From positions 21,080,001-21,144,000 of the forward strand of contig NC_043004.1 in NCBI RefSeq assembly GCF_006345805.1: a stretch of DNA of 64,000 bases, read 5' to 3'. The notes below the pieces were generated by a model. It saw only the letters and a list, made by a program, of their open reading frames with translations. It did no database searches and had not been told where the DNA came from. This document shows, piece after piece, positions 1-64,000 of the stretch (positions are counted from its first letter, which is position 1; the number at the start of each line of letters is the position of its first letter). The position numbers and the translations under genes were made by a program. The DNA is from Octopus sinensis (lineage: Eukaryota).

Positions 1-305
1 ACTATTTTAATTATAATTATTATTTGATCGTGTTTTAATGTGAAATACACAAAGGAGGAAATCTATTTAAAACAGAGTGTAGCCATAAAGAGAGATGATG
101 CAATGAGAAAAAAAGATGAAACACAAAACGAGCTTTAAATCTTCTTTCAATGTTGTTGAACATTAGCAGATACATTCCTACATCAGCCAATAAAGACTAT
201 AATAATTACCATAAACTTGTATTAATATAATTTCATGTTTCTTTACTTCCTTTGTTTTTCTATGCTTCTGTCTGGTTCACACTCTCACAATCAGTTTGCA
301 CATGT

Positions 306-710
<405 letters not shown>

Positions 711-739
711 TCAAATACACATGTATATGTATTCATGTT

Positions 740-1070
740 CATGTGTATATAGTTTTCATTGTTGAATCTATTGAGAAATTAGAGAAGTTCCAGGCTTTGA
801 AGCTAAACCTAGAATTAAGTGGTCTTAAGGTAAGTAAACTTAGCAAAGATGAAGATTTTAGTTATTAGGAAAGAAAAGACATTACTCTGGTAGCGTCAAA
901 GATATGGTCTTGCTTAATATGCAGAATCAGAGTTGGTGTAGACTCCTTATGCTGACCTGTTACATGCTATGGATGCACAAGAGGTGTAGTGGAATCAAAA
1001 GCAGACTAGCAGATAAAGTAAGCTTCATATATGGCACATGCACTGGAGCTGTATACAGCGGTGCACTTAT
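740..1070 (+). mobile_element. Decayed RTE-clade LINE fragment (post-RT Cys-rich region)
   Basis: Translates to WMHKRCSGIKSRLADKVSFIYGTCTG; homologous to minus-strand relics at 41100-41290 and 43500-43750. Confidence 0.65.
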
Positions 1071-1099
1071 TTATTCGAAATTTTAAAGTCAGTCATGAT

Positions 1100-3185
1100 A
1101 TCATCTCCTGTCTTATGAATCAAATCATATTCCTTCAAAGGGAGAGGTTCAAATCTCGTTAAGTAAACTTAATTCTGGAAAAACACAGGAATGTATGGAA
1201 TTGTAGCAGAGATTGTCTAGTTCGAAGCTTACCATATTGCAAAATCAATGTATAAAATAATAGTGATGTATAGAAGATAGGAACAGTTCCAAAAGTCTGA
1301 TGTGATGGTGTTATGCTCTGCTGCCAAAGTTTTTGCTGGGTTTTTCATTTTCTGATTAAATGATATGATTTCACTGAATGTTCTTCCAGAATCTCAGTGT
1401 AGCTTTAAGCCAAATAGAGTAACTATGGCTATGATATTTTCTGCAAATCTAGAGCAAGAAAAATGCTGAGAATAAAATCTAGATTTAGTCCAAGCCTTTG
1501 TTGATTTAACAAAGGCCTTTGACACAGTGAATCAGGAGGCATTATGGGAGGTTTGGCATAAGCTTGGCTATCCAATACATTTCATGAACATGATAAGATC
1601 TTTTCATAATGACATGTTTGCATTTGTCAGCATTGAAGGTGTTCTTTCAGAATCTTTTAAAGTGGAAAATAGAGTGAACCAAGGAGATATTCTTGGATCA
1701 GTGTTATTTTCTCTATACTTTTTGGTTATGCTTGCAAATGCATTCAAAGACTGCAGGGATGGTGTATGTATTCATTATAGAAACACTGGTAAATTATTTA
1801 ATTTGGAAAGGTTGCCAGGAAAAAGAAACACGTTTGTGTTTCTAATGAGAGGTTTATTGTATGCACATAACTGTAACTTAGTAACTTGTTCAATCAATGA
1901 ATTGCATCACTTAATGCTTAAAATTGACAAATCCCGTGCGATCTTTGAGATAGCATTAAATTTAGTTAAGTCTTTTGTTATGCTTCAGCTAGCATCCAGC
2001 TCATATTACGAATCTGATATTTTTCTTCAAAACACAAAACTGAATGTTGTAGATAGACTTATATATCTTGGTAGTGTGCTGAATCATGTTTGTTCTTTAA
2101 ATGATGAAATAGCTAACTCTCTTCAAAATGCATTTTGGGTTTTCAAGAGCCTTGAAGAGTGAGTTTGATCTAATAGAAATATTTCCAAAAACACAAAGGT
2201 TGCAGTATACAGGGTTTGTGTGCGTTCATCACTTTTTTTTTTATTCATGTCAGACATGGGTAGTATATTGGAAGCATCTGAAATTATCAAAGCAATTTCA
2301 TCAGAGATGTTTGTACTCTATACTGAAAATCAAATGAATGCACAAAGTACTGAATTCTGAAGCATTTGTGTGTGCTGGTGTAGATAGCATTGGAACTGAA
2401 GTTTATCTGCACAGACTTTGCAGGTCATGCTATCTGATATAGGAATCTAATCAATGCATGCCCAAATAATTGTTGTGCAGCCAGATAAAAAGAACAAAAA
2501 GACCTCAATATAAACCAAAAATGTGTTTCAGAGATTCAATAAAGAGCTCTTTAAAGAATTTCAAAAGGATGTATGCAAACTTGGAGAGGGATGCAATGGA
2601 CCAATCAAAATGGAAGAGAAAAGTCCGAGAAGGTACTTCTTTGTTTAAAGAGCATAAGCAGAAGCATAAATTGATAAAAAGAGAGGCAAGAAAGGGTTTG
2701 CTTGTAGCCATTGGTCCTTCTCTCTTAACTTGTGATACTTGCAACCGTATCTGTCTCTCCCAAGCTAGACTAGTTAGCAATAAACAGAAGCAATCATTTA
2801 GGCCCCCAATTAAATTTTCATAGTCACAATCAGATGCATCATCTTACTCTATTTGCTATAAGATCTGCAGAAATAAATCTGGGTTAACAAAACACATGAA
2901 TGTCACAATCATAATTGCTAGTAGTCTTTACAGCAAAATCAAGCATTTTCTTGTCATCTGTGTGGAAAAATCTGTAAATCTGTTGCTGGACTAAAGAGTC
3001 ATTTCTGGTTACATAACACACAGACTATCTCTAACCATCCTCTAGTAATTCTAAACTGTAAATAAGCTCCAAATTAACTGTAAGTTTGTGTGTTGTTGGC
3101 TTTTAACTGGTTTGGGACCTCTGTGTGCGTACTCTGCCAGTGCTGTCATACCCAATTAACAAGTCAACAGCAATCATCATCATAT
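1100..3185 (+). mobile_element. Decayed RTE/BovB-like LINE: reverse transcriptase plus C-terminal multi-C2H2 region
   Basis: Motifs LPESQCSF, AFVDLTKAFDTV, VNQGDILGSVLFSLY, LLYAHN (YADD-like), YLGS and FHQRCL are collinear with the young copy at 45851-47605; many stops and frameshifts; C2H2 fingers at 2731-3014. Confidence 0.9.
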
Positions 3186-3459
3186 ACATACATACTTACA
3201 TAAATAATGCATACATACATACATACATGCATAAAATATATAGATACATATGCACATACACACATATATAGTATTGTTCAATTGTAGGATTCATTAGAAT
3301 TCAGGTATTTCAGCATGCAGGACACCAGGAACAGTTGGGTATTCATCTCTATGTACATGCAGACAAGCATATTTACATACATACAGTTTTATATATATAT
3401 ATATATATTATATATATATATATATGTAAAATAATATGTGACAATTATTCGGTAGCCAA

Positions 3460-3520
3460 GATAAAACTCTGAGTTTCGGATGCCGAGGTGGAAATCCACA
3501 CCACCATCTCTTCAGTTATC
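3460..3520 (-). ncRNA. Minimal type I hammerhead ribozyme-like motif
   Basis: Minus strand reads GATAA-CTGAAGA-GATG..GTGGA/TCCAC..CATCC-GAAA-CTC A GAG-TT-TTATC: stem I GATAA/TTATC, intact CUGANGA and GAAA cores, near-palindromic stem III, GUU triplet. Confidence 0.7.
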
Positions 3521-4461
3521 ATCATCATCATCATCATCGTTTGACGTCCGTTCTCCATGCTAGCATGGGTTGGACGGTTCGACCGGAGATCTGGGAACCC
3601 AGAAGGCTGCACCAGGCTCCGGTCTTATCTGGCAATGTTTCTACAGCTGGATGCCCTTCCTAACACCAACCACTCCGTGAGTGTAGTGGGTGCTTTTTAC
3701 ATGCCACCTGCACTGGTGCCAGGCGAGGGTGGCATCGGCCATGGTCGGATTGGTGCATTTTACGTGCCACCTGCACGGAAGCCAGTCGAGGCGGCACTGG
3801 CTTTGGCCACGATTCGGATGGTGCTTTTTACGTGCCACCGACACGGAAGCCAGTCGAGGCGGCGCTGGCATCAGCCTCGATTCAGATAGTGCTTTTTACG
3901 TATCTCCAGTCCAGGGGTCCTGGCATCTGCCGGGTGCCAGTCATAGGATTGGTTCAATTTCGATTCCGATTTCACTTGCCCCAACAGGTCTTCGCAAGCA
4001 AAGGGGGGTTGGCATAGGTGCCTGTCATCGGATGAGGTTCGATATCAACTTCGCTTGCCTCAACAGGTCTTTGTGTGTCCAAGGGAGGAAAGGCATGCAT
4101 AAGTGGGCTGGACTCACTTGTCCTGCCTGGTCTTTTCACGCACAGCATATTTCCAAAGGTCTCGGTCGCTGGTCATTTCCTCAGTGAGACCTAAAGTTCG
4201 AAGGTCGTGCTTCACCACCTCGTCCCAAGTTTTCCTGGGTCTACCTCTTCCACGGGTTCCCTCCACTGCTAGGGATTGGCACTTTTTCACACACCTATCT
4301 TCATCCATTCTCACCACATGACCATACCAGCGCAATCGTCTCTCTTGCACACCACAACTGATGCTCCTTAGGTCCAACATTTCTCTCAGGGTACTAACGC
4401 TCTGTCGAGCATGCACACTGACATTACACATCCATCGGAGCATACTGGCTTCATTGGCCAG
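3517..4461 (-). mobile_element. 5'-truncated RTE LINE (ORF C-terminus, 3' UTR, (GAT)n tail)
   Basis: ORF 4114..4443 contains RRLRWYGHVVRM...GRGRPRKTWDEVVKHDL, a typical RTE C-terminus; GC-rich UTR; (GAT)n tail at 3517-3540. Confidence 0.92.
3688..3950. repeat. ~65-bp tandem repeat (about 4 units) in the RTE 3' UTR
   Basis: gtgc(t/a)tttta(c)(g/a)tgccacc..cacggaagccagtcgaggcggc recurs near 3690, 3754, 3821 and 3889. Confidence 0.8.
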
Positions 4462-4939
4462 ATATATATATATATATAACGCTCGAAATTCAGAGTCGAT
4501 AGACAGCTGACAACTGATGAAGGCTCCTTTCTCTGTTTTAACTTATCCTGTTTTCCATTTTTTTCTTGCTGTTTATGTATTTCATTCATTTTCCCCTCAT
4601 TTGTTTACATGTTTCGTGTTATTTGCACCATTGGTGATGTCTATAAGCACGTATGCATGTATATATATATATATTATTTATTATATATACATACATATAT
4701 ACATATAAATATATGTATATATATATGAAGTATTTTGCCTGGACTGATAATCCCTTTCATATATATATACATTTATTGTAAAATCTGTTTGCCAACATAA
4801 ATTGGAAGTCCTAATCAGGACGATGTTACTACCTTTTTTAGCACCTGGAAAACATCTTTTCCAGCTGGCTACTGATGCACAACTGTGTCCTTTTACCTAG
4901 AAGAAGGGAGCTAATGTCCCCACTCAGTCTTAAACAGTA

Positions 4940-4983
4940 CTTGCAGGCCATGGTTTCTGGGTTATTTTCTTCATCAGCATAGG
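4940..4983 (-). ncRNA. Degenerate hammerhead-like motif (left arm)
   Basis: Minus strand: cctatg CTGATGA agaaaataaccca GAAA ccatgg cc tgcaag. Confidence 0.5.
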
Positions 4984-5263
4984 ATAACTATTGGCTAGAA
5001 ATGGCTGCACTTGGCCATGTTCGAGGTATATACTTTTAAAGTGACACACTGTAACTGATCTTGTAAAGAGGAAAACAATTAATTTTAAATCTCTGAGTGA
5101 GAAATAAGTAGTAACAATACTACAGTGTAATTTGCCAATGTATTTCTTGCTCAGAGATTTAAAACTAATTGTTCTCCTCTTCATGAGATCAGTGACTGTG
5201 TGTAACTTTAAAAGTATATACCTTGAATAAGGCCTAGTGCTGCCATCTCTAGCCAATGGTTGT

Positions 5264-5308
5264 CCTGTGCCAATGAAGAGAAATAATCCAGAAACCATGG
5301 CCCACAGG
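5264..5308 (+). ncRNA. Degenerate hammerhead-like motif (right arm)
   Basis: cctgtg CCAATGA agagaaataatcca GAAA ccatgg cc cacagg: perfect stem I (cctgtg/cacagg) and palindromic stem III CCATGG, but the core is mutated. Confidence 0.5.
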
Positions 5309-5544
5309 TACCATTTAAGGCTGAGTGGGGACACTAGCTCCCTTCTTTGAGGTATAAGGATGCAGTTGTGTGTCAGTAGCCAGCTGGAAAATATGTTTTC
5401 CTGGGGCTAAGAAAAGCTAGTAACATTGTCCTAATCAGGACTGCCACTTTACGTTGGCAAATAGATTTTACCCTGTAGTACTGTTACTACTTACTTCTCA
5501 CTCGGAGATTTAAACTAATTGTTTTCCTCTTTATATATATATTC

Positions 5545-5575
<31 letters not shown>

Positions 5576-6196
5576 ATATATATATGTATGTATATATAAG
5601 GTATAATCAACTCTGGCAAAATATTCATAAGCTCTCTGTAGAAGAATATTCAATGGCCTAACAAATATGTCCCATGATAGATGTGAAAATCCAGGTATTC
5701 TGAACTCAACAAACTCTCACCAGGCAAATTGTAAATCCATGGTATAATTGCCAAGTGAAATTGGTATGTTGCTACTGAATGATATAGAAAATGCATACAG
5801 GTAATGCATTTTACACATTCATTGAAGGCTTACATATTTTTCTTATAAATATTTGAATGGTCTAGTTCAAAGTTCTGTAGTTGAATCTTATTAATTAAGC
5901 GATCCATAATCAATCAACTGAAACAATAGAGAACAGTGCCATACTTTTATCTACTTCAGACCCACAAAAAACTGACTATCAAAAGAAAGGAATTCGATGA
6001 AAAATGGAATTATTTGAAAGCATGGTCATCTACTTTAAGTGAGTATCTAACAGGCAACAGAGAAGGAGAGCTGTGATAACAGCAGACATCAAACAATTGT
6101 AAATTTGACCATGAAAATTGAAAACTGTTATCTTCCCCTATTGTTCAAGATTGTTGCAGACAATGGAGGACATTGTTCTGAAAATTACTACTACAT

Positions 6197-6790
6197 ACAC
6201 ATGCAGAACAAAGTAGAGAGTGAGGTAGATACATACTTGTATGTGGAATTCTAACTTATTAAATATGCCACTAGCACTAAAGTACTGAACAAGCAGAAAG
6301 GAAGGAGTAATATGTTAGGACAAAGACAAAAAAAATTGACAGATGATGATATGCTGAATTATTTAAACAGAAAGAACTCACTTTTCACTATATATTAATA
6401 TAATCAGCTTCCAGTAAATAATTCAGAGGATAATATTAATAAACAGAATTCAATAAGAAACCATAATATAATATAGTAACTGGAGGTAAACTAAAATGAT
6501 AATGCCTTAAAAAATGAGGTGGAGAAGATTAATATAAACGATAAAGAATAATTAGAAAATTTAATGGAATCTAAAGTGAAGATCTTGTAAATATAAAACA
6601 TAGAAAAGCTCAGTTAAGAAAATCCCCTAATACCTAGAAAATAGATCAGTAGAATATCTCTTAATACAGTAACTGTCATCTGCCTTCCTGGTTCGGTACT
6701 TTAGTGCCAGAAGCATATTTAATAAGTTAGAATTCAAGCTTCCTGATGCAAATGCATATCTATCTCACCCTCTATCTTGTTCTGTGTGTG
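6197..6790. repeat. Diverged inverted repeat (~105-115-bp arms, ~370-bp spacer)
   Basis: gaattctaacttattaaatatgc..cactaaagtac (6246-6283) versus gtactttagtg..gcatatttaataagttagaattc (6696-6735); similarity continues on both sides. Confidence 0.75.
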
Positions 6791-6874
6791 CCTGTGTGTG
6801 TAATATATATACATATGCACACACACACACACCCATATACATACACACACTTAGAAATATGTATATACCTACAA

Positions 6875-6917
<43 letters not shown>

Positions 6918-6920
6918 TAT

Positions 6921-7060
6921 ATGTGCATTATGTAATAGAATGTGCAAAAGTTTCACTGGGCTCAAGAGTCATACAAGGGCCTCACATTGCATCAACAATG
7001 ACGCATTTCAGTGATTCTTTCTAGCAATGGCTTTGCTTGTATATGAAAAATCAGCTAAGA
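6921..7060 (+). mobile_element. 3' fragment of zinc-finger-tailed RTE LINE (one C2H2 finger)
   Basis: CALCNRMCKSFTGLKSHTRASH followed by a tail resembling 10115-10148. Confidence 0.6.
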
Positions 7061-7203
7061 TATATATGTGTGTGTGTGTGTTTAATTTTATTTGTTAGAG
7101 AATAAAAATTCTAGCATAACAGGGGTTCAAATTATTCTCAATGAGGAAATATATACACACACATATATATATATGCATACATATATATATACACACGTGC
7201 ATG

Positions 7204-7253
<50 letters not shown>

Positions 7254-7840
7254 TACACATATATACACATATATACATACATATATACACACACATGCAC
7301 TTATACACACACACGCAAAATAATAAAATTGTTTACCTATTATATGAATGTACTATCAGTAATATGAAACACATGAGGAGCATATGTGTCTGGCTGGAAG
7401 TCAATAAGTCATCATTTATGATGATAAAACATTAAATATACATTTTATCAGAACTAGCTATGCAGAAAAATATTCAAGATGGAGATCAAATTGCCAAATT
7501 CTTGCTTTTTGAATTATTTATTGCTTTTGTTTCATGTTCTGGTTTCCTTTGTTATATTTTGTTGTTGTATATTTTGATTTTGTTTATTGCTTCAGTAATA
7601 AATCTGTCGATTTCTTGTTGTTTTTTTTTATGTGTAATAAAATGCAAGCAATAATGCTCAATTTGCAGCTAATCAATACATAATATATATATGCAGCAGA
7701 ATCACAGGCAATCAATACATTTGAATACATAGCAACAGAAGGACAGTAATCATGATCTTTTACCAGGGTCTCTGTGACTGAGGAACAGGAGAGAAGTTAT
7801 TATCATTTAGTGACCTGCTCAAAATATTTACAGTGGAGCA

Positions 7841-8248
7841 GGTAGTGAGCTGACAGAAACATTAGCGTGCTGGGCAAAATGCTTAGCGGTATTTCGCCTG
7901 CCGTTATGTTCTGAGTTCAAATTCCGCCGAGGTTGACTTTGCCTTTCATCCTTTCGGGGGCGATAAATTAAGTACCAGTTACGCACTGCGATCGATATAA
8001 TCAACTTAATCTGCTTGTCTGTCCTTGTTTGTCCTCTCTGTGTTTAGCTCCTTGTGGGTAGTAAAGAAATAGGTATTTCATCTGCCGTTACATTCTGAGT
8101 TCAAATTCCACCAAGGTTGACTTTGCCTTTCATCCTTTCGGGGTCGATAAATAAAGTACCAGTTATGCCCTGGGGTCGATGTAATTGACTTAATCCCTTT
8201 GTCTGTCCTTGTCCCCTCTGAGTTTAGCCCCTTGTGGGCAATAAAGAA
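7841..8248 (+). mobile_element. tRNA-derived SINE family B with internal ~185-bp duplication
   Basis: B-box-like gagttcaaattcc and central gactttgcctttcatcctttcgggg(t)cgataaa domain both present twice (7888-8071, 8072-8248). Confidence 0.85.
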
Positions 8249-8621
8249 TTATATTTACAGTGGAGGGGATTGTACTAAAGACAACCAATGGCCATATAAT
8301 GCTGTCAAACTTAGTGATAGGATAGATATTATGGCTATATCTGAAGGACAGGTATGGCACCACCTTATAGGGTTCTGTACAATTTATGTCAATCCAGTTT
8401 TACTCTCACGGTCTTGGGCTTTAGCTGCTTGGGCTGAAAACACTTGCCTGATGTGCAGTACAGCAAGATCGAACCTGCAATCACCAGGTCGCAAATTGAA
8501 CTCCTAAACCAAGGATTCTCAACCATTTTTTAACTATGAACCTCCTTTGATTTCTGCTTTGCTCGGTTGGACCATGGACTATTATGGCCATTCAGTTTTA
8601 GGAAAAAATCCTTTATATTTA

Positions 8622-8774
8622 TGCATGGCTGTGTGGTAAGAAGCTTGCTTCCCAACCACATCACAATTTGACAAATGTCTTTTACTATAGTCTCAGGCCA
8701 ACCAAAGCCTTGTGAATGGATTTGATAGATGAAAACTGAAAGAATCCTGTTGTATGTATGTGTATATAAGTATG

Positions 8775-8817
<43 letters not shown>

Positions 8818-8830
8818 ATGTACACACACA
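8622..8830 (+). mobile_element. SINE family A, partial
   Basis: ggctgtgtggtaagaagcttgcttcccaaccaca...aactgaaagaa matches the other copies. Confidence 0.75.
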
Positions 8831-9100
8831 CATATCGTTGCTATTATGGAAAAGTGTTGTATATCCAAAACATTGCTTTTTCAGAAAATGAAAAAATAGT
8901 TTCACCCTTCCATAGCAAAACTGTTGTACTACACTTTGAGAATTTTTTGTGTGTTGGCATCTGAAGCAGCTGGAGATATGATAGTTTGACCAAAAGAACT
9001 GGCTATTGCAAGCAAAAATAAATATTGAAAAAAGTGCATTTGGCCAAATTTGGACATACAACAGTTTAACATAATAGCAATGTCATATATATATATATAT

Positions 9101-9203
<103 letters not shown>

Positions 9204-9758
9204 TATGTATATGCATGTATGCATGTATATATGTATATGTATATGCATGTATGTGTGTATATATGTATGTATGCATGTATCTGAACTAACAAATTCATTC
9301 TATGACCAGCAAGGCTTGTAGAATCATGAAGGTGCATATGCTGTTGATATTTGAATGTTTGTAAATGCTGTGGTTCATGTATTTACCTGATGAAAATGGT
9401 CTTTTCTAATGATGTAATGTCTCCATTAATCAATTAAAATTTCGTTGGTGACAGCTCTAGTGAATTAACACATTAAGTATCTGTTGTTATTTATTTATAA
9501 TTCACCCCTCTTTGAACCTTCTTGCATGTTCCGAAGTATATTACGGACCATATATTTAATACAATGTGCGTTTCTTGATTAGCCCAAGCGCTATTGATAT
9601 ACCCAGTTGGGTTCAATTAATTGTATACATAACCTGAATATCTTTCTGCATGTACTTCAGTAGCAGCATATTCATCTATCGTTGTTGTCTACTCATTTTA
9701 ATTTTGACCCAACCCTTACCTTTTTAAGTGCCTAGTTCACTTGAATCCTGATATTTTA

Positions 9759-9795
<37 letters not shown>

Positions 9796-9797
<2 letters not shown>

Positions 9798-10150
9798 GTA
9801 GGTATGTACGTGTGTATGTAAAGCTGGACTCAAGAGTCATCTTCGTAGTCATAAAGTGAGACAGATGAGTGACAACCTGGCCACTAGTGGTGGTGTAACA
9901 CACCATACTAATAAAATCTGTCGGGCATGTGGAAGAGAGTGTAATTCAGCAGGAGGACTTAAACGACATGCATAGGTACATGAAGTCCAGTTACAACTAC
10001 AGCTGGCTATTACTGGTAAAGGTATTAGTTGCTAATTCTGTACAAGACATTGTAGATCTTTAGCTGGGCTAAAAAGTCACATTCGATCACAGCACCAGTA
10101 ACAGTTAAGCTTCGGGCAATGGCCATACTCGATAACGAGGGGCAGCCATA
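9796..10150 (+). mobile_element. 3' fragment of zinc-finger-tailed RTE LINE (three in-frame C2H2 fingers, 2 stops)
   Basis: One frame reads KAGLKSHLRSH..CRACGRECNSAGGLKRHA*VH..C*FCTRHCRSLAGLKSHIRSQH, followed by a ctcg-ataa-cgag stem-loop like the RTE 3' end near 47580. Confidence 0.75.
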
Positions 10151-10159
10151 ATAATGCAT

Positions 10160-10395
10160 GTATGTATGTATATGTGTGTGCGTGTGCCCCTGTGTTTGTG
10201 TTTGTCCCCACCACCACCACCACCACTTGACAACCGGTGTTGATGTGTGCAAGCCTGAAACTTAGCGGTTTGGCAAAAAACTGATAGAATATGTACCAGG
10301 TTTAAAGAATAACTGCTGTGGTCAATTCATTCAACTAAAGGTTTAAGGCTGTGCCCCAGCATGGCTGCAGTATAATGACTGAAGCAAATAAAAGA
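10160..10395 (+). mobile_element. SINE family A, 3' half
   Basis: tgtttgtcccc..cttgacaaccgg..cagcatggctgcag..aatgactgaagcaaataaaaga. Confidence 0.75.
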
Positions 10396-10773
10396 AATAT
10401 CATTAGGAATTGTATACAAAAATTATTAAGATATTTTGTGCATTGTAGAAGTTTGATCAATTCTTTTACTGATAAATTTTAACAACAAAATCTTATGTGG
10501 ACTTGAAATGGCCATATGGAGCCCATTTAAGGACCACTGGTCTAAAACATACATCTGTATATACACTATTACTGTCATATACACATATAAATTGCCATAC
10601 ACATAAATGAACAAGCATACACATAAATTGCTATATACATATAGATACGCATAATTTGTCATGTATATATTACACATATTGCTCTATCTACTCATTAAAT
10701 ATATAAATCGTCATATACACACACTTATACATAAATCATTTCCTTACTTTGGTAATAATGGTTTAGATTTTAA

Positions 10774-12720
10774 CTAGCTGAATGATCCGGAACTACCTGA
10801 GTTAATGCTGTTCTTATTCAGATTAGTAAACAATGAATATAAAGACATTCTCATTATTGTTTCAAAATATCTATATTTTATTAAGAAATATCCAAATTGT
10901 AATGACAATAGAATTTAGAATTGAACATCTATCAATGATGAAGTGCCTCAGGGTAAACAATATCCATTGTGAAATTTTTTGTTGGTGTTAAAATGAATAA
11001 ATTGTTGCAACTTCTAGCTCTTGAGCAAGCAACATGGAGTTGGCTGTGGGAGAAGCATGTGGTAGAGTGATCAAGTGCAAATACCTTGAGGGATTGACCC
11101 TGGGATTTGTTAATTGAAATTCCAAAACTTAGTTTGATCGGAAACTGAAGCATCTTAAATTCAAATGGAACATCTGTAGGTATGAGAGGAATTTTTGGAA
11201 TAAAGATATTTTCTCCTTTCTGACTACCTGTTATGATTGTTGCCTGTTTCATGGGGCTTCATGGAAGTAACAATTAAGTGAGTTCCATTATGCAGGTGAG
11301 ATGGGTCAAGATTCCTAAGAAACATAATGGGAGCACCCAGTTTTAGTGTCAAGTTATGTGGTGGCATTCCAGTAGGTTTAAGTGTGTTCAGGAATTCAAC
11401 AGGGTATTGAACAACCTGATCTTGATCAACTGTTGTCAATTTATTGAAAAGATATTTCTGATGTATCTGTTAACTTTTGAAGAAGTTCATGATTGAGTTT
11501 ATCAACCATTTCATTAGTTGGAGCTAGTATAGCTCTTTCACATAGCCAGTTTACACTAGTGTAATTGACAGATAAATTAGGAAGTACTTTATCCCTAAGA
11601 GAAAGTATCATTTGACCGCATGTAATTTCATATAGCTGAAGTCTTGAGTTGAATGTTAGTATACCATTACCAATCTTAAGCAACTCGTATGATCACCTTG
11701 TAGAAGTACTCTGATGTTGCTTGTAAGATGAAGTTTTTTCATGTCTCCAAAGATGCAATTTTTTGAGGCATACATTGACCTCCTCAGCTTTTGATCTTTT
11801 GAGAATAACTGGCAATGTTTGATGAAAATCTCCTACAAGAAGAACTGTTACTTCTCCTTTGAGCATGCCATTATTTTTTATGCCTTAAAGGGTATGGTCA
11901 AGCGCTTCCAGAGCTCCACTATGTGACAGTGCACTCATCTCAAACAATGAGGCAAGTTTGTTGTAGAACTGTTGCCATTGCAGAGTTTTGGGAAATGTTG
12001 CACATTTGAGATATTTCCATTGCAAGGTTTAGAGAGAGCTTGAACATGGAATGAACAGTTCTTCCCCCGTTGAGGAGGGTAACTGCAATACCAGAAGATG
12101 CAACACTGGAAGATTAGATTTTATTTCCTCCCATTTAGGATTGCAGGTGAAAGTAACAAAAAGATTTGGTTTTCCATATGTCCTGACATATGTCATAGAG
12201 TCTTGTGTTTGTTAGTGCATATATTGAGGACCACCTGTGAATGAGGATGAAAAGATTACAAGTTGCCCCATGTTTTGAATATCATCATCTGTCCTCAGAA
12301 CATCTTGGAGATGAGCATAATTTTTAGCCCTTAAGTTTTTTGATTGTTACGAATGTAGAGGAGACGCTGACTCACAACTTTAGCATAAATATCGACCAAG
12401 TATTGCTGAAACAGATCATGATACATGTGTAATTGATTTGAATGTTCTGGTCTTAACATCAGTTGGTAAGAATAGAAGTCACTTGACCACACCTTTTTGT
12501 TTGTAATTGGCTCTTCTATTGTAGGTTCAATCTGTGGAATATTGAAATGATACCCACTTGTCCATTCCACAGAATAAGAGGATACTGGAGAGCATCATAA
12601 GAGGGATGAATCTCTAAAATACATTAAAGGTTGTTATCTCGAGGATGAATGAGGATATTACAATTTTCATGGGGGATCACCTACTATAAGGATGGCTACT
12701 TTAAACAGTGTAAAATGTCC
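10774..12720 (-). mobile_element. Helitron relic (Rep and Pif1-type helicase fragments, internally deleted)
   Basis: Helicase motifs GGRTVHSMFK, RAILAPTN, GMPPHNLTLKLGAPIMFLRNL, QFPIKLSFGISINKSQGQSL and HSQLHVACSR; Rep motifs LFQQYLVDIYAKV and FVTFTCNPKW; CTAG-T 3' terminus at 10774-10777. Confidence 0.93.
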
Positions 12721-13734
12721 TTTACTATAGTTTACTATAGACGTAAGGAGTGCAGAAACACACACATATTCACAGACACATAGACGCTCATAGAATTGAT
12801 AATATTGAAAACAGCAAAATGTACAGACATGAAGTTCAAGCAAAATGAAATGTACTCAATATAGGTGCAAAACATACTTTCTGTCTCATAGTTATGCGAT
12901 AAAATTTTTTTTTAAGGAATATTTCCAAAAGAAATATTCCAGTGTCAGAAAGTCACCAATTTAGCAAAAATTACTATGTGTCTCCAATGTAACAAAGTAC
13001 AGAAAGTCAACATTTATTTGGAGCATGTACTAAATGTTATAAAATTCAGGACTGAATGTCACAGTGAAGAAAGTCAAGCTCCAAGAAAATTCAGAAGGCA
13101 TAATTCAATTTTTCATACAAAAATAATTTATTATTTTACAATTTTTAAACAAACACTGAATGAAGTGTGTACAAAAGAATATGTTGCTGTTGTGAACGTT
13201 TATTAATTTAAAACATTTGCTGAAGGATGTATGTAGTAAGACATTAATTAATTTGACATCACTTACTATATATTTTAACTGTGTAAGGTTATAGGCCGTA
13301 GAATAAATTCTGACTAATGCAGTAAAAGGGTAAAAGGACTGGAATAATATTTATAAGGACTGGAATAATATTTCTGTAATTTTATTGAAATAGCTGCTAA
13401 GGCCTTCTACATTGTCAAGTTTCCGAATTTGTTATAATAACCAGAATAACAATTATTTTCAGATATATTTGAGTGTTGTGAGAGCTGTCGAATTAACCAA
13501 ATCTTCATGTTGGTTTTAAAAACCAGAATAATATTTCAGCACATAAATAATGATAATCGTTAATGCTTTTTAAACTGCAACTCTTCATGATGAAAAGGAA
13601 AATCCAAACTGTGGCACTTCAAAGTGAATGTTGTTGTTCATTCAACATCCAAGCCACAACTAAACTAAACTCTTTCAAAATCACTGTGTTTCACTGCTGA
13701 GCAGTACAGTCAAATACTCTCACTCTCCACTATC

Positions 13735-14000
13735 CCTGTCTTTCAACTTCTATAGAAAATTGTTCTCTCTCTCTCTCTGTTTCTTTCTCTCTTCCCTGTC
13801 TTGTTTTTATTCTGTGTTTATCTCACTCACATATATTCTAGAGAGATTATAATGTTAAATTTTCTGAATGCAAATATGTAAATGAAAATAAAATTCAATT
13901 GGTAGCCGAAAAATTACTGAATCTTTTGATACCTTATACGCCGAAATTGGCAACTCAGTTTTCAAATCTATTAGGAACATATGCACATACACACACACGC

Positions 14001-14043
<43 letters not shown>

Positions 14044-14507
14044 CACACACAGATACAGACACACAAACGCAAACTCTCTTTGATATAGGTGCGACCCAAC
14101 CTCATTTCCGAGGTTATCAGCATCTCCTTCTCTCCTGCTTTTCCTCTTTCATTGTGCTGGCTTTCTTTCACCTTCACCTATAGAACATACATACAGTATG
14201 AAACATCAATCTCTCTCTCTCTCTCTCCCCTGCTAGCCCTCTGTCTTTCAACTTCCCCTATAGAAACTTGCTTTGTCTCTCTGCTTCTTTCTCTCTTCTA
14301 TCTGTCCTTTTCTCATTCTGTGTTTCTCTCACTCATAATATTCTGGAAAGATTGTAATGTAAAATGTTTGTAATGCAAATATGTAAATAAAAATAAAGTT
14401 TAATTGATAGCCGAAAGATTACCGAATCTTTTGATACCTCATACATTAAAACTGGCAACTTAGTTTTCAAATCCATAAGGAACACACACACACTCTTTTA
14501 TATATAA
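13735..14507 (-). repeat. ~250-bp direct duplication of a Helitron-like 5' terminal segment
   Basis: 13736-13985 and 14241-14490 are diverged direct repeats; the minus strand begins tatatataaaagagtgtgtgtgtgttcc, resembling Helitron 5' ends. Confidence 0.6.
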
Positions 14508-14634
14508 ATAAGTAGTTTTTTTCTAGCCTATCGTTCTTTTACCAAATAAGCTGGTATATTATGTGTGCTTGTGCGTATTTATATATGTATATATATGCAC
14601 ACACACACATATCACATATATATATATGCATATG

Positions 14635-14681
<47 letters not shown>

Positions 14682-14686
14682 ATATA

Positions 14687-14724
<38 letters not shown>

Positions 14725-15149
14725 GTATGTATGTATTCCTTGCTTTATGGAAGTAATGTTTTCCTGAAAATCTGGTAGTAACATGAAATTTCGGAATGTA
14801 AAATTAATTTTTCTATCGATTTTTATTTATCAAGTGAGATTGTGTTGCTAGGGACTCTTTTTTTTTGAAAAAAAATGAGAAAAATAAATAGAACCACAAC
14901 AAAACAACAGAGGACAAGCAATAAGATCACCTTTATAGGTGAAAATAACTATTTCAAACCATAACTGGTACAATATAAATACATAATAACAAAAAAACTT
15001 TTCAAGAAGAATAAGTTAGCAAATTAAAAAGAATCATAATATTGTTAGAGTGTGCTCTTATCACAAAAGATGTAAACAACTGTGTGTGTGTGGTGGTGGA
15101 ATGAACATTGCTGGGAGGATAAAGGTCAATATTTTCTATCTCATAGTTC

Positions 15150-16130
15150 ATTATCATGAACATCAGTTTCAAAGCTGAAGGTTCCAATTTGTCCCATGTC
15201 TCAGCTCTATAATCTACAGCATTTATTATGTTGAATTTCTTCAAGAAATTTCTAACTGCAGGTTTTATTCTTCCTGTCAGTTATTTTCAAAAGTTGTTGA
15301 AAGTTCTTCTCATATAATATGCCTTGAAGTTAGTTATCACACCTTGATCGATTGACTTAGAGAAAAGATATTATACTTTTGAGGATATATTCTGCTCTTA
15401 CGTTATCAGAAAGGTCATTTAAGTTTACTGGGTGGCTTGGTGCATTGCCTAAAACAAGTACTGTTTGTTGAAATATTATATCTGGTACTGTATCTTTCTA
15501 TCACAGAACATAAAACGTTTGTAAACCACTTTTTGAAAAGCACTTAATCATCCATGCCTTCTTATTTGAATGTCAAAGCAGAGATAGATTACACTTTGTG
15601 TAACCCTTGAAAGCCCTTAGATTTTTGGAGTGATACATTTCATTTCGCCAACAGCAGTTCCTTCAAAAAGAAGAGTTAGGGATTGTTTGGAAACTTTAAA
15701 TCCTGATGTTGATATTTTTTTCCTTGAGAAATAAAAGTTCTAGCAGGTACACACTTCCAGAAAGGTGCAGTCTCATCAACATTTCATACTTGCTCTAGTG
15801 TGTAACCCCCTTTAGCAATCATCTTTAACTGCTCAGGATAATTAGTGGCAGCTACTGCATAAGTGCTTCAAGTTCCACCAGTCATTTTTATATAGAGCAA
15901 ATTCATGTGCCTCTTAAATCTTTCAGACAAGCCTTTGCTACCCAAAAATGGATTTTCATTAGAAATTATATCTTTCTTCTTTTTCTACGAACTGTCACAT
16001 TATCTTTGGTTCTTTTTTCAATTATCATCATATTTATCTACCCATTATGTCAATTCTGATCCTTGATCCATACAGTTGTTCCATTTTAAACTCCACTGAT
16101 TTCTTTTAACATTTGGGGAGCAATCTTTCG
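15150..16130 (-). mobile_element. Tigger/pogo-type transposase relic
   Basis: FLGSKGLSERFKRH, VDETAPFWK, SNKKAWM, VLGNAPSHP and DQGVITNFKAY are the CENP-B/DDE_1 motifs in order, with frameshifts. Confidence 0.85.
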
Positions 16131-16133
16131 CCT

Positions 16134-16930
16134 TTACAACATCTCACACATCAAACTGAACTTACTTTCATCCCTGAGGAGTACATACAGCCAGTGGTCA
16201 TCTATCCAAAGTACTAACCTAGCTTTTTGATCCTTCATACCAATGAGATGTTTAATGGTGGGGGAACGTGCATGAAGTCCATCTTCCTTCAAAACATTGA
16301 GCCACAATCTTCTGGGACACACTCATCCTGTAATCCTGATTTACTTGGTAAGAAATTCCTATTGCAGTATCGAAATGGTCTCTTAATGACAGCCTCTGAA
16401 TCACACACTCTTGCTGAACACTTGTTTTTCCATGGTCTCCCTCATTTTTCTAATGATACAAACGAGCTTGTTTCTTCACAAAGTTTGAGTATTCTTGAAA
16501 CAACACTCTTTGAGTTGTTAATGTCTCTGATGAAGATGAAATTGCCATTCCTTCCTTCTTCTATGTGACCACTCACTTCCCGAGGCTTTCATCAACTTGT
16601 CAGCTTTCCATGGTTGTTAATTCATTACAGTTCAACATATATCTTTGCACTGTTAGGACAACTTAGTTTACATTGGTTGGAGTGTTGCCAGATTTTTAGT
16701 TTTTGAATTTTACACCATATATTCTCTAATTTTGTCGATCCTGTATTCCTCAAATAAACATTTTCTTTATTATAAATTGTGTAGTTATTAATCACTTCCT
16801 ACAAAATTTATAGTAAAAACTGAACAAAAATCTCATTCAGAAAAATGAGGTAGAAATGTAAATATCTTATTTTTATTTTCAAATGTATGAAAATTGTTTT
16901 TTTTACATTCTATAATTTTGGCCACAGCCA
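16134..16930 (-). mobile_element. Tc1-like transposon relic (5' part), abutting the Tigger relic
   Basis: KARLVLWIDDHWLYVLLRDESKFSL resembles the Tc1 WxxVLFSDESKF motif; TIR-like ctgtggccaaaattatagaatg near 16905-16928. Confidence 0.7.
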
Positions 16931-16933
16931 TAC

Positions 16934-16998
<65 letters not shown>

Positions 16999-18109
16999 GT
17001 GAGAGAAAAAGAGTAAGCACATAAATGTGAAACAGGGTGGAAAAAATAGTACACGAATACTATTGTTAGAGGTTTTTACAGAAAACCATGAAATGAATTA
17101 CTTCTTTTGGAAAAATATTCTTTTCCAATAAAATTGGAATAATATAATTATCATATCTGTGATAGAGCTGTGCTTTGATTTTGTCGTGTAGTGTATCAGT
17201 CATTTGTCTTGTGAATAATAGAAATGCTGTGTCTACAGACATAAATTGATTGCTTTCCTTCCATAATTTATTAGTCAATCACCTTACAAATAATATAGCA
17301 TAGATATCGTGTAAATAATAGTTGATGTCTTTGATTTCTTTCTATATTTATAGTGTTACATAGATAGATAGATTCAGAATGATATGATAAGTAGTACTAA
17401 TGTTATAGCCACACTTAGAAAGTTGATATTTATAGAAATAATGCAGTAATTACTTGTTCTCAATGCAATTACTTGTAAAAGTACTTGTACTTGTAAAAGG
17501 AATTACTTGTATTAAGGTTCATCACGGTTGAACCTTAGTACAAGTACAACCTTAGTACATGATTTAAAAATATAGTAAAGTCCAATAAAAAAAAAACAAA
17601 TTCTTATGTTCTACAACAATATATCATCATTGTAATCATCACTCTCATCATCCATGATTATCATCATTCACATCATATATCAACTTTCCTGGCTGTCATA
17701 CATGATTTAACAGGATTCAATAATTCTGAAGACTATATCTTGCATCAGTTTTAATTTTGGCTTAGTTTTCAGTTTTGGCTTAGTATATTCTGGCAAGATG
17801 TTTTTCCTGACATCAAGTATTTACTGAGTGTACTGAGTACAGTTTTGTATGACAATGCCTCTATAAAAATTGTTTTGCACTTGACATGACTACAGAGGCC
17901 TCTCAGAAATGCTTGACTCACCAAACACTTTATAGAGTGTATGGGGTACTTTTTCATGCCACCAGAATTAGTGGGTCATCTTGTAATACACATGGTAAAA
18001 GTGTTTCTGATATTGAAAGAGAAAATAAGAAAGAGGGAGTGATGTCTTTAGATGAGGTGTTGAGTAAAGTTACAGTATAATGGAGTAAAATTACAGTATA
18101 CATTCATAA

Positions 18110-18720
18110 TTCACCACCAGAACAGTTGTCCCCATTATATTTGGCAATCACTTTATTTCTCTGGCTATATCCTGATATTTCTTAATTTTCTCATTGTCTT
18201 TGATATCCAGTCTACTATCATATTGTATTATACTGTTTATTTTCTTTTGTACTCTTTGATCATATCTGGTCTCCTTGTTTTTTGTGAAGAAATCCTTTAA
18301 AATACATTATCATTCTCCACCATAGCCTCTGGCTCATATTCACTACCCACTTCCTGCTACTTTGAATCCATAAACTTAGCTAACATCCCAATGCATTCTT
18401 TTACCAAAACTGGCATTTCTGCACTTAAACTTCTTTTGAGCTAGCATACTGCATTCACTTGATAGGAGGTTAATACTTATGTGTCCGTTTCCACAGATAC
18501 TGGTATTTGCTCTCTGATCAATTCTTGTCAATCTTTGTCTTTACCAGTCTCATACTAATGGCTTGTTCTTGAGGGGCTATAATCATCTCAGGTTTTCAGC
18601 ATCCTTTGTCTGTTGAATGAGTTGGCCATGTGATTCTTCCTCTTTCCAATTTTTTGTTCTGTTATTTTTCTTTCTGTTCCTGAAATCTCTCACTGTTCCA
18701 GTGACTTTTTGAACATCTGA
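18110..18720 (-). mobile_element. R4/Dong-like non-LTR retrotransposon relic (CCHC and restriction-like endonuclease region)
   Basis: WKEEESHGQL, IIAPQEQAI, KTKIDK, SECSMLAQKKFKCR..RMHW, EPEAMVENDNV, RPDMI and KKYQDIARE. Confidence 0.75.
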
Positions 18721-18790
18721 TAAAATACTTTGCAATATTTGTTTTGTTTTTGTTTGTTTGTATCTTTTTTGCTTATTTATTTATTTATTT

Positions 18791-18821
<31 letters not shown>

Positions 18822-18983
18822 TGCTTTTTCCATTCTACATTCAAATCCTTCATTCTTCTGGGATTGATAAAAATAAAGTACCAGTAAACTAATTGGAATG
18901 ATTCAATTATTTAAAAGGTAACCTATCCTACCAAAATTGCTGGCCTTTAAAAACAAGGTTAGAAAACATTAATTTTTTAACTA

Positions 18984-19186
18984 CAGGAGTGGCTGTAGGC
19001 GCAGGAGTGGCTGTAGGCGCAGGAGTGGCTGTGTGGTAAGTAGCTTGCTAACCAACCGCATGGTTCCGGGTTCAGTCTCACTGCGTGGCACCTTGGGCAA
19101 GTGTCTTCTGCTATAGCCCTGGGCCGACCAATGCCTTGTGAGTGGATTTGGTAGACGGAAACTGAAAGAAGCCTGTCGTATATATG

Positions 19187-19223
<37 letters not shown>

Positions 19224-19443
19224 TTGTGTGTCTGTGTTTGTTCCCCTAGCATTGCTTGACAACCGATGCTGGTGTGTTTATGTCCTCATTACTTAGCAGT
19301 TCGGCAAAAGAGACTGATAAAATAAGTACTGGGCTTACAAAAGAATAAGTCCCGGGGTCGATTTGCTCGACTTAAGGCGGTGCTCCAGCATGGCCGCAGT
19401 CAAATGACTGAAACAAGTAAAAGAGTAAAAGAGTAAAGAGAGT
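18984..19443 (+). mobile_element. SINE family A, full length, with triplicated 5' end
   Basis: tRNA-like A box (gtggctgtgtggtaag) and B box (ggttcagtc); internal (TA)n(TG)n; (aagagt)n tail. Confidence 0.92.
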
Positions 19444-20077
19444 CTAAACCAACAAATCCTATAATGTTCATTCAACTTTCTCTAAATCTATTTGTTTTGT
19501 GTTTGTCACAATCTCAATCTTTATATTTGATCCAGCATTTGGTACTATAATGCAAATTTTCTGTTGTATTAATTATAGTTGCTAATGAAGTTAAACTACA
19601 TGTCCGATGACATAAATTATTTCATGTCACACAACTTTTCAGCTGAATAATTATCATTCATTTGTACTAATCGGTATGTGCTTCTAACTTAATGCTGCAA
19701 GATACAGTGTGCAGTGACACATGTAAATTAATAATGTTTTAACATTAAGTAAATAATTATTCTTGTTAACAAGCATTTTAAGTGCAAAATGCTCAAACTT
19801 TCTCCTTTTCATTAATTAATCTAATATGCATCGGCATTAATATAATTAAAAAATAGAATTATAAAAAAGCATGTATCAAAATAAGTGTACAGATGATGGC
19901 TAAAATTTTAATACAGATTCAGAAAAGGAATAAACAGCTTAATTAAATGTATTGCCCTCTAGATTTAATTAAATTTCTATATGAATCCAAGATAGACTTT
20001 TAAATAACAATAGTTAAAAAGAAACATTTAGTTAATTATAGTAATCTCTTAATTGATAAAAAAAAAAAAAATTTAGG

Positions 20078-20508
20078 AGGCGCAGGAGTGGCTGTGTGGT
20101 AAGTAGTTTGCTAACCAACCACATGGTTCCGGGTTCAGTCCCACTGCGTGGCATCTTGGGCAAGTGTCTTCTGCTGTAGCCCCGGGCCGACCAATGCCTT
20201 GTGAGTGGATTTGGTAGACGGAAACTGAAAGAAGCCTGTCGTATATATGTATATATATGTATATGTATATGTGTATGTGTGTGTGTTTGTGTGTCTGTGT
20301 TTGTCCCCCTAGCATTGCTTGACAACCGATGCTTGTGTGTTTACGTCCCCGTCACTTAGCGGTTCGGCAAAAGAGACCGATAGAATAAGTACTGGGCTTT
20401 CAAAGAATAAGTCCCGGGGTCGATTTGCTCGACTAAAGGCGGTGCTCCAGCATGGCCACATTCAAATGACTGAAACAAGTAAAAGAGTAAAGAGTAAGAG
20501 TAAAGAGT
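20078..20508 (+). mobile_element. SINE family A, full length
   Basis: Nearly identical to 19016-19443 and 52122-52535. Confidence 0.92.
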
Positions 20509-20539
20509 TATATCAAACAAAGTTAAAATTTCTTTAATA

Positions 20540-20755
20540 TTGGTTTCAAAGTTTGATACAAGGCCAGTAATATTGGGAAGGGAGCAAGTTAATTACACTG
20601 ACCCAAGTGCTCAGCTGGTCCTTATTTTATCGAACCTGAAAGCTTGAAAGGTAAAGTCAACCTCAGCAGCATTTGAACTTCAAATGTAAAACTAAATTAA
20701 ATGTTGCAAAGCATTTTACTAGGAATGCTAACAATTCTGCCAGCTTGCTGCCTTA
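20540..20755 (-). mobile_element. SINE family B
   Basis: Reverse complement reads aaggcagcaagctggcagaattgttagc..gttcaaat..gttgactttacctttca..gataaaataag. Confidence 0.75.
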
Positions 20756-20974
20756 AGTTTCTTTAATATTAATATTAGTTTATATGAGTAGCAGTGAGTA
20801 AATGAATTGAATTAGGGGCTAGCCAAGTGATCCTTCATCTTTCTAATTTCCTTGTCCACTGGAGATTAAATAAAAAATTTACTGGTACATATTATATGGA
20901 AAGTTTAAAAAAGACTGTTTTAAAACAAAGGAAAAGATAGAGAGAAATTATTGTTTCTTCTTTTATTTTATTTT

Positions 20975-21180
20975 TTTTACTTGTTTTAATCATCAGACTG
21001 GGGTCATACTGGGGCATTGGCTTGAAGGGTTTTAATCAAACAAATCAAATCCAGTAATTACTATTCTATTTAAGTCAAGTACTTATTTTCTCAATCACTT
21101 TTGCTGAATTGATAAGCAGTGGGGTGTAAACAAACCAACTCCATGTGTCTAGAAGTGGGAATGAGACACAAACACACACA
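20975..21180 (-). mobile_element. SINE family A, 3' half, diverged
   Basis: Reverse-complement similarity to the family A 3' domain. Confidence 0.6.
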
Positions 21181-21235
21181 TGTTGATAGATAGATAGATA
21201 GATAGATGCGTATATACATGCATATGTACACACAC

Positions 21236-21310
<75 letters not shown>

Positions 21311-21315
<5 letters not shown>

Positions 21316-21600
21316 GGTGGTGATGATGATGATGATAATGATATGGAAGGTACAGTGAATAAATTGTCATCTAAATTACACAAAAATTAAAAATAACGCT
21401 GACATCTCATTTTAACATATATTTACCAAAATTGCATAAATTAATCTTGAAATACTAAAGAGTAAATTTATTCAATAAAATCGCCATTGGCATCAATCAC
21501 GGCCCCCAGACAAGTTCAGAATCTCCTGCAAATCTTCTGGATGATCTCCTTGTTTAAGTTGGGGAATGCTGCTATAATGCTTCCCTTCAGTACATCACAT
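21311..21600 (-). mobile_element. Tc1/mariner-superfamily 3' end relic
   Basis: IIAAFPNLNKEIIQKICRRF*TCLGAVIDANGDFIE* resembles a transposase C-terminus; tacagggtg terminus at 21311. Confidence 0.65.
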
Positions 21601-22014
21601 GAATGAGGTGAATATATGTTCCTTCTATTCCTTCACCCTTCACACATCTCTGTACCATTAAAATCAGTACCTACACTACCTACATCAAGGGCTGGGGAAC
21701 TTTTTAACCAGTTACTCCAAAATATATTTATTTACACTGACATTTCCCCCCCGATTTGAAAGGAGGAAAATAGAATTGATGGTAGTCCAAACGACATGCT
21801 GTATTGCTTGAATTCAAAAGGTTTAGTGAATTTATTTTATTGAATCTATTTACTCGTCCATCACATTGGACAGATACAGTGTTGACAGAAGAAAAATTTC
21901 TGTTTTAACAAGGAACACATCATTTCCCCAAGAATTTCATTTTTAACCCACTTGAGTTAATTTATCCTGATTCACCACTCCAACCAACATACACTATTAT
22001 CTTCATTATGAAGG

Positions 22015-22723
22015 AGTGAGAGAATATATGTTCATTCCATTTGTTTACAGCTGTTTCATAACTTTATTAGTTGTATAATAGATATTACATCACATTTGCA
22101 TGTATATAAAATGTATATATATATATACATGTGTGCGCGCGCGTGTGTATGTATACACCCATACATACAAGTGTGCTGTGAAGGAAACTTTAAACTAATC
22201 TTCAGAATGATTCACGGTAGTCCAAAATATCAATGCCACTACAGAGAGCAAGCTGACTAATTTATATTGATCTATGACTATTACTTCCTTAAAGCAAATC
22301 ATAAATTTTAACTTGCTAAGTACACATGCATTGGTTCAGCTTGCTCTCTGTTGTAGGGTTGATGTTTTGGACTACCATGAATTGTTCTGAATGTTAGTCT
22401 GTAAGTTCATTTCTCAGAACACTTGTATATATGAGTGTGCACATGCATCATCATCATCATCATCATCGTTTAACATCCGCTTTCCATGCTAGCATGGGTT
22501 GGAAGATTTGACTGAGGACTGGTGAACCAGATGGCTGCACCAGGCTCCAATCTTGATCTGGCAGAGTTTCTACAGCTGGATGCCCTTCCTAATGCCATAA
22601 CGCCATGTATATATATATTTATATATTTTATATATGCGGGAATGTTGATGTAATATCCATTATGTAACTAACAAGATTATGAAACAGCTGAAAATAAATG
22701 GAATAAACATCTATTCTCTCACT
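22015..22723. repeat. Diverged inverted repeat (~240-bp arms, ~70-bp spacer); right arm interrupted by a SINE
   Basis: 22015-22260 matches the reverse complement of 22330-22445 plus 22600-22723. Confidence 0.85.
22445..22596 (-). mobile_element. RTE-tailed SINE/LINE 3' end (family C)
   Basis: Reverse complement of 59050-59210. Confidence 0.85.
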
Positions 22724-22896
22724 TTATTTCCCATTTTATTACCTCTTTTGTGTATTTTCCCCTTTTTGCATCTGATATTTATCATTGATCTTCTATAATA
22801 ATGAAGCTGTATCACTTAATTTATTGCTTTTGTCTACACACACTGAAAAGAAATCTAGCGGAACAGACATTATTTTAATGAAATACATCTTGTAAT

Positions 22897-22980
22897 CCCC
22901 TGAAGAGACCATCAACACCAACAGATACTCATAGACCAGTTGCCCAGTATCCTATCTCTGAGGGATCGAAGCTAGATGGG
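22897..22980 (+). ncRNA. Degenerate type I hammerhead-like motif with extended stem II
   Basis: ccc CTGAAGA gacc..(gatact/agtatc hairpin)..ggatc GAAG ctag at ggg. Confidence 0.45.
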
Positions 22981-23455
22981 TTGAATCAATTGTAGTGATC
23001 AATAAATATTCCTGTATCTTTCATCTTTCTTTCATCTCTCTCATTAATTGAAAATATATATAAAAAATATGCCATCATTTCAAGTGTAAAATTTTTTAAT
23101 ACAAAAATTTTTCCCCAGAAGGAGGAGGTTATAATCAATAATGGACCCTAATATCTGTCGTATATCAGGACCACCAAGCCCCCTGAAATGGACTTAGTGC
23201 TTTTAAAACTCTCCCTATCTTATTTGTGATACCGCTTTTTTTTTCTACACATTTACATTTTAATTTTTGATTGAATGTCTCTTTATGTGTAAATAGACAT
23301 ACCTAGCTTGCTTGTAGTTGCTTTACTTATCTAACACCTCATGTTCTCATCTCTTGAGCACTTCGAAGTGTTTCTATATATATAGAAAATCTGTCTCTAA
23401 AATATAAACTATATATATATATCTATAAACTATATATATATATACGTACATACAT

Positions 23456-23615
23456 GCAGGAGTGGCTGTGTGTTAAGTATCTTGCTTACCAACCACATGG
23501 TTCTGGGTTCAGTCCCACTGCATGGCACTTTGGGTAAGTGTCTTCTACTATAGCCTCAGGCTGACCAAAGCTTTGTGAGTGGATTTGGTAGTCAGAAACT
23601 GCAAGAAGCCTGTCG

Positions 23616-23666
<51 letters not shown>

Positions 23667-23870
23667 ATGTTTGTGTGTCTGTGTTTGTCTCCCCAACATC
23701 GCTTGACAACCAATGATGGTGTGTTTACGTCCCCTGTAACTTAGCAGTTCGGCAAGAGAGACCAACAGAATAAGTACTAGTCTTACAAAGAATAAGTCCT
23801 GGGGTCGATTTGCTGAACTAAAGGTGGTGCTCCAGCATGGCCACAGTCAAATGACTGAAACAAATATAAG
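23456..23870 (+). mobile_element. SINE family A
   Basis: Full-length match to the other copies. Confidence 0.9.
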
Positions 23871-24904
23871 AATAAGACTAAGAATAAGATTATATATATA
23901 TATAATATACAAAATGGGACAAGAACGCAAAACATCCGGACAGTTAGGTGATACAAAAATGGGACAACAAAACATCCAGATAGACGATACAAGGAAACAA
24001 AGACAAGTCATTCAAAGTTTTCTTTCCTCAGTGAAGCACCAGATTATCCTTGCAATTTCGGCTGATTATACTTGAGATTGCTCCAATCTGGCCAGCCCTA
24101 ACGAAAAACTACGCTAAGAGCATTAGATTCCTTGGAAGAAAACAGTGAATGTATACAAAAACAAGGATGGAAAAAAACGGACAATGTTACACAAATACAA
24201 GTACATTAAAAATAATAATAATAACAGGACATAACAACAGGTGTCATACATATATACATGCAATGGGCTTCCACACAGTTTTTATTTATTAAATTCACTC
24301 AGAAGGCATTGGTCAGCTTGGTAGAAGACACTTGCCCAATAAATTATAAAATCTGTGTTCAACACAAGTAAAACTAATTTGTTTCTCAATGTACTTAACT
24401 GTTAGTATGGAATATCTTGACTTAATTTATATCCATCACATTCTGCTGCTTGCTGGTATGCTGCAATGAATCTTTTGTGAACCACAACACTAGGTGTTAA
24501 GAGGATCTACTAACAGTGGCCTTACCAACATTTCTTTGGGAGATTATTACACAACTATGGTGTTAGTAGATAGCAACAGCAGTGAAGTGTATGAATGATA
24601 AATGGTAAGTGTTAAGTAATTCTAGTTCACAGATAGACAACGGAAGAAATAGTGGTGGTTTTGATATGTGGCTCTTGGGTTTCACACATGAAATAACGTA
24701 AGAATAAGTTCTGATATGTTGATATATTGGTCTGGTTCTTGACAACATGTTTAGTAAATGGGCATCAAAACTGTATTTATTCTTCTGTCGTTGTTGTTGG
24801 TGTTGTTGTTGTTGTTGTTGCTGTCCTTTTTGTTGTTAGTGGTAATGGTAGTGAATGAGGGATATCAAATTAACTGTAAATATATATTCATTATGCCTGC
24901 CAAA

Positions 24905-24927
24905 CCTCATCTTTTTCTTCTTCTTCC

Positions 24928-25001
<74 letters not shown>

Positions 25002-25140
25002 TTCTTTTGTTGTTGTTCTTCTTCTTGTTCTTGTTCTTGTTCTTGTTCTTGTTCTTGTTCTTCCCCTCCCCACCGCCACCGCTGTCACTGTCACCACTGT
25101 CACCGTCACCAAAACCACCACCACCACCACCACCACCCTC
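24905..25140. repeat. Compound (CTT)n/(CTTGTT)n/(CCA)n microsatellite
   Basis: Directly visible. Confidence 0.95.
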
Positions 25141-25595
25141 CTCCTTCACCTCTTGCTACATACTTAATTACATTAGCGTTGTATAATTTCTTTGCTTCTT
25201 TCAACAAGACGTTCATTTCATATTGTCTTCAAATGAAACCACAAGACCATTACCATTATAAACTAATAGAACTGTATTAATATATGCAGCCAGTAAACTA
25301 CACTATCCACAATTGACTACCCAATAATGCTGTATTAATCCCTGCTATAATTGTAATAACTGCTGCTATTCTGGTCTGGAGATTTCTAAGTTCATCATCA
25401 ATGGAAACCATTTTGCTATTCTGTCTTGACATCAACAGATCCAACTCATCATATATTCATAGCTTAGACAAATGAAACTGTTATTAGATAAGGTGGTACA
25501 TGTGTGTATGGTGTGTGTGTGTGTGTGTGCACGCGCATGTGTGCGTGTATGTGTGTGATGTATATACATATATGCACATACTTACTCAATTATAC

Positions 25596-25657
<62 letters not shown>

Positions 25658-27834
25658 TATATATTTACATATATATTTGTGTATATATATATGTGTGTAT
25701 ATATATATATGTATGTGTTTGTGTGTGTATTATATACATGTGCATGTATGTGTGCAAAGAAATATACATGTATAAATAAGTTATATACATGTATATGTAC
25801 AAATATCTATATATACACATACACACACACACTTACATATATTCATACACAGGTATATATTTTTCATACACAAACACATAATATACACACCTACACACAA
25901 ACACATATATACAGACCTTCACACACACATGCACACATACACACCACACACATATACATGCATTCATAAACACACATGCATACACACACATACATGCACA
26001 CACCTTCTCCTGTGCTATCTACCAACACTCTCTCTCATTCTGTCCACCTTCATGGATCTGCTTTTTATCCTCCACACAGCTTAGGTTTCTGTCATAGTTC
26101 CGTCTCCAAGACCGCCTTACCATTAATCATCACCTTACCTTTTTGGCCATCTCATCTTGAATTTACAAACATACCTCAGAATACTGAGTATGCCTGTCAT
26201 TCAACCATCTTATCATTTATCTCTATTGTCAATGTCTCTCATTTGAGAAAGAGATTGGTGAGTGATATATGGACACATCTAGGACAGCACTTCCTCTCTT
26301 ATAGATGATGTCACAAAAGTGGCACACACTGCACTCTGTGAAATGTTTGGTGTTGGGAAAGTTATCCAAAGCAAACCAAAAATGAAACACACAAGCCAAA
26401 TATGGTCCTTTAGCTCATCTTGGTGAGAGGTTTTGCTGAATTTGTGCTGGCTATGCTTGTGACAATTAGTCCAGTCTGTGCCAGCATAGAAAGTAAACAT
26501 AAGTGAAGATGATGATGAGGATGATGATGATGGTGATGATGATGATAGGTGCAGGTAGGGCTATGAGTTATGTTCACTTCACAGCTGCATGGTTGTAGGT
26601 TCAGCGCCACTGTGCAGCACTTTTGGCAAATATCTTCTCTTAAAGACTTAGACCAACTAAAGCTTGTCAGTGAAATTGGTAGATAGAAACCAGAAGAAAT
26701 CTATTGCATGTGTGTATGTGTGTGTGTGAGCATGCGCATGTGTGTGCATGTGTGTGTGTGTATGGGTGTGTGTGAGTGTGTATGTGTGTGTTTGTGTGTA
26801 AGAGTTTGTGATATGTCTCCTTGTCTTAATATCATGCACTACTTCAAACATGCAAGCCATATTGTTTATTTGCAATCTTCCACGAAAACATGTCTAGCCA
26901 TTGAACTGTTTGCACTTAAAGAATATTACTTTACTTGAAAATAATATTCACGCAAATAAAAGAAACCAACCACAGTCGTAATTGATCTCATTATTGTCAC
27001 CGTAAACATCTATAAATCTATTGTAGTCTTGACTTACATCTATCTCCACCACATCATATATATATTATATTTATTGTTCTTTCTGACTAAATTTATCCAT
27101 TTCACAACATATATTCGAAGCCTTAAGATAAAATTACGGTGGTACTTATATTGATTTACCCATTCACCTGGGGACTAATTCTCTACTTAATTGAAGTAAA
27201 TACCTCACATTTAGTAAATTGCTTTTCGTTTTAATAATAGTACTACGTATAGTTTTGATGCCATTCAAGCCTGTAGTCATGCTGAAATTCATGTAATCTT
27301 CAGGGAAAAATATGACGCTAACGCATTAAATTGTTCTAATTTATTTAATGCCCTTGTCTTGTGAACATTGAAATGAATTTCTCAGATAATTCTTAACAAC
27401 CATTGGTCATTTAGATTCCATTATGACTTCTATCATTGTAATGTAGTTAGAAGATTAAGTATTGACTTGATGTCGAGGAACAAAGAATTCCTTATTTCTA
27501 CACTGGTATAAAGTGGTTTCTTTCTTCAAAATAAAGCTGACAGGCACTTGGGTTCAGCCTATACATATGTATGTGTATGCATGTGTATGTCTGGGTGTGT
27601 AAGCACAGTCATGGCTGTGTGGGTGTGAATTTCACTTTGTTACAATATAATCTCAAGTTCTATCTTACAAGGTGGCACCATGGGAAAATGTCTTCTACTG
27701 TAGCTTAAGGTCAAACAATACTGAGTGAAATTTGGTAAATGGAAACTGTGTAAATGTATATGCTCATAAACATATATACATAAATAAATATTCACACTTA
27801 CGCACACATTAATACACACATGCACACCCATATA

Positions 27835-28235
27835 TTCTTTTATTTGTCTATTTGTTTCAGTCATTAGACTGTGGCCATGCTGGGATGCCAATTTGAAGAA
27901 ATTCTAGACAAACAAATAAAACCCTTTACTTACTTGTTTTTAAGCCTGTTACTTATTCTATCAATCTCTTTTGCCAAACTGCTAAGTTACAGGGATGTAA
28001 CAAACCATTACAGGTTGTCAAGCAGTGATAGACAGACACACACACATCATCATCATCATCATATATATTTATAAATACACATCAGGCTTCTTTCAGTTTC
28101 TCTCTACCAAATCCACTCACAAGGTTTTGATCAGCCTGAGGCTATAGAAGAGGACACCTCCCCAAGGTGCCATGTGACGGGAGTGAACTTGGAACCATGT
28201 GATTGGGAAGCAAGCTTCTTATTACACAATCATGC
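27835..28235 (-). mobile_element. SINE family A, diverged
   Basis: Reverse-complement match along its length. Confidence 0.8.
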
Positions 28236-28361
28236 CCATATCTGCATATACTAATGAAAACACTGCATTCAATATTTCCACAAATTGTCAAAAATTCATT
28301 CCTGTTCAAGCAACAGCAAGATATTTAACCAGCTTACATATAGAACATCAATCTAAATAAT

Positions 28362-28770
28362 AGGTGTAAGAGTGGCTGTGTGGTAAGTAGCTTACTTACA
28401 AACCACATGGTTCTGGGTTTAGTTCCACTGCGTGGCATCTTGGGCAAGTATTTTCTAGTATAGCCTTGGGTCAACCAAAGTCTTGTGAGTGAAGTTGGTA
28501 GACGGAAACTGAAAGAAGCCCTTCGTATATATGTTCATATATATATATGTATGTGTGTGTATATGTTTGTGTATCTGTGTTTGTCCCCCCCGCTAACATC
28601 GACAACCGATGCTGGTGTGTTTATGTACCCGTAACTTAGCAGTTCAGCAAAAGAGACTGATAGAATAAGTACTAGGCTTACAGAGAATAAGTCCCGGGGT
28701 TAATTTGCTTGACTAAAAGGCGATGCTCCAGCATGGCCACAGTCAAATGACTGAAACAAGTAAAGAGTAA
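28362..28770 (+). mobile_element. SINE family A
   Basis: Full-length match. Confidence 0.88.
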
Positions 28771-29170
28771 GGAAGCAGATAAGCATGGTTTATCTTTCTT
28801 ATAAATCTCTACAAACATTTCTAGCTCAGTAGACGAATGGTAAGTTTTGCACTTCTGACAAACAGGCAAAGACATTTCCTGTTTCTTGTTGGGGAAGTAC
28901 AGAAAGTATATTCTCCTCCTAGCTATAGGAAATTCAATACAATTCCCTTCTATTTCTTCAATTGACATGTTTCTTTTTTGAGTTGCTGTTCTATTCCTCT
29001 TTTGACTATTTTGGTGGAATTTGTGTGGTTTTGAGCCAGTTGTGTAAAATTTGACATTTGTTTTTTTTTTCCTGTCTCAAAATGAACTTGTTGCAAATTG
29101 TGCCAAGTGTTTCTGGTCTTTGCTTCTCTTTCTTGTTAGATTTCAATTACTCTATTGTCTCGCTGTACTT

Positions 29171-29515
29171 TGGAGAGAGAGAGAGAAAGAGGTAGGGGGG
29201 GAGATGTGGCGAGAGAGAGAGAAGGGAGAGGGAGAAAGAGCAGATAGAGGGGAGAGAGAGGAGAGAGAGGGAGGGAGAGAAGGGAGGGAGAGAAGGGAGA
29301 CGGAGACGGAAGGAGAAAAGAGAGAGGGGAGAAGGGGAAAGAAAGGGAGGGTGGGTAGGAGGAGAGGGGTAGAGAGAGAAGGCAGAGGGAGAGAGAGGAG
29401 AGAGAGGGGAAGAGGGATAGAGGGGGAGAGAGTGGGGAGAGGGATAGAGTGAGAGAGAATGGGGAGAGGGATAGATGGAGGGAGGGAGAGACAGAGAGAA
29501 ACACACAGAGAGAAA
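29171..29515. repeat. ~340-bp polypurine (GA-rich) tract
   Basis: Almost only G and A on the plus strand. Confidence 0.9.
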
Positions 29516-31126
29516 GCTGTTTGATTGTCCTGTCACTGTGCTCCAGCAAAGCCAGTTACTGTGTGTTCAGGAGATCCTAACCCTACCTTGCCTAGCAGAA
29601 TCAGACTAATTTCTTCTGGGTTGTTCATAATGAAGACATTTATTCCATTATTTTGAATCTCTTATTTTTTCATTCAATTATCTTTCTCTTCCTTGTCTGT
29701 TGTGCCTTTAAAAACTATTCAAACTCCATTTCATTCCTTGTTTCGGAACAACTATAAATATCCCAACAATCCATACCAATTCCTTTTGATAGAACATTTA
29801 AAATCTCAATTCTTTATCCAAAATCGCAATACATAGGTGGTTTCTATGGTAGCATTTTTTTCAAATTTCAGTTGTATTTTCCCATTAATGCAAAGAAAAA
29901 AAAATAATCAAAAATTTCATACAAGTATTGATCATGTTGAAATAAAAGTAGTCTGTAAAACATTTTAATTTTATCCTTTCTATTTCATTTGTTTTATTTT
30001 CTAATCTCCGAAATTAACTGTATAGAAATGACCATTAGAATATATTGTTTTCTAAGTATGAAGTAATGAAGTAAGAGTATATAAAGGAGGGGGCTTAATA
30101 CAAATATTGACACCAAAAACTAATGAAATATTTATCACACTGTTAAATTGGATAATTATTCAGGATGTGAGTTTATGTGTTAACAAAAAAAAACTGATGG
30201 CAATACAGTTTGTTTTGTTTGTTTGTTTATGTGATTGCCAGCAGAAATTTTAGAGTTAATAAATCAGTCTGGTTACAAACACTACAATGATGGACCCAAT
30301 TTTAATTGTCTTGTTTGGAAAATTCAAAACAAATTAATTAAACCATGATGTTGATAATGATAAATTAAATTAAATAAAGGTTGGGTTGATATTCAGAACC
30401 CTTTACAAAATTACACTAAAATTTCTTCAGTTTCACTTGTTTCTCTTAGAGTGTGTCTTGAAGGATGATTAGTCAATTTTTTTACTTTTGTAACATTCTT
30501 CAACATTTGTTAAACAGATTGATTTGCATTTCATATTCTAATCAGCTAGAGTTGCCGTTAGATCTAATTATAAACCTTGTTCTACTAAATCACTAGAGAG
30601 CTACAATAATGGACATATCATTTTTTGAACACGAAATTGCTGTCATCGATACAAATACCATTTTCACACATTCTTGATCAGAGTGATGCAGACAGTTTTG
30701 ATTTGTGATTATGAGTATGAGACGAAAAGTCGTTAATCACATTAGAAACACAGAGGAGATTTATGAAGTCAAAAGGTTCAGTAAACCTTAATAATTGGTA
30801 AGTTTGGCTGTAGTGAGAAGTGAAAACGTGAGGGCTTTCAGACAAAGGGGTGTTGACAGAGCAGAAATGTAATGTAATTGGTATTGGACGAAAGAAGTAA
30901 TTAGGTTAAAAGATAGAGACAGGAAGCATATGAGGAGATGATCACAGGGTATGAGAAATACACTATGTGAGTGGGATGGTGTCTGTGAGAGAGTATGGAT
31001 AAAAGAGAGGTGGTAGGAAGGAAGGCTGGTATGCGAATTGGTCATTTCTGATTTGCACTTTGGTCACAGATATAACCCCCACCAACATACACACACACAC
31101 ACCTACAAACACATGCAAGCACACAT

Positions 31127-31160
<34 letters not shown>

Positions 31161-31340
31161 ATTCTCTCTTTCTCTCCTCAAACTTTCTGAGAAAAAAAGG
31201 AATATTTTCCCCATCAGAAAATCAAATATGCTTTAAACATATATTTCAGTAGTCTGGAAATAATTAGTTTGCTATGTGTATATATCTCTATGCATGTGTG
31301 TGCATATGTGTGTGTATATATATATATACACATACACACA

Positions 31341-31380
<40 letters not shown>

Positions 31381-31452
31381 GCACACACCATACATATATA
31401 TGTATATATATGTGTGTGTGTGAATGTATATATATGTATTATATATATACAT

Positions 31453-31500
<48 letters not shown>

Positions 31501-32103
31501 CACATACACATAGACACACTCACGTGTGCACATATTCATCCATAATTCGTGCAAGGCAAGGAAAATAGAGTGAAAATTATATTGTCTAGCTCATGTGAGC
31601 TCTCAACCGTGAGGATTTCCTCTAAAGTATTGACTATCTCAAAAAAATCAAATAACTTTGTGATTTGTGCAATAAATACTATATAAAATGCCATTTCAGT
31701 TCTTGATAATTGGCAAGTTGCATAGAACTGCTTGGAAATTGCACACAAATACACACACATCATTATTATCTTAATGTACAGTCATTTCATAGCAATAATA
31801 ATTAAAATTTAATTATGGAATCATATCTAAACTATTTCTTATTTCATGGCAAATAAAAATTATAAAATTCCCATCACAAATGCACATTTCAATCTAAACT
31901 GGATATCTTTGTATGATTGTGATCTTATGACAGTCAGAGTCAAGATAGACAGGTTTTTTGTGGATTAAAAAGGTAAAGACTGGTCTTAAAGAATCTTTTT
32001 TGATTTTCGAATCATGAATACAAATAGGGTGATAGATAGACATGTAGACACATAAACAAACAGACAAGTGAATAGATAGATAGACAGAGAGAGAGATGGT
32101 TAT

Positions 32104-32178
<75 letters not shown>

Positions 32179-33159
32179 ATGGATACATAGATAGATAGAT
32201 AGAATACAAAAAACACTGACCTAGAAATTGATTTTCTGCATCTTACTAAAGCTAAATTGATTAACTAATCAAAAACTCTCTTGTAAAATATGGAATTCCA
32301 GCCATCATTTAATACCATTTTTCATTGGTTGGCCAACAAAAGACAATGGCTACCCCTATATTTTTAGATGGAGGCAATAGCCTGAGGTATGGAATAGACC
32401 AAGTGTGTGTACACATACACACACACTTTCTCACTCACATATACAGAAAGAGAGAGAATGGGGATTAATGGATGCAAATTAGAACTAAGAAAAATTGTTT
32501 GTCCTCAAACCTGTAGGGGAGCTGAAGGGCTGTGTTGAACTCTAGTGTCAGCTTTGGCATGGTTTCTAAAGTTGGATGCCCTTTCTAATGCCAGCCACCT
32601 TGCAGGGAAAAACTTGAAATCTTGTGTGAGTAGTACTAGTGAAGTCATCAAATATTGCAAGACATGAAAAGGAAAAAGAAAATACCTCTCAACTAAGTTG
32701 AGGGTGGAGCACTTGAGAAGGAGAGGTGGCTTTATGCCAAGTATTGAAAGGCTGGAGTATGATAGAGGGACATGTGTAGATGTTTTGTTGTAGAGAAGAT
32801 GGATGGCAACTTTGCATTATATAAGGATGGATGGGAGTAGTTGGGAAGAAAATAAGATAGCAGTAATGGGGTACCAGAGCAAACCTTCAAGGTACAAAAA
32901 GCTGAGCATAAGAGAGGATACGGACAAAAGTGATTGAAGCAGTCTTGCATATTTGAACCCCCTGGAGATTAATTTAATAGCTGGCAAATACTCTGCCAAC
33001 TTTTTTTCAACTTGAGTCTTTTGAAAGAGGGTGATGGTGTCGAGCAACTTTGAGTAAGTCCTTAACATCACCGTCCTATCTTCAAAGTTTTTCATCCACT
33101 GTTTGAGCGGGACAATCTCCCACTCTAACATGGACTAATCTTTGAAAGTAAAACTACAG

Positions 33160-33395
33160 TGATCCTCAATCAGGACTGGCAAATGAGCAAAAGATCCAAT
33201 TTTATAAAGACATTTTGCAGATTACCTCAATGACAAATGGCAGTAACCTTATTTTCATTGCTGGTTACTTCAATAGATAAGCTGGACAGAAGTTCAGTTG
33301 ATTCCAAGGTGTACATGGAAGCTATGACTATAGCCCCAGAAATGAGGAGAATTCAGGATTTTGAAGTTCTCCGATGCAAGTGACCTTATAATCAG
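33160..33395 (+). mobile_element. RTE LINE AP-endonuclease fragment
   Basis: PQSGLANEQKIQFYKDILQ..LIFIAGYFN..QGVHGSYDYSPRNEE..RILKFSDASDLI matches the YAPQ / GDFN / RNEEG pattern. Confidence 0.75.
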
Positions 33396-33780
33396 TCTTG
33401 ACCAGCTAGCAAACACCAGTGGCACACCTCCTCCAAACCAATGTATATATACATGTATTGATCTACGTATGTTTGTAAGGGTGTGTTTAGGTTTGTATGT
33501 CTGTATGTATTTTTGTATATGTGTATGTGTGATGAATGAATGGCTGTTATTTCTTTCGGATAATTTTTTTTCATTTGTTTGTAGAAACCAAGCCAGTCAC
33601 TAATAAAATGGCAAGGCTTTTTTTGTTTAAGTCAAGAGAGCTCTTGGAATGTGTTGATATGTGAGCTTGTTAATATGTGTATATATGTATATGTGAAGGA
33701 GGATAAACATAAGCATGTTATTTTAGTTTGCAAGCTTGTGTGCTTCACTAGTATTAAAGTGTGTATGAGTGTGTATGTAG

Positions 33781-33817
<37 letters not shown>

Positions 33818-34224
33818 CATGTACACGTGCTCAGTCTCGATTGAAGAATCCTTGGAATATTTTACAAATTTTCATTCATTCATTGACTTGGAAAAATTGG
33901 ATCTGTTAGCTTTGATCTTTCTTGAAGAAACCCAGCATTTCTAGGCTTTAAAATGTAAATCTGAAGTTACACAGATCAGGGATCCTTTGATAATAGTCAC
34001 AAACAAAAATCTATAATCTAGATATGAGGCATATGTTTCTCTTTAGTTTTCCAAAGATGTTCTCCTTTTCCCTAGTATATGTATATTTGGATGTTTGTAT
34101 GTAATGTATGTATGCTTGTTTGTATGTATGAATATAGAATAACTGTCTTTATCTAAGTGTGTGAATGTATGTAATGCATGTTTGTGTGTATGTGTGTGTA
34201 TTCATGCATGAATGCATGCTACTA

Positions 34225-34705
34225 TACTGTTTCAATTCAAGATTTCTTAACAAGACACAAAAGCTGGTTTCTAACCTAGATTCTAACCTTGATCCCAGGC
34301 TCCACCTTTGCAATTTCAACAACATCAACAGAGTTTTTGCATATGTATGTGTGTGTGTGAGTGTGTGTGTGTAGTATTTTAAGTCTGTGCATGTGTAGTT
34401 TTGTATGTTTTGTTTTATGTATGTAATCTCATGCATATACTTGCATGTGTAGGCACATATGTTTATGCTCAAGTGCTAAACTTCTGGAAAGTTTTGCAAA
34501 TTTTTATAGTTCCATTGACGGCTTGAATCTGTAGTCTTCGAATTAGTTTTCTCCTGTCTGGTTTGGTTTTGGTAAAGCTCATTTTTCAAGATTAGTGTTA
34601 GGCAAGCAGTTTGTTACATATCCTAGTTCACCAATAATTACCTGAACTTAAAGTCCAGGTATAGTAACTGTAAGATTCTCAATAGTTCAGCATAGATCTT
34701 TTATT
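34225..34705 (-). mobile_element. 3' end of a restriction-endonuclease-type (R4/NeSL-like) LINE
   Basis: IYAELLRILQLLYLDFKF..IIGELGYVT..KLIRRLQIQAVNGTIK; IIGxLG is typical of REL C-termini. Confidence 0.55.
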
Positions 34706-35397
34706 TTCACGATGTGTGTGTGTGTGCATGCATAAACTGTTTGGCATATTTTAGTGAGATCAGTCAAAGAGTTCTCTATCTCTGGTATCAGTCTAACAAA
34801 GACAAATGTTCAATTTTTTTTCTTTTATTCAAACGCTTTATTTTAATTATTCATAACATGCTAACCAACAATTGATGGCATTTTATTCTTTACAATCTAC
34901 TTCTTTATTTTAATATTATCTTTTGCCATTTCTAAAATAGGTAGAACAGAGGAAATAAAAGACAGATTCTGTTTACATGTTTGCTCTCACATTTTCACAA
35001 ATAGTTTCAAGTGTTTACATTCTATCGTATTAAACCTCATTTTGTTCACATACAAAATAAGATGAAGTAGAAAACAAGTATAACAACAAACAACAACAAT
35101 AAAACTGATTGCTAGCATTTTTTTTTTTTTTGTTTTCAAAATATCAAATTAAAGAATGTAGTTAATCCGTGTTTAGAGTAATTACAGAATTTCCATGAAT
35201 GGAAGTGATGGTTTGCAGTAATTCTTCTTTTAAAACATCTTGTCAAGTCTTATAGAACTCTCATTTTTTCATAATATATTTTGCCTCAACTTTTTTTAGA
35301 ATTCTGAGGTTCTTTATCCTCTAGGGTTCTAAAAGTTATCTGTTTTTATAATGTCACTTATTCTGCTGTTCCTGTAGCAAATAAAAAAATATATTAT

Positions 35398-35790
35398 GAG
35401 GTGTGGTAAGAAGTTTGCTTTCCAACCACTTTGTTTCAGATTCCGTCCCACTGCATAGCACCTTGGGTAAGTGTCTTCCACAATAGCCTCAGGCTGACCA
35501 AAGCCTTCTGAGTGAATATGGTAGACAGAAAGTGAAAGAAGCCCATCATGTGTGTGTGTGTGTATGTGTGTGTGTGTTTGTGTCTGTGTTTTTCCCACAC
35601 CATGGCTTGCCAACTGGCTTTGGTGTGTTGACATCCCTGTAACTTAACGGCTTGGTAAAAGAGACTGATACAATAAATACCAGGCTTAAAAAAATAAGTA
35701 CTGGTGTCAATTCATTTCAGTAAAATTCTTTAAGGTGGTGCCCCAGCATGGCCACAGCCTAACGATTGAAGCAAGTAAGAGATAAAACAT
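35398..35790 (+). mobile_element. SINE family A, diverged
   Basis: Collinear match. Confidence 0.8.
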
Positions 35791-36169
35791 AAATGGTAGA
35801 ATAATGAACAAAATGCTACTTTGCTACATTTCATTACATTCCTTAACATTCTGGAGTTTAAATCCCAATAAAGTCAACTTTGCCATTTATCCTTGGGATA
35901 TCATTTAGTTGACAATACCCCACTTCTGAAGTCAGCTTTGTGCCTACTTTAGAAATGACTATAAAGATAGTGGATATCTGGATTACTCTGTCAGCTATAA
36001 TACAAATTATTCACATTGTTTTGAATTAATCATGGCAGTACCCCAGCATGGTCACAATTTTGCCAATATATTACACTAACCTTATTAATATTGAAAGACA
36101 ATATCAGGGCTCACAACTCTAGACAGACCCCCAATGAGCTCCAAAATGAAATGCCCGATTTTGAACTGA

Positions 36170-37110
36170 AAGTTTATTTTACTTTATCTCAACAAAAAGC
36201 AATGTGGTTAATCAAAGTATGCACCTAAATTATCAGCACAATTTTGCCATTTTATCGGTTGCTTGTTTATACTGGCAGCAAAGAGTACATGAGAGCAAGA
36301 GGTGATGAAATCACGAAAGACTGTTTTTGCATCTTCTTCAGATTTGAAGTTTTTCCTTGCAAAAAGTTGTCTAATGCTTCAAAAACATGATAATCAGTTG
36401 GTGCAAGGTCTGGTGAATATGGTGGATGACAGAGTACTTCCAAGTTCAGTTGCTGTAACTTGAGTAGCGTTCTTTGTGCAACATGTGATTGAGCATTGTC
36501 GTGTAAGAGGACTGGCCTGTCTGTATTGACGAATCTCGTTTGTTTAATTGCAAGTTCTCTCATCTTTTCATCCAGTTGGTTAATGCATACATCCACTGTA
36601 ATTGACTTACCAGGTCTCATGAAACTGTAATGAATGACACCAGTGATGAATCACCAAACAGACACCATTAGCTTTTTTTGGTGAATATTCTTTCTGGATT
36701 GTGTTTTGGCACTTCGTTTCTATCCCATCACCATACTTGCTATTGGTGAAAAGAATCCATTTTTCATCACATGTAACAATACAATACAAAAATGGTTTGC
36801 TTTTATGCCATGACAGTAACAAACAGCAAGTTTAAAGACGACCTGTCATTTGATGCTTGTTCAGTTTGTGTAGTACCTACTCCACTTGTTCAGCTTCTTT
36901 ACCTTGCCGATTTGTTTCAGATGGTCCAATACAGTTGGAATTGAAACATCAAACCTTGCTGCTAACTCACACATAGTTTGAGATGTATCCACTTCCACTA
37001 CAGTTTCCAGCTCATCATTATCCACCTTGGTCTCAGGTCTACCCCGAGGCTGATTTTCAAGAGTAAAGTCACCATACCTTCCATAAGTCTTCCACCAAAC
37101 CTTAGTCACA
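36170..37110 (-). mobile_element. mariner transposase relic
   Basis: PRGRP, IVTCDEKWI, LLHDNAQSH and HPPYSPDLAPTDYHVF (DD34D) across three frames. Confidence 0.92.
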
Positions 37111-38096
37111 ATTTATGTTCCTAACACTAGCTTAATGACAACTAAGTTATTTTACAAAATTCTTTGTTATATTTGAAGTAATTGAAGGAAACACAGAGCA
37201 TCACAAAATAAGTAATGAAAGGGTTATAGAGTATCTCAAAATACAGTAACGAAAGTGTTGAAATGATTTGAATAAAAAATTGTTGATAAAATTTCATGTC
37301 AATTTATTTTCTCAATTCTAGTTTAATATTAACAAAATTAAGTTGCTATTTTAAAAATTCATGGAAACAAAAGCAGTATATATTGACACAAATAGATAAT
37401 AAAAGGGTTAAGCCTGGAATGAAAGACAAGGTTATAAAGCTAATTCCTCAGATGTTACTTGAGAAATCACCCAACTTATTTATTAGGTGGGTGGCTGAAT
37501 TGTTAGTGCTCTGGGCAGAATATTTACCAATATCTAGTTGTAGTTTCTCTGAATACAGTTTCAAATCCCACCAGACATAACATTACTTACCATCCCTTCT
37601 GGGTAATAAAATAAATATTGGTCATTTATTAGGCTTAATGAAATATGAAGTTCTCTAGCTTAGAATTGATTATTTTTCTGTTTAGAATATACTTATTGTT
37701 ACAATGATTGTGTTTTTATGAGTGAAAGACATATCTTGAAGCATTTCTTGTTTGACTTATTCCTGATTTGCGTTTATTTTATTGTTATTATATGAAAAAG
37801 AAGGGGAAAACTGAACTATTTTATATTTTCCTCACAACTGAAAATAAATCATGTTATTGGCTTTATTATTCCTGCTGTGAAATAAGAAATTTATTTCAAT
37901 ATATTATTGGTGAAGATGTTTCCTTTTACAATGGTAACCATCTTCCTTATTTGGATAAAGAGGGGAACAAAGTAGGAATCTCTTGTGAATTGAGAATAAT
38001 TACCTAACTTACATCAATAATTGTAACATTAACAGCAAAAGCAACAATAGTAACAAGAAAATAGTGATATTAATGTACTTACCCACAGAAATAATT

Positions 38097-38141
<45 letters not shown>

Positions 38142-38551
38142 GCAATGGGAGTGATAATAAGAGTAAAGTGCAAAATTCTTCTCCAAATCAAATTGAGATG
38201 CTTTATGCTTGTATGTGTATACGTGTGTGTGCGTGTGTATGTGTACATGTGTGCACACATGCATGCAGATGTGTAAATGTACATCTAAGCGCACATACAC
38301 ACTTGTATAAGTACAGATACATACATGCAGATATATGGGCATATACATGTACATATATACATATATACTCTTACATCTACCTCCCCTTCCTACTTCCCTC
38401 AACCACATGACTGATTTCTTGTCCACCACACAGTCCATTTCCTGTTCACCATGTAGAGGATTTCCTGTTCACTATGGGGTATCTTCCAACTTATTGTTGT
38501 TGCTGAAATACTGACATCAAACTGCTATACTCATTCTTGTTCTCGTTCTTC

Positions 38552-38608
38552 TTCTCGACTAATTTCAGGCTAACATTCAGTAATAAACATTGACTCTCTT
38601 CAATCGAA
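38552..38608 (-). ncRNA. Degenerate hammerhead-like motif
   Basis: ttcga TTGAAGA gagtcaatgtt..aatgttagcct GAAA ttag TC gagaa; stem II pairs mainly through wobbles and stem I is poor. Confidence 0.35.
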
Positions 38609-38789
38609 CTTCAATTGAATAATGAAGGCAACATCATGGAGTATAACTTCAAAGATTAAACTTTGATTCATCTCTTTAAATGAGTTTCTAAAACCTGTTT
38701 GATAATAAATCAGCATCTCTCGCCAAAAAGTGCAAACTATTTTGATGTTCTTCTTGGTTATCAGGGATTTCTATCTATCTAGGTCATCC

Positions 38790-39245
38790 CTCAGGATACC
38801 CCAAGACTGTTTCCACACATTTTCCCCCTTTCATCTTGATCTTCCATAATGGTCCTCAGCTCCTGTACCCTTTCCATACCAGTATCCTCCAGCAAATTGT
38901 TGATATAGGTCGTCTTCCTCTTTCCTTTCCTGGTTCTTCCTTCCATTGGTTGCCAGAGCACTAGCTTATTAACAATTCCATTGATATGTCTGATGTAGTG
39001 ACCAACTAACCTCATCTTTCTATGCTGTATCTTCAATGTTACTTTTGTTAGTCCCTGGTATAGGTCAGTGTTTGTTGTATGATTCTTACAGGAGACATCG
39101 AGTGCCATTGTAAGCATCCTCATATAACAACCATCCAACTGCTTCTTCAATGCTTTAGTGAGCATCCATGTTTCAACCCCGTAAAAAAGAACAAACTCCT
39201 TGCTAAATTTGAACTCCTTTCTCAGTTTATGGCCTTGTTCCAAAC
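38790..39245 (-). mobile_element. RTE-like LINE ORF C-terminal fragment
   Basis: LFYGVETW..LDGCYMRML..MRLVGHYIRH..LVLWQP..GKRKTTY. Confidence 0.85.
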
Positions 39246-39613
39246 TCTCTTGAAACTTGATACAGGATTTTGTTTCTTTCCTGAATTTGAGCCATCACTC
39301 ATCTGTTGTTATAATAGTAGTTCTGGGCCTACCAGATCCTTTCTTTTTTGTGTTCCAATCTTCTGGATGTGTAAACTTATCATTATAAGTAGAAAAATAA
39401 AGAGTTAATTCTTTTGGTAGCTTTTGTGTTAGAGAATATTTTGTGATAACTTCATGAAAAATAGAATTTGATTTTGAATATCCACATCAGTCACATCAGC
39501 ATGGAATTTCATTTCCCTTGAAAGCAACTCACTTGAAACAAATCTTAGCTAATGTAGCTATTCATGTAATTAGAGCAATTTATGCAGAGCTTTTGCTTTG
39601 ACTCTTTAATGCT

Positions 39614-39807
39614 TAACTGACCACTGGTCTAAAAACATTCAAGCCAACCAAATCTGATATCTCACACCTACCCTACAATTTCATTCAAAAATAAGCAATC
39701 ACATCTTCGAAATCTTAAAGCTATGAGATTATACATGATTATCTTTAAACATTGTGGATAAATAAGTATCACATTTGACAGAATAATCTAAATTCTAAAG
39801 GCTTAAA
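39614..39807. mobile_element. Probable TTAA-bounded MITE
   Basis: Bounded by ttaac and ggcttaa; a partial inverted homolog lies at about 35975-36035. Confidence 0.45.
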
Positions 39808-40080
39808 CATGAAAAGAAACATCTTGAACTCTTTCAATTAAAAGAAACCTTAAATTACACATCTTGGCTTTTTAAATATTTGTTTGCAAACTTTTTATCT
39901 GAATAATAATACAAAGCAACCTGTGATTTAAGAATGTAAAAATGAATATCTGGAAATTTTCAGTGCTTCATTTTTCTAAATAAAACTTTCTGCAACATGT
40001 TTTATGAATATAAAATGTTTTTCTCTTAAAACTTCTGTTAAGAGCATATGGAGAAAGAAGTAAAGTGCATATTAAAATTG

Positions 40081-40116
<36 letters not shown>

Positions 40117-40493
40117 TACAATTTATGTTACTAGATTAACAAAAGTGTATGGTTTATTGCTTTTACCATGATGTGTACACATACCTGCACATAGAGATAC
40201 ATTGAGAGAGGGAGTGGAACGAAGAGATTAGTGTATGATAAAGGGATAGAGGTAGCCCTTTTACTGTCTAGCAGATACTCAGCTACTACAGTAGGACAGG
40301 GGTGGAAAGTAACATGGGAAAGAATTAGAGAGAGAATAGAGAAACAGTCAGATTGAGTTAGAAAGGACCTGCTTACAGGGAACAGTGGGGTGTGTATGTT
40401 GTACAGGCAGGTAGAGGAGGATATTCCACAAGAGTCTGAGGGGAGATGTTTAGAGATAACAGAGATTGCAAGTGATGTTGAGAAGAATTGAAT

Positions 40494-40901
40494 GTTGCTG
40501 GGAGTGAAGCATTGCAGGTATGTGAGGACATGGAGGCTGTGCAGGTAAGCACATGGGGGGTGGGGGTGGAGGGGCCTGCAGTGGAGGAGGTGGAAGATGT
40601 GAGGAAGATGGGTTGTGCAGGAGTTTGATAAAGGACAGAATTATGTGTGCATTTGAGGTGGGGTGTGGCTGTAAAGGTCATACCTCTATGTATGGATGAC
40701 CATGATTTTACTTAGCTTGACCTTTACAGCCACACCCCACCTCAAATGCACACATAATTCTGTCCTTTATCAAACTCCTGCACAACCCATCTTCCTCACA
40801 TCTTCCACCTCCTCCACTGCAGGCCCCTCCACCCTCCCCCATGTGCTTACCTGTACACCCTCCATGTCCTCACATACCTGCAATGCTTCACTCCCAGCAA
40901 C
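40494..40901. repeat. Near-perfect inverted duplication (~185-bp arms, 37-bp spacer)
   Basis: 40494-40680 is the reverse complement of 40718-40901, with only a few substitutions and one small indel. Confidence 0.97.
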
Positions 40902-41290
40902 TCTTCAGTGAGATTCAGCATCTGAAGATCCTTTCTCCCTATTTTGTTCCCCATCTTTCTGGGTCAACCCCTTCCACAGGTTCTCTTCACAATTAGAGAT
41001 CAGCATTTCTTTATGCAGCTGTCCTTATCCATCTACATCATATGACCATACCAGCACAGTCTTCTTTCTTGTGCTCTACATCTGATGCCTCTAATACCCA
41101 ATTTTTCCCTTAAAATCTTCAAAAGATCCCACTACACATTTGAAGTTTATTCTCTGTACATTCATAGTGTTTATTGTATTTGCACATCTGCCATACACAA
41201 AAACTACTTTCACTTTTAACCTTTCCATGCTGCACCTTTTACTGCTGCACCACTTATGTGTCCGTAGTTTGCATTGGGTACTCAGTGTGC
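40902..41290 (-). mobile_element. Decayed RTE LINE 3' region
   Basis: Homologous to 4180-4390 (ccttccacaggtt..atgaccataccagc); TQCKLRTHKWCS Cys-rich segment. Confidence 0.75.
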
Positions 41291-41370
41291 TTATCCAAAG
41301 ATAAAATAGCACTGATAATTAACGCACTGACAAGTACACTTGTTTCAGGTATAAAAAGAAAGGTTCTAAG

Positions 41371-41688
41371 AGGCGCAATGGCCCAGTGGTTTGGACAGTG
41401 GACTCGCAGTTGGAGGATCGCGGTTACGATTCCCAGACTGGGCGTTGTGTGTGTTTATTGAATGAAAACACCTAAAGCTCCATGAGGCTCCGGCAGGGGT
41501 GGTGGTGACCCCCGTTGTACTCTTTCACCCCAACTTTCTCTCAGTCTTTCTTCCTGTTTCTTGAGTAACATTGCAATGGACTGGCGTCCCGTCCAGCTGG
41601 GGGGAACACATATGCCATGGAAACCGGGAAACCAGGCCCATGAACCTGGCTAGGCTTGAAAAGGGTGCATAAATAAAACATAAATAAA
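41371..41688 (+). mobile_element. tRNA-derived SINE of a distinct family (V-domain-like core)
   Basis: A box tggcccagtgg, B box ggttacgattcc, core gcaatggactggcgtcccgtccag..ggaaaccgg, (taaa)n tail. Confidence 0.75.
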
Positions 41689-42239
41689 TCTAAGAGAAAT
41701 ACTTCTACTGTTGATGGCAGGGGTGGGAGCTACTCTACATCAGAAACTTATTAATAAAGGAGGCCACATAAAATATTCAACAAGCTAAGAATAAAATTGC
41801 TGGAAACGAAATTTCTAAAATGAAGCAGACAAACAAAACTAACTGAAATAGTATGGATGTACAGAATATACATATTCAGGAGAGTATGGATGAGAGCTGG
41901 CTCAGCACATTTTACAAGAATAAATTAATTTAAATAGTGTTTAACATTAAGACAGCATGGTTTTAGACATAGGCATTCAGTTGAAATAAAACTAGATGCC
42001 ACCATAATTAAAGTAAGGAAGAAAGCTTATCTGAACAGTTTTCCATTCACTGCAGACATTTAATGGTTGGGTAATCTGATGTGAGTGAAGTAAAGTAAAT
42101 GCAAATGAAATTTATAAGCGAGATAGGAGGCTTTCAAGATAGAAGTCTAACCATAAGCCATGAAGGACTAAGCCACATGGCCACCTCATACCAGGTGCAT
42201 AGTAATAAAGGGGACTAAATATAATATTCAACATGATAT

Positions 42240-42321
42240 ATCTATCTAGCTAGCTAACTGTCTGTCTGTTTGTCTATCTGTCTGTCTGTCTGTCTGTCTG
42301 TTTGTTTGTCTGTTTGTCTGC

Positions 42322-42369
<48 letters not shown>

Positions 42370-42555
42370 TTATCTGTCTAACTATCTATCTATTTATCTA
42401 TCTATTTATCAATTTATCTATCTATCTATCTTTTTATCTGTCTATCTAACTATCTATCTATTTATCTATCTATTTATCAATTTATCTATCTATCTATCTT
42501 TTTATCTGTCTGTCTATCCATCCATCCATCCATCCATCCATCCATCCATCCATCC

Positions 42556-42637
<82 letters not shown>

Positions 42638-42640
42638 TAT
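42240..42640. repeat. (TCTG)n/(TCTA)n/(TCCA)n tetranucleotide array
   Basis: Directly visible. Confidence 0.95.
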
Positions 42641-42692
42641 TATACTTATTTGTATCATCATCATTAGCAACATGTAATGTTCATATTCCATA

Positions 42693-43226
42693 TTAGGTTG
42701 TCCGGAAAGTCCTGAAAGTTTTTTTAATTTGCAAAAAAAGGATACACTTCATGATCCATACTTTTAGAAACTTCCAACTTCTCTGCAAGTCCTCTAGTCA
42801 GAATATTTGAGTTTTCGTTGATTTTTCCCTTCAAAACATCTTCATTCAATTTTGAAGGTCTTCCACTGTGACTGTCATCTTCGAAGCTAAACTCTCCATC
42901 GTTGCAAACCACCTTCAAACAGTTGATTCACCAATAGCATCATCACCATAAACTTTGCTAATGTTTTTGCAAGTCTTTACAGCATTTTCTCCTTTTTTTA
43001 AAAAAGAAAAGCATCACAATGTGAATATGAATTTTTTGCCTAATTTCAAATGTCAACAAAAGGTAGCCAGAAGGAAAGACAAAGCTATTTTTAGTTAGGA
43101 ACAAAGAAGAGATGAACTACCACTTCAAGCAACACCAAAGTGTTAACTGTGTTATGCTTCAGACGTGCTCAATGAAGCATTAAAGGATTTAGCTTAAAAA
43201 CGCTCAGAATTTTCCAGAAAACCTTA
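42693..43226 (-). mobile_element. Internally deleted mariner with both TIRs
   Basis: TIRs ttaggttgtccggaaagtcctga and tcagaattttccagaaaacctta flanked by TA; peptide FSFEDDSHSGRP..LAEKLEVS. Confidence 0.8.
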
Positions 43227-43289
43227 TACATGGATCGGATGGTTTGAAAGGATCTGATGGGTCAAGGACTGTATCATGCACCAGTGTCC

Positions 43290-43990
43290 ATAGAACATAG
43301 CTGTTTACACACAAGCAGCACACAATCTGCCTTTCACTCTGAGAGAGGGGCCTTTTGTTGCCAACAAAGTTAATAGTTCTCTGAACTTATTTCTTCTTAT
43401 TCTTATCCAGGTAACTATACTTTCAGAACATCCTCCTCTACTTCTAATTAGGTCATCTAGGTAACAGAAAATATTTTACAACTTCTTGGGAGCCTCTTGG
43501 GCATTTGCAGAAAATCTAATTTCCATGCATATTTAGTATTTATTGCTCCTGTGTATCTGCCACTTATAAAAATGACTTTCTCTATTAACCTACACGTGAT
43601 TCCACAGCACCTCTTATGTGTGTCCATAGCTTGCACTGGATGCATCAAATGGAATACCTTCCAGCACCTTTCCTACATTCCCTGGTCCATTTACCTGATA
43701 GAAGGAGGGTCTTATTTGGTTTCTTGCTAATGAAAGCTTTGGTCTTTGTTAAGTTAACTTTAAGGCCTTTTGATTCTGGGTTTTGCTTCTCTATTTCGAA
43801 TTTCTTTTCCCCTTCAGCATTAAATTTTGCTATAGGAGTAAGATCAACAGCACAGAATAATTCCAATGGGCAGCTAATCTCAAATTCTACTGTTATGGCC
43901 AGAAGAACTATGAAGGATAAGAGGGTTCTGAGAACTGATCCCTGGTGGACCCCTTGTGTGCTAAATTCATCACTGAACTGAAGGTTGACT
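43290..43990 (-). mobile_element. Decayed RTE LINE RT fragment
   Basis: GVHQGSVL..CPLELFCAVDL (YADD-like), ESKGLKVNLTKTK and THKRCCGI. Confidence 0.8.
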
Positions 43991-44004
43991 AATAGTACTT
44001 TGCC

Positions 44005-44076
<72 letters not shown>

Positions 44077-44189
44077 ATAATTTGTGGCGTAAGATTCCCG
44101 ATGTGAAGTCATGTGTTTAAACAGATATTGTTATTGCACAAAGAATAAATATATAGGGCATGTATTTATTGGCAAAAAAGGGAGAAATT

Positions 44190-44208
44190 ACCATCCCAAA
44201 ATACAACA

Positions 44209-44239
<31 letters not shown>

Positions 44240-44328
44240 ATAATATGTATATATATATTATATATATATATATAATATATATATATATTTATGTATATAA
44301 ATATAATATGTATATAAATATATATATA

Positions 44329-44410
<82 letters not shown>
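44190..44410. repeat. Long (TA)n tract
   Basis: Directly visible. Confidence 0.95.
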
Positions 44411-45850
44411 GCATATATGTATGTAAATATTTTCTTATTGTTTGGGGTATATGTATATACCCTCATGCAAGTGAAACTGTGCTTCATTACAGCAGATAAA
44501 ATGAATGTCATTTGCTTGGCTAATTTCCAAAGAAATAGAATAGAGTATTTTTGAAAATGTCAAGAAAGGAATGAAGAATTTCGGTTTTGCTATTACCTAA
44601 TCATCCCTCACCTCTTCCTTCTCAGTAGAAATTCTGAAATGGAATGGAACAGTTACAGTAAACAATGTGAAACTCAAGGACAACAACTACAACAATAGGA
44701 ATTACAGAATTAGTGAATGGTAACATCTTCTGCTACAGTAAATTCCATTTCATGGAATCAGTGAATTATATGGGATGGGATGACAAGAATTAGATATAAT
44801 TACTCAGAGATTTTATTGATGAAATCAATAGTACATTTAGATTGGTTGTTTAATCACCATCCCATGACGACGATGATGATCCTCCCCCCTTCCCTCTTCC
44901 CCACCTCCTCCTCCGCATCATCATCATCATCAGTAGCAGCACCGGCATCACAAATACCATCATCATCATCAACATCATTAGCATCATCATCATCATTTTT
45001 GTTGTTGTTATCACAATCACCATCACCACTATCACCACCACCGCCACCATCACCAACACTACCACCATCACCAACACTACCACCACCACCAACAACAACA
45101 TCACCACCAACAACAACATCATCATCAGCAACTACCAGCATCATGACTACGACCACTACCATGACGACCACGACCGCCACCACCTGTAACAGCAGAGACT
45201 CATTGTCATTCTCTGTAGAATTGTCGCTACCACTACTAACATGGTGACCGCAATAATGGCCTACTCCACCTTCCACTCTTATTCCTTATTGTTTTTTATT
45301 TGCGCTATTATAGTTTGTTGTTATTCTCTAATTGCCTTAAAGCTTTGATCCTATTTAAGAAATCACCACCACCACCACTACTGCTATCATTGCCACCATT
45401 TCTGTTACCACCATCACTGCCACCACTACCATTGACACCACTGCTACTACAGCCATCATCATTACTACTTTGATACATCACCACCACCACCACCACCAAC
45501 ACACCACCACCACCTTTACTGCTACTACTACCACTACCACCACTATCACCACCTCTACTGTTGCTGCTACCACCACCACCACCTCTACTACTACTACAAT
45601 ACTACTACTACTACTATATCAATAAGAGAATTATTTACCTCCTACCTTATTTCCTTCACTCTTCTCTTTCCCACAGGTAAACTTGTTGCCAAACTTTACC
45701 AAACTGAAATCAATTGATATAAATAACAGATCAATAAACTGAAGGAAGATAATGATTAATTAGGGCAGCAGACATAATCAGTCGAAATCTATTGACATGG
45801 TTACCTACAACTGCAACAAGGACAACAATAATACAACCACAGCAACACTA

Positions 45851-47605
45851 CCACCGGCAAAGCTCCAGGCTCTGACGCCATCCCTGCAGAGGTGTTCAAG
45901 TCGGGAGGCCCCACCATGATCAGTCAGCTCACCAGCCTGTTCCAGTCGATGTGGGACAGGGAACAACTCCCTCAAGATTTCCGGGATGCAACAATCGTCC
46001 ACATTTATAAGCGGAAAGGAGATCGGCAGTCCTGCGACAACCACCGAGGTATTTCCCTCTTGTCCATAGCAGGCAAGATCCTGGCCCGGGTCCTGCTTGA
46101 CCGCCTTCTGGAACACTTGGAGCAAGGCCTTCTCCCTGAGAGCCAGTGTGGCTTCCGTGCGGGTCGAGGGACCACTGACATGATATTCGCCGCCCGCCAG
46201 CTCCAGGAGAAATGCATGGAGCAGCACCTTGACCTCTGCATGACCTTTGTTGACCTCACCAAGGCCTTTGATACAGTCAGTCGGGAGGGACTATGGAAGG
46301 TCATGGGAAAATTTGGTTGCCCCAGCAAATTTATTGCAATTGTCCGCCAGTTCCACGACGGAATGACAGCCAGAATCCTTGAGGACGGCGACTCATCTGA
46401 AGCCTTCCAGGTGACCAACGGAGTCAGGCAGGGCTGTGTCCTGGCCCCAACACTGTTCAGCATCATGTTCTCGGCAATGATGTCCGACGCCTTTAGGGAC
46501 TGCAAGTCCGGTATCAACATCAAGTACAGGACAGACGGAAACTTTTCAACTCCAGGAGATTGCAGGCTGTCACAAAGGTGAGGGAGACAGTCGTCAGAGA
46601 CTTTCTCTTTGCTGACGACTGCGCCCTTAATGCAATCGATGAGCAGGAGATGCAGCTCGAGATGGACAGGTTCTCATCAGCCTGTGACAACTTCGGTCTC
46701 ACCATCAGTGCAAAGAAAACCGAAGTGATGTTTCAGCCAGCCCCCGGCAAACAATACCATGAGCCTCAGATAAGGGTGAACGGACGGATCTTACGAGTGG
46801 TGGAAAACTTCACCTACCTGGGCAGCACTCTCTCCTGCAATGCCAACATAGATGCTGAAACCATCAACAGAATCTCCAAGGCAAGCAGCGCGTTTGGGAG
46901 ACTGCGAGAGAAAGTCTGGGAGCGGAGAGGAATCAGCCTCAACACCAAGCTGAAAGTCTACCGGGCAGTCGTGCTTACCACTCTACTATACGGCTGCGAG
47001 ACGTGGACTGCTTACCGAAGGCACGAGCGCCAGATAAACCACTTCCATCTCAGGTGTCTTCGGAATCTCCTTCACATCCGCTGGCAGGACAAAGTCCCAG
47101 ACACGGAAGTTCTGAAGCAGGCAGATCTCCCTAGCACCATCACAATCATGCGCAAGGACCAGCTGAGATGGGCGGGCCATGTCTCCCGCATGTCCGACAC
47201 TCGCATCCCAAAACAGCTCTTCTACGGTGAACTCGGCCAGGGCAGGCGCAAAGTCGGAGGGCAGAAAAAGCGCTACAAGGATAGTCTCAAGGTCTCTCTC
47301 AAAGACTTCTCCATCGGAACAGAGACCTGGGAGACACTTGCTGCCAACCGCTCATCCTGGCGCAGCGCAATCACCGTGGGAGCAGGGACAGCCGAGGAGG
47401 GACGGATTCGGTCAGCGGAGCAGAAACGTCAGATGCGTAAAGTCAGAGCCGCCTGCACCAGTAGCACTGCCCCTACCCACTTCTGCCCCACCTGTGGGAG
47501 GGGCTTCCTTGCCCGGATTGGCCTCACCAGCCACCTCCGGTCTCATGGCGGCAGTTCCATCAGATGATGTCAGTTGGTCATCTTCGAACCGAAGGACGAA
47601 CATTA
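45851..47605 (+). mobile_element. Young 5'-truncated RTE/BovB-like LINE
   Basis: GKAPGSD, RGISLLS, ESQCGFR, FVDLTKAFDTV, GVRQGCVLAP, LFADD, YLGS, WAGHV and a terminal C2H2 finger CPTCGRGFLARIGLTSHLRSH; 3' stem-loop, (att)n tail, possible taccacc TSD. Confidence 0.97.
45856..47567 (+). pseudogene. RTE reverse transcriptase ORF, N-terminally truncated, single frameshift
   Basis: ORFs 45892..46581 and 46560..47567 join if one A is restored at 46539-46541 (DGKLFNSRRLQ); no other lesion seen. Confidence 0.9.
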
Positions 47606-49978
47606 TTATTACCACCACCCTCACCACCACTAGAAATACTAATATCTGTGCCAATCATTAACAACAGCATCACCACTAGCAACAACAATGACACCCCCCC
47701 ACACACACCCAGCAGTACTGCCAACAACAACAACAATAACAGTGCTACCCTCACCCACCAGCCATACCAGCACCACTGTTGCCGCCCTTGCCACCACCTT
47801 TATTAACAGCTGGACCAAAATAACAACAATACAAATAATTATTACCATGTGAAGGAAGAGCTGTTACAAGAATTTGAACCCTTATCCACAACTTTGCAAC
47901 AAACTCAAATAAATATATGTGTGTGTGTGTGTGTGTTATAACTGATTTATTTCACTTCCAGAAATAACTTACATTGACCTGCTGAGAAGATAGTGTTAAC
48001 TCTTAAGTTGTTGCTCAGCCTGTTGGAAATAACAACTAAATCTCTCTCAGATCACACCCAACCACTGTTTTTTTTTTTTAGATGGAAGGATAAGTTTTCT
48101 TATATAGAATTAGAAGGGTCATGACAGGGATGCCCTCAATAATAAGTCTGTCTAGACTGAGGCAAACTCAAGTTGAAAAACATCAATAGTTACTAATGTC
48201 TCTTTAGATATTTGAGCTGTTATTCTGCTGTTTAACAGTGATGTACCAACAGATTTACTGCTATGGCCTACAGTAGTTTTTATACTGTCTGTAACCCATA
48301 CAATCTTACTTGTGACCCACACAGTATTTTCTAAATAAAAGCAAATATCAATGATGAACCATTATTCAAACTTTGATTGACCTTGTGCCAAAATTTGAAA
48401 CCATTATTCATGCTATGATAATAGCAAAAAGCAGCACTGTCCGCTCTTTGTGTGGCCCACATCTAAGCTATACAACTTATTTCTGTATGCAACAATCACA
48501 AAGTCTGAGGTCTATGCATTATTGCTGTATATAACATTGACAAAAAAAAAAAAATTAAATTGCACTTAATCTATTTTATTTGAAGTACAAAGCATCTAAA
48601 TAACTATCTTGTTTTATTGCAAATTTTGAATTTGTATTTGAAAGTTTTCCACTCTTAATTTTCCTATCCACAAACTGAATTTATTGTTTATTCAATAAGT
48701 TAGCTATAAGCCAGCTGTATTAAAACTTTCAAATTACATTTAAAAAAAATCTATTTTAGTACTTCATGTTAGACAAGAATTAGAACATTAGATGTCTTCA
48801 TAAAATTAAGTATTCATGTCAGTTTTATGAAAAGTTTGTGGTTAGCAAAGAAAACTGTGTAAGTCTATAGACACATGACAATAAACTCTTTTTCAATATC
48901 ACAAGCACACGGTCACTACAGAAATCAATGATAAGTGCAAAGCTTACTACTAAACCATCATACACTAGACCTCACTCTATTCCATTGTGATAATATATCT
49001 TCGATGTTGCCAAAACAGTATGTATAGGAACTAATCTTTTCTTTTCAGAAGTACATACAGTCTGATTAACTATAGACCATCTACAAAGGTGAGGTGTGAT
49101 TAGCATTGAGGATGTGACTGACATTTGTATAATGTAGCTACACAATGTAGCTATACACACATTGAGGATACGGCTCACGCATCTTACATAGTCCTTCCCT
49201 CCCACTTTCTTCTTTATTGTTTTTCTTTTGCTATTTTTATTTAGTTATTATTCTACTTGCTTCTAGCAAATTACATCCTTGTGCCAAAATTTGAAACCAT
49301 TATTTGAAACCAAAAGATCCGTATTCACACTTTTACTTTAGGGATACCATCTACATATTTTGTATAGGGTAGTTACTCACACACATACACACATGTACAT
49401 ACACTCACACTCTCTCTCTCTCACACACATACACACATGCATGCAGAGAAACCAACACTAAATATTTATACTTGTTATGCTGTAAATAACACCCAACCAT
49501 CTCTAAATTCATGATACATGAGACTACATTCAGGCAATGTAGTACTAAATACATGATGTCTGAAAGCAATACTTGGATACTGGGATGGAACTCTTTTTAT
49601 CTTAAGTGTGTTCAATCTGGGGTGACTTGGGGCCAGTGCTATCTAAAGGCAGGGGCACACTGGGCAATTAGGGATTCATTTCTGATCTATGTATGATTTG
49701 TCTTGCTGTCAATAAATAAATACTATAGGGCCCAGTATATTGATTTGCCTGGGGGCCTACAATGCTGCTAAGACAGCTTGCCCGGGGTTAAACATCAACA
49801 ATAACACACACACAAATGATCTAACATGCACACCATGAAATCTTTAGCAAATTGATAAAGACTCACCAACCATTGAGCAAAACTGCTTTAGTATTATTCA
49901 TACATATCTCATTCTCCCATCTACTAATCCTACCATATTTATAACAACCTTACCCAAAGAGTAAGTTACACAGTGTAT

Positions 49979-50215
49979 AGGCGTAGGAGTGGATGTGTGG
50001 TAAGTAGCTTGCTTACGAACCACATGGTTCCAGGTTCAGTCCCACTGCGTGGCACCATGGGCAAGTGTCTTCTACTATAGCCTCGGGCCGACCAAAGCCT
50101 TGTGAGTGGATTTGGTAGACGGAAACTGAAAGAAGCCCATCTTATATATGTAAAAGCGGTGCTCCAGCATGGGCACAGTCAAATGACTGACACAAGTAGA
50201 AGAGTAAAAGAGTGT
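49979..50215 (+). mobile_element. SINE family A with internal deletion
   Basis: 5' half joined directly to the gcggtgctccagcatgg tail. Confidence 0.85.
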
Positions 50216-50289
50216 AAGAGATAAGTACAAAAGAAATATTGTACCTAAGAATAAGGTATTTCTTGGATCTCAGTACATATTTGCATATA

Positions 50290-50522
50290 TTGGTTTCAAA
50301 TTTTGACACAAGGCTGGCAATTTCAGGTAAAGGGGTAAGTTGATTACATTGACCCCATTGCTTAACTGGTACCTATTTCATTGACCCTGAAAGAATGAAA
50401 GGCAAAGTCGTCCTCAGCAGAATTTGAACTCAGAACATAAGGACAAATGAAATGTTACTAGTATTTTGCCCAGCGAGCTAGCAGGATTCTTGTTCTAGCA
50501 ATTCTGCCAGTTTGCTGACTTA
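50290..50522 (-). mobile_element. SINE family B
   Basis: Collinear with 20540-20755. Confidence 0.8.
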
Positions 50523-50803
50523 ATACTGGCATGATTTGAAAAACAGTTGTTTATAGAAGAGAAGTGGAACCCAGAAGAAGCTCTGGTGTATTTTCTTCCT
50601 CCTCTACTTCTCCAAAACAACAAATTGGTAAAAAAGTGGGGGTTTTTTTTTTGATTTTTGAGACAGTGTTTTATGACTGAGTTATCTACTTCTTGTGAAC
50701 CCTTTCGATTGCCTCTTGCAACACATAGAGAAATGATGTACTTAATCTAATCTAAAGGTATGATGTACACAGCTGCATATAGACACGATATATATATATA
50801 CAT

Positions 50804-51205
50804 AGGCATAGGAGTGGCTGTGTGGTAAGTAGATTGCTTACCAACCACATGGTTCCGGGTTGTCTCACTGCTTGGCACCTTATGCAAGTGTCTTCTACTG
50901 TAGCTTCGGCCCGACCAAAGCCTTGTGAGTGGATTTGGTAGACAGAAAGTGAAAGAAGCCCGTCATATATATGTATATATGTGTGTGTGTATATATGTTT
51001 GTGTGTTTGTGTTTGTCCCCCAACATCGCTTGACAACCGATGCTGGTGTGTTTACATCCCCGTAAGTTAGCGGTTCGGCAAAAAGAGACCAATAGAATAA
51101 GTACTAGGCTTACAAAGAATAAGTCCTGGGGTCGATTTGATTGACTAAAGGCCGTGCTCCAGCATGACCAGAGTCAAATGACTGAAACAAATAAAAGAGT
51201 AAAAG
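50804..51205 (+). mobile_element. SINE family A
   Basis: Full-length match. Confidence 0.9.
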
Positions 51206-51399
51206 TGTATACATATATACAAAGAGAAAGAGAGAGAGAGAGAAACAAAAATCTAAGGAGTATATTGATGGTCAGTGACAATAGGGCTTGTATTATTTGA
51301 CAGAAAAAGCCAAGTGAGATAGCTATGCTGAATGGAGTATCCAACATTTTAGATGGAGTCCTCCTTCAAAATAAATATGACAGACGGGGAATAGAATAC

Positions 51400-53185
51400 A
51401 GACAGCAGAGTATTTACATTATTTCTGTTTGAAAAATTGGCAGTAGCTGATGAGGAATGCAAGATGTGAGCTTCATCTGCTGACAAGAAATAGTAGGAGA
51501 GAAAAAACTGGGAGAGACAGAGAGAAGGAAAGAGAAATGATAAGAAGAAGAGACGTAGATGAGTGGAGAGAAAAACTGAAGTGAAAGGAGAACAATAGGA
51601 TAAGAACGGGATTCTGACCTCGGTAGAAGTGTAAGAGAAGAAGGAAAAACATTAATTTAAAATTGTTTGTGACATGATTCCAAGTTTCAGTGAGCAACGC
51701 TGTTCATGCTATTTCCTTAAGTATGTAGATCCATGATGAACAGAGACACTGCACATTGATAATAGAAAGGCCTATTGTGTTGATGTGGGTGGTAACAAGT
51801 TTGCCTGGCGTATATAATAGTGTGATTCAAACGTGCTCCCAAAAGTAATTGGCAAGGTGACAACCCGTTTTCTCAATCTATAATGTACCATAAAATTTGC
51901 AGATGATGCAATATATGAGCTTGGAAAATGCAAAATATAAACTTGTAAGATGCACAACTAAAATTTAGAGTAAGGTGTTACTGTGACTTTAGCCTGATGA
52001 TGGTTATAATGATTTTAATGTTGCAACATTGATGAGTGTATTTAAAAGTGCCTGGTTGTGTATGACTGGAGGCTATGGGGCTTCTAACAAGGGGGTTGCT
52101 GAGAGGCTTATTACTTTTGAAGGCGCAGGAGTGGCTGTGTGGTAAGTAGCTTGCTAACCAACCACATGGTTCCGGGTTCAGTCCCACTGCATGGCATCTT
52201 GGACAAGTGTCTTCTGCTATAGCCCCGGGCCGACCAATGCATTGTGAGTGGATTTGGTAGACGGAAACTGAAAGAAGCCTGTCGTATATATGTATATATA
52301 TGTAAGTGTGTGTGTATATGTTTGTGTGTCTGTGTTTGTCCCCCTAGCATTGCTTGACAACCGATGCTGGTGTGTTTACGTCCCCGTCACTTAGTGGTTC
52401 CGCAAAAGAGACCGATAGAATAAGTACTGGGCTTACAAAGAATAAGTCCCGGGGTCGATTTGCTCGACTAAAGGTGGTGCTCCAGCATGGCCGCAGTCAA
52501 ATGACTGAAACAAGTAAAAGAGTAAAGAGTAAGAGTATGGAGAGATCAGAATCCCTGTGAGGTAGGATTTGGAAGTTGCAAAATTAGTTTGTGTTTCGAT
52601 GGCAGGATGGATGGGTGAAAGGTGAAAGAAGGTAGAATCTGATCTGTAGTTTGTTGTGTGTAAAAAGAGTAAGAGAGTAGTGGTGTGGTTGATTGCCGGG
52701 TGGTGTGCAGGATCCACAACTAATAAAGGAACACTCGATTCAAGAAGAAATGTTGAATTTTCTCACAGCTAGAATGAAAATCAGAATCAATTCTACAGAG
52801 TCAGTGAAACCTAAAGAATAGAGAGAATAGTATGACAGATTTAGTTTGCTAGGAGGGAAAGGGAAAATAATGAAAATAAAAATGTGAGACAGTAAAATTA
52901 TTGTGGACAGAGGTTGATAGGTGGATATTGTTGCTAGCAACATAGATGTTGAGAAAACTAGTGGAGGTGTTTAGATATAGATAAGGTGTGTTTGAATGGA
53001 AAGAGTTAAGAAAAGAGATTAACCTGTTGAACTGTTGTCTGGTGAAGGTGATAGTATTGACACAGCTATCAATATAACTGCCATTTAACTTTGGGGTGGG
53101 TCCCATGAATTGAGCAAAGCTTTGCTCCTCACTGTAGCTTTCAAAAAGGCGTGCAAATCCATGGTGTGATGCCACGTACAAAGTC
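51400..53185 (-). mobile_element. Decayed Penelope-like element (RT plus GIY-YIG linker), interrupted by a SINE
   Basis: FARLFESYSEEQ..GSYIDSC (RYIDD-like)..FLNSFH..SFLNI..TSVH, then LSNPLVRS..QPGTF..CCN as in Penelope endonuclease linkers; the left boundary is uncertain. Confidence 0.75.
52122..52535 (+). mobile_element. SINE family A inserted in the Penelope relic
   Basis: Full-length and young; nearly identical to 20078-20508. Confidence 0.92.
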
Positions 53186-53372
53186 TACCTTAAGCCCAGT
53201 CGGGTCTATGTTTAGCTTTCATGTTAGGAATTTAGATTCAGCTTCAACAACTAGATCATCAGCATATAGGAGACCCTATTGACACCTAGTCTTAAATTTT
53301 TTTGTGATGGCTTATAAAATTATGATAAATAGCAGAAGACTTGTGAACTGAACATTGATGGACTCCTACCTT
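53186..53372 (-). mobile_element. RTE RT fragment
   Basis: AITKKFKTRCQ*GLLYADDLV. Confidence 0.7.
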
Positions 53373-54014
53373 CATGTAGATATCATCATTTTAGCATCCA
53401 TTCTTCCATGCTTGTATGAGTTGGACAAATGTATTGATGCAGATTTTCCACACCAAGATGCCATTCTTGTCACCAATCCTAATTTTACCAAGCAAAGTTC
53501 TATTTCCTCATAGCCAGACATGTTTCCACAGGATACTAGAAATGAATGACATACATTTACAAAAATCATGTAATGTCAAGAGAAGGAGATACAAATATGC
53601 ACATGCTCACACACATGCAAAGACACACACACACACACACACACGTAAGCACCCTACTGCACACACATGTATTCCACTTTTGAGTTATCTCTACAGATTT
53701 ACCATAAAATTTAGAGCCAGTACTGAAAGTTACAAGATTTTGTATATGAATATGTCTATGTAAACAATGCAAGTAAGTAATGAGTGTATATGCATATTTC
53801 AGGAGTTATTGCTCCTTCTTCAGCAACACACCCAAGCCATTAACTATATACAAAATCAGCCACTAAGTTTAGTAGCATAACAGATTTGGATAGATCAATT
53901 TATATATATAATGCATTCCTGGCAGCTGCTATATGCATATTAATTGTTGGTAGGGATACCCATTATTTTTTTTTCTATCTTCAATCTCATTGTTCCATAG
54001 AAAATCTATAGAGA

Positions 54015-54167
54015 TACTCTTTTACTTGTTTCAGTCATTTGACTGCAGCCATGCTGGAGCACCACCTTTAGTTGAGTAAATTGACCCTAGGACTTATTCT
54101 TTGTAAGCCTAGTACTTATTCTATAGGTTGTCAAGCAATGTTGGGGGGACAAATACAGACACACAAA

Positions 54168-54210
<43 letters not shown>

Positions 54211-54236
54211 ACACACACATACACACACACACACAC

Positions 54237-54279
<43 letters not shown>

Positions 54280-54289
54280 ACACACACAT

Positions 54290-54339
<50 letters not shown>

Positions 54340-54503
54340 GACAGGCTTCTTTCAGTTTCCATCTATTAAATCCACTCACAAGGCTTTGGTTAGCCCGAGG
54401 CTATAGTAGAAGACACTTGCCCAAGGTGCCACACAGCGAGACTGAACCCAGAACCATGTGGTTAGTAAGCAAGCTACTTACCACACAGCCACTCCTACAC
54501 CTA
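54015..54503 (-). mobile_element. SINE family A with expanded internal microsatellite
   Basis: Reverse-complement match; (CA)n at 54169-54340. Confidence 0.9.
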
Positions 54504-54924
54504 TAAATAAGATAGCTTTAAAATTATTTAATTTCTCTGCTAACATAAAAAGTAGGATACAGCATTTACTTGTAAACTTTTAATATACTTAGTAGTATAT
54601 TATGACAGCAAAACAAAATATGATGTTCCTATGAGAAATTAATATATATGCACCAGCTGCCAGGAATGTGTTTAATACATAAATTGCTCTATCCAATAGT
54701 GTTACACCACTAAACTCAATGGCTACTTAAGGTAATTTGTTAGTTGGTTAGATATTTAACTGATTAAATAACAATAAAGAAGTGATATTGAACCAGTGCA
54801 TGTGTTTATTATTATTGGTGTAATTGACCTCCCAAAACACAAAAAAATTTGTTTCAATACATGAATTCAGATCAAGAATCTTGCAAACCAAATGCAAAAA
54901 TGAAGTAAATATATATATGTTTTA

Positions 54925-55220
54925 TTTTTTACTGCTTCTGACATTAGATTGCAGCCATGCTGGAGCAGCACCCATAAGAAATTTTAGTCAAATGAATCAA
55001 TCCTAGTACTTGTTTTATTTTTAAGTTTGGTACTTATTCTATTTGTCGCTTTTGCAGAACCATTAGGCTACAGGGATGTTAACACACCAGGACTGGTTGT
55101 CAAGAAGCAGTGGGGGACAAACACAGACTCAAACACACACACACACACATGGCTATTTTCAGTTTTGATTAGCCAAACCCACTTGGTTAGCACAAGGCTA
55201 TCATAGAAGACACTTGCAAA
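54925..55220 (-). mobile_element. SINE family A, diverged
   Basis: Reverse-complement similarity. Confidence 0.65.
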
Positions 55221-57983
55221 ATGCTTCATTGCACGTTGCTCCAGTCCCCTTTTGATTAAGGGGAAGTGATAGCCTGCTTGCCTAGCCAGCGGGGTGCATC
55301 ATTTGATGGCTAAAACAAGGCAAATCGCATTATGGTCAGTGATGTGTAACAGTACCTGATAGTTTGGTTGGTCACATGATTATGTGGTGTGCATTATGAT
55401 TGATGAGGGAACAATCTTACATCCCTTTACGGCAAGGGATATGTGAAACTGAACTTAATGTCTAAGGAGGACCTAGCTATTTGATATATAATGATTGATG
55501 AATTAATTTTCTGATAAATGACCAAAAGCAGTAGAAGAATTAAAAATATATTTTTCTGAAAATTGCTGTCAAGCACTGTAAACCCTTTTAATTACCTTAT
55601 TCACTAAGCATTTTACAGTCATCTGTCTACATCTAGGTCATGGCCTCTGTTAGAAGTAGTAGCTAATTATCTCTCCAAGCTCATAAATAAAGAAAAAATC
55701 TTATTACATAATGTAGTGTAATGCATACACCTAAAATGATGCAGTAACAATGGTTGGAATGCTTTTGATCATTGGTTTAGTTTCCTACGGTTCGCTTGGG
55801 GTTAAACATCAACTAACATTCAATTATTCTAGTCTTTCAGAAAAATCAATCAACTAACAAAGTTAACCAGAAACAATAATTGAATTTTTATTCTGTTTTA
55901 TACTCCATCTGATTTTGTTTTGCTCCCATGCCCTTTATGGAATGGTTAATGAAAAACTTTACACTTCCATTAAAAAAAGAAAAAAAAGCTCCTCAAAAAA
56001 CAAAAAAAAACAAAACCTTCCTTTTTCTAGTTATCTTAAATGTAATTCAATGTTGAAATTCAATCTTGTAATTAATTTTAACAGTATGTCATACATTTAG
56101 TGTACAAAGGACATATTTTACATGTCTGGAATTCTCCAAATAACATGTAGTCTATACTCAATGAATTCTACATGTCTGTAGCTCTACAAATAATATGTTC
56201 TGTACTACAGTATTAGGAAACAATTTTTTCTTCCCCAAACTTTTAATTTCCAGATGTAAAAATTACCTATTATTTCTACAGAATAACTATTCATTGCAAA
56301 TAATATGTCAATTTTCGTTCAGCCTGATAATCCATAACCAACTAAAATGAAATACCATATTTTTAGGCAATTTAATCTAAAGTTCAAAGAAAAAGAATTC
56401 CATGGAAATATTTTTTAAAAACTTTCCATCACAAAATTAACATTTCGTTTTTAATGCTCTCATTAACAAAGAGTGATTTTGTCTGTAACAAAATACCATT
56501 TCCAATTTTTGCTATATTTAGACTACAACTTCGAAAGACCAAAATATGGGTTGTAGATTTAATGTGAAACTTAGGTTTAAACTCCACTCTGATCTTTGGC
56601 TTCATGTAGCAGAATTCATTCTGTTGCAAGAATTCAGACTAGTTTTTCAATAAGAGCTTCTTAAAAAATTTTTTCCTGCTCCTTCCTCACCAGTCTATAA
56701 AGCCACTCGAAAAGTCAAACAAAAAGCAAATAAGAGAAAAAGTGGCAATAATTTGGGATGCAGCTGTATCATTTGACTATGTCGGAACCAATACATTATA
56801 TAGTAATAAGCTGTTGATTAGTGGATGTATAAGGAAACCCTCTGTTTCACCACTCCTAAAAATCTGCCAAACGAAATATATTGCTAGGCAATTATTCTCC
56901 TTTCACCATTGCTCATTCTTCCCCTCCAACGTTTTTCTCTGTTTCTGGCACAGTTCTTCTTGACTTTTCTCTCTTTTTATTTTACAGTAATTGTTATTAC
57001 TGTTTTAAAATTTATTTCTTTTCTGTGTATGTTTTTTTATAGGATTTGAAACTAAAATTTGAATCTAGCCAATCTGTTCCCATAATCAGAAAATTAGAAT
57101 TAGGAAAATTAGTTTTACTGAGACAGTTTGTCAAAGGTAAAATGAGGAAGAGAAGAAGAGGTAAAAAAACATGAATTATAAATAATGGTTAGATGATACC
57201 AGGAACTAAACACCTAACAATTTTACTGTGGAAATCAGATGTATTGACTCAAAATATCCTTAACCTTAACCATCAAATGAAGTTACTTATCTATCTTTTG
57301 TTGAGGAATGTCATGTTTGAAGCTACTTTTTTCTTGAGAAATATCAAATTTAGTGAGAGAAGTGACTAATGCCAGTTATATTTTTTAGTAGATATTTAAA
57401 ATCATTACTGGAATAATATGAAATTTAATTTTACAGTTAAAGTGTTAGAATACTATGACTGTGTAATGACAGCATGAGAAAGATTAAGATGGTGAGCCAT
57501 GCAACTGAATCTGCTGACATTAGACATGATACCTAGTAGTGATGATCATAAAATATATATTGTATTTGATGACAGAAACTTTGAGCTTTCTGGCTCAGCC
57601 TGTGTAGGACTACCATCATGTCAACAGCAGTGTGTGAGACTGCTGGATGAATATCTAAACTGAATATAAAGAGAATATTTATTAGAAATCTTATGAATCT
57701 TCACTTATAATTGAAAGGTTGAAAGTAATTTTGTGAGACTATTGGTTGAGATAGTTAATAATTCTGAATTAAAATTAATGCTTCAATAGATGCTTAGTTG
57801 ATTGGTGTTAAGATTTGATCCCAGAGCGTTACTTTGGTTTTAAGCTAGAGATTAAACAGGAAATTGTATGAGAATTAAATTAGAGAATTAATTGTATCAC
57901 TTTAGTTTTAAACAACAGAAGTAACTTAATTCTACTTCATTTACATCGGCTTTAAGGTTTTACTGCTGCTGCTCCTCTTCCGT

Positions 57984-58026
<43 letters not shown>

Positions 58027-58883
58027 CACTACTGCTACCACCACCACCGCAACTGCTACTGTTGTTGGTAAGATTTTCTTTGATGCAGTTACTTTTTATC
58101 ATTACCTTCCACTACCACCCTGACCAGTTACTTGATGTACAGGAAATAGCTACTAAATCTTTCATAACTGTCTTATCTGAAAATAAAATGTGATTTTTAT
58201 ATCTAGAAGGTAATATCTATGTGAGATTTGTTAAAGATATGGCTCTCAACAAAGTTTAGTTTGGCCTTGGCTCAATTTTATTAAAAAATTATTTTTTTAA
58301 TAAAAAAAAAATCTGTAAACTATGTATCATTAATATGAATTCAGACTCAGTGTATATTAGAGAAACTGTTGTTATCTCAACCAAAGGTAAGGAAACTTAT
58401 GAATCTATGTACTAAAGGATGTGCTATATTTCCCCTTCACTTTGTCTATACATATTGAACCAAATGAAAAAAGGTTTTCAAATTTGTGCTTGTGTTCATC
58501 TAAATGGCTTATGGGGATATAAATGACATTGAAAGGTTTTTGCAGCTCAAGCAAATTCCTAGAAACATGATGACTGATTAAAAAAAAATTGGATGGATCT
58601 GGCTGAACCACTTTGAGCAGATTTGACCTGGGGTTGAACAACAACAACAACAATAGCATTGCTAACATTCTATCAAGTATTGATTTATTTTCAGGAACTG
58701 CATGTCTTCATCAGGAAAATTTTTATCCCTACTCTTCTATTTTGGATTCTTAGTTTTTCCAATGTATTTCTGCTTGCAAACGTTGCTAATACCTCAAATT
58801 CTTCCCTTTATTGTGAATATAGTTGTTATAGAATATAGAGAGGTAATATATACCCTCACTTAAACATGGATGTTCTGATAGAA

Positions 58884-59534
58884 CAGGGGTGGGGAAGCTT
58901 TTTAGTGTGGCGGGCAAAATTTTCCAAAGATAAACGTCCATGGGTAAATCACAAGTTCTTAATTCGTTATACATTAATAAAGATAAATTTATCACACTAA
59001 TTTGACACATAACATCTTCATTAACACTGCCACTGAATTTAGGAGTGGTTGGCGTTAGGAAGGGCATCCAGCTGTAGAAACTCTGCCAGATCAAGATTGG
59101 AGCCTGGTGCAGCTATCTGGTTCACCAGCCCTCAGTCAAAATCGTCCAACCCATGCTAGCATGGAAAGCAGACGTTAAACGATGATGATGATGATGATGA
59201 TGATGATGATATTACTTATGAGGTATTCTTTATTTTTCAGCTAGAGTGTAGTTGGGTCTCAAGGGGGTGGTACAAACCTAGCAATATGTGTTTTATAGTG
59301 AAAACAAAATTTCCATTCAAATGGCAATTACTGGAAAATTTTCTGTTCAAGTCTAACCATTTTAAGTCATAGTGGAAACATGACCTATGTCGCAAATAGG
59401 CATACAAATACTGTATAAATTTTAAAATTGAAAAATTTACTATGTTTTGTACATATAAGTATAACATCCTCCAGGCACAATAAAATGGGCTCGCGGGTGC
59501 AATTGTGCCAAGAGTAGGGTTTTCCACACCCCTA
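58884..59534. mobile_element. hAT-like non-autonomous element (MITE)
   Basis: TIRs caggggtggggaa and ttccacaccccta; candidate 8-bp TSD tgatagaa / tgttataa. Confidence 0.6.
59045..59210 (+). mobile_element. RTE-tailed SINE/LINE 3' end (family C) nested in the MITE
   Basis: ggcgttaggaagggcatccagctgtagaaa..catgctagcatggaaagcagacgttaaac(gat)n. Confidence 0.88.
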
Positions 59535-59661
59535 TGTTATAACAAACTGTACTGTAATAGATACCTTGAGAGAAACTCTCATTTTAGCCTTTGGTGCAAA
59601 TTGCACTCTTATTTATATCACTAGTGGGGAGATTAGTCCTCATCATCTCCAGCACTGAGAT

Positions 59662-59706
59662 CATCAGGTCACAGGATTTTGACCTTCCTAGGTCTCATCA
59701 GTGATA
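59662..59706 (-). ncRNA. Type I hammerhead-like motif, mutated core
   Basis: tatca CTGATGA gacc-taggaa-ggtc AAAA tc ctgt ga cc tgatg: perfect stem II; GAAA to AAAA is consistent with CpG decay. Confidence 0.55.
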
Positions 59707-59949
59707 GACATTTGACCACTAGTGATAGCAGTGATTCATCTTCCCACCAGCAATATATAGAAGAAATACCAGAATGGGTGCTGGTGTCATAATTAGCCAG
59801 TGAGCTTACAGTATATACTAACCCCTTTATCTAATTAATTTCACCAACAATAGGGTTTTTAGGAATAATTGCCCCTATCTGGCCCATGGAATCAAGTTTA
59901 TGTTTCAGTCCGGCTTACAATGTGAAATGAGCTTGACATTCCTGCCATA

Positions 59950-60390
59950 TATTGTTACACATGTTAGAAACAGCAGCCAAATTTCCCTCAAATCACCATT
60001 GTAGAAAAAAAAATTGACCTGTTGAAAAATGTGTCCCTCTGGTTCTCTGCACATGGCATAAAGACAGGGTGGTCATAGTCAGAATGCCATTGATCACAGG
60101 TTTGCTTAATAAGAGCTGACCTGCAGCTATGCAACAACATCAACACCAGTAGTTCTCTCTCTTCTCTATATATATCAATATTTTTTGCTTCTTTAAACTA
60201 CCTACACCACTTCAACACCTAATATATTCATTTCTTCTAGAACAGAATCAAAATATGGTCATCAAACTGCTAGAAATAGCAGCCATATCTCCAATAAATC
60301 ACACTTAAAAAAACGAAGCACTGGAGAATGTAATACTGGTTATCCTACATATAGGAAAAGAAAAAATGGTCTTGGATGGAGTATCTTTGG
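59950..60390 (+). mobile_element. Two old SINE-like 3' fragments (family D)
   Basis: tagaaa(t/c)agcagcca(a/t)at..aaatcac motif, with related diverged copies near 48020, 55650 and 58140. Confidence 0.55.
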
Positions 60391-61677
60391 TTAATTACAA
60401 CAACTGTGGTCCTTGTAATTTTGGAAATCTGATATCAGAAACCATTCAACTCCTACATATAATGGACTCTTCCAGCTATCATTCTAAAATCAGCACCATT
60501 TTTATTTAGTTATTAAGCATTGCAAAACTTTGTTGCTTTTGTTGTTCTTGCTGTTTTAAATTAATCTCCTCCAAGAAATTTCCCAGATAATTCCAAAACA
60601 GATAATGAAATCTGAAGCCATATAAAACCAGTTTTAGAAATCTTTAATGACACATAATTTTAGGGGATTGCTTGCTGTGTTTTACCATTTGGGAGAGCAG
60701 GATTTATAGGCAGATGAAATATGGGTGGCCTGATTGATGAGGAATACATTTTAAAGAGGCAATGGTGGGGAGAAGGTTGAAAATGAACGATGGTTAATAG
60801 GGAAAGTAGTACTGTTGCTGCTTCTGATAGTGATGATAATGATGGTGATCATCATCATTATTGCAGTGATTATGATGATGATGATGACGATATCAATAAT
60901 GATGATGATAATTATGGTCATGACGATAATAATGGCAATGATAATAATCAGGATGATGATGAGGAGGAGGAGGATGATGATTAGTAATTATAATGATAAA
61001 TGGTAAAGTTCTTCATTACTGCCACGCTATAGAATTATTTTTGATTTGGCTTCAATGTTTTGTGTACCATAGAAAGCGCAAAGACAAAAATGTGGGCACT
61101 TCTCTACCCACCCCACCAAAGTACAACAAAAATTGTTTTTTACCAACCCATCACTATGTTTTTGGATGGCTTCTTGCCTCCACTGATCCATGTATAAATC
61201 ACAGGGTTAATAAAAAGTTCTAAATTTTATCTGTAAAGCTGATGATATAACAGCAGAAATTGATTGGTTAGTATCCCTAAAAAGTTTGGACCCCGTGATT
61301 CTATATCTGCTTATTACAAATCTGTGATGTTACTGCATATGGAACATCATCATCATCATCATCATCATCATTACAAACTTCCTTTCAGCCACCAATATCA
61401 CCTTCATCATCATCATCATCATCATCATAATCAAGATATATCAATTACAATTTGTACTCACATTGGGATGACAGATGCCCTCCCTTCTTCCATTCTATCA
61501 GTTGTGTCAATCTGATCAGCATTCATGAAGACTATCAGCCCACAATCTTGACACGGGTTTGATTTTGGTAGCACATCCTTGGTTCATTGTTCAGTTTTCA
61601 ATTGATGATTAGTAATTTTTGGTGTTACTGACAGTGTCCTGTAAATGAAACTCATTTATATATTTGAATGCTAAATG

Positions 61678-62150
61678 CAAGTTGGTGAGATGAAGGGAGT
61701 TTTAGAGCATCCAAGATTGGTAGGATGAAGGGTGTTTGAGGGCTTTCAAGATTGTTAGCATTAAGTGATTTTTAAAACTGACAAGTGATTTTTTTGGTTG
61801 AATGAAGGGAGTTTTGGAGCCTAAAAGACTGATGGTAGGAAGAGTATTTTGGGACTGACAAGATTAGTGGTATAAAGAGAGCTTTAGGGCCCCATGTCTG
61901 GTGGCATGAAGGGAGTTTTAAGGATTCCAGGACTGGTGGGAGGAAGGAAGTTACAGGCCTCCAAGTCTAGTAGCATAAGGTAAGTTTAGGACCATCAAGA
62001 TTAGTGACAGAAAGAAACTTTTAGGGCTGCCAAGATTAGTTGCAGGAAAGGAGTTTTAGGGCTACCAAGACGAGTGAAATGAAGAGAGTTTTAAGGCCTC
62101 CAATGAAAGGGGCATGAAGGAAGTTTTAGGCCACCAAGACTGGTGCCACC
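61678..62150. repeat. Diverged ~35-bp minisatellite (about 13-14 units)
   Basis: Consensus approximately caagactggtggcatgaagggagttttagggcctc. Confidence 0.85.
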
Positions 62151-62807
62151 TAAAGAGTGAATGCCTACTAATTACCACATTTACTGTATGGGTCAATTAT
62201 TACTGACTTTAGATTTTGCAATTTAGAAAATTTTAAATGTTTTTCTAATATTTTCTTTTACCTATTTTATGATAAACTACAATGTAGTACTAGAGTTAAT
62301 AAATCCAATAGTGTATACACTCACACAATTCTCTTCTTTCTTTCTTTCCTCTCTCTTGTTTGTCTCTCTCCCTCTCTCCGTTTGTGTGTTTGCGTTTCTC
62401 TTTGATTCTCTCTCTTTTTCTCTCTCCACCTCTCTCTCTCAATTTCACTCATAGTCTCAGGTGTTAAACATTACAAAATAATAATTTTTTTTATAAAACC
62501 ATTCCCAGCAAATGTATATTCCATCTCAATAAAAAATCTTGTACCTCATCATTATCATTGTTACTGTTGTGCTGCTGTCATCATCATCATCATCATCTAC
62601 ACTATCTCTTTTGTTATCATTTTCATCATTATTATCCATACCATTGACCACATCATTATTTTCATTTTCGTTTTTGCCATTGCTGTTGTTGTTGTTATTG
62701 TTATCAGCACAAATAACACTAATATGCCTCTCTTCCATCACCACTAACTCCTTCCAAGCAAGAAGTACAACTTACTGGAATGCTAGTGCAATTTATGTTT
62801 GGGTTCC

Positions 62808-63115
62808 CATCATCATCATCAACATCGTTATTTAGTGTCCTCTTTCTATGCTGACATGGTTTCTATGCCTGGATGCCCTTCCTAATGCTAACTACTTAAC
62901 AGAATGTGCTGGGTGCATTTTACATTCCACCAGCAAGGGTGTGTTTATGTAGCACCAACATGAGCATGTCAATGCGACACTGGCATAGGTGCTCTTTAAG
63001 TGGCACCGGAACCTAAAAGACAAGCCTGTACGTGTGGAAGACTGCGTTTACTTAGCTTGACTCATCTTAACAAGTACAGCAAATTTCCATATCCCCCAGT
63101 CCCTTGTTATTTCCA
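62808..63115 (-). mobile_element. Decayed RTE 3' UTR / tail
   Basis: catcatcatc..ctggatgcccttcctaatgc..gggtgcattttac, as at 3517-3710. Confidence 0.7.
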
Positions 63116-64000
63116 CTTTTTATCCTTGTATCTAATGACATCAAGTGTTTGAATACAGAGATAGATAATAAGCTATGAACCTTTGTAGTGTTACTCTCAA
63201 GTTGACATCCGAGCTTTGGTATTTACAACTAACTGACCATGTGCCATCAATAATGATGGCTAATTGTAGTATTTTATATATAAATAAAGTATAGAATAAG
63301 GTACAAAATAATCACACATACAAACATTGACAAACTTCCCTTGTACACATACATGCATACACACTTGTACTCACACAGAGTTGAAATGCTGACTTTTTCA
63401 TCCCTTCCTTCCTTATTCATCTATCACGCCTTTCTTTCTCTCATTGCTATTACTTTCTCTCACTCCCTCTCAGTCAGGGCTATTACTCTCACTACTTTTC
63501 CTTCACTGAATTACTATTGTCTCTCCCACTCCGCGTCCAGTGTGATTCTAGATAAATATATATATATATATATACAAATATATAAAAACACTATGCTCAT
63601 TATTATATTAGAAGATTCAGAATAACCTTTGATTAGGATGCTCACTTGCCAGAAAGGACTATTGAACTGCATTTGAGTTTAAGTTTACTACATACAGATG
63701 TGCACGCTACTTATTTTTACTCAAGCGACTATACTAGTTTGTGAAGATAGTTCTAACTGTAAAGAGTACATGCAGCAGAACTGAACCCATAACCATAAGA
63801 TTGCCGACTTCTTACTTAACCAAAACTAGAGATGTTTCTGCTAAGAAAAAAAGCTACGATCTTTGAGCCTGACAGCTTCTTTTGTATGCACAAAATTTTT
63901 CATGTATATTTGTGTGTGCGTGCATGTGCATGTCTGTGTGTATGTATGTATACATTTGCATACATGCATATGTATAAATATATTTATTGCAAATGATTAA

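What the first reader, a model, noticed from the sequence alone, without database searches (positions are those of the whole stretch)
2731..3135. RTE/BovB-like LINE ending in an array of 3-4 C2H2 zinc fingers
Seen: after the RT and thumb region the relic encodes CDTCNRICLSQARLVS, (C)SICYKICRNKSGLTKHMNV, an intact CHLCGKICKSVAGLKSHFWLH (2952-3014) and a possible fourth finger near 3075-3135. The related young RTE at about 47480-47550 has only one finger. The fingers carry Cys at the usual Phe position and have long non-TGEKP linkers. Known: octopus genomes have a large C2H2 gene expansion. Inference: this is a LINE subfamily with an amplified nucleic-acid-binding tail that scatters finger arrays and may inflate or seed C2H2 gene annotations.
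Basis: partly seen in the sequence, partly recalled or inferred. Interest (0 to 1): 0.7.

Follow-up and report, generated by a model that had tools for sequence, protein, structure and literature searches.

The report
Three-finger RTE retrotransposon relic
This is a broken copy of a jumping gene whose intact relatives end in three conserved zinc fingers instead of the usual one; the fingers likely grip the element's own RNA or DNA without reading a sequence, and young truncated copies of such elements would be miscounted as zinc-finger genes.

Summary
The relic is real and ends in three C2H2 fingers, not four. Window 1257-3183 is a 5'-truncated, dead non-LTR retrotransposon with RTE anatomy: RT, thumb, fingers at 2731, 2845 and 2952, and a 3' hairpin motif with a (CAT)n tail. 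Only finger 3 is intact. The proposed fourth finger scores at chance. Thirty-three full-length relatives from 10 clusters carry endonuclease/RT plus three fingers in one ORF, so the fingers belong to the element. On RT and thumb alone, the relic falls in a 100/100 branch of multi-finger elements, apart from the window's young one-finger element. Each relic finger best matches its own position. Fingers are more conserved than the thumb, with Ser at -1, Gly at +3 and roughly 16-residue non-TGEKP linkers, so they are probably not a sequence-reading array. Two more fragments lie at 9805-10156 and 6922. Truncated young relatives pass Pfam's zf-C2H2 cut-off without an RT hit, but no window finger does. 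No seeding of host genes was shown. The host was not identified. Ten paper searches found no description; Repbase and Dfam could not be checked.

The parts
1257..2231 (+). 5'-truncated reverse transcriptase of the relic; 6 stops; catalytic YADD reads YAHN at 1860-1871; no endonuclease found upstream
   Evidence: Pfam RVT_1 34.2 bits; 40-45% identical to intact three-finger proteins; stops; motif against LYADD in 33 of 33 full-length relatives
2236..2730 (+). thumb / C-terminal helical region after a frame change in the T run near 2233; 3 stops; same frame as fingers 1 and 2
   Evidence: 34% identical over 225 aa to P0060, running without a break into finger 2; contigs of X6 and X9 lack one base at 2233, while X2 and X3 match the window
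2731..2793 (+). finger 1, decayed (both His lost)
   Evidence: scores 38 bits on the finger-1 matrix, against -0.5 and 4 on the finger-2 and finger-3 matrices
2845..2907 (+). finger 2, decayed (first Cys is Tyr, last His lost); stop at 2821 in the linker before it
   Evidence: 23 bits on the finger-2 matrix, against 7 and 16; stop list
2952..3014 (+). finger 3, intact C2H2 motif, in another frame than fingers 1-2
   Evidence: 58 bits on the finger-3 matrix, against 35 and 49; Pfam zf-C2H2 15.8 bits, below the cut-off; the frame change is also in X2 and X3 contigs
3015..3144 (+). about 130 nt between finger 3 and the 3' motif (the proposed fourth finger); no finger signal; about 100 nt longer than in other copies
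   Evidence: chance-level scores; the same gap is 17-30 nt in the 9805 fragment, the young element, L002, L007 and L014; other-copy contigs join 3005 to 3083 and 2580 to 3083, with only 24-29 nt on the short side
3145..3183 (+). 3' end of the element: decayed hairpin motif and (CAT)n tail
   Evidence: aligns with the 3' ends of L007, L014, L002, the young element and the 9805 fragment
9805..10156 (+). second, shorter 3' fragment of the same kind: end of finger 1, finger 2 and finger 3 in one frame with 2 stops, then the hairpin motif and an (AAT)n tail
   Evidence: as query it found 18 proteins, 16 with an RT domain
6922..6990 (+). third fragment: one terminal finger of the same type behind a (TA)n run
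   Evidence: best on the finger-3 matrix, by a small margin
45850..47610 (+). young one-finger element used for comparison (another branch, RIG-type finger at 47484-47546)

Best explanation
The stretch is a dead, 5'-truncated copy of a single-ORF LINE of RTE anatomy whose intact relatives end in three position-specific C2H2 fingers, which likely help the protein hold its own RNA or the target DNA without reading a sequence. Shown: the anatomy, the decay, the three fingers in frame with endonuclease and RT in relatives, their conservation, and the relic's place among them. From established knowledge of APE-type LINEs: the copy arose by target-primed reverse transcription from the 3' end, which stopped early; this is why fingers, hairpin and tail are left behind more often than RT. 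Inferred: the tail arose by triplication of the one terminal finger in an ancestor of this branch and has been kept by selection. It acts as separate fingers on flexible linkers that add non-specific nucleic-acid grip (odds: RNA or non-specific nucleic acid 0.55, protein contact 0.25, target-sequence reading 0.2). The window copies make no working protein.
For: 33 proteins of at least 1080 aa from 10 clusters end in three fingers and all have LYADD. Six of six scanned carry an endonuclease hit and RVT_1. Intact proteins align collinearly to the relic from RT to finger 3. In a tree without finger columns the relic sits in a 100/100 branch of 23 rows (16 three-finger, 2 two-finger, 4 truncated or decayed, the relic), and the young element lies outside (same result with 56 rows). 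Each relic finger scores best on its own position's matrix. Among 44 proteins, the same finger is 62-64% identical between proteins, the preceding thumb part 48%, and the linkers 13-15%. In 47 proteins, helix position -1 is Ser or Thr in all fingers, +3 is Gly in 140 of 141, and median linkers are 16 aa with no TGEKP. The AlphaFold model of P0008 gives three strand-helix finger units with low overall pTM (0.37), and its nearest folds are classical C2H2 arrays, weakly. The 3' motif and microsatellite tail lie downstream of the fingers. CpG observed/expected is 0.14 in the relic and 0.63 in the young element.
Against: No experiment or structure shows what the fingers bind. Finger 2 has Arg at +6 in 41 of 47, and the near-invariant helices would also suit one fixed target or partner. 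Fingers are dispensable elsewhere: 146 of 276 hit proteins have one finger, 57 have none by the pattern (many are fragments), and P0124 inside the branch ends after finger 1. The multi-finger proteins were collected with finger-bearing queries, so their share is inflated. The tree has no outgroup and no named RTE or BovB reference, and the relic is a long branch with odd composition. No target-site duplication was found. The extra 100 nt after finger 3 is unexplained.
Confidence: 0.8

Rival explanations
1. The three fingers read a DNA sequence and steer insertion, as the N-terminal fingers of R2-type elements do.
For: Strong position-specific conservation and Arg at +6 of finger 2; nearest folds are DNA-bound C2H2 arrays, all at E above 0.001; zinc fingers aid target recognition in RLE-type elements (PMC13708176, passage).
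Against: Gly at +3 and Ser at -1 give few base contacts (recalled C2H2 code). Linkers of 6-24 aa vary freely, unlike tandem DNA-reading arrays. RTE insertion was reported as not sequence-specific in moths (PMC2887409, passage).
Confidence: 0.17
2. The fingers are a protein-contact module (self-association or a host factor) rather than nucleic-acid binders.
For: Small, uncharged helix faces and spaced fingers are known from protein-binding C2H2 fingers (recalled, from no call).
Against: Conserved Lys/Arg around the helices (+1, +5, +6) fits backbone contacts; invariance across distant elements would need a very conserved partner.
Confidence: 0.2
3. The LINE landed beside, or transduced, part of a host C2H2 gene, so the fingers are not part of the element.
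For: The relic's fingers are split by a stop and a frame change; cephalopod genomes hold very many C2H2 genes (PMC9068888, passage).
Against: Intact single ORFs with the same three fingers in the same order; the element's 3' motif lies downstream of the fingers; a second fragment has the same layout.
Confidence: 0.02
4. This host's subfamily had a fourth finger at 3075-3135 that has decayed beyond recognition.
For: The gap after finger 3 is about one finger unit longer than in five other 3' ends; a Cys-rich stretch and a Gly-Leu pair lie at about the right distance; other copies seem to share the stretch.
Against: Three tests at chance level; 0 of 276 hit proteins have four fingers; intact proteins can have finger-free tails of up to 45 aa.
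Confidence: 0.15
5. Copies of this element make up a real share of the host's annotated C2H2 genes, or have seeded true genes.
For: Of intact three-finger proteins, 4 of 6 plus P0113 and P0129 pass Pfam's zf-C2H2 cut-off, whereas the one-finger young element scores 11.8. P0129 (290 aa, cluster of 86) and P0311 (5 fingers) pass with no RVT_1 hit. A one-finger RT protein from a crab is named 'C2H2-type domain-containing' in UniRef (P0210).
Against: All three window loci are below the cut-off and two carry stops. Much of the squid expansion sits on one chromosome, 1675 of 2785 genes, though only 9% does so in octopus. Wells 2023 counted ORFs with five or more fingers. No named cephalopod protein appeared among the 120 + 18 listed hits.
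Confidence: 0.12

Closest known systems
RTE-2_OV of Octopus vulgaris (Petrosino 2022, PMC9115989; passages, section 8 and part of the supplements seen)
   Same: Single ORF with endonuclease, RT and a C2H2 finger, and a microsatellite at the 3' end.
   Different: Described with 'a' C2H2 finger, called relatively rare in RTE elements; the branch found here has three. Its sequence could not be retrieved, so whether it belongs to this branch is untested.
RTE-clade elements of moths (Tay 2010, PMC2887409; passages seen)
   Same: Single endonuclease-RT ORF, short 3' UTR with trinucleotide repeats, abundant 3' fragments.
   Different: No mention of zinc or cysteine motifs in the main text (0 occurrences).
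One-finger 'RIG-type' elements (young window element, L002, L007, L014, many hit proteins)
   Same: Same RT-thumb layout (about 45-55% identity), Gly at +3, frequent Cys at the Phe position, same 3' hairpin motif.
   Different: One finger with an Arg-Ile-Gly helix; other side of a 100/100 branch.
Tapeworm multi-finger RT proteins (P0213, named Spirometra erinaceieuropaei; P0228 and P0311 are like it but unnamed here)
   Same: RT protein with 3-5 terminal C2H2 fingers.
   Different: RIG-type fingers separated by long Ser/Thr/Pro stretches; probably a separate multiplication (not placed in the tree).
Human LINE-1 ORF2p and R2 proteins (solved structures)
   Same: Best sequence matches in the PDB over endonuclease and RT (E 1e-52 and 2e-36).
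   Different: The matches stop before the tail. L1 ends in a CCHC knuckle and R2 has its fingers at the N-terminus (recalled). No RTE protein was among the 21 PDB matches.
Tandem Kruppel-type C2H2 host proteins
   Same: C-x2-C-x12-H-x3-H spacing and fold.
   Different: No TGEKP linkers, mostly Cys for Phe, invariant small helix residues, fused to an RT.

Membership tests
RTE clade of non-LTR retrotransposons | One ORF with an APE endonuclease followed by RT | tested here: met
   Met in relatives: 6 of 6 full-length proteins have an endonuclease hit and RVT_1. The relic itself is truncated and lacks the endonuclease. Absence of an ORF1 was not checked on DNA.
RTE clade of non-LTR retrotransposons | Short 3' UTR ending in a simple repeat rather than poly(A) | tested here: met
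   (CAT)n at 3173-3183 and (AAT)n at 10148-10156 behind a shared hairpin motif.
RTE clade of non-LTR retrotransposons | RT groups with named RTE references in a phylogeny | not tested
   No named RTE protein was in hand; the trees hold unnamed or hypothetical proteins. That the thumb motifs are RTE-like is recalled.
RTE clade of non-LTR retrotransposons | Target-site duplication | tested here: inconclusive
   Only one 8-nt match between the flanks; an old copy with microsatellite flanks may have lost it.
BovB sub-group | Clusters with BovB consensus sequences | not testable with these tools
   No Repbase or Dfam library is available.
Classical C2H2 zinc finger (Pfam zf-C2H2) | Cys2-His2 ligands and a score above the curated cut-off | tested here: inconclusive
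   6 of 8 intact three-finger relatives scanned pass. In the relic only finger 3 keeps all four ligands, and it scores 15.8 against 25.2.
Tandem Kruppel-type ZNF genes | TGEKP-type short linkers | tested here: not met
   0 of 47; median linker 16 aa.
Tandem Kruppel-type ZNF genes | Five or more fingers in one ORF (working definition of Wells 2023) | tested here: not met
   Three fingers; only P0311 of 276 hit proteins reaches five.

The most novel reading that the evidence does not exclude
An undescribed, old and widespread branch of RTE LINEs carries a dedicated three-finger module, and finger multiplication has happened more than once in these elements (up to five fingers in tapeworm-like copies). 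Their truncated 3' ends form a measurable part of invertebrate 'C2H2 gene' counts, biasing the reported link between transposon load and zinc-finger gene number, or have founded real host genes.
Probability: 0.2. Interest if true: 0.7.

Novelty: new variant of a known kind. Interest (0 to 1): 0.36.

Why it matters
A C-terminal finger in RTE elements is described as rare and single (PMC9115989). A stable three-finger branch with intact members gives a natural 0/1/3-finger series for asking what the tail does in retrotransposition. That matters because RTE proteins are being developed as gene-insertion tools (PMC13708176, passages) and no RTE protein showed up among solved structures. It is also a concrete annotation trap: a 5'-truncated young copy looks to Pfam like a zinc-finger protein with no RT. 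The locus itself is a dead relic with no sign of function.

Tried and rejected
No host genome is held, so no genome-wide copy count or family alignment could be made. The relic's own thumb-finger peptide found no homologue among 478 candidates (too decayed for a word search). The metagenome scan with P0090 gave 26 loci; 6 reach a terminal finger, all single, so no DNA of an intact three-finger element was obtained. The fourth finger was rejected by three tests. The 3' hairpin is not significant by folding energy (z between -0.59 and 0.25 in five sequences); only its shared stem pattern is noted. No target-site duplication. No RNA holder listed, which is no evidence either way. The ESM Atlas gave generic C2H2 look-alikes and unnamed eukaryotic clusters (commonest Mollusca in one, Chordata in another); leads only. 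The fold search gave no match at E <= 0.001. No Rfam match in the window. Three look-ups of earlier findings were empty. There is no model of the full-length protein, so how the fingers sit against the RT is open. The RTE-2_OV sequence was not found in the supplements that could be searched (files 5-8 not searched, two too large). Albertin 2015 is not held, and the supplementary notes of Albertin 2022 on C2H2 counting were not seen. Ten paper searches showed no description of a three-finger RTE.

Full report
Observation. Translation of 1000-3600 shows an RT in one frame (1257-2231), a thumb region with fingers 1 and 2 in a second frame (2236-2907), and finger 3 back in the first frame (2952-3014). 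The RT scores 34.2 bits on Pfam RVT_1, has six stops, and reads YAHN for the catalytic YADD. Only finger 3 keeps all four zinc ligands. The damage is real: contigs of run X2, from another study than the possible source run, match with no difference over most of the stretch, including the frame change between fingers 2 and 3. Runs X6 and X9 lack one base at 2233, where RT and thumb change frame, so that break is younger than the insertion. The stretch is held at 80-99% of its words by runs under three organism labels.

The fourth finger. Three tests put 3015-3150 at chance: a frameshift-tolerant profile (-28 bits; 1389 of 2000 shuffles and 1302 of 2504 window bins as high), an HMM (421 of 1000 shuffles), and DNA alignment to six real fingers (180-682 of 1000 shuffles). 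None of 276 hit proteins has four fingers. In its favour, the gap from finger 3 to the element's 3' motif is 130 nt, against 17-30 nt in five other 3' ends; four further ends gave only poor motif matches. Short joints in other-copy contigs also suggest the stretch belongs to the family. I give a lost fourth finger 0.15.

More copies. The same finger type occurs at 9805-10095 (part of finger 1, then fingers 2 and 3 in one frame) and at 6922-6990. The first ends in a clean GCCATACTCGA..ACGAG motif with an (AAT)n tail. The relic has a decayed version at 3145-3163 and (CAT)n at 3173-3183; one-finger elements in L002, L007 and L014 and the young window element share the motif. The fingers therefore lie inside the element. 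Four runs hold 19-23 contigs each under 90% identity, some joining RT to finger positions.

Intact relatives. The relic's own tail found nothing. The 9805 fragment found 18 proteins, 16 with an RT domain, and profile searches added more. Of 276 distinct listed hits, a pattern count gives 50 with three fingers, 22 with two, 146 with one, 57 with none, and 1 with five; the queries contained fingers, so these shares are biased. Among all 468 proteins fetched, 33 of at least 1080 aa from 10 clusters end in three fingers, all with LYADD. Six of six scanned have an endonuclease hit and RVT_1. They align collinearly to the relic from RT to finger 3. Nearly all are unnamed, and a few are mislabelled as bacterial metagenome proteins. 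Clusters of 247 and 86 members include megabase contigs, as expected of high-copy elements in animal genomes (the inference is mine).

Phylogeny. Trees used RT and thumb without finger columns. With 56 rows (FastTree) and 43 rows (IQ-TREE; 13 rows dropped, one long branch and twelve to thin), the relic falls in a fully supported branch. In one search this holds 16 three-finger and 2 two-finger proteins plus 4 counted as one-finger; three of those four are cut or decayed three-finger tails, and P0124 ends after finger 1. The young window element lies on the other side, with 18 one-finger proteins and one two-finger protein of the RIG type. There is no outgroup and no named RTE or BovB reference, and the relic is a long branch. 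Tapeworm (P0213) and psyllid (P0251) RT proteins also have several fingers, which suggests separate multiplications; they were not placed in the tree.

The fingers. In 47 three-finger proteins (three divergent ones set aside: P0213, P0228, P0327), helix position -1 is always Ser or Thr, +3 is Gly in 140 of 141 fingers, +6 is Ser/Asn, Arg and Ser for fingers 1, 2 and 3, linkers have a median of 16 residues, and none is TGEKP. In the 44 that include the thumb, each finger is 62-64% identical between proteins, against 48% for the preceding region, 13-15% for linkers, and 43-51% between fingers of one protein. Each relic finger scores best against its own position. An AlphaFold model of P0008 shows three finger units after a long helix, with low overall confidence (pTM 0.37), and weak matches to classical C2H2 arrays.

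How it works. From established knowledge of APE-type LINEs, the protein nicks DNA and copies its RNA from the 3' end; early stops leave 3' fragments, as reported for moth RTEs (PMC2887409, passages). My inference is that the finger tail was triplicated once in this branch and kept by selection. Small invariant helix residues and free linkers argue against a sequence-reading array, so added grip on the element's RNA or on DNA backbone is most likely (0.55), ahead of protein contact (0.25) and target reading (0.2). None of this is tested.

Annotation claim. Four of six full-length proteins and P0113 and P0129 pass the zf-C2H2 cut-off; P0129 and the five-finger P0311 do so without an RT hit, while the young one-finger element scores 11.8. 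So three fingers do turn a truncated LINE into a Pfam zinc-finger protein. But all three window loci fall below the cut-off, Wells 2023 required five fingers (passages), and 60% of squid C2H2 genes, though only 9% of octopus ones, sit on one chromosome (PMC9068888, passages). No seeding of a host gene was seen. How Albertin and colleagues counted genes could not be read.

Known versus new. Petrosino 2022 describes octopus RTE-2_OV with a C2H2 finger, called relatively rare (passages, section 8 and partial supplements). PMC12988792 (passages) discusses transposons and zinc-finger expansion without element-encoded fingers in the passages seen. Malik and Eickbush 1998 was seen only as a reference. 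Ten searches showed no three-finger RTE, but the library lacks most subscription papers, and Repbase and Dfam were out of reach and may well hold such consensus entries. Verdict: a real but modest new variant of a known kind; interest 0.36.

Noticed in passing
window 9805-10156 and 6922-7060 (+): Two more 3' fragments with the same finger type; the first keeps two and a half fingers in one frame and a clean 3' hairpin motif.
   Followed up: yes
window 45850-47610 (+): Young 5'-truncated one-finger LINE, 55% GC, with one frame change near 46545; 78% identical to P0164.
   Followed up: partly
P0213, P0228, P0311, P0356: Tapeworm-type RT proteins with 2-5 RIG-type fingers in repeated blocks; P0311 has five Pfam zf-C2H2 hits and no RVT_1 hit, enough to count as a tandem zinc-finger ORF.
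   Followed up: partly
P0103, P0400: Members of this LINE branch are deposited as proteins of bacterial metagenome bins (Nitrosomonadaceae, Anaerolineales); probably animal DNA in the bins.
   Followed up: no
window 4114-4440 (-) and 38791-39294 (-): 3' fragments of other LINEs with a related thumb motif (weak tblastn hits); no finger found. The first is followed by a GC-richer stretch with a 68-nt tandem repeat at 3689-3901.
   Followed up: no
window 36267-36650 (-): DDE transposase fragment, mariner-like (Pfam DDE_3 E 4e-5, Transposase_1 E 0.003).
   Followed up: no
window 10932-11258 (-): Helicase C-terminal fragment (weak Pfam hit); looks like a Helitron/PIF1 relic, from recall.
   Followed up: no
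window 10160-10300, with matches near 19194, 20257, 23653, 28536, 50966, 52295: A short dispersed repeat (about 70% identity) starts right behind the second fragment's tail; probably a SINE.
   Followed up: no
3' ends of L007, L014, window 10122-10139 and 47577-47593: The 3' hairpin stem differs on both sides between elements (ACTCG/CGAGT against CTTCG/CGAAG) yet still pairs; folding z-scores are not significant.
   Followed up: partly

Follow-up and report, generated by a model that had tools for sequence, protein, structure and literature searches.

A candidate non-LTR retrozyme of Octopus sinensis, apparently written into a (TA)n tract as an inverted pair by a Penelope-type enzyme

The analysis of the window, a stretch of 64,000 nucleotides from Octopus sinensis, revealed an inverted element at 4778–5533 whose anatomy points to a Penelope-like element (PLE)-like insertion with the tested structural features of non-LTR retrozymes, and not to an autonomous PLE. 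With a probability of roughly two in three, we read it as a non-LTR retrozyme that would have been inserted into (TA)n by a Penelope-type endonuclease/reverse transcriptase, primed at both target ends on RNA of one donor; the enzyme, the two-ended priming and the linear template are what we infer. Within the retrozymes, small RNA parasites of a known kind, the repeat likely represents a new family, and it is likely moved by a Penelope-type reverse transcriptase.

Architecture of the inverted element

The following features could be delimited (window positions, with strand where one applies).

4778–5142, minus: left arm, ~1.04 units in the hammerhead sense, with its 3′ end TTTTAC at 4778, the family's preferred end
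5141–5533, plus: right arm, a full unit followed by 43 nt of terminal redundancy, 393 nt in all
5125–5142, plus: left-arm re-entry (with a 6-nt deletion) and 2-nt TA overlap of the arms
5472–5533, plus: 'tail' of the right arm only, 62 nt, the start of the next unit, ending in TTTA and followed by a TA tract
5367–5471, plus: 3′ module of short hairpins, common to more divergent sister repeats
5255–5315, plus: right-arm type I hammerhead-like motif, core CCAATGA...GAAA, GCC triplet, weak helix II
4933–4992, minus: left-arm hammerhead-like motif with CTGATGA...GAAA as core and GCC at the triplet; mutations have disrupted inner helix I
4759–4777: left-hand TA tract, short and decayed
5532–5598: (TA)34 tract at the right end
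4724–4756, plus: outer segment X, 33 nt, inverted partner of 5598–5629
5598–5629, minus: outer segment X′, inverted partner of 4724–4756

Pairwise alignment of the left arm (4778–5108) with the reverse complement of 5141–5471 gave 282 identical columns out of 331, the mismatches comprising 33 transitions and 14 transversions. Both arms exceed one unit of ~350 nt (period 350–351) and are arranged head to head; read in the hammerhead sense, their 5′ ends meet centrally, at the TA (5141–5142) that is common to both and forms the joining point, and both 3′ ends point to the TA tracts. At ~5125–5142 the left arm, with a 6-nt deletion, runs back into its own beginning, and its junction there agrees with that of the right arm in 72 of 85 columns. 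The head of the right arm (5141–5184) is repeated at 5492–5534 (37/44, spacing 350–351). Combined, the arms span 432 nt, equal to 1.23 units with one hammerhead, and the stretch GAAACCATGGCC is found in both, at 4946–4957 (−) and 5291–5302 (+). An earlier note, made from the letters of this DNA, had described an inverted pair of longer-than-unit arms, a left arm re-entering its own start, ~40 nt of redundancy at the right-arm terminus, one hammerhead-like motif per arm and (TA)n on both sides, and all of this was borne out by the alignments.

The same note had seen no credible ORF, which agrees with the protein searches: six frames of the element (4778–5535) and six of the adjoining 5596–6797 contain no Pfam family, an RT or GIY-YIG ORF of an autonomous PLE included, and the one 158-aa stop-to-stop frame (4930–5406, minus) spans the inversion junction. 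The non-coding unit, within ~150–450 nt and of low GC (0.375 in the 2-kb bin), fits the retrozyme pattern. The element has no long direct terminal repeats and its hammerhead motif is of type I, unlike an LTR/PBS/PPT arrangement. A read-through transcript is predicted to fold into a single hairpin with 302 pairs along the arm diagonal (−476 kcal/mol), matching the hairpin of over 300 bp foreseen in the earlier note; if transcribed, the local copy would yield a double-stranded RNA of ~300 bp. An assembly artefact was ruled out, because the arms differ at 47 positions in a CpG-decay pattern. Neither blastn nor nhmmer detected other copies of the unit in the window; a look-alike at 6016–6027 was dropped for its weak alignment (score 26).

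A multi-copy family in public sequencing runs

Twenty of the 22 public sequencing runs listed contain part of the stretch. Four of them were aligned at 80% likeness; three of these, X5, X20 and X13, come from a group of sixteen runs with shares of 0.04–0.05, whose other thirteen were left out. No RNA run containing the stretch is among the 22, which carries no information on expression; all four aligned runs are contigs of DNA or of unrecorded kind, and depth shares are over short-read contigs and do not represent copy numbers. The unit was fitted by 1431, 1812, 1483 and 928 contigs in the respective runs, with single positions covered by up to ~100 distinct contigs. A single-copy unit, which the earlier note had named as an outcome speaking against its reading, is thus not what is seen.

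Each of the four runs has joints stepping back 347 or 351 nt, which makes the head-to-tail junction a property of the family, seen as joints and not as arrays of at least two full units (joints between opposite strands were left out, the reference containing both orientations). Contigs continuing into unlike sequence made up 17–24% of those aligned. The unit is deepest at 5367–5471, where the summed depth in three runs is ~5–8 times that of bin 5267–5293 and in X20 twice that of the bin. Contigs also have loose ends behind 5410 and before 5367/5369, which resemble diverged homologous sequence. We infer that this module may be the region recognised by the reverse transcriptase. Among the 32 contig pieces listed, with 6404 others beyond the listing, none runs from one end of the stretch to the other and none clearly crosses the inversion junction. 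Exact-motif scans returned no loci in metagenome contigs and none in viral contigs.

The hammerhead-like motif

In the right-arm motif, helix I is formed by 6+6 bp split by a 3/1 internal loop, 14 nt are inserted between CCAATGA and GAAA, and helix III is reduced to one C-G pair around a palindromic CATG loop. This layout is that of the canonical metazoan type I hammerhead as described in PMC4209133. A descriptor written after the motif had been seen (no more than 3 deviations in the core, at least 6 pairs in helix I and an extension of at least 5) matched the right-arm motif and 12 of 3000 shuffled units, a number that fell to 0 of 3000 when a palindromic hexamer after GAAA was added. In its loose form it gave three other matches in the window, probably by chance, and it missed the left-arm motif because helix I has decayed there. 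The Rfam hammerhead search gave no match in 4000–6400 at E up to 5, and no Rfam match in the window reached the gathering score; the matches obtained were to miRNA only, hairpin-driven and far under their gathering scores. Taken on its sequence features, hammerhead ancestry is strongly indicated. The consensus does not lack the hammerhead core outright, a loss that the earlier note would have counted against its reading, though helix II looks weak.

Both local motifs carry GCC, as had been noted before, against a family majority of GTC: T accounts for 78–92% of the depth at 5301 on the right arm, and at 4947 on the left arm the majority letter, again giving GTC, reaches 90–100%. The family majority further has G at 5272 (80–89% of depth), A in loop 1 at 5262 (81–89%) and the C5257/G5313 pair in outer helix I (70–79%). 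The retrozyme reading of the earlier note is supported in these parts: the ~350-nt unit is multi-copy, ORF-less and joined head to tail, and its hammerhead-like motif is of type I with a majority GTC.

Helix II is without the G10.1–C11.1 pair in both arms, and no majority change repairing it is found among the 40 of 137 difference rows listed. At 5271–5272 the arms read TG and CA, a swap pattern that points towards an ancestral CG; core position 4 is therefore probably C, judging from the swap at 5271/4976 and from one contig string. According to PMC3088659, U4C lowers activity in vitro and still allows viroid infectivity, and changes at 15.1/16.1 cost at least tenfold of the activity. As a ribozyme, the local copy has likely lost its activity. 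A hammerhead with an I15.1–C16.1 pair is active; the candidate explanation of GCC as a family trait activated by A-to-I editing was discarded, the family majority being T.

Circular folds were significantly stable only in the right arm, with z −3.4 in sense and −2.8 in antisense, and not in the left arm (z −1.0 and −0.5), against 60 shuffles each. Separately, an upstream pyrimidine tract (5168–5184) can pair with 5273–5286, on the core/helix II side of the hammerhead, and so can the left-arm equivalents, for which −7.4 kcal/mol is predicted. Such pairing could hold the ribozyme off or account for the odd helix II.

3′ ends, tail and TA targets

Contigs departing from the unit after 5471 (37, 53, 38 and 23 in the four runs) enter TA-rich DNA with low agreement (0.46–0.49), and 80, 83, 83 and 64 contigs continue through 5472 with the letter of the majority. 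The preferred 3′ end of the family, TTTTAC, is exactly the left-arm end at 4778. It lies ~170 nt 3′ of the predicted cleavage site and so differs from the ribozyme cut. Beyond this end the right arm continues for 62 nt and stops in TTTA at 5533. TTTA bounds the tail on either side, and the locus displays two ends 62 nt apart, the first of them common in the family. At the right-arm tail end, one loose-end consensus in X5 (23 contigs) becomes AT-rich, which hints at a second family-wide end. Together with the TA tracts on both sides of the element, the TA-rich loose ends conform to an AT-rich or microsatellite target.

A second, unrelated type I hammerhead was observed at 3426–3520 (−), with a strict-core motif at 3460–3520 and a TTTTAC end directly before (AT)n. 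It consists of CTGAAGA, a 4-bp helix II base, GAAAC, a palindromic helix III, GTT and a 5-bp helix I, its 5′ side is cut by a SINE-like repeat, and it was the sole match of the strict scan in the window; it is likely a remnant of a PLE end. TTTTAC stands at most 16 nt upstream of the start of a TA tract in 2 of 128 cases (background 0.65% per site), and both of these tracts belong to hammerhead elements, which leaves only one case beyond the element studied.

A common template and subsequent decay

Among the 40 of 137 difference rows listed, the arms share five departures from the family majority, three of them outside CpG-type sites (5176/5071, 5301/4947 and 5345/4903). If the arms had been drawn independently, the chance of such sharing would be ~0.004. 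The letter at 5176 is also carried by the tail; this site lies within a T/C run and is the least secure of the shared variants. Because these rare variants are common to both, the arms appear to derive from one template.

Of the eight double mismatches at neighbouring positions, seven are TG/CA swaps, against an expectation of 0.13. The arms disagree at 10 CpG-type sites, and of the 20 copies of these no more than 3 still read CG, so the arms split with their CpGs intact and have decayed since. The divergence per arm (Jukes–Cantor) is 0.05–0.08 substitutions per site, and the locus is a genomic copy that is old and decayed.

The earlier note had taken the element for cDNA of a circular or multimeric RNA. 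The longer-than-unit template stands. A circle is not required: one partial-tandem donor, read through into a linear RNA, would suffice, given that the arms total 432 nt with one hammerhead. A self-cleaved circle seems the less likely template because the donor carried GCC. The suggestion that a Penelope reverse transcriptase made the copy is in keeping with an insertion anatomy that matches PLEs; no partner PLE was found in the twelve frames covering the element and the adjoining 5596–6797.

Proposed insertion mechanism

A Penelope-type endonuclease/reverse transcriptase would write the ORF-less tandem repeat of ~350 nt into a (TA)n tract, priming from both cut target ends on the longer-than-unit RNA of one donor. 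The left cDNA would start at the main site of the family, TTTTAC, and run for ~363 nt, and the right cDNA would start 62 nt further 3′, at the tail site, and run for 393 nt; the two would meet over the 2-nt TA overlap, leaving head-to-head arms. With GCC already at the cleavage triplet of the donor, the template would probably be a linear RNA that had not been cleaved and measured at least 1.23 units, and not a self-cleaved circle. Both arms would then have decayed in place, losing most of their CpGs.

Several of these steps have counterparts in PLEs. Their insertions are described as partial tandems with an adjacent inverted, 5′-truncated copy, mostly head to head (PMC8557442, PMC3846280), with a tail of 30–40 bp, often at one end only (PMC3846280, PMC8557442, PMC11167929), and with (TA)n targets in some clades (PMC8557442, PMC3846280). 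A PLE protein is reported in PMC11167929 to cleave and extend both target strands in AT-rich DNA and to start at two internal RNA sites whose spacing equals the tail; hammerhead cleavage was not required in vitro.

A more specific version, which we hold only tentatively, is that one PLE complex primes both target strands at two UUUA(C) sites on uncleaved donor RNA and the cDNAs are joined head to head. The family would have multiplied in spite of an impaired ribozyme, with C at position 4 and a weak helix II, because it needs nothing but the 3′ hairpin module; other hammerhead elements of this genome would share the TTTTAC/(TA)n end. If this were true, the spread of retrozymes would be independent of circles.

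Alternative readings of the locus

Outside the TA tracts, 4724–4756 and 5598–5629 form a 33-nt inverted match (26/33, score 35), a score reached by 1 of 2780 window tiles, the tiles including the query's own place; the earlier note had not recorded this match. TA is present at both outer ends of X/X′, and any target-site duplication would be masked inside the TA tracts. Two-ended priming leaves this match unexplained, unless X-(TA)n-X′ represents an older target. It would be accounted for if a 1.23-unit retrozyme had been inserted once and the locus soon duplicated by DNA fold-back or by self-primed synthesis into the flank, copying the TA tract and X, with the left arm later losing its tail. 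The divergence of X/X′ is compatible with that of the arms, the variants common to both arms are explained as well, TTTA at both tail ends offers a possible deletion microhomology, and other long palindromes are present in the window (22015–22723 and 40494–40901); self-priming has also been proposed for PLE inverted junctions (PMC3846280). However, the left arm stops exactly at the preferred end of the family, which a random deletion need not do, the intact CpGs at the arm split place the duplication close to the insertion in time, and the passage of the left arm across the unit junction would demand extra template jumps if the right arm had simply been copied. We consider such a duplication unlikely.

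A still less probable reading is that the unit is the non-coding end (pLTR) of an autonomous PLE, 5′-truncated and inverted, with no independent retrozyme. The anatomy is the same as that of PLE ends, Schistosoma PLEs are reported with opposite-strand hammerhead pairs 100–700 bp apart (PMC4209133), and the contigs that run on into unlike sequence (17–24%) speak for it. Against it, the tail is the start of the same 350-nt unit and not an ORF start, which makes a bare pLTR unlikely; head-to-tail joints of 347–351 nt occur in 4/4 runs, the unit has no Pfam match, and helix I of 6+6 bp with an internal loop belongs to the canonical retrozyme type and not to the minimal PLE type (PMC4209133).

A transposase-mobilised, MITE-like fold-back DNA element with X/X′ as 33-nt terminal inverted repeats and a TA target duplication is very improbable: X/X′ are inverted with TA at start and end, and the depth of X is above single-copy in three of the four runs (bin 4727–4753 summing to 124, 960, 965 and 18, compared with ~7, 35, 55 and 9 for one contig), but at most 15 of 1431, 13 of 1812, 9 of 1483 and 7 of 928 contigs cross either end of the stretch, family copies pass into varied TA-rich DNA where they leave the unit, MITEs are characterised neither by hammerheads nor by head-to-tail permutation, and X-(TA)n-X′ would be at most an older small element serving as target. 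The family ends are heterogeneous and TA-rich, without the fixed terminal inverted repeats of a MITE; fixed MITE-like ends, which the earlier note had held to be incompatible with its proposal, are thus not seen outright, though the family has a preferred 3′ end.

Comparison with known elements

Metazoan non-LTR retrozymes, with mussel (mollusc) repeats of ~350–390 bp, were described by Cervera and de la Pena in 2020 (PMC7229834), and the accounts given there share with the present unit the non-coding head-to-tail organisation of ~350 nt, the low GC and a type I hammerhead with a 6-bp helix I and an internal loop; the one-pair helix III with a palindromic tetraloop is the same as in HHR_Amex1 of axolotl (PMC7229834). 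In contrast to these retrozymes, the element has dispersed arms of 1.0–1.1 units in inverted arrangement, a weak helix II and a probable C at position 4. The main text of PMC7229834 has no mention of 'inverted', 'microsatellite' or 'cephalopod'. Plant LTR retrozymes carry type III hammerheads with LTR/PBS/PPT, whereas the unit is of type I and without these.

With endonuclease-bearing PLEs, as far as these are described in the sources above, the element shares the head-to-head inverted 5′ copy, the partial tandem, the one-arm tail, the AT-rich/(TA)n target and the presence of a hammerhead in a terminal repeat. It differs from them in having no RT/GIY-YIG ORF, a whole element of 350 nt and a canonical-type hammerhead in place of a minimal one, and its tail of 62 nt is longer than the 30–40 nt given for PLEs. 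Schistosoma mansoni PLEs (Cervera and de la Pena 2014, PMC4209133) likewise have opposite-strand hammerheads a few hundred bases apart; those reported are minimal motifs of truncated PLEs, whereas a self-contained tandem unit is present here.

Retrozymes have been presented as non-autonomous PLE derivatives by Li, Clavereau and Pollet (2026, bioRxiv 10.64898/2026.07.22.740005), with the same conclusion as ours on origin and mobiliser. In the accessible parts of that preprint, monomers and short arrays are common and 1 of 9 tested elements cleaved in vitro; its basis is co-occurrence and pLTR homology, mostly in vertebrates, and the present locus adds junction anatomy, the available text containing no mention of tails, target sites or molluscs. 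Both the mobiliser of animal retrozymes and the circle as template are argued there and in PMC7229834 from co-occurrence and homology. A retrozyme copy that bears the signature of PLE junctions, with an inverted 5′ copy, a tail on one side and a TA target, is independent and countable evidence, and the GCC-bearing donor argues that self-cleavage was unnecessary for this insertion. The locus itself, being an old dead copy, has a modest mechanistic value.

No paper describing a cephalopod retrozyme was among those listed by the literature searches, and repeat libraries or supplements could already contain the family. A 2026 repeat annotation of Octopus vulgaris (PMC13282606) reports abundant Penelope-like elements, and neither 'hammerhead' nor 'ribozyme' occurs in its text and supplement.

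Other features of the window

Two further palindromes are seen in the window. The one at 40494–40901 is near-perfect (408 nt, 92% self-complementary) and has no other copy in the window. The other, at 22015–22723, is old, with outer arms 84% and inner arms 70% alike; one arm contains a TA tract, and 22446–22597 is a SINE-like insertion. An inverted pair of ~120 nt, ~76% alike, is formed by 6183–6305 and 6680–6804, which enclose an AT-rich, ORF-like stretch without a Pfam match.

The region at 45832–47567 (+) encodes a LINE reverse transcriptase in two long frames separated by one frameshift, with relatives 70–80% identical in marine animal data; a protein search with the frame at 46497–47564 found animal relatives including gastropods, fish, frog, turtle, lancelet and tapeworm. 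A mariner-type DDE transposase fragment is placed at 36267–36650 (−). An abundant dispersed repeat of ~430 nt, its copies 72–94% alike (19012–19440, 20072–20513, 23434–23895, 28337–28773, 50776–51209, 52115–52537 and others), is probably a SINE family, and the nearby SINEs presumably resemble octopus SINEs.
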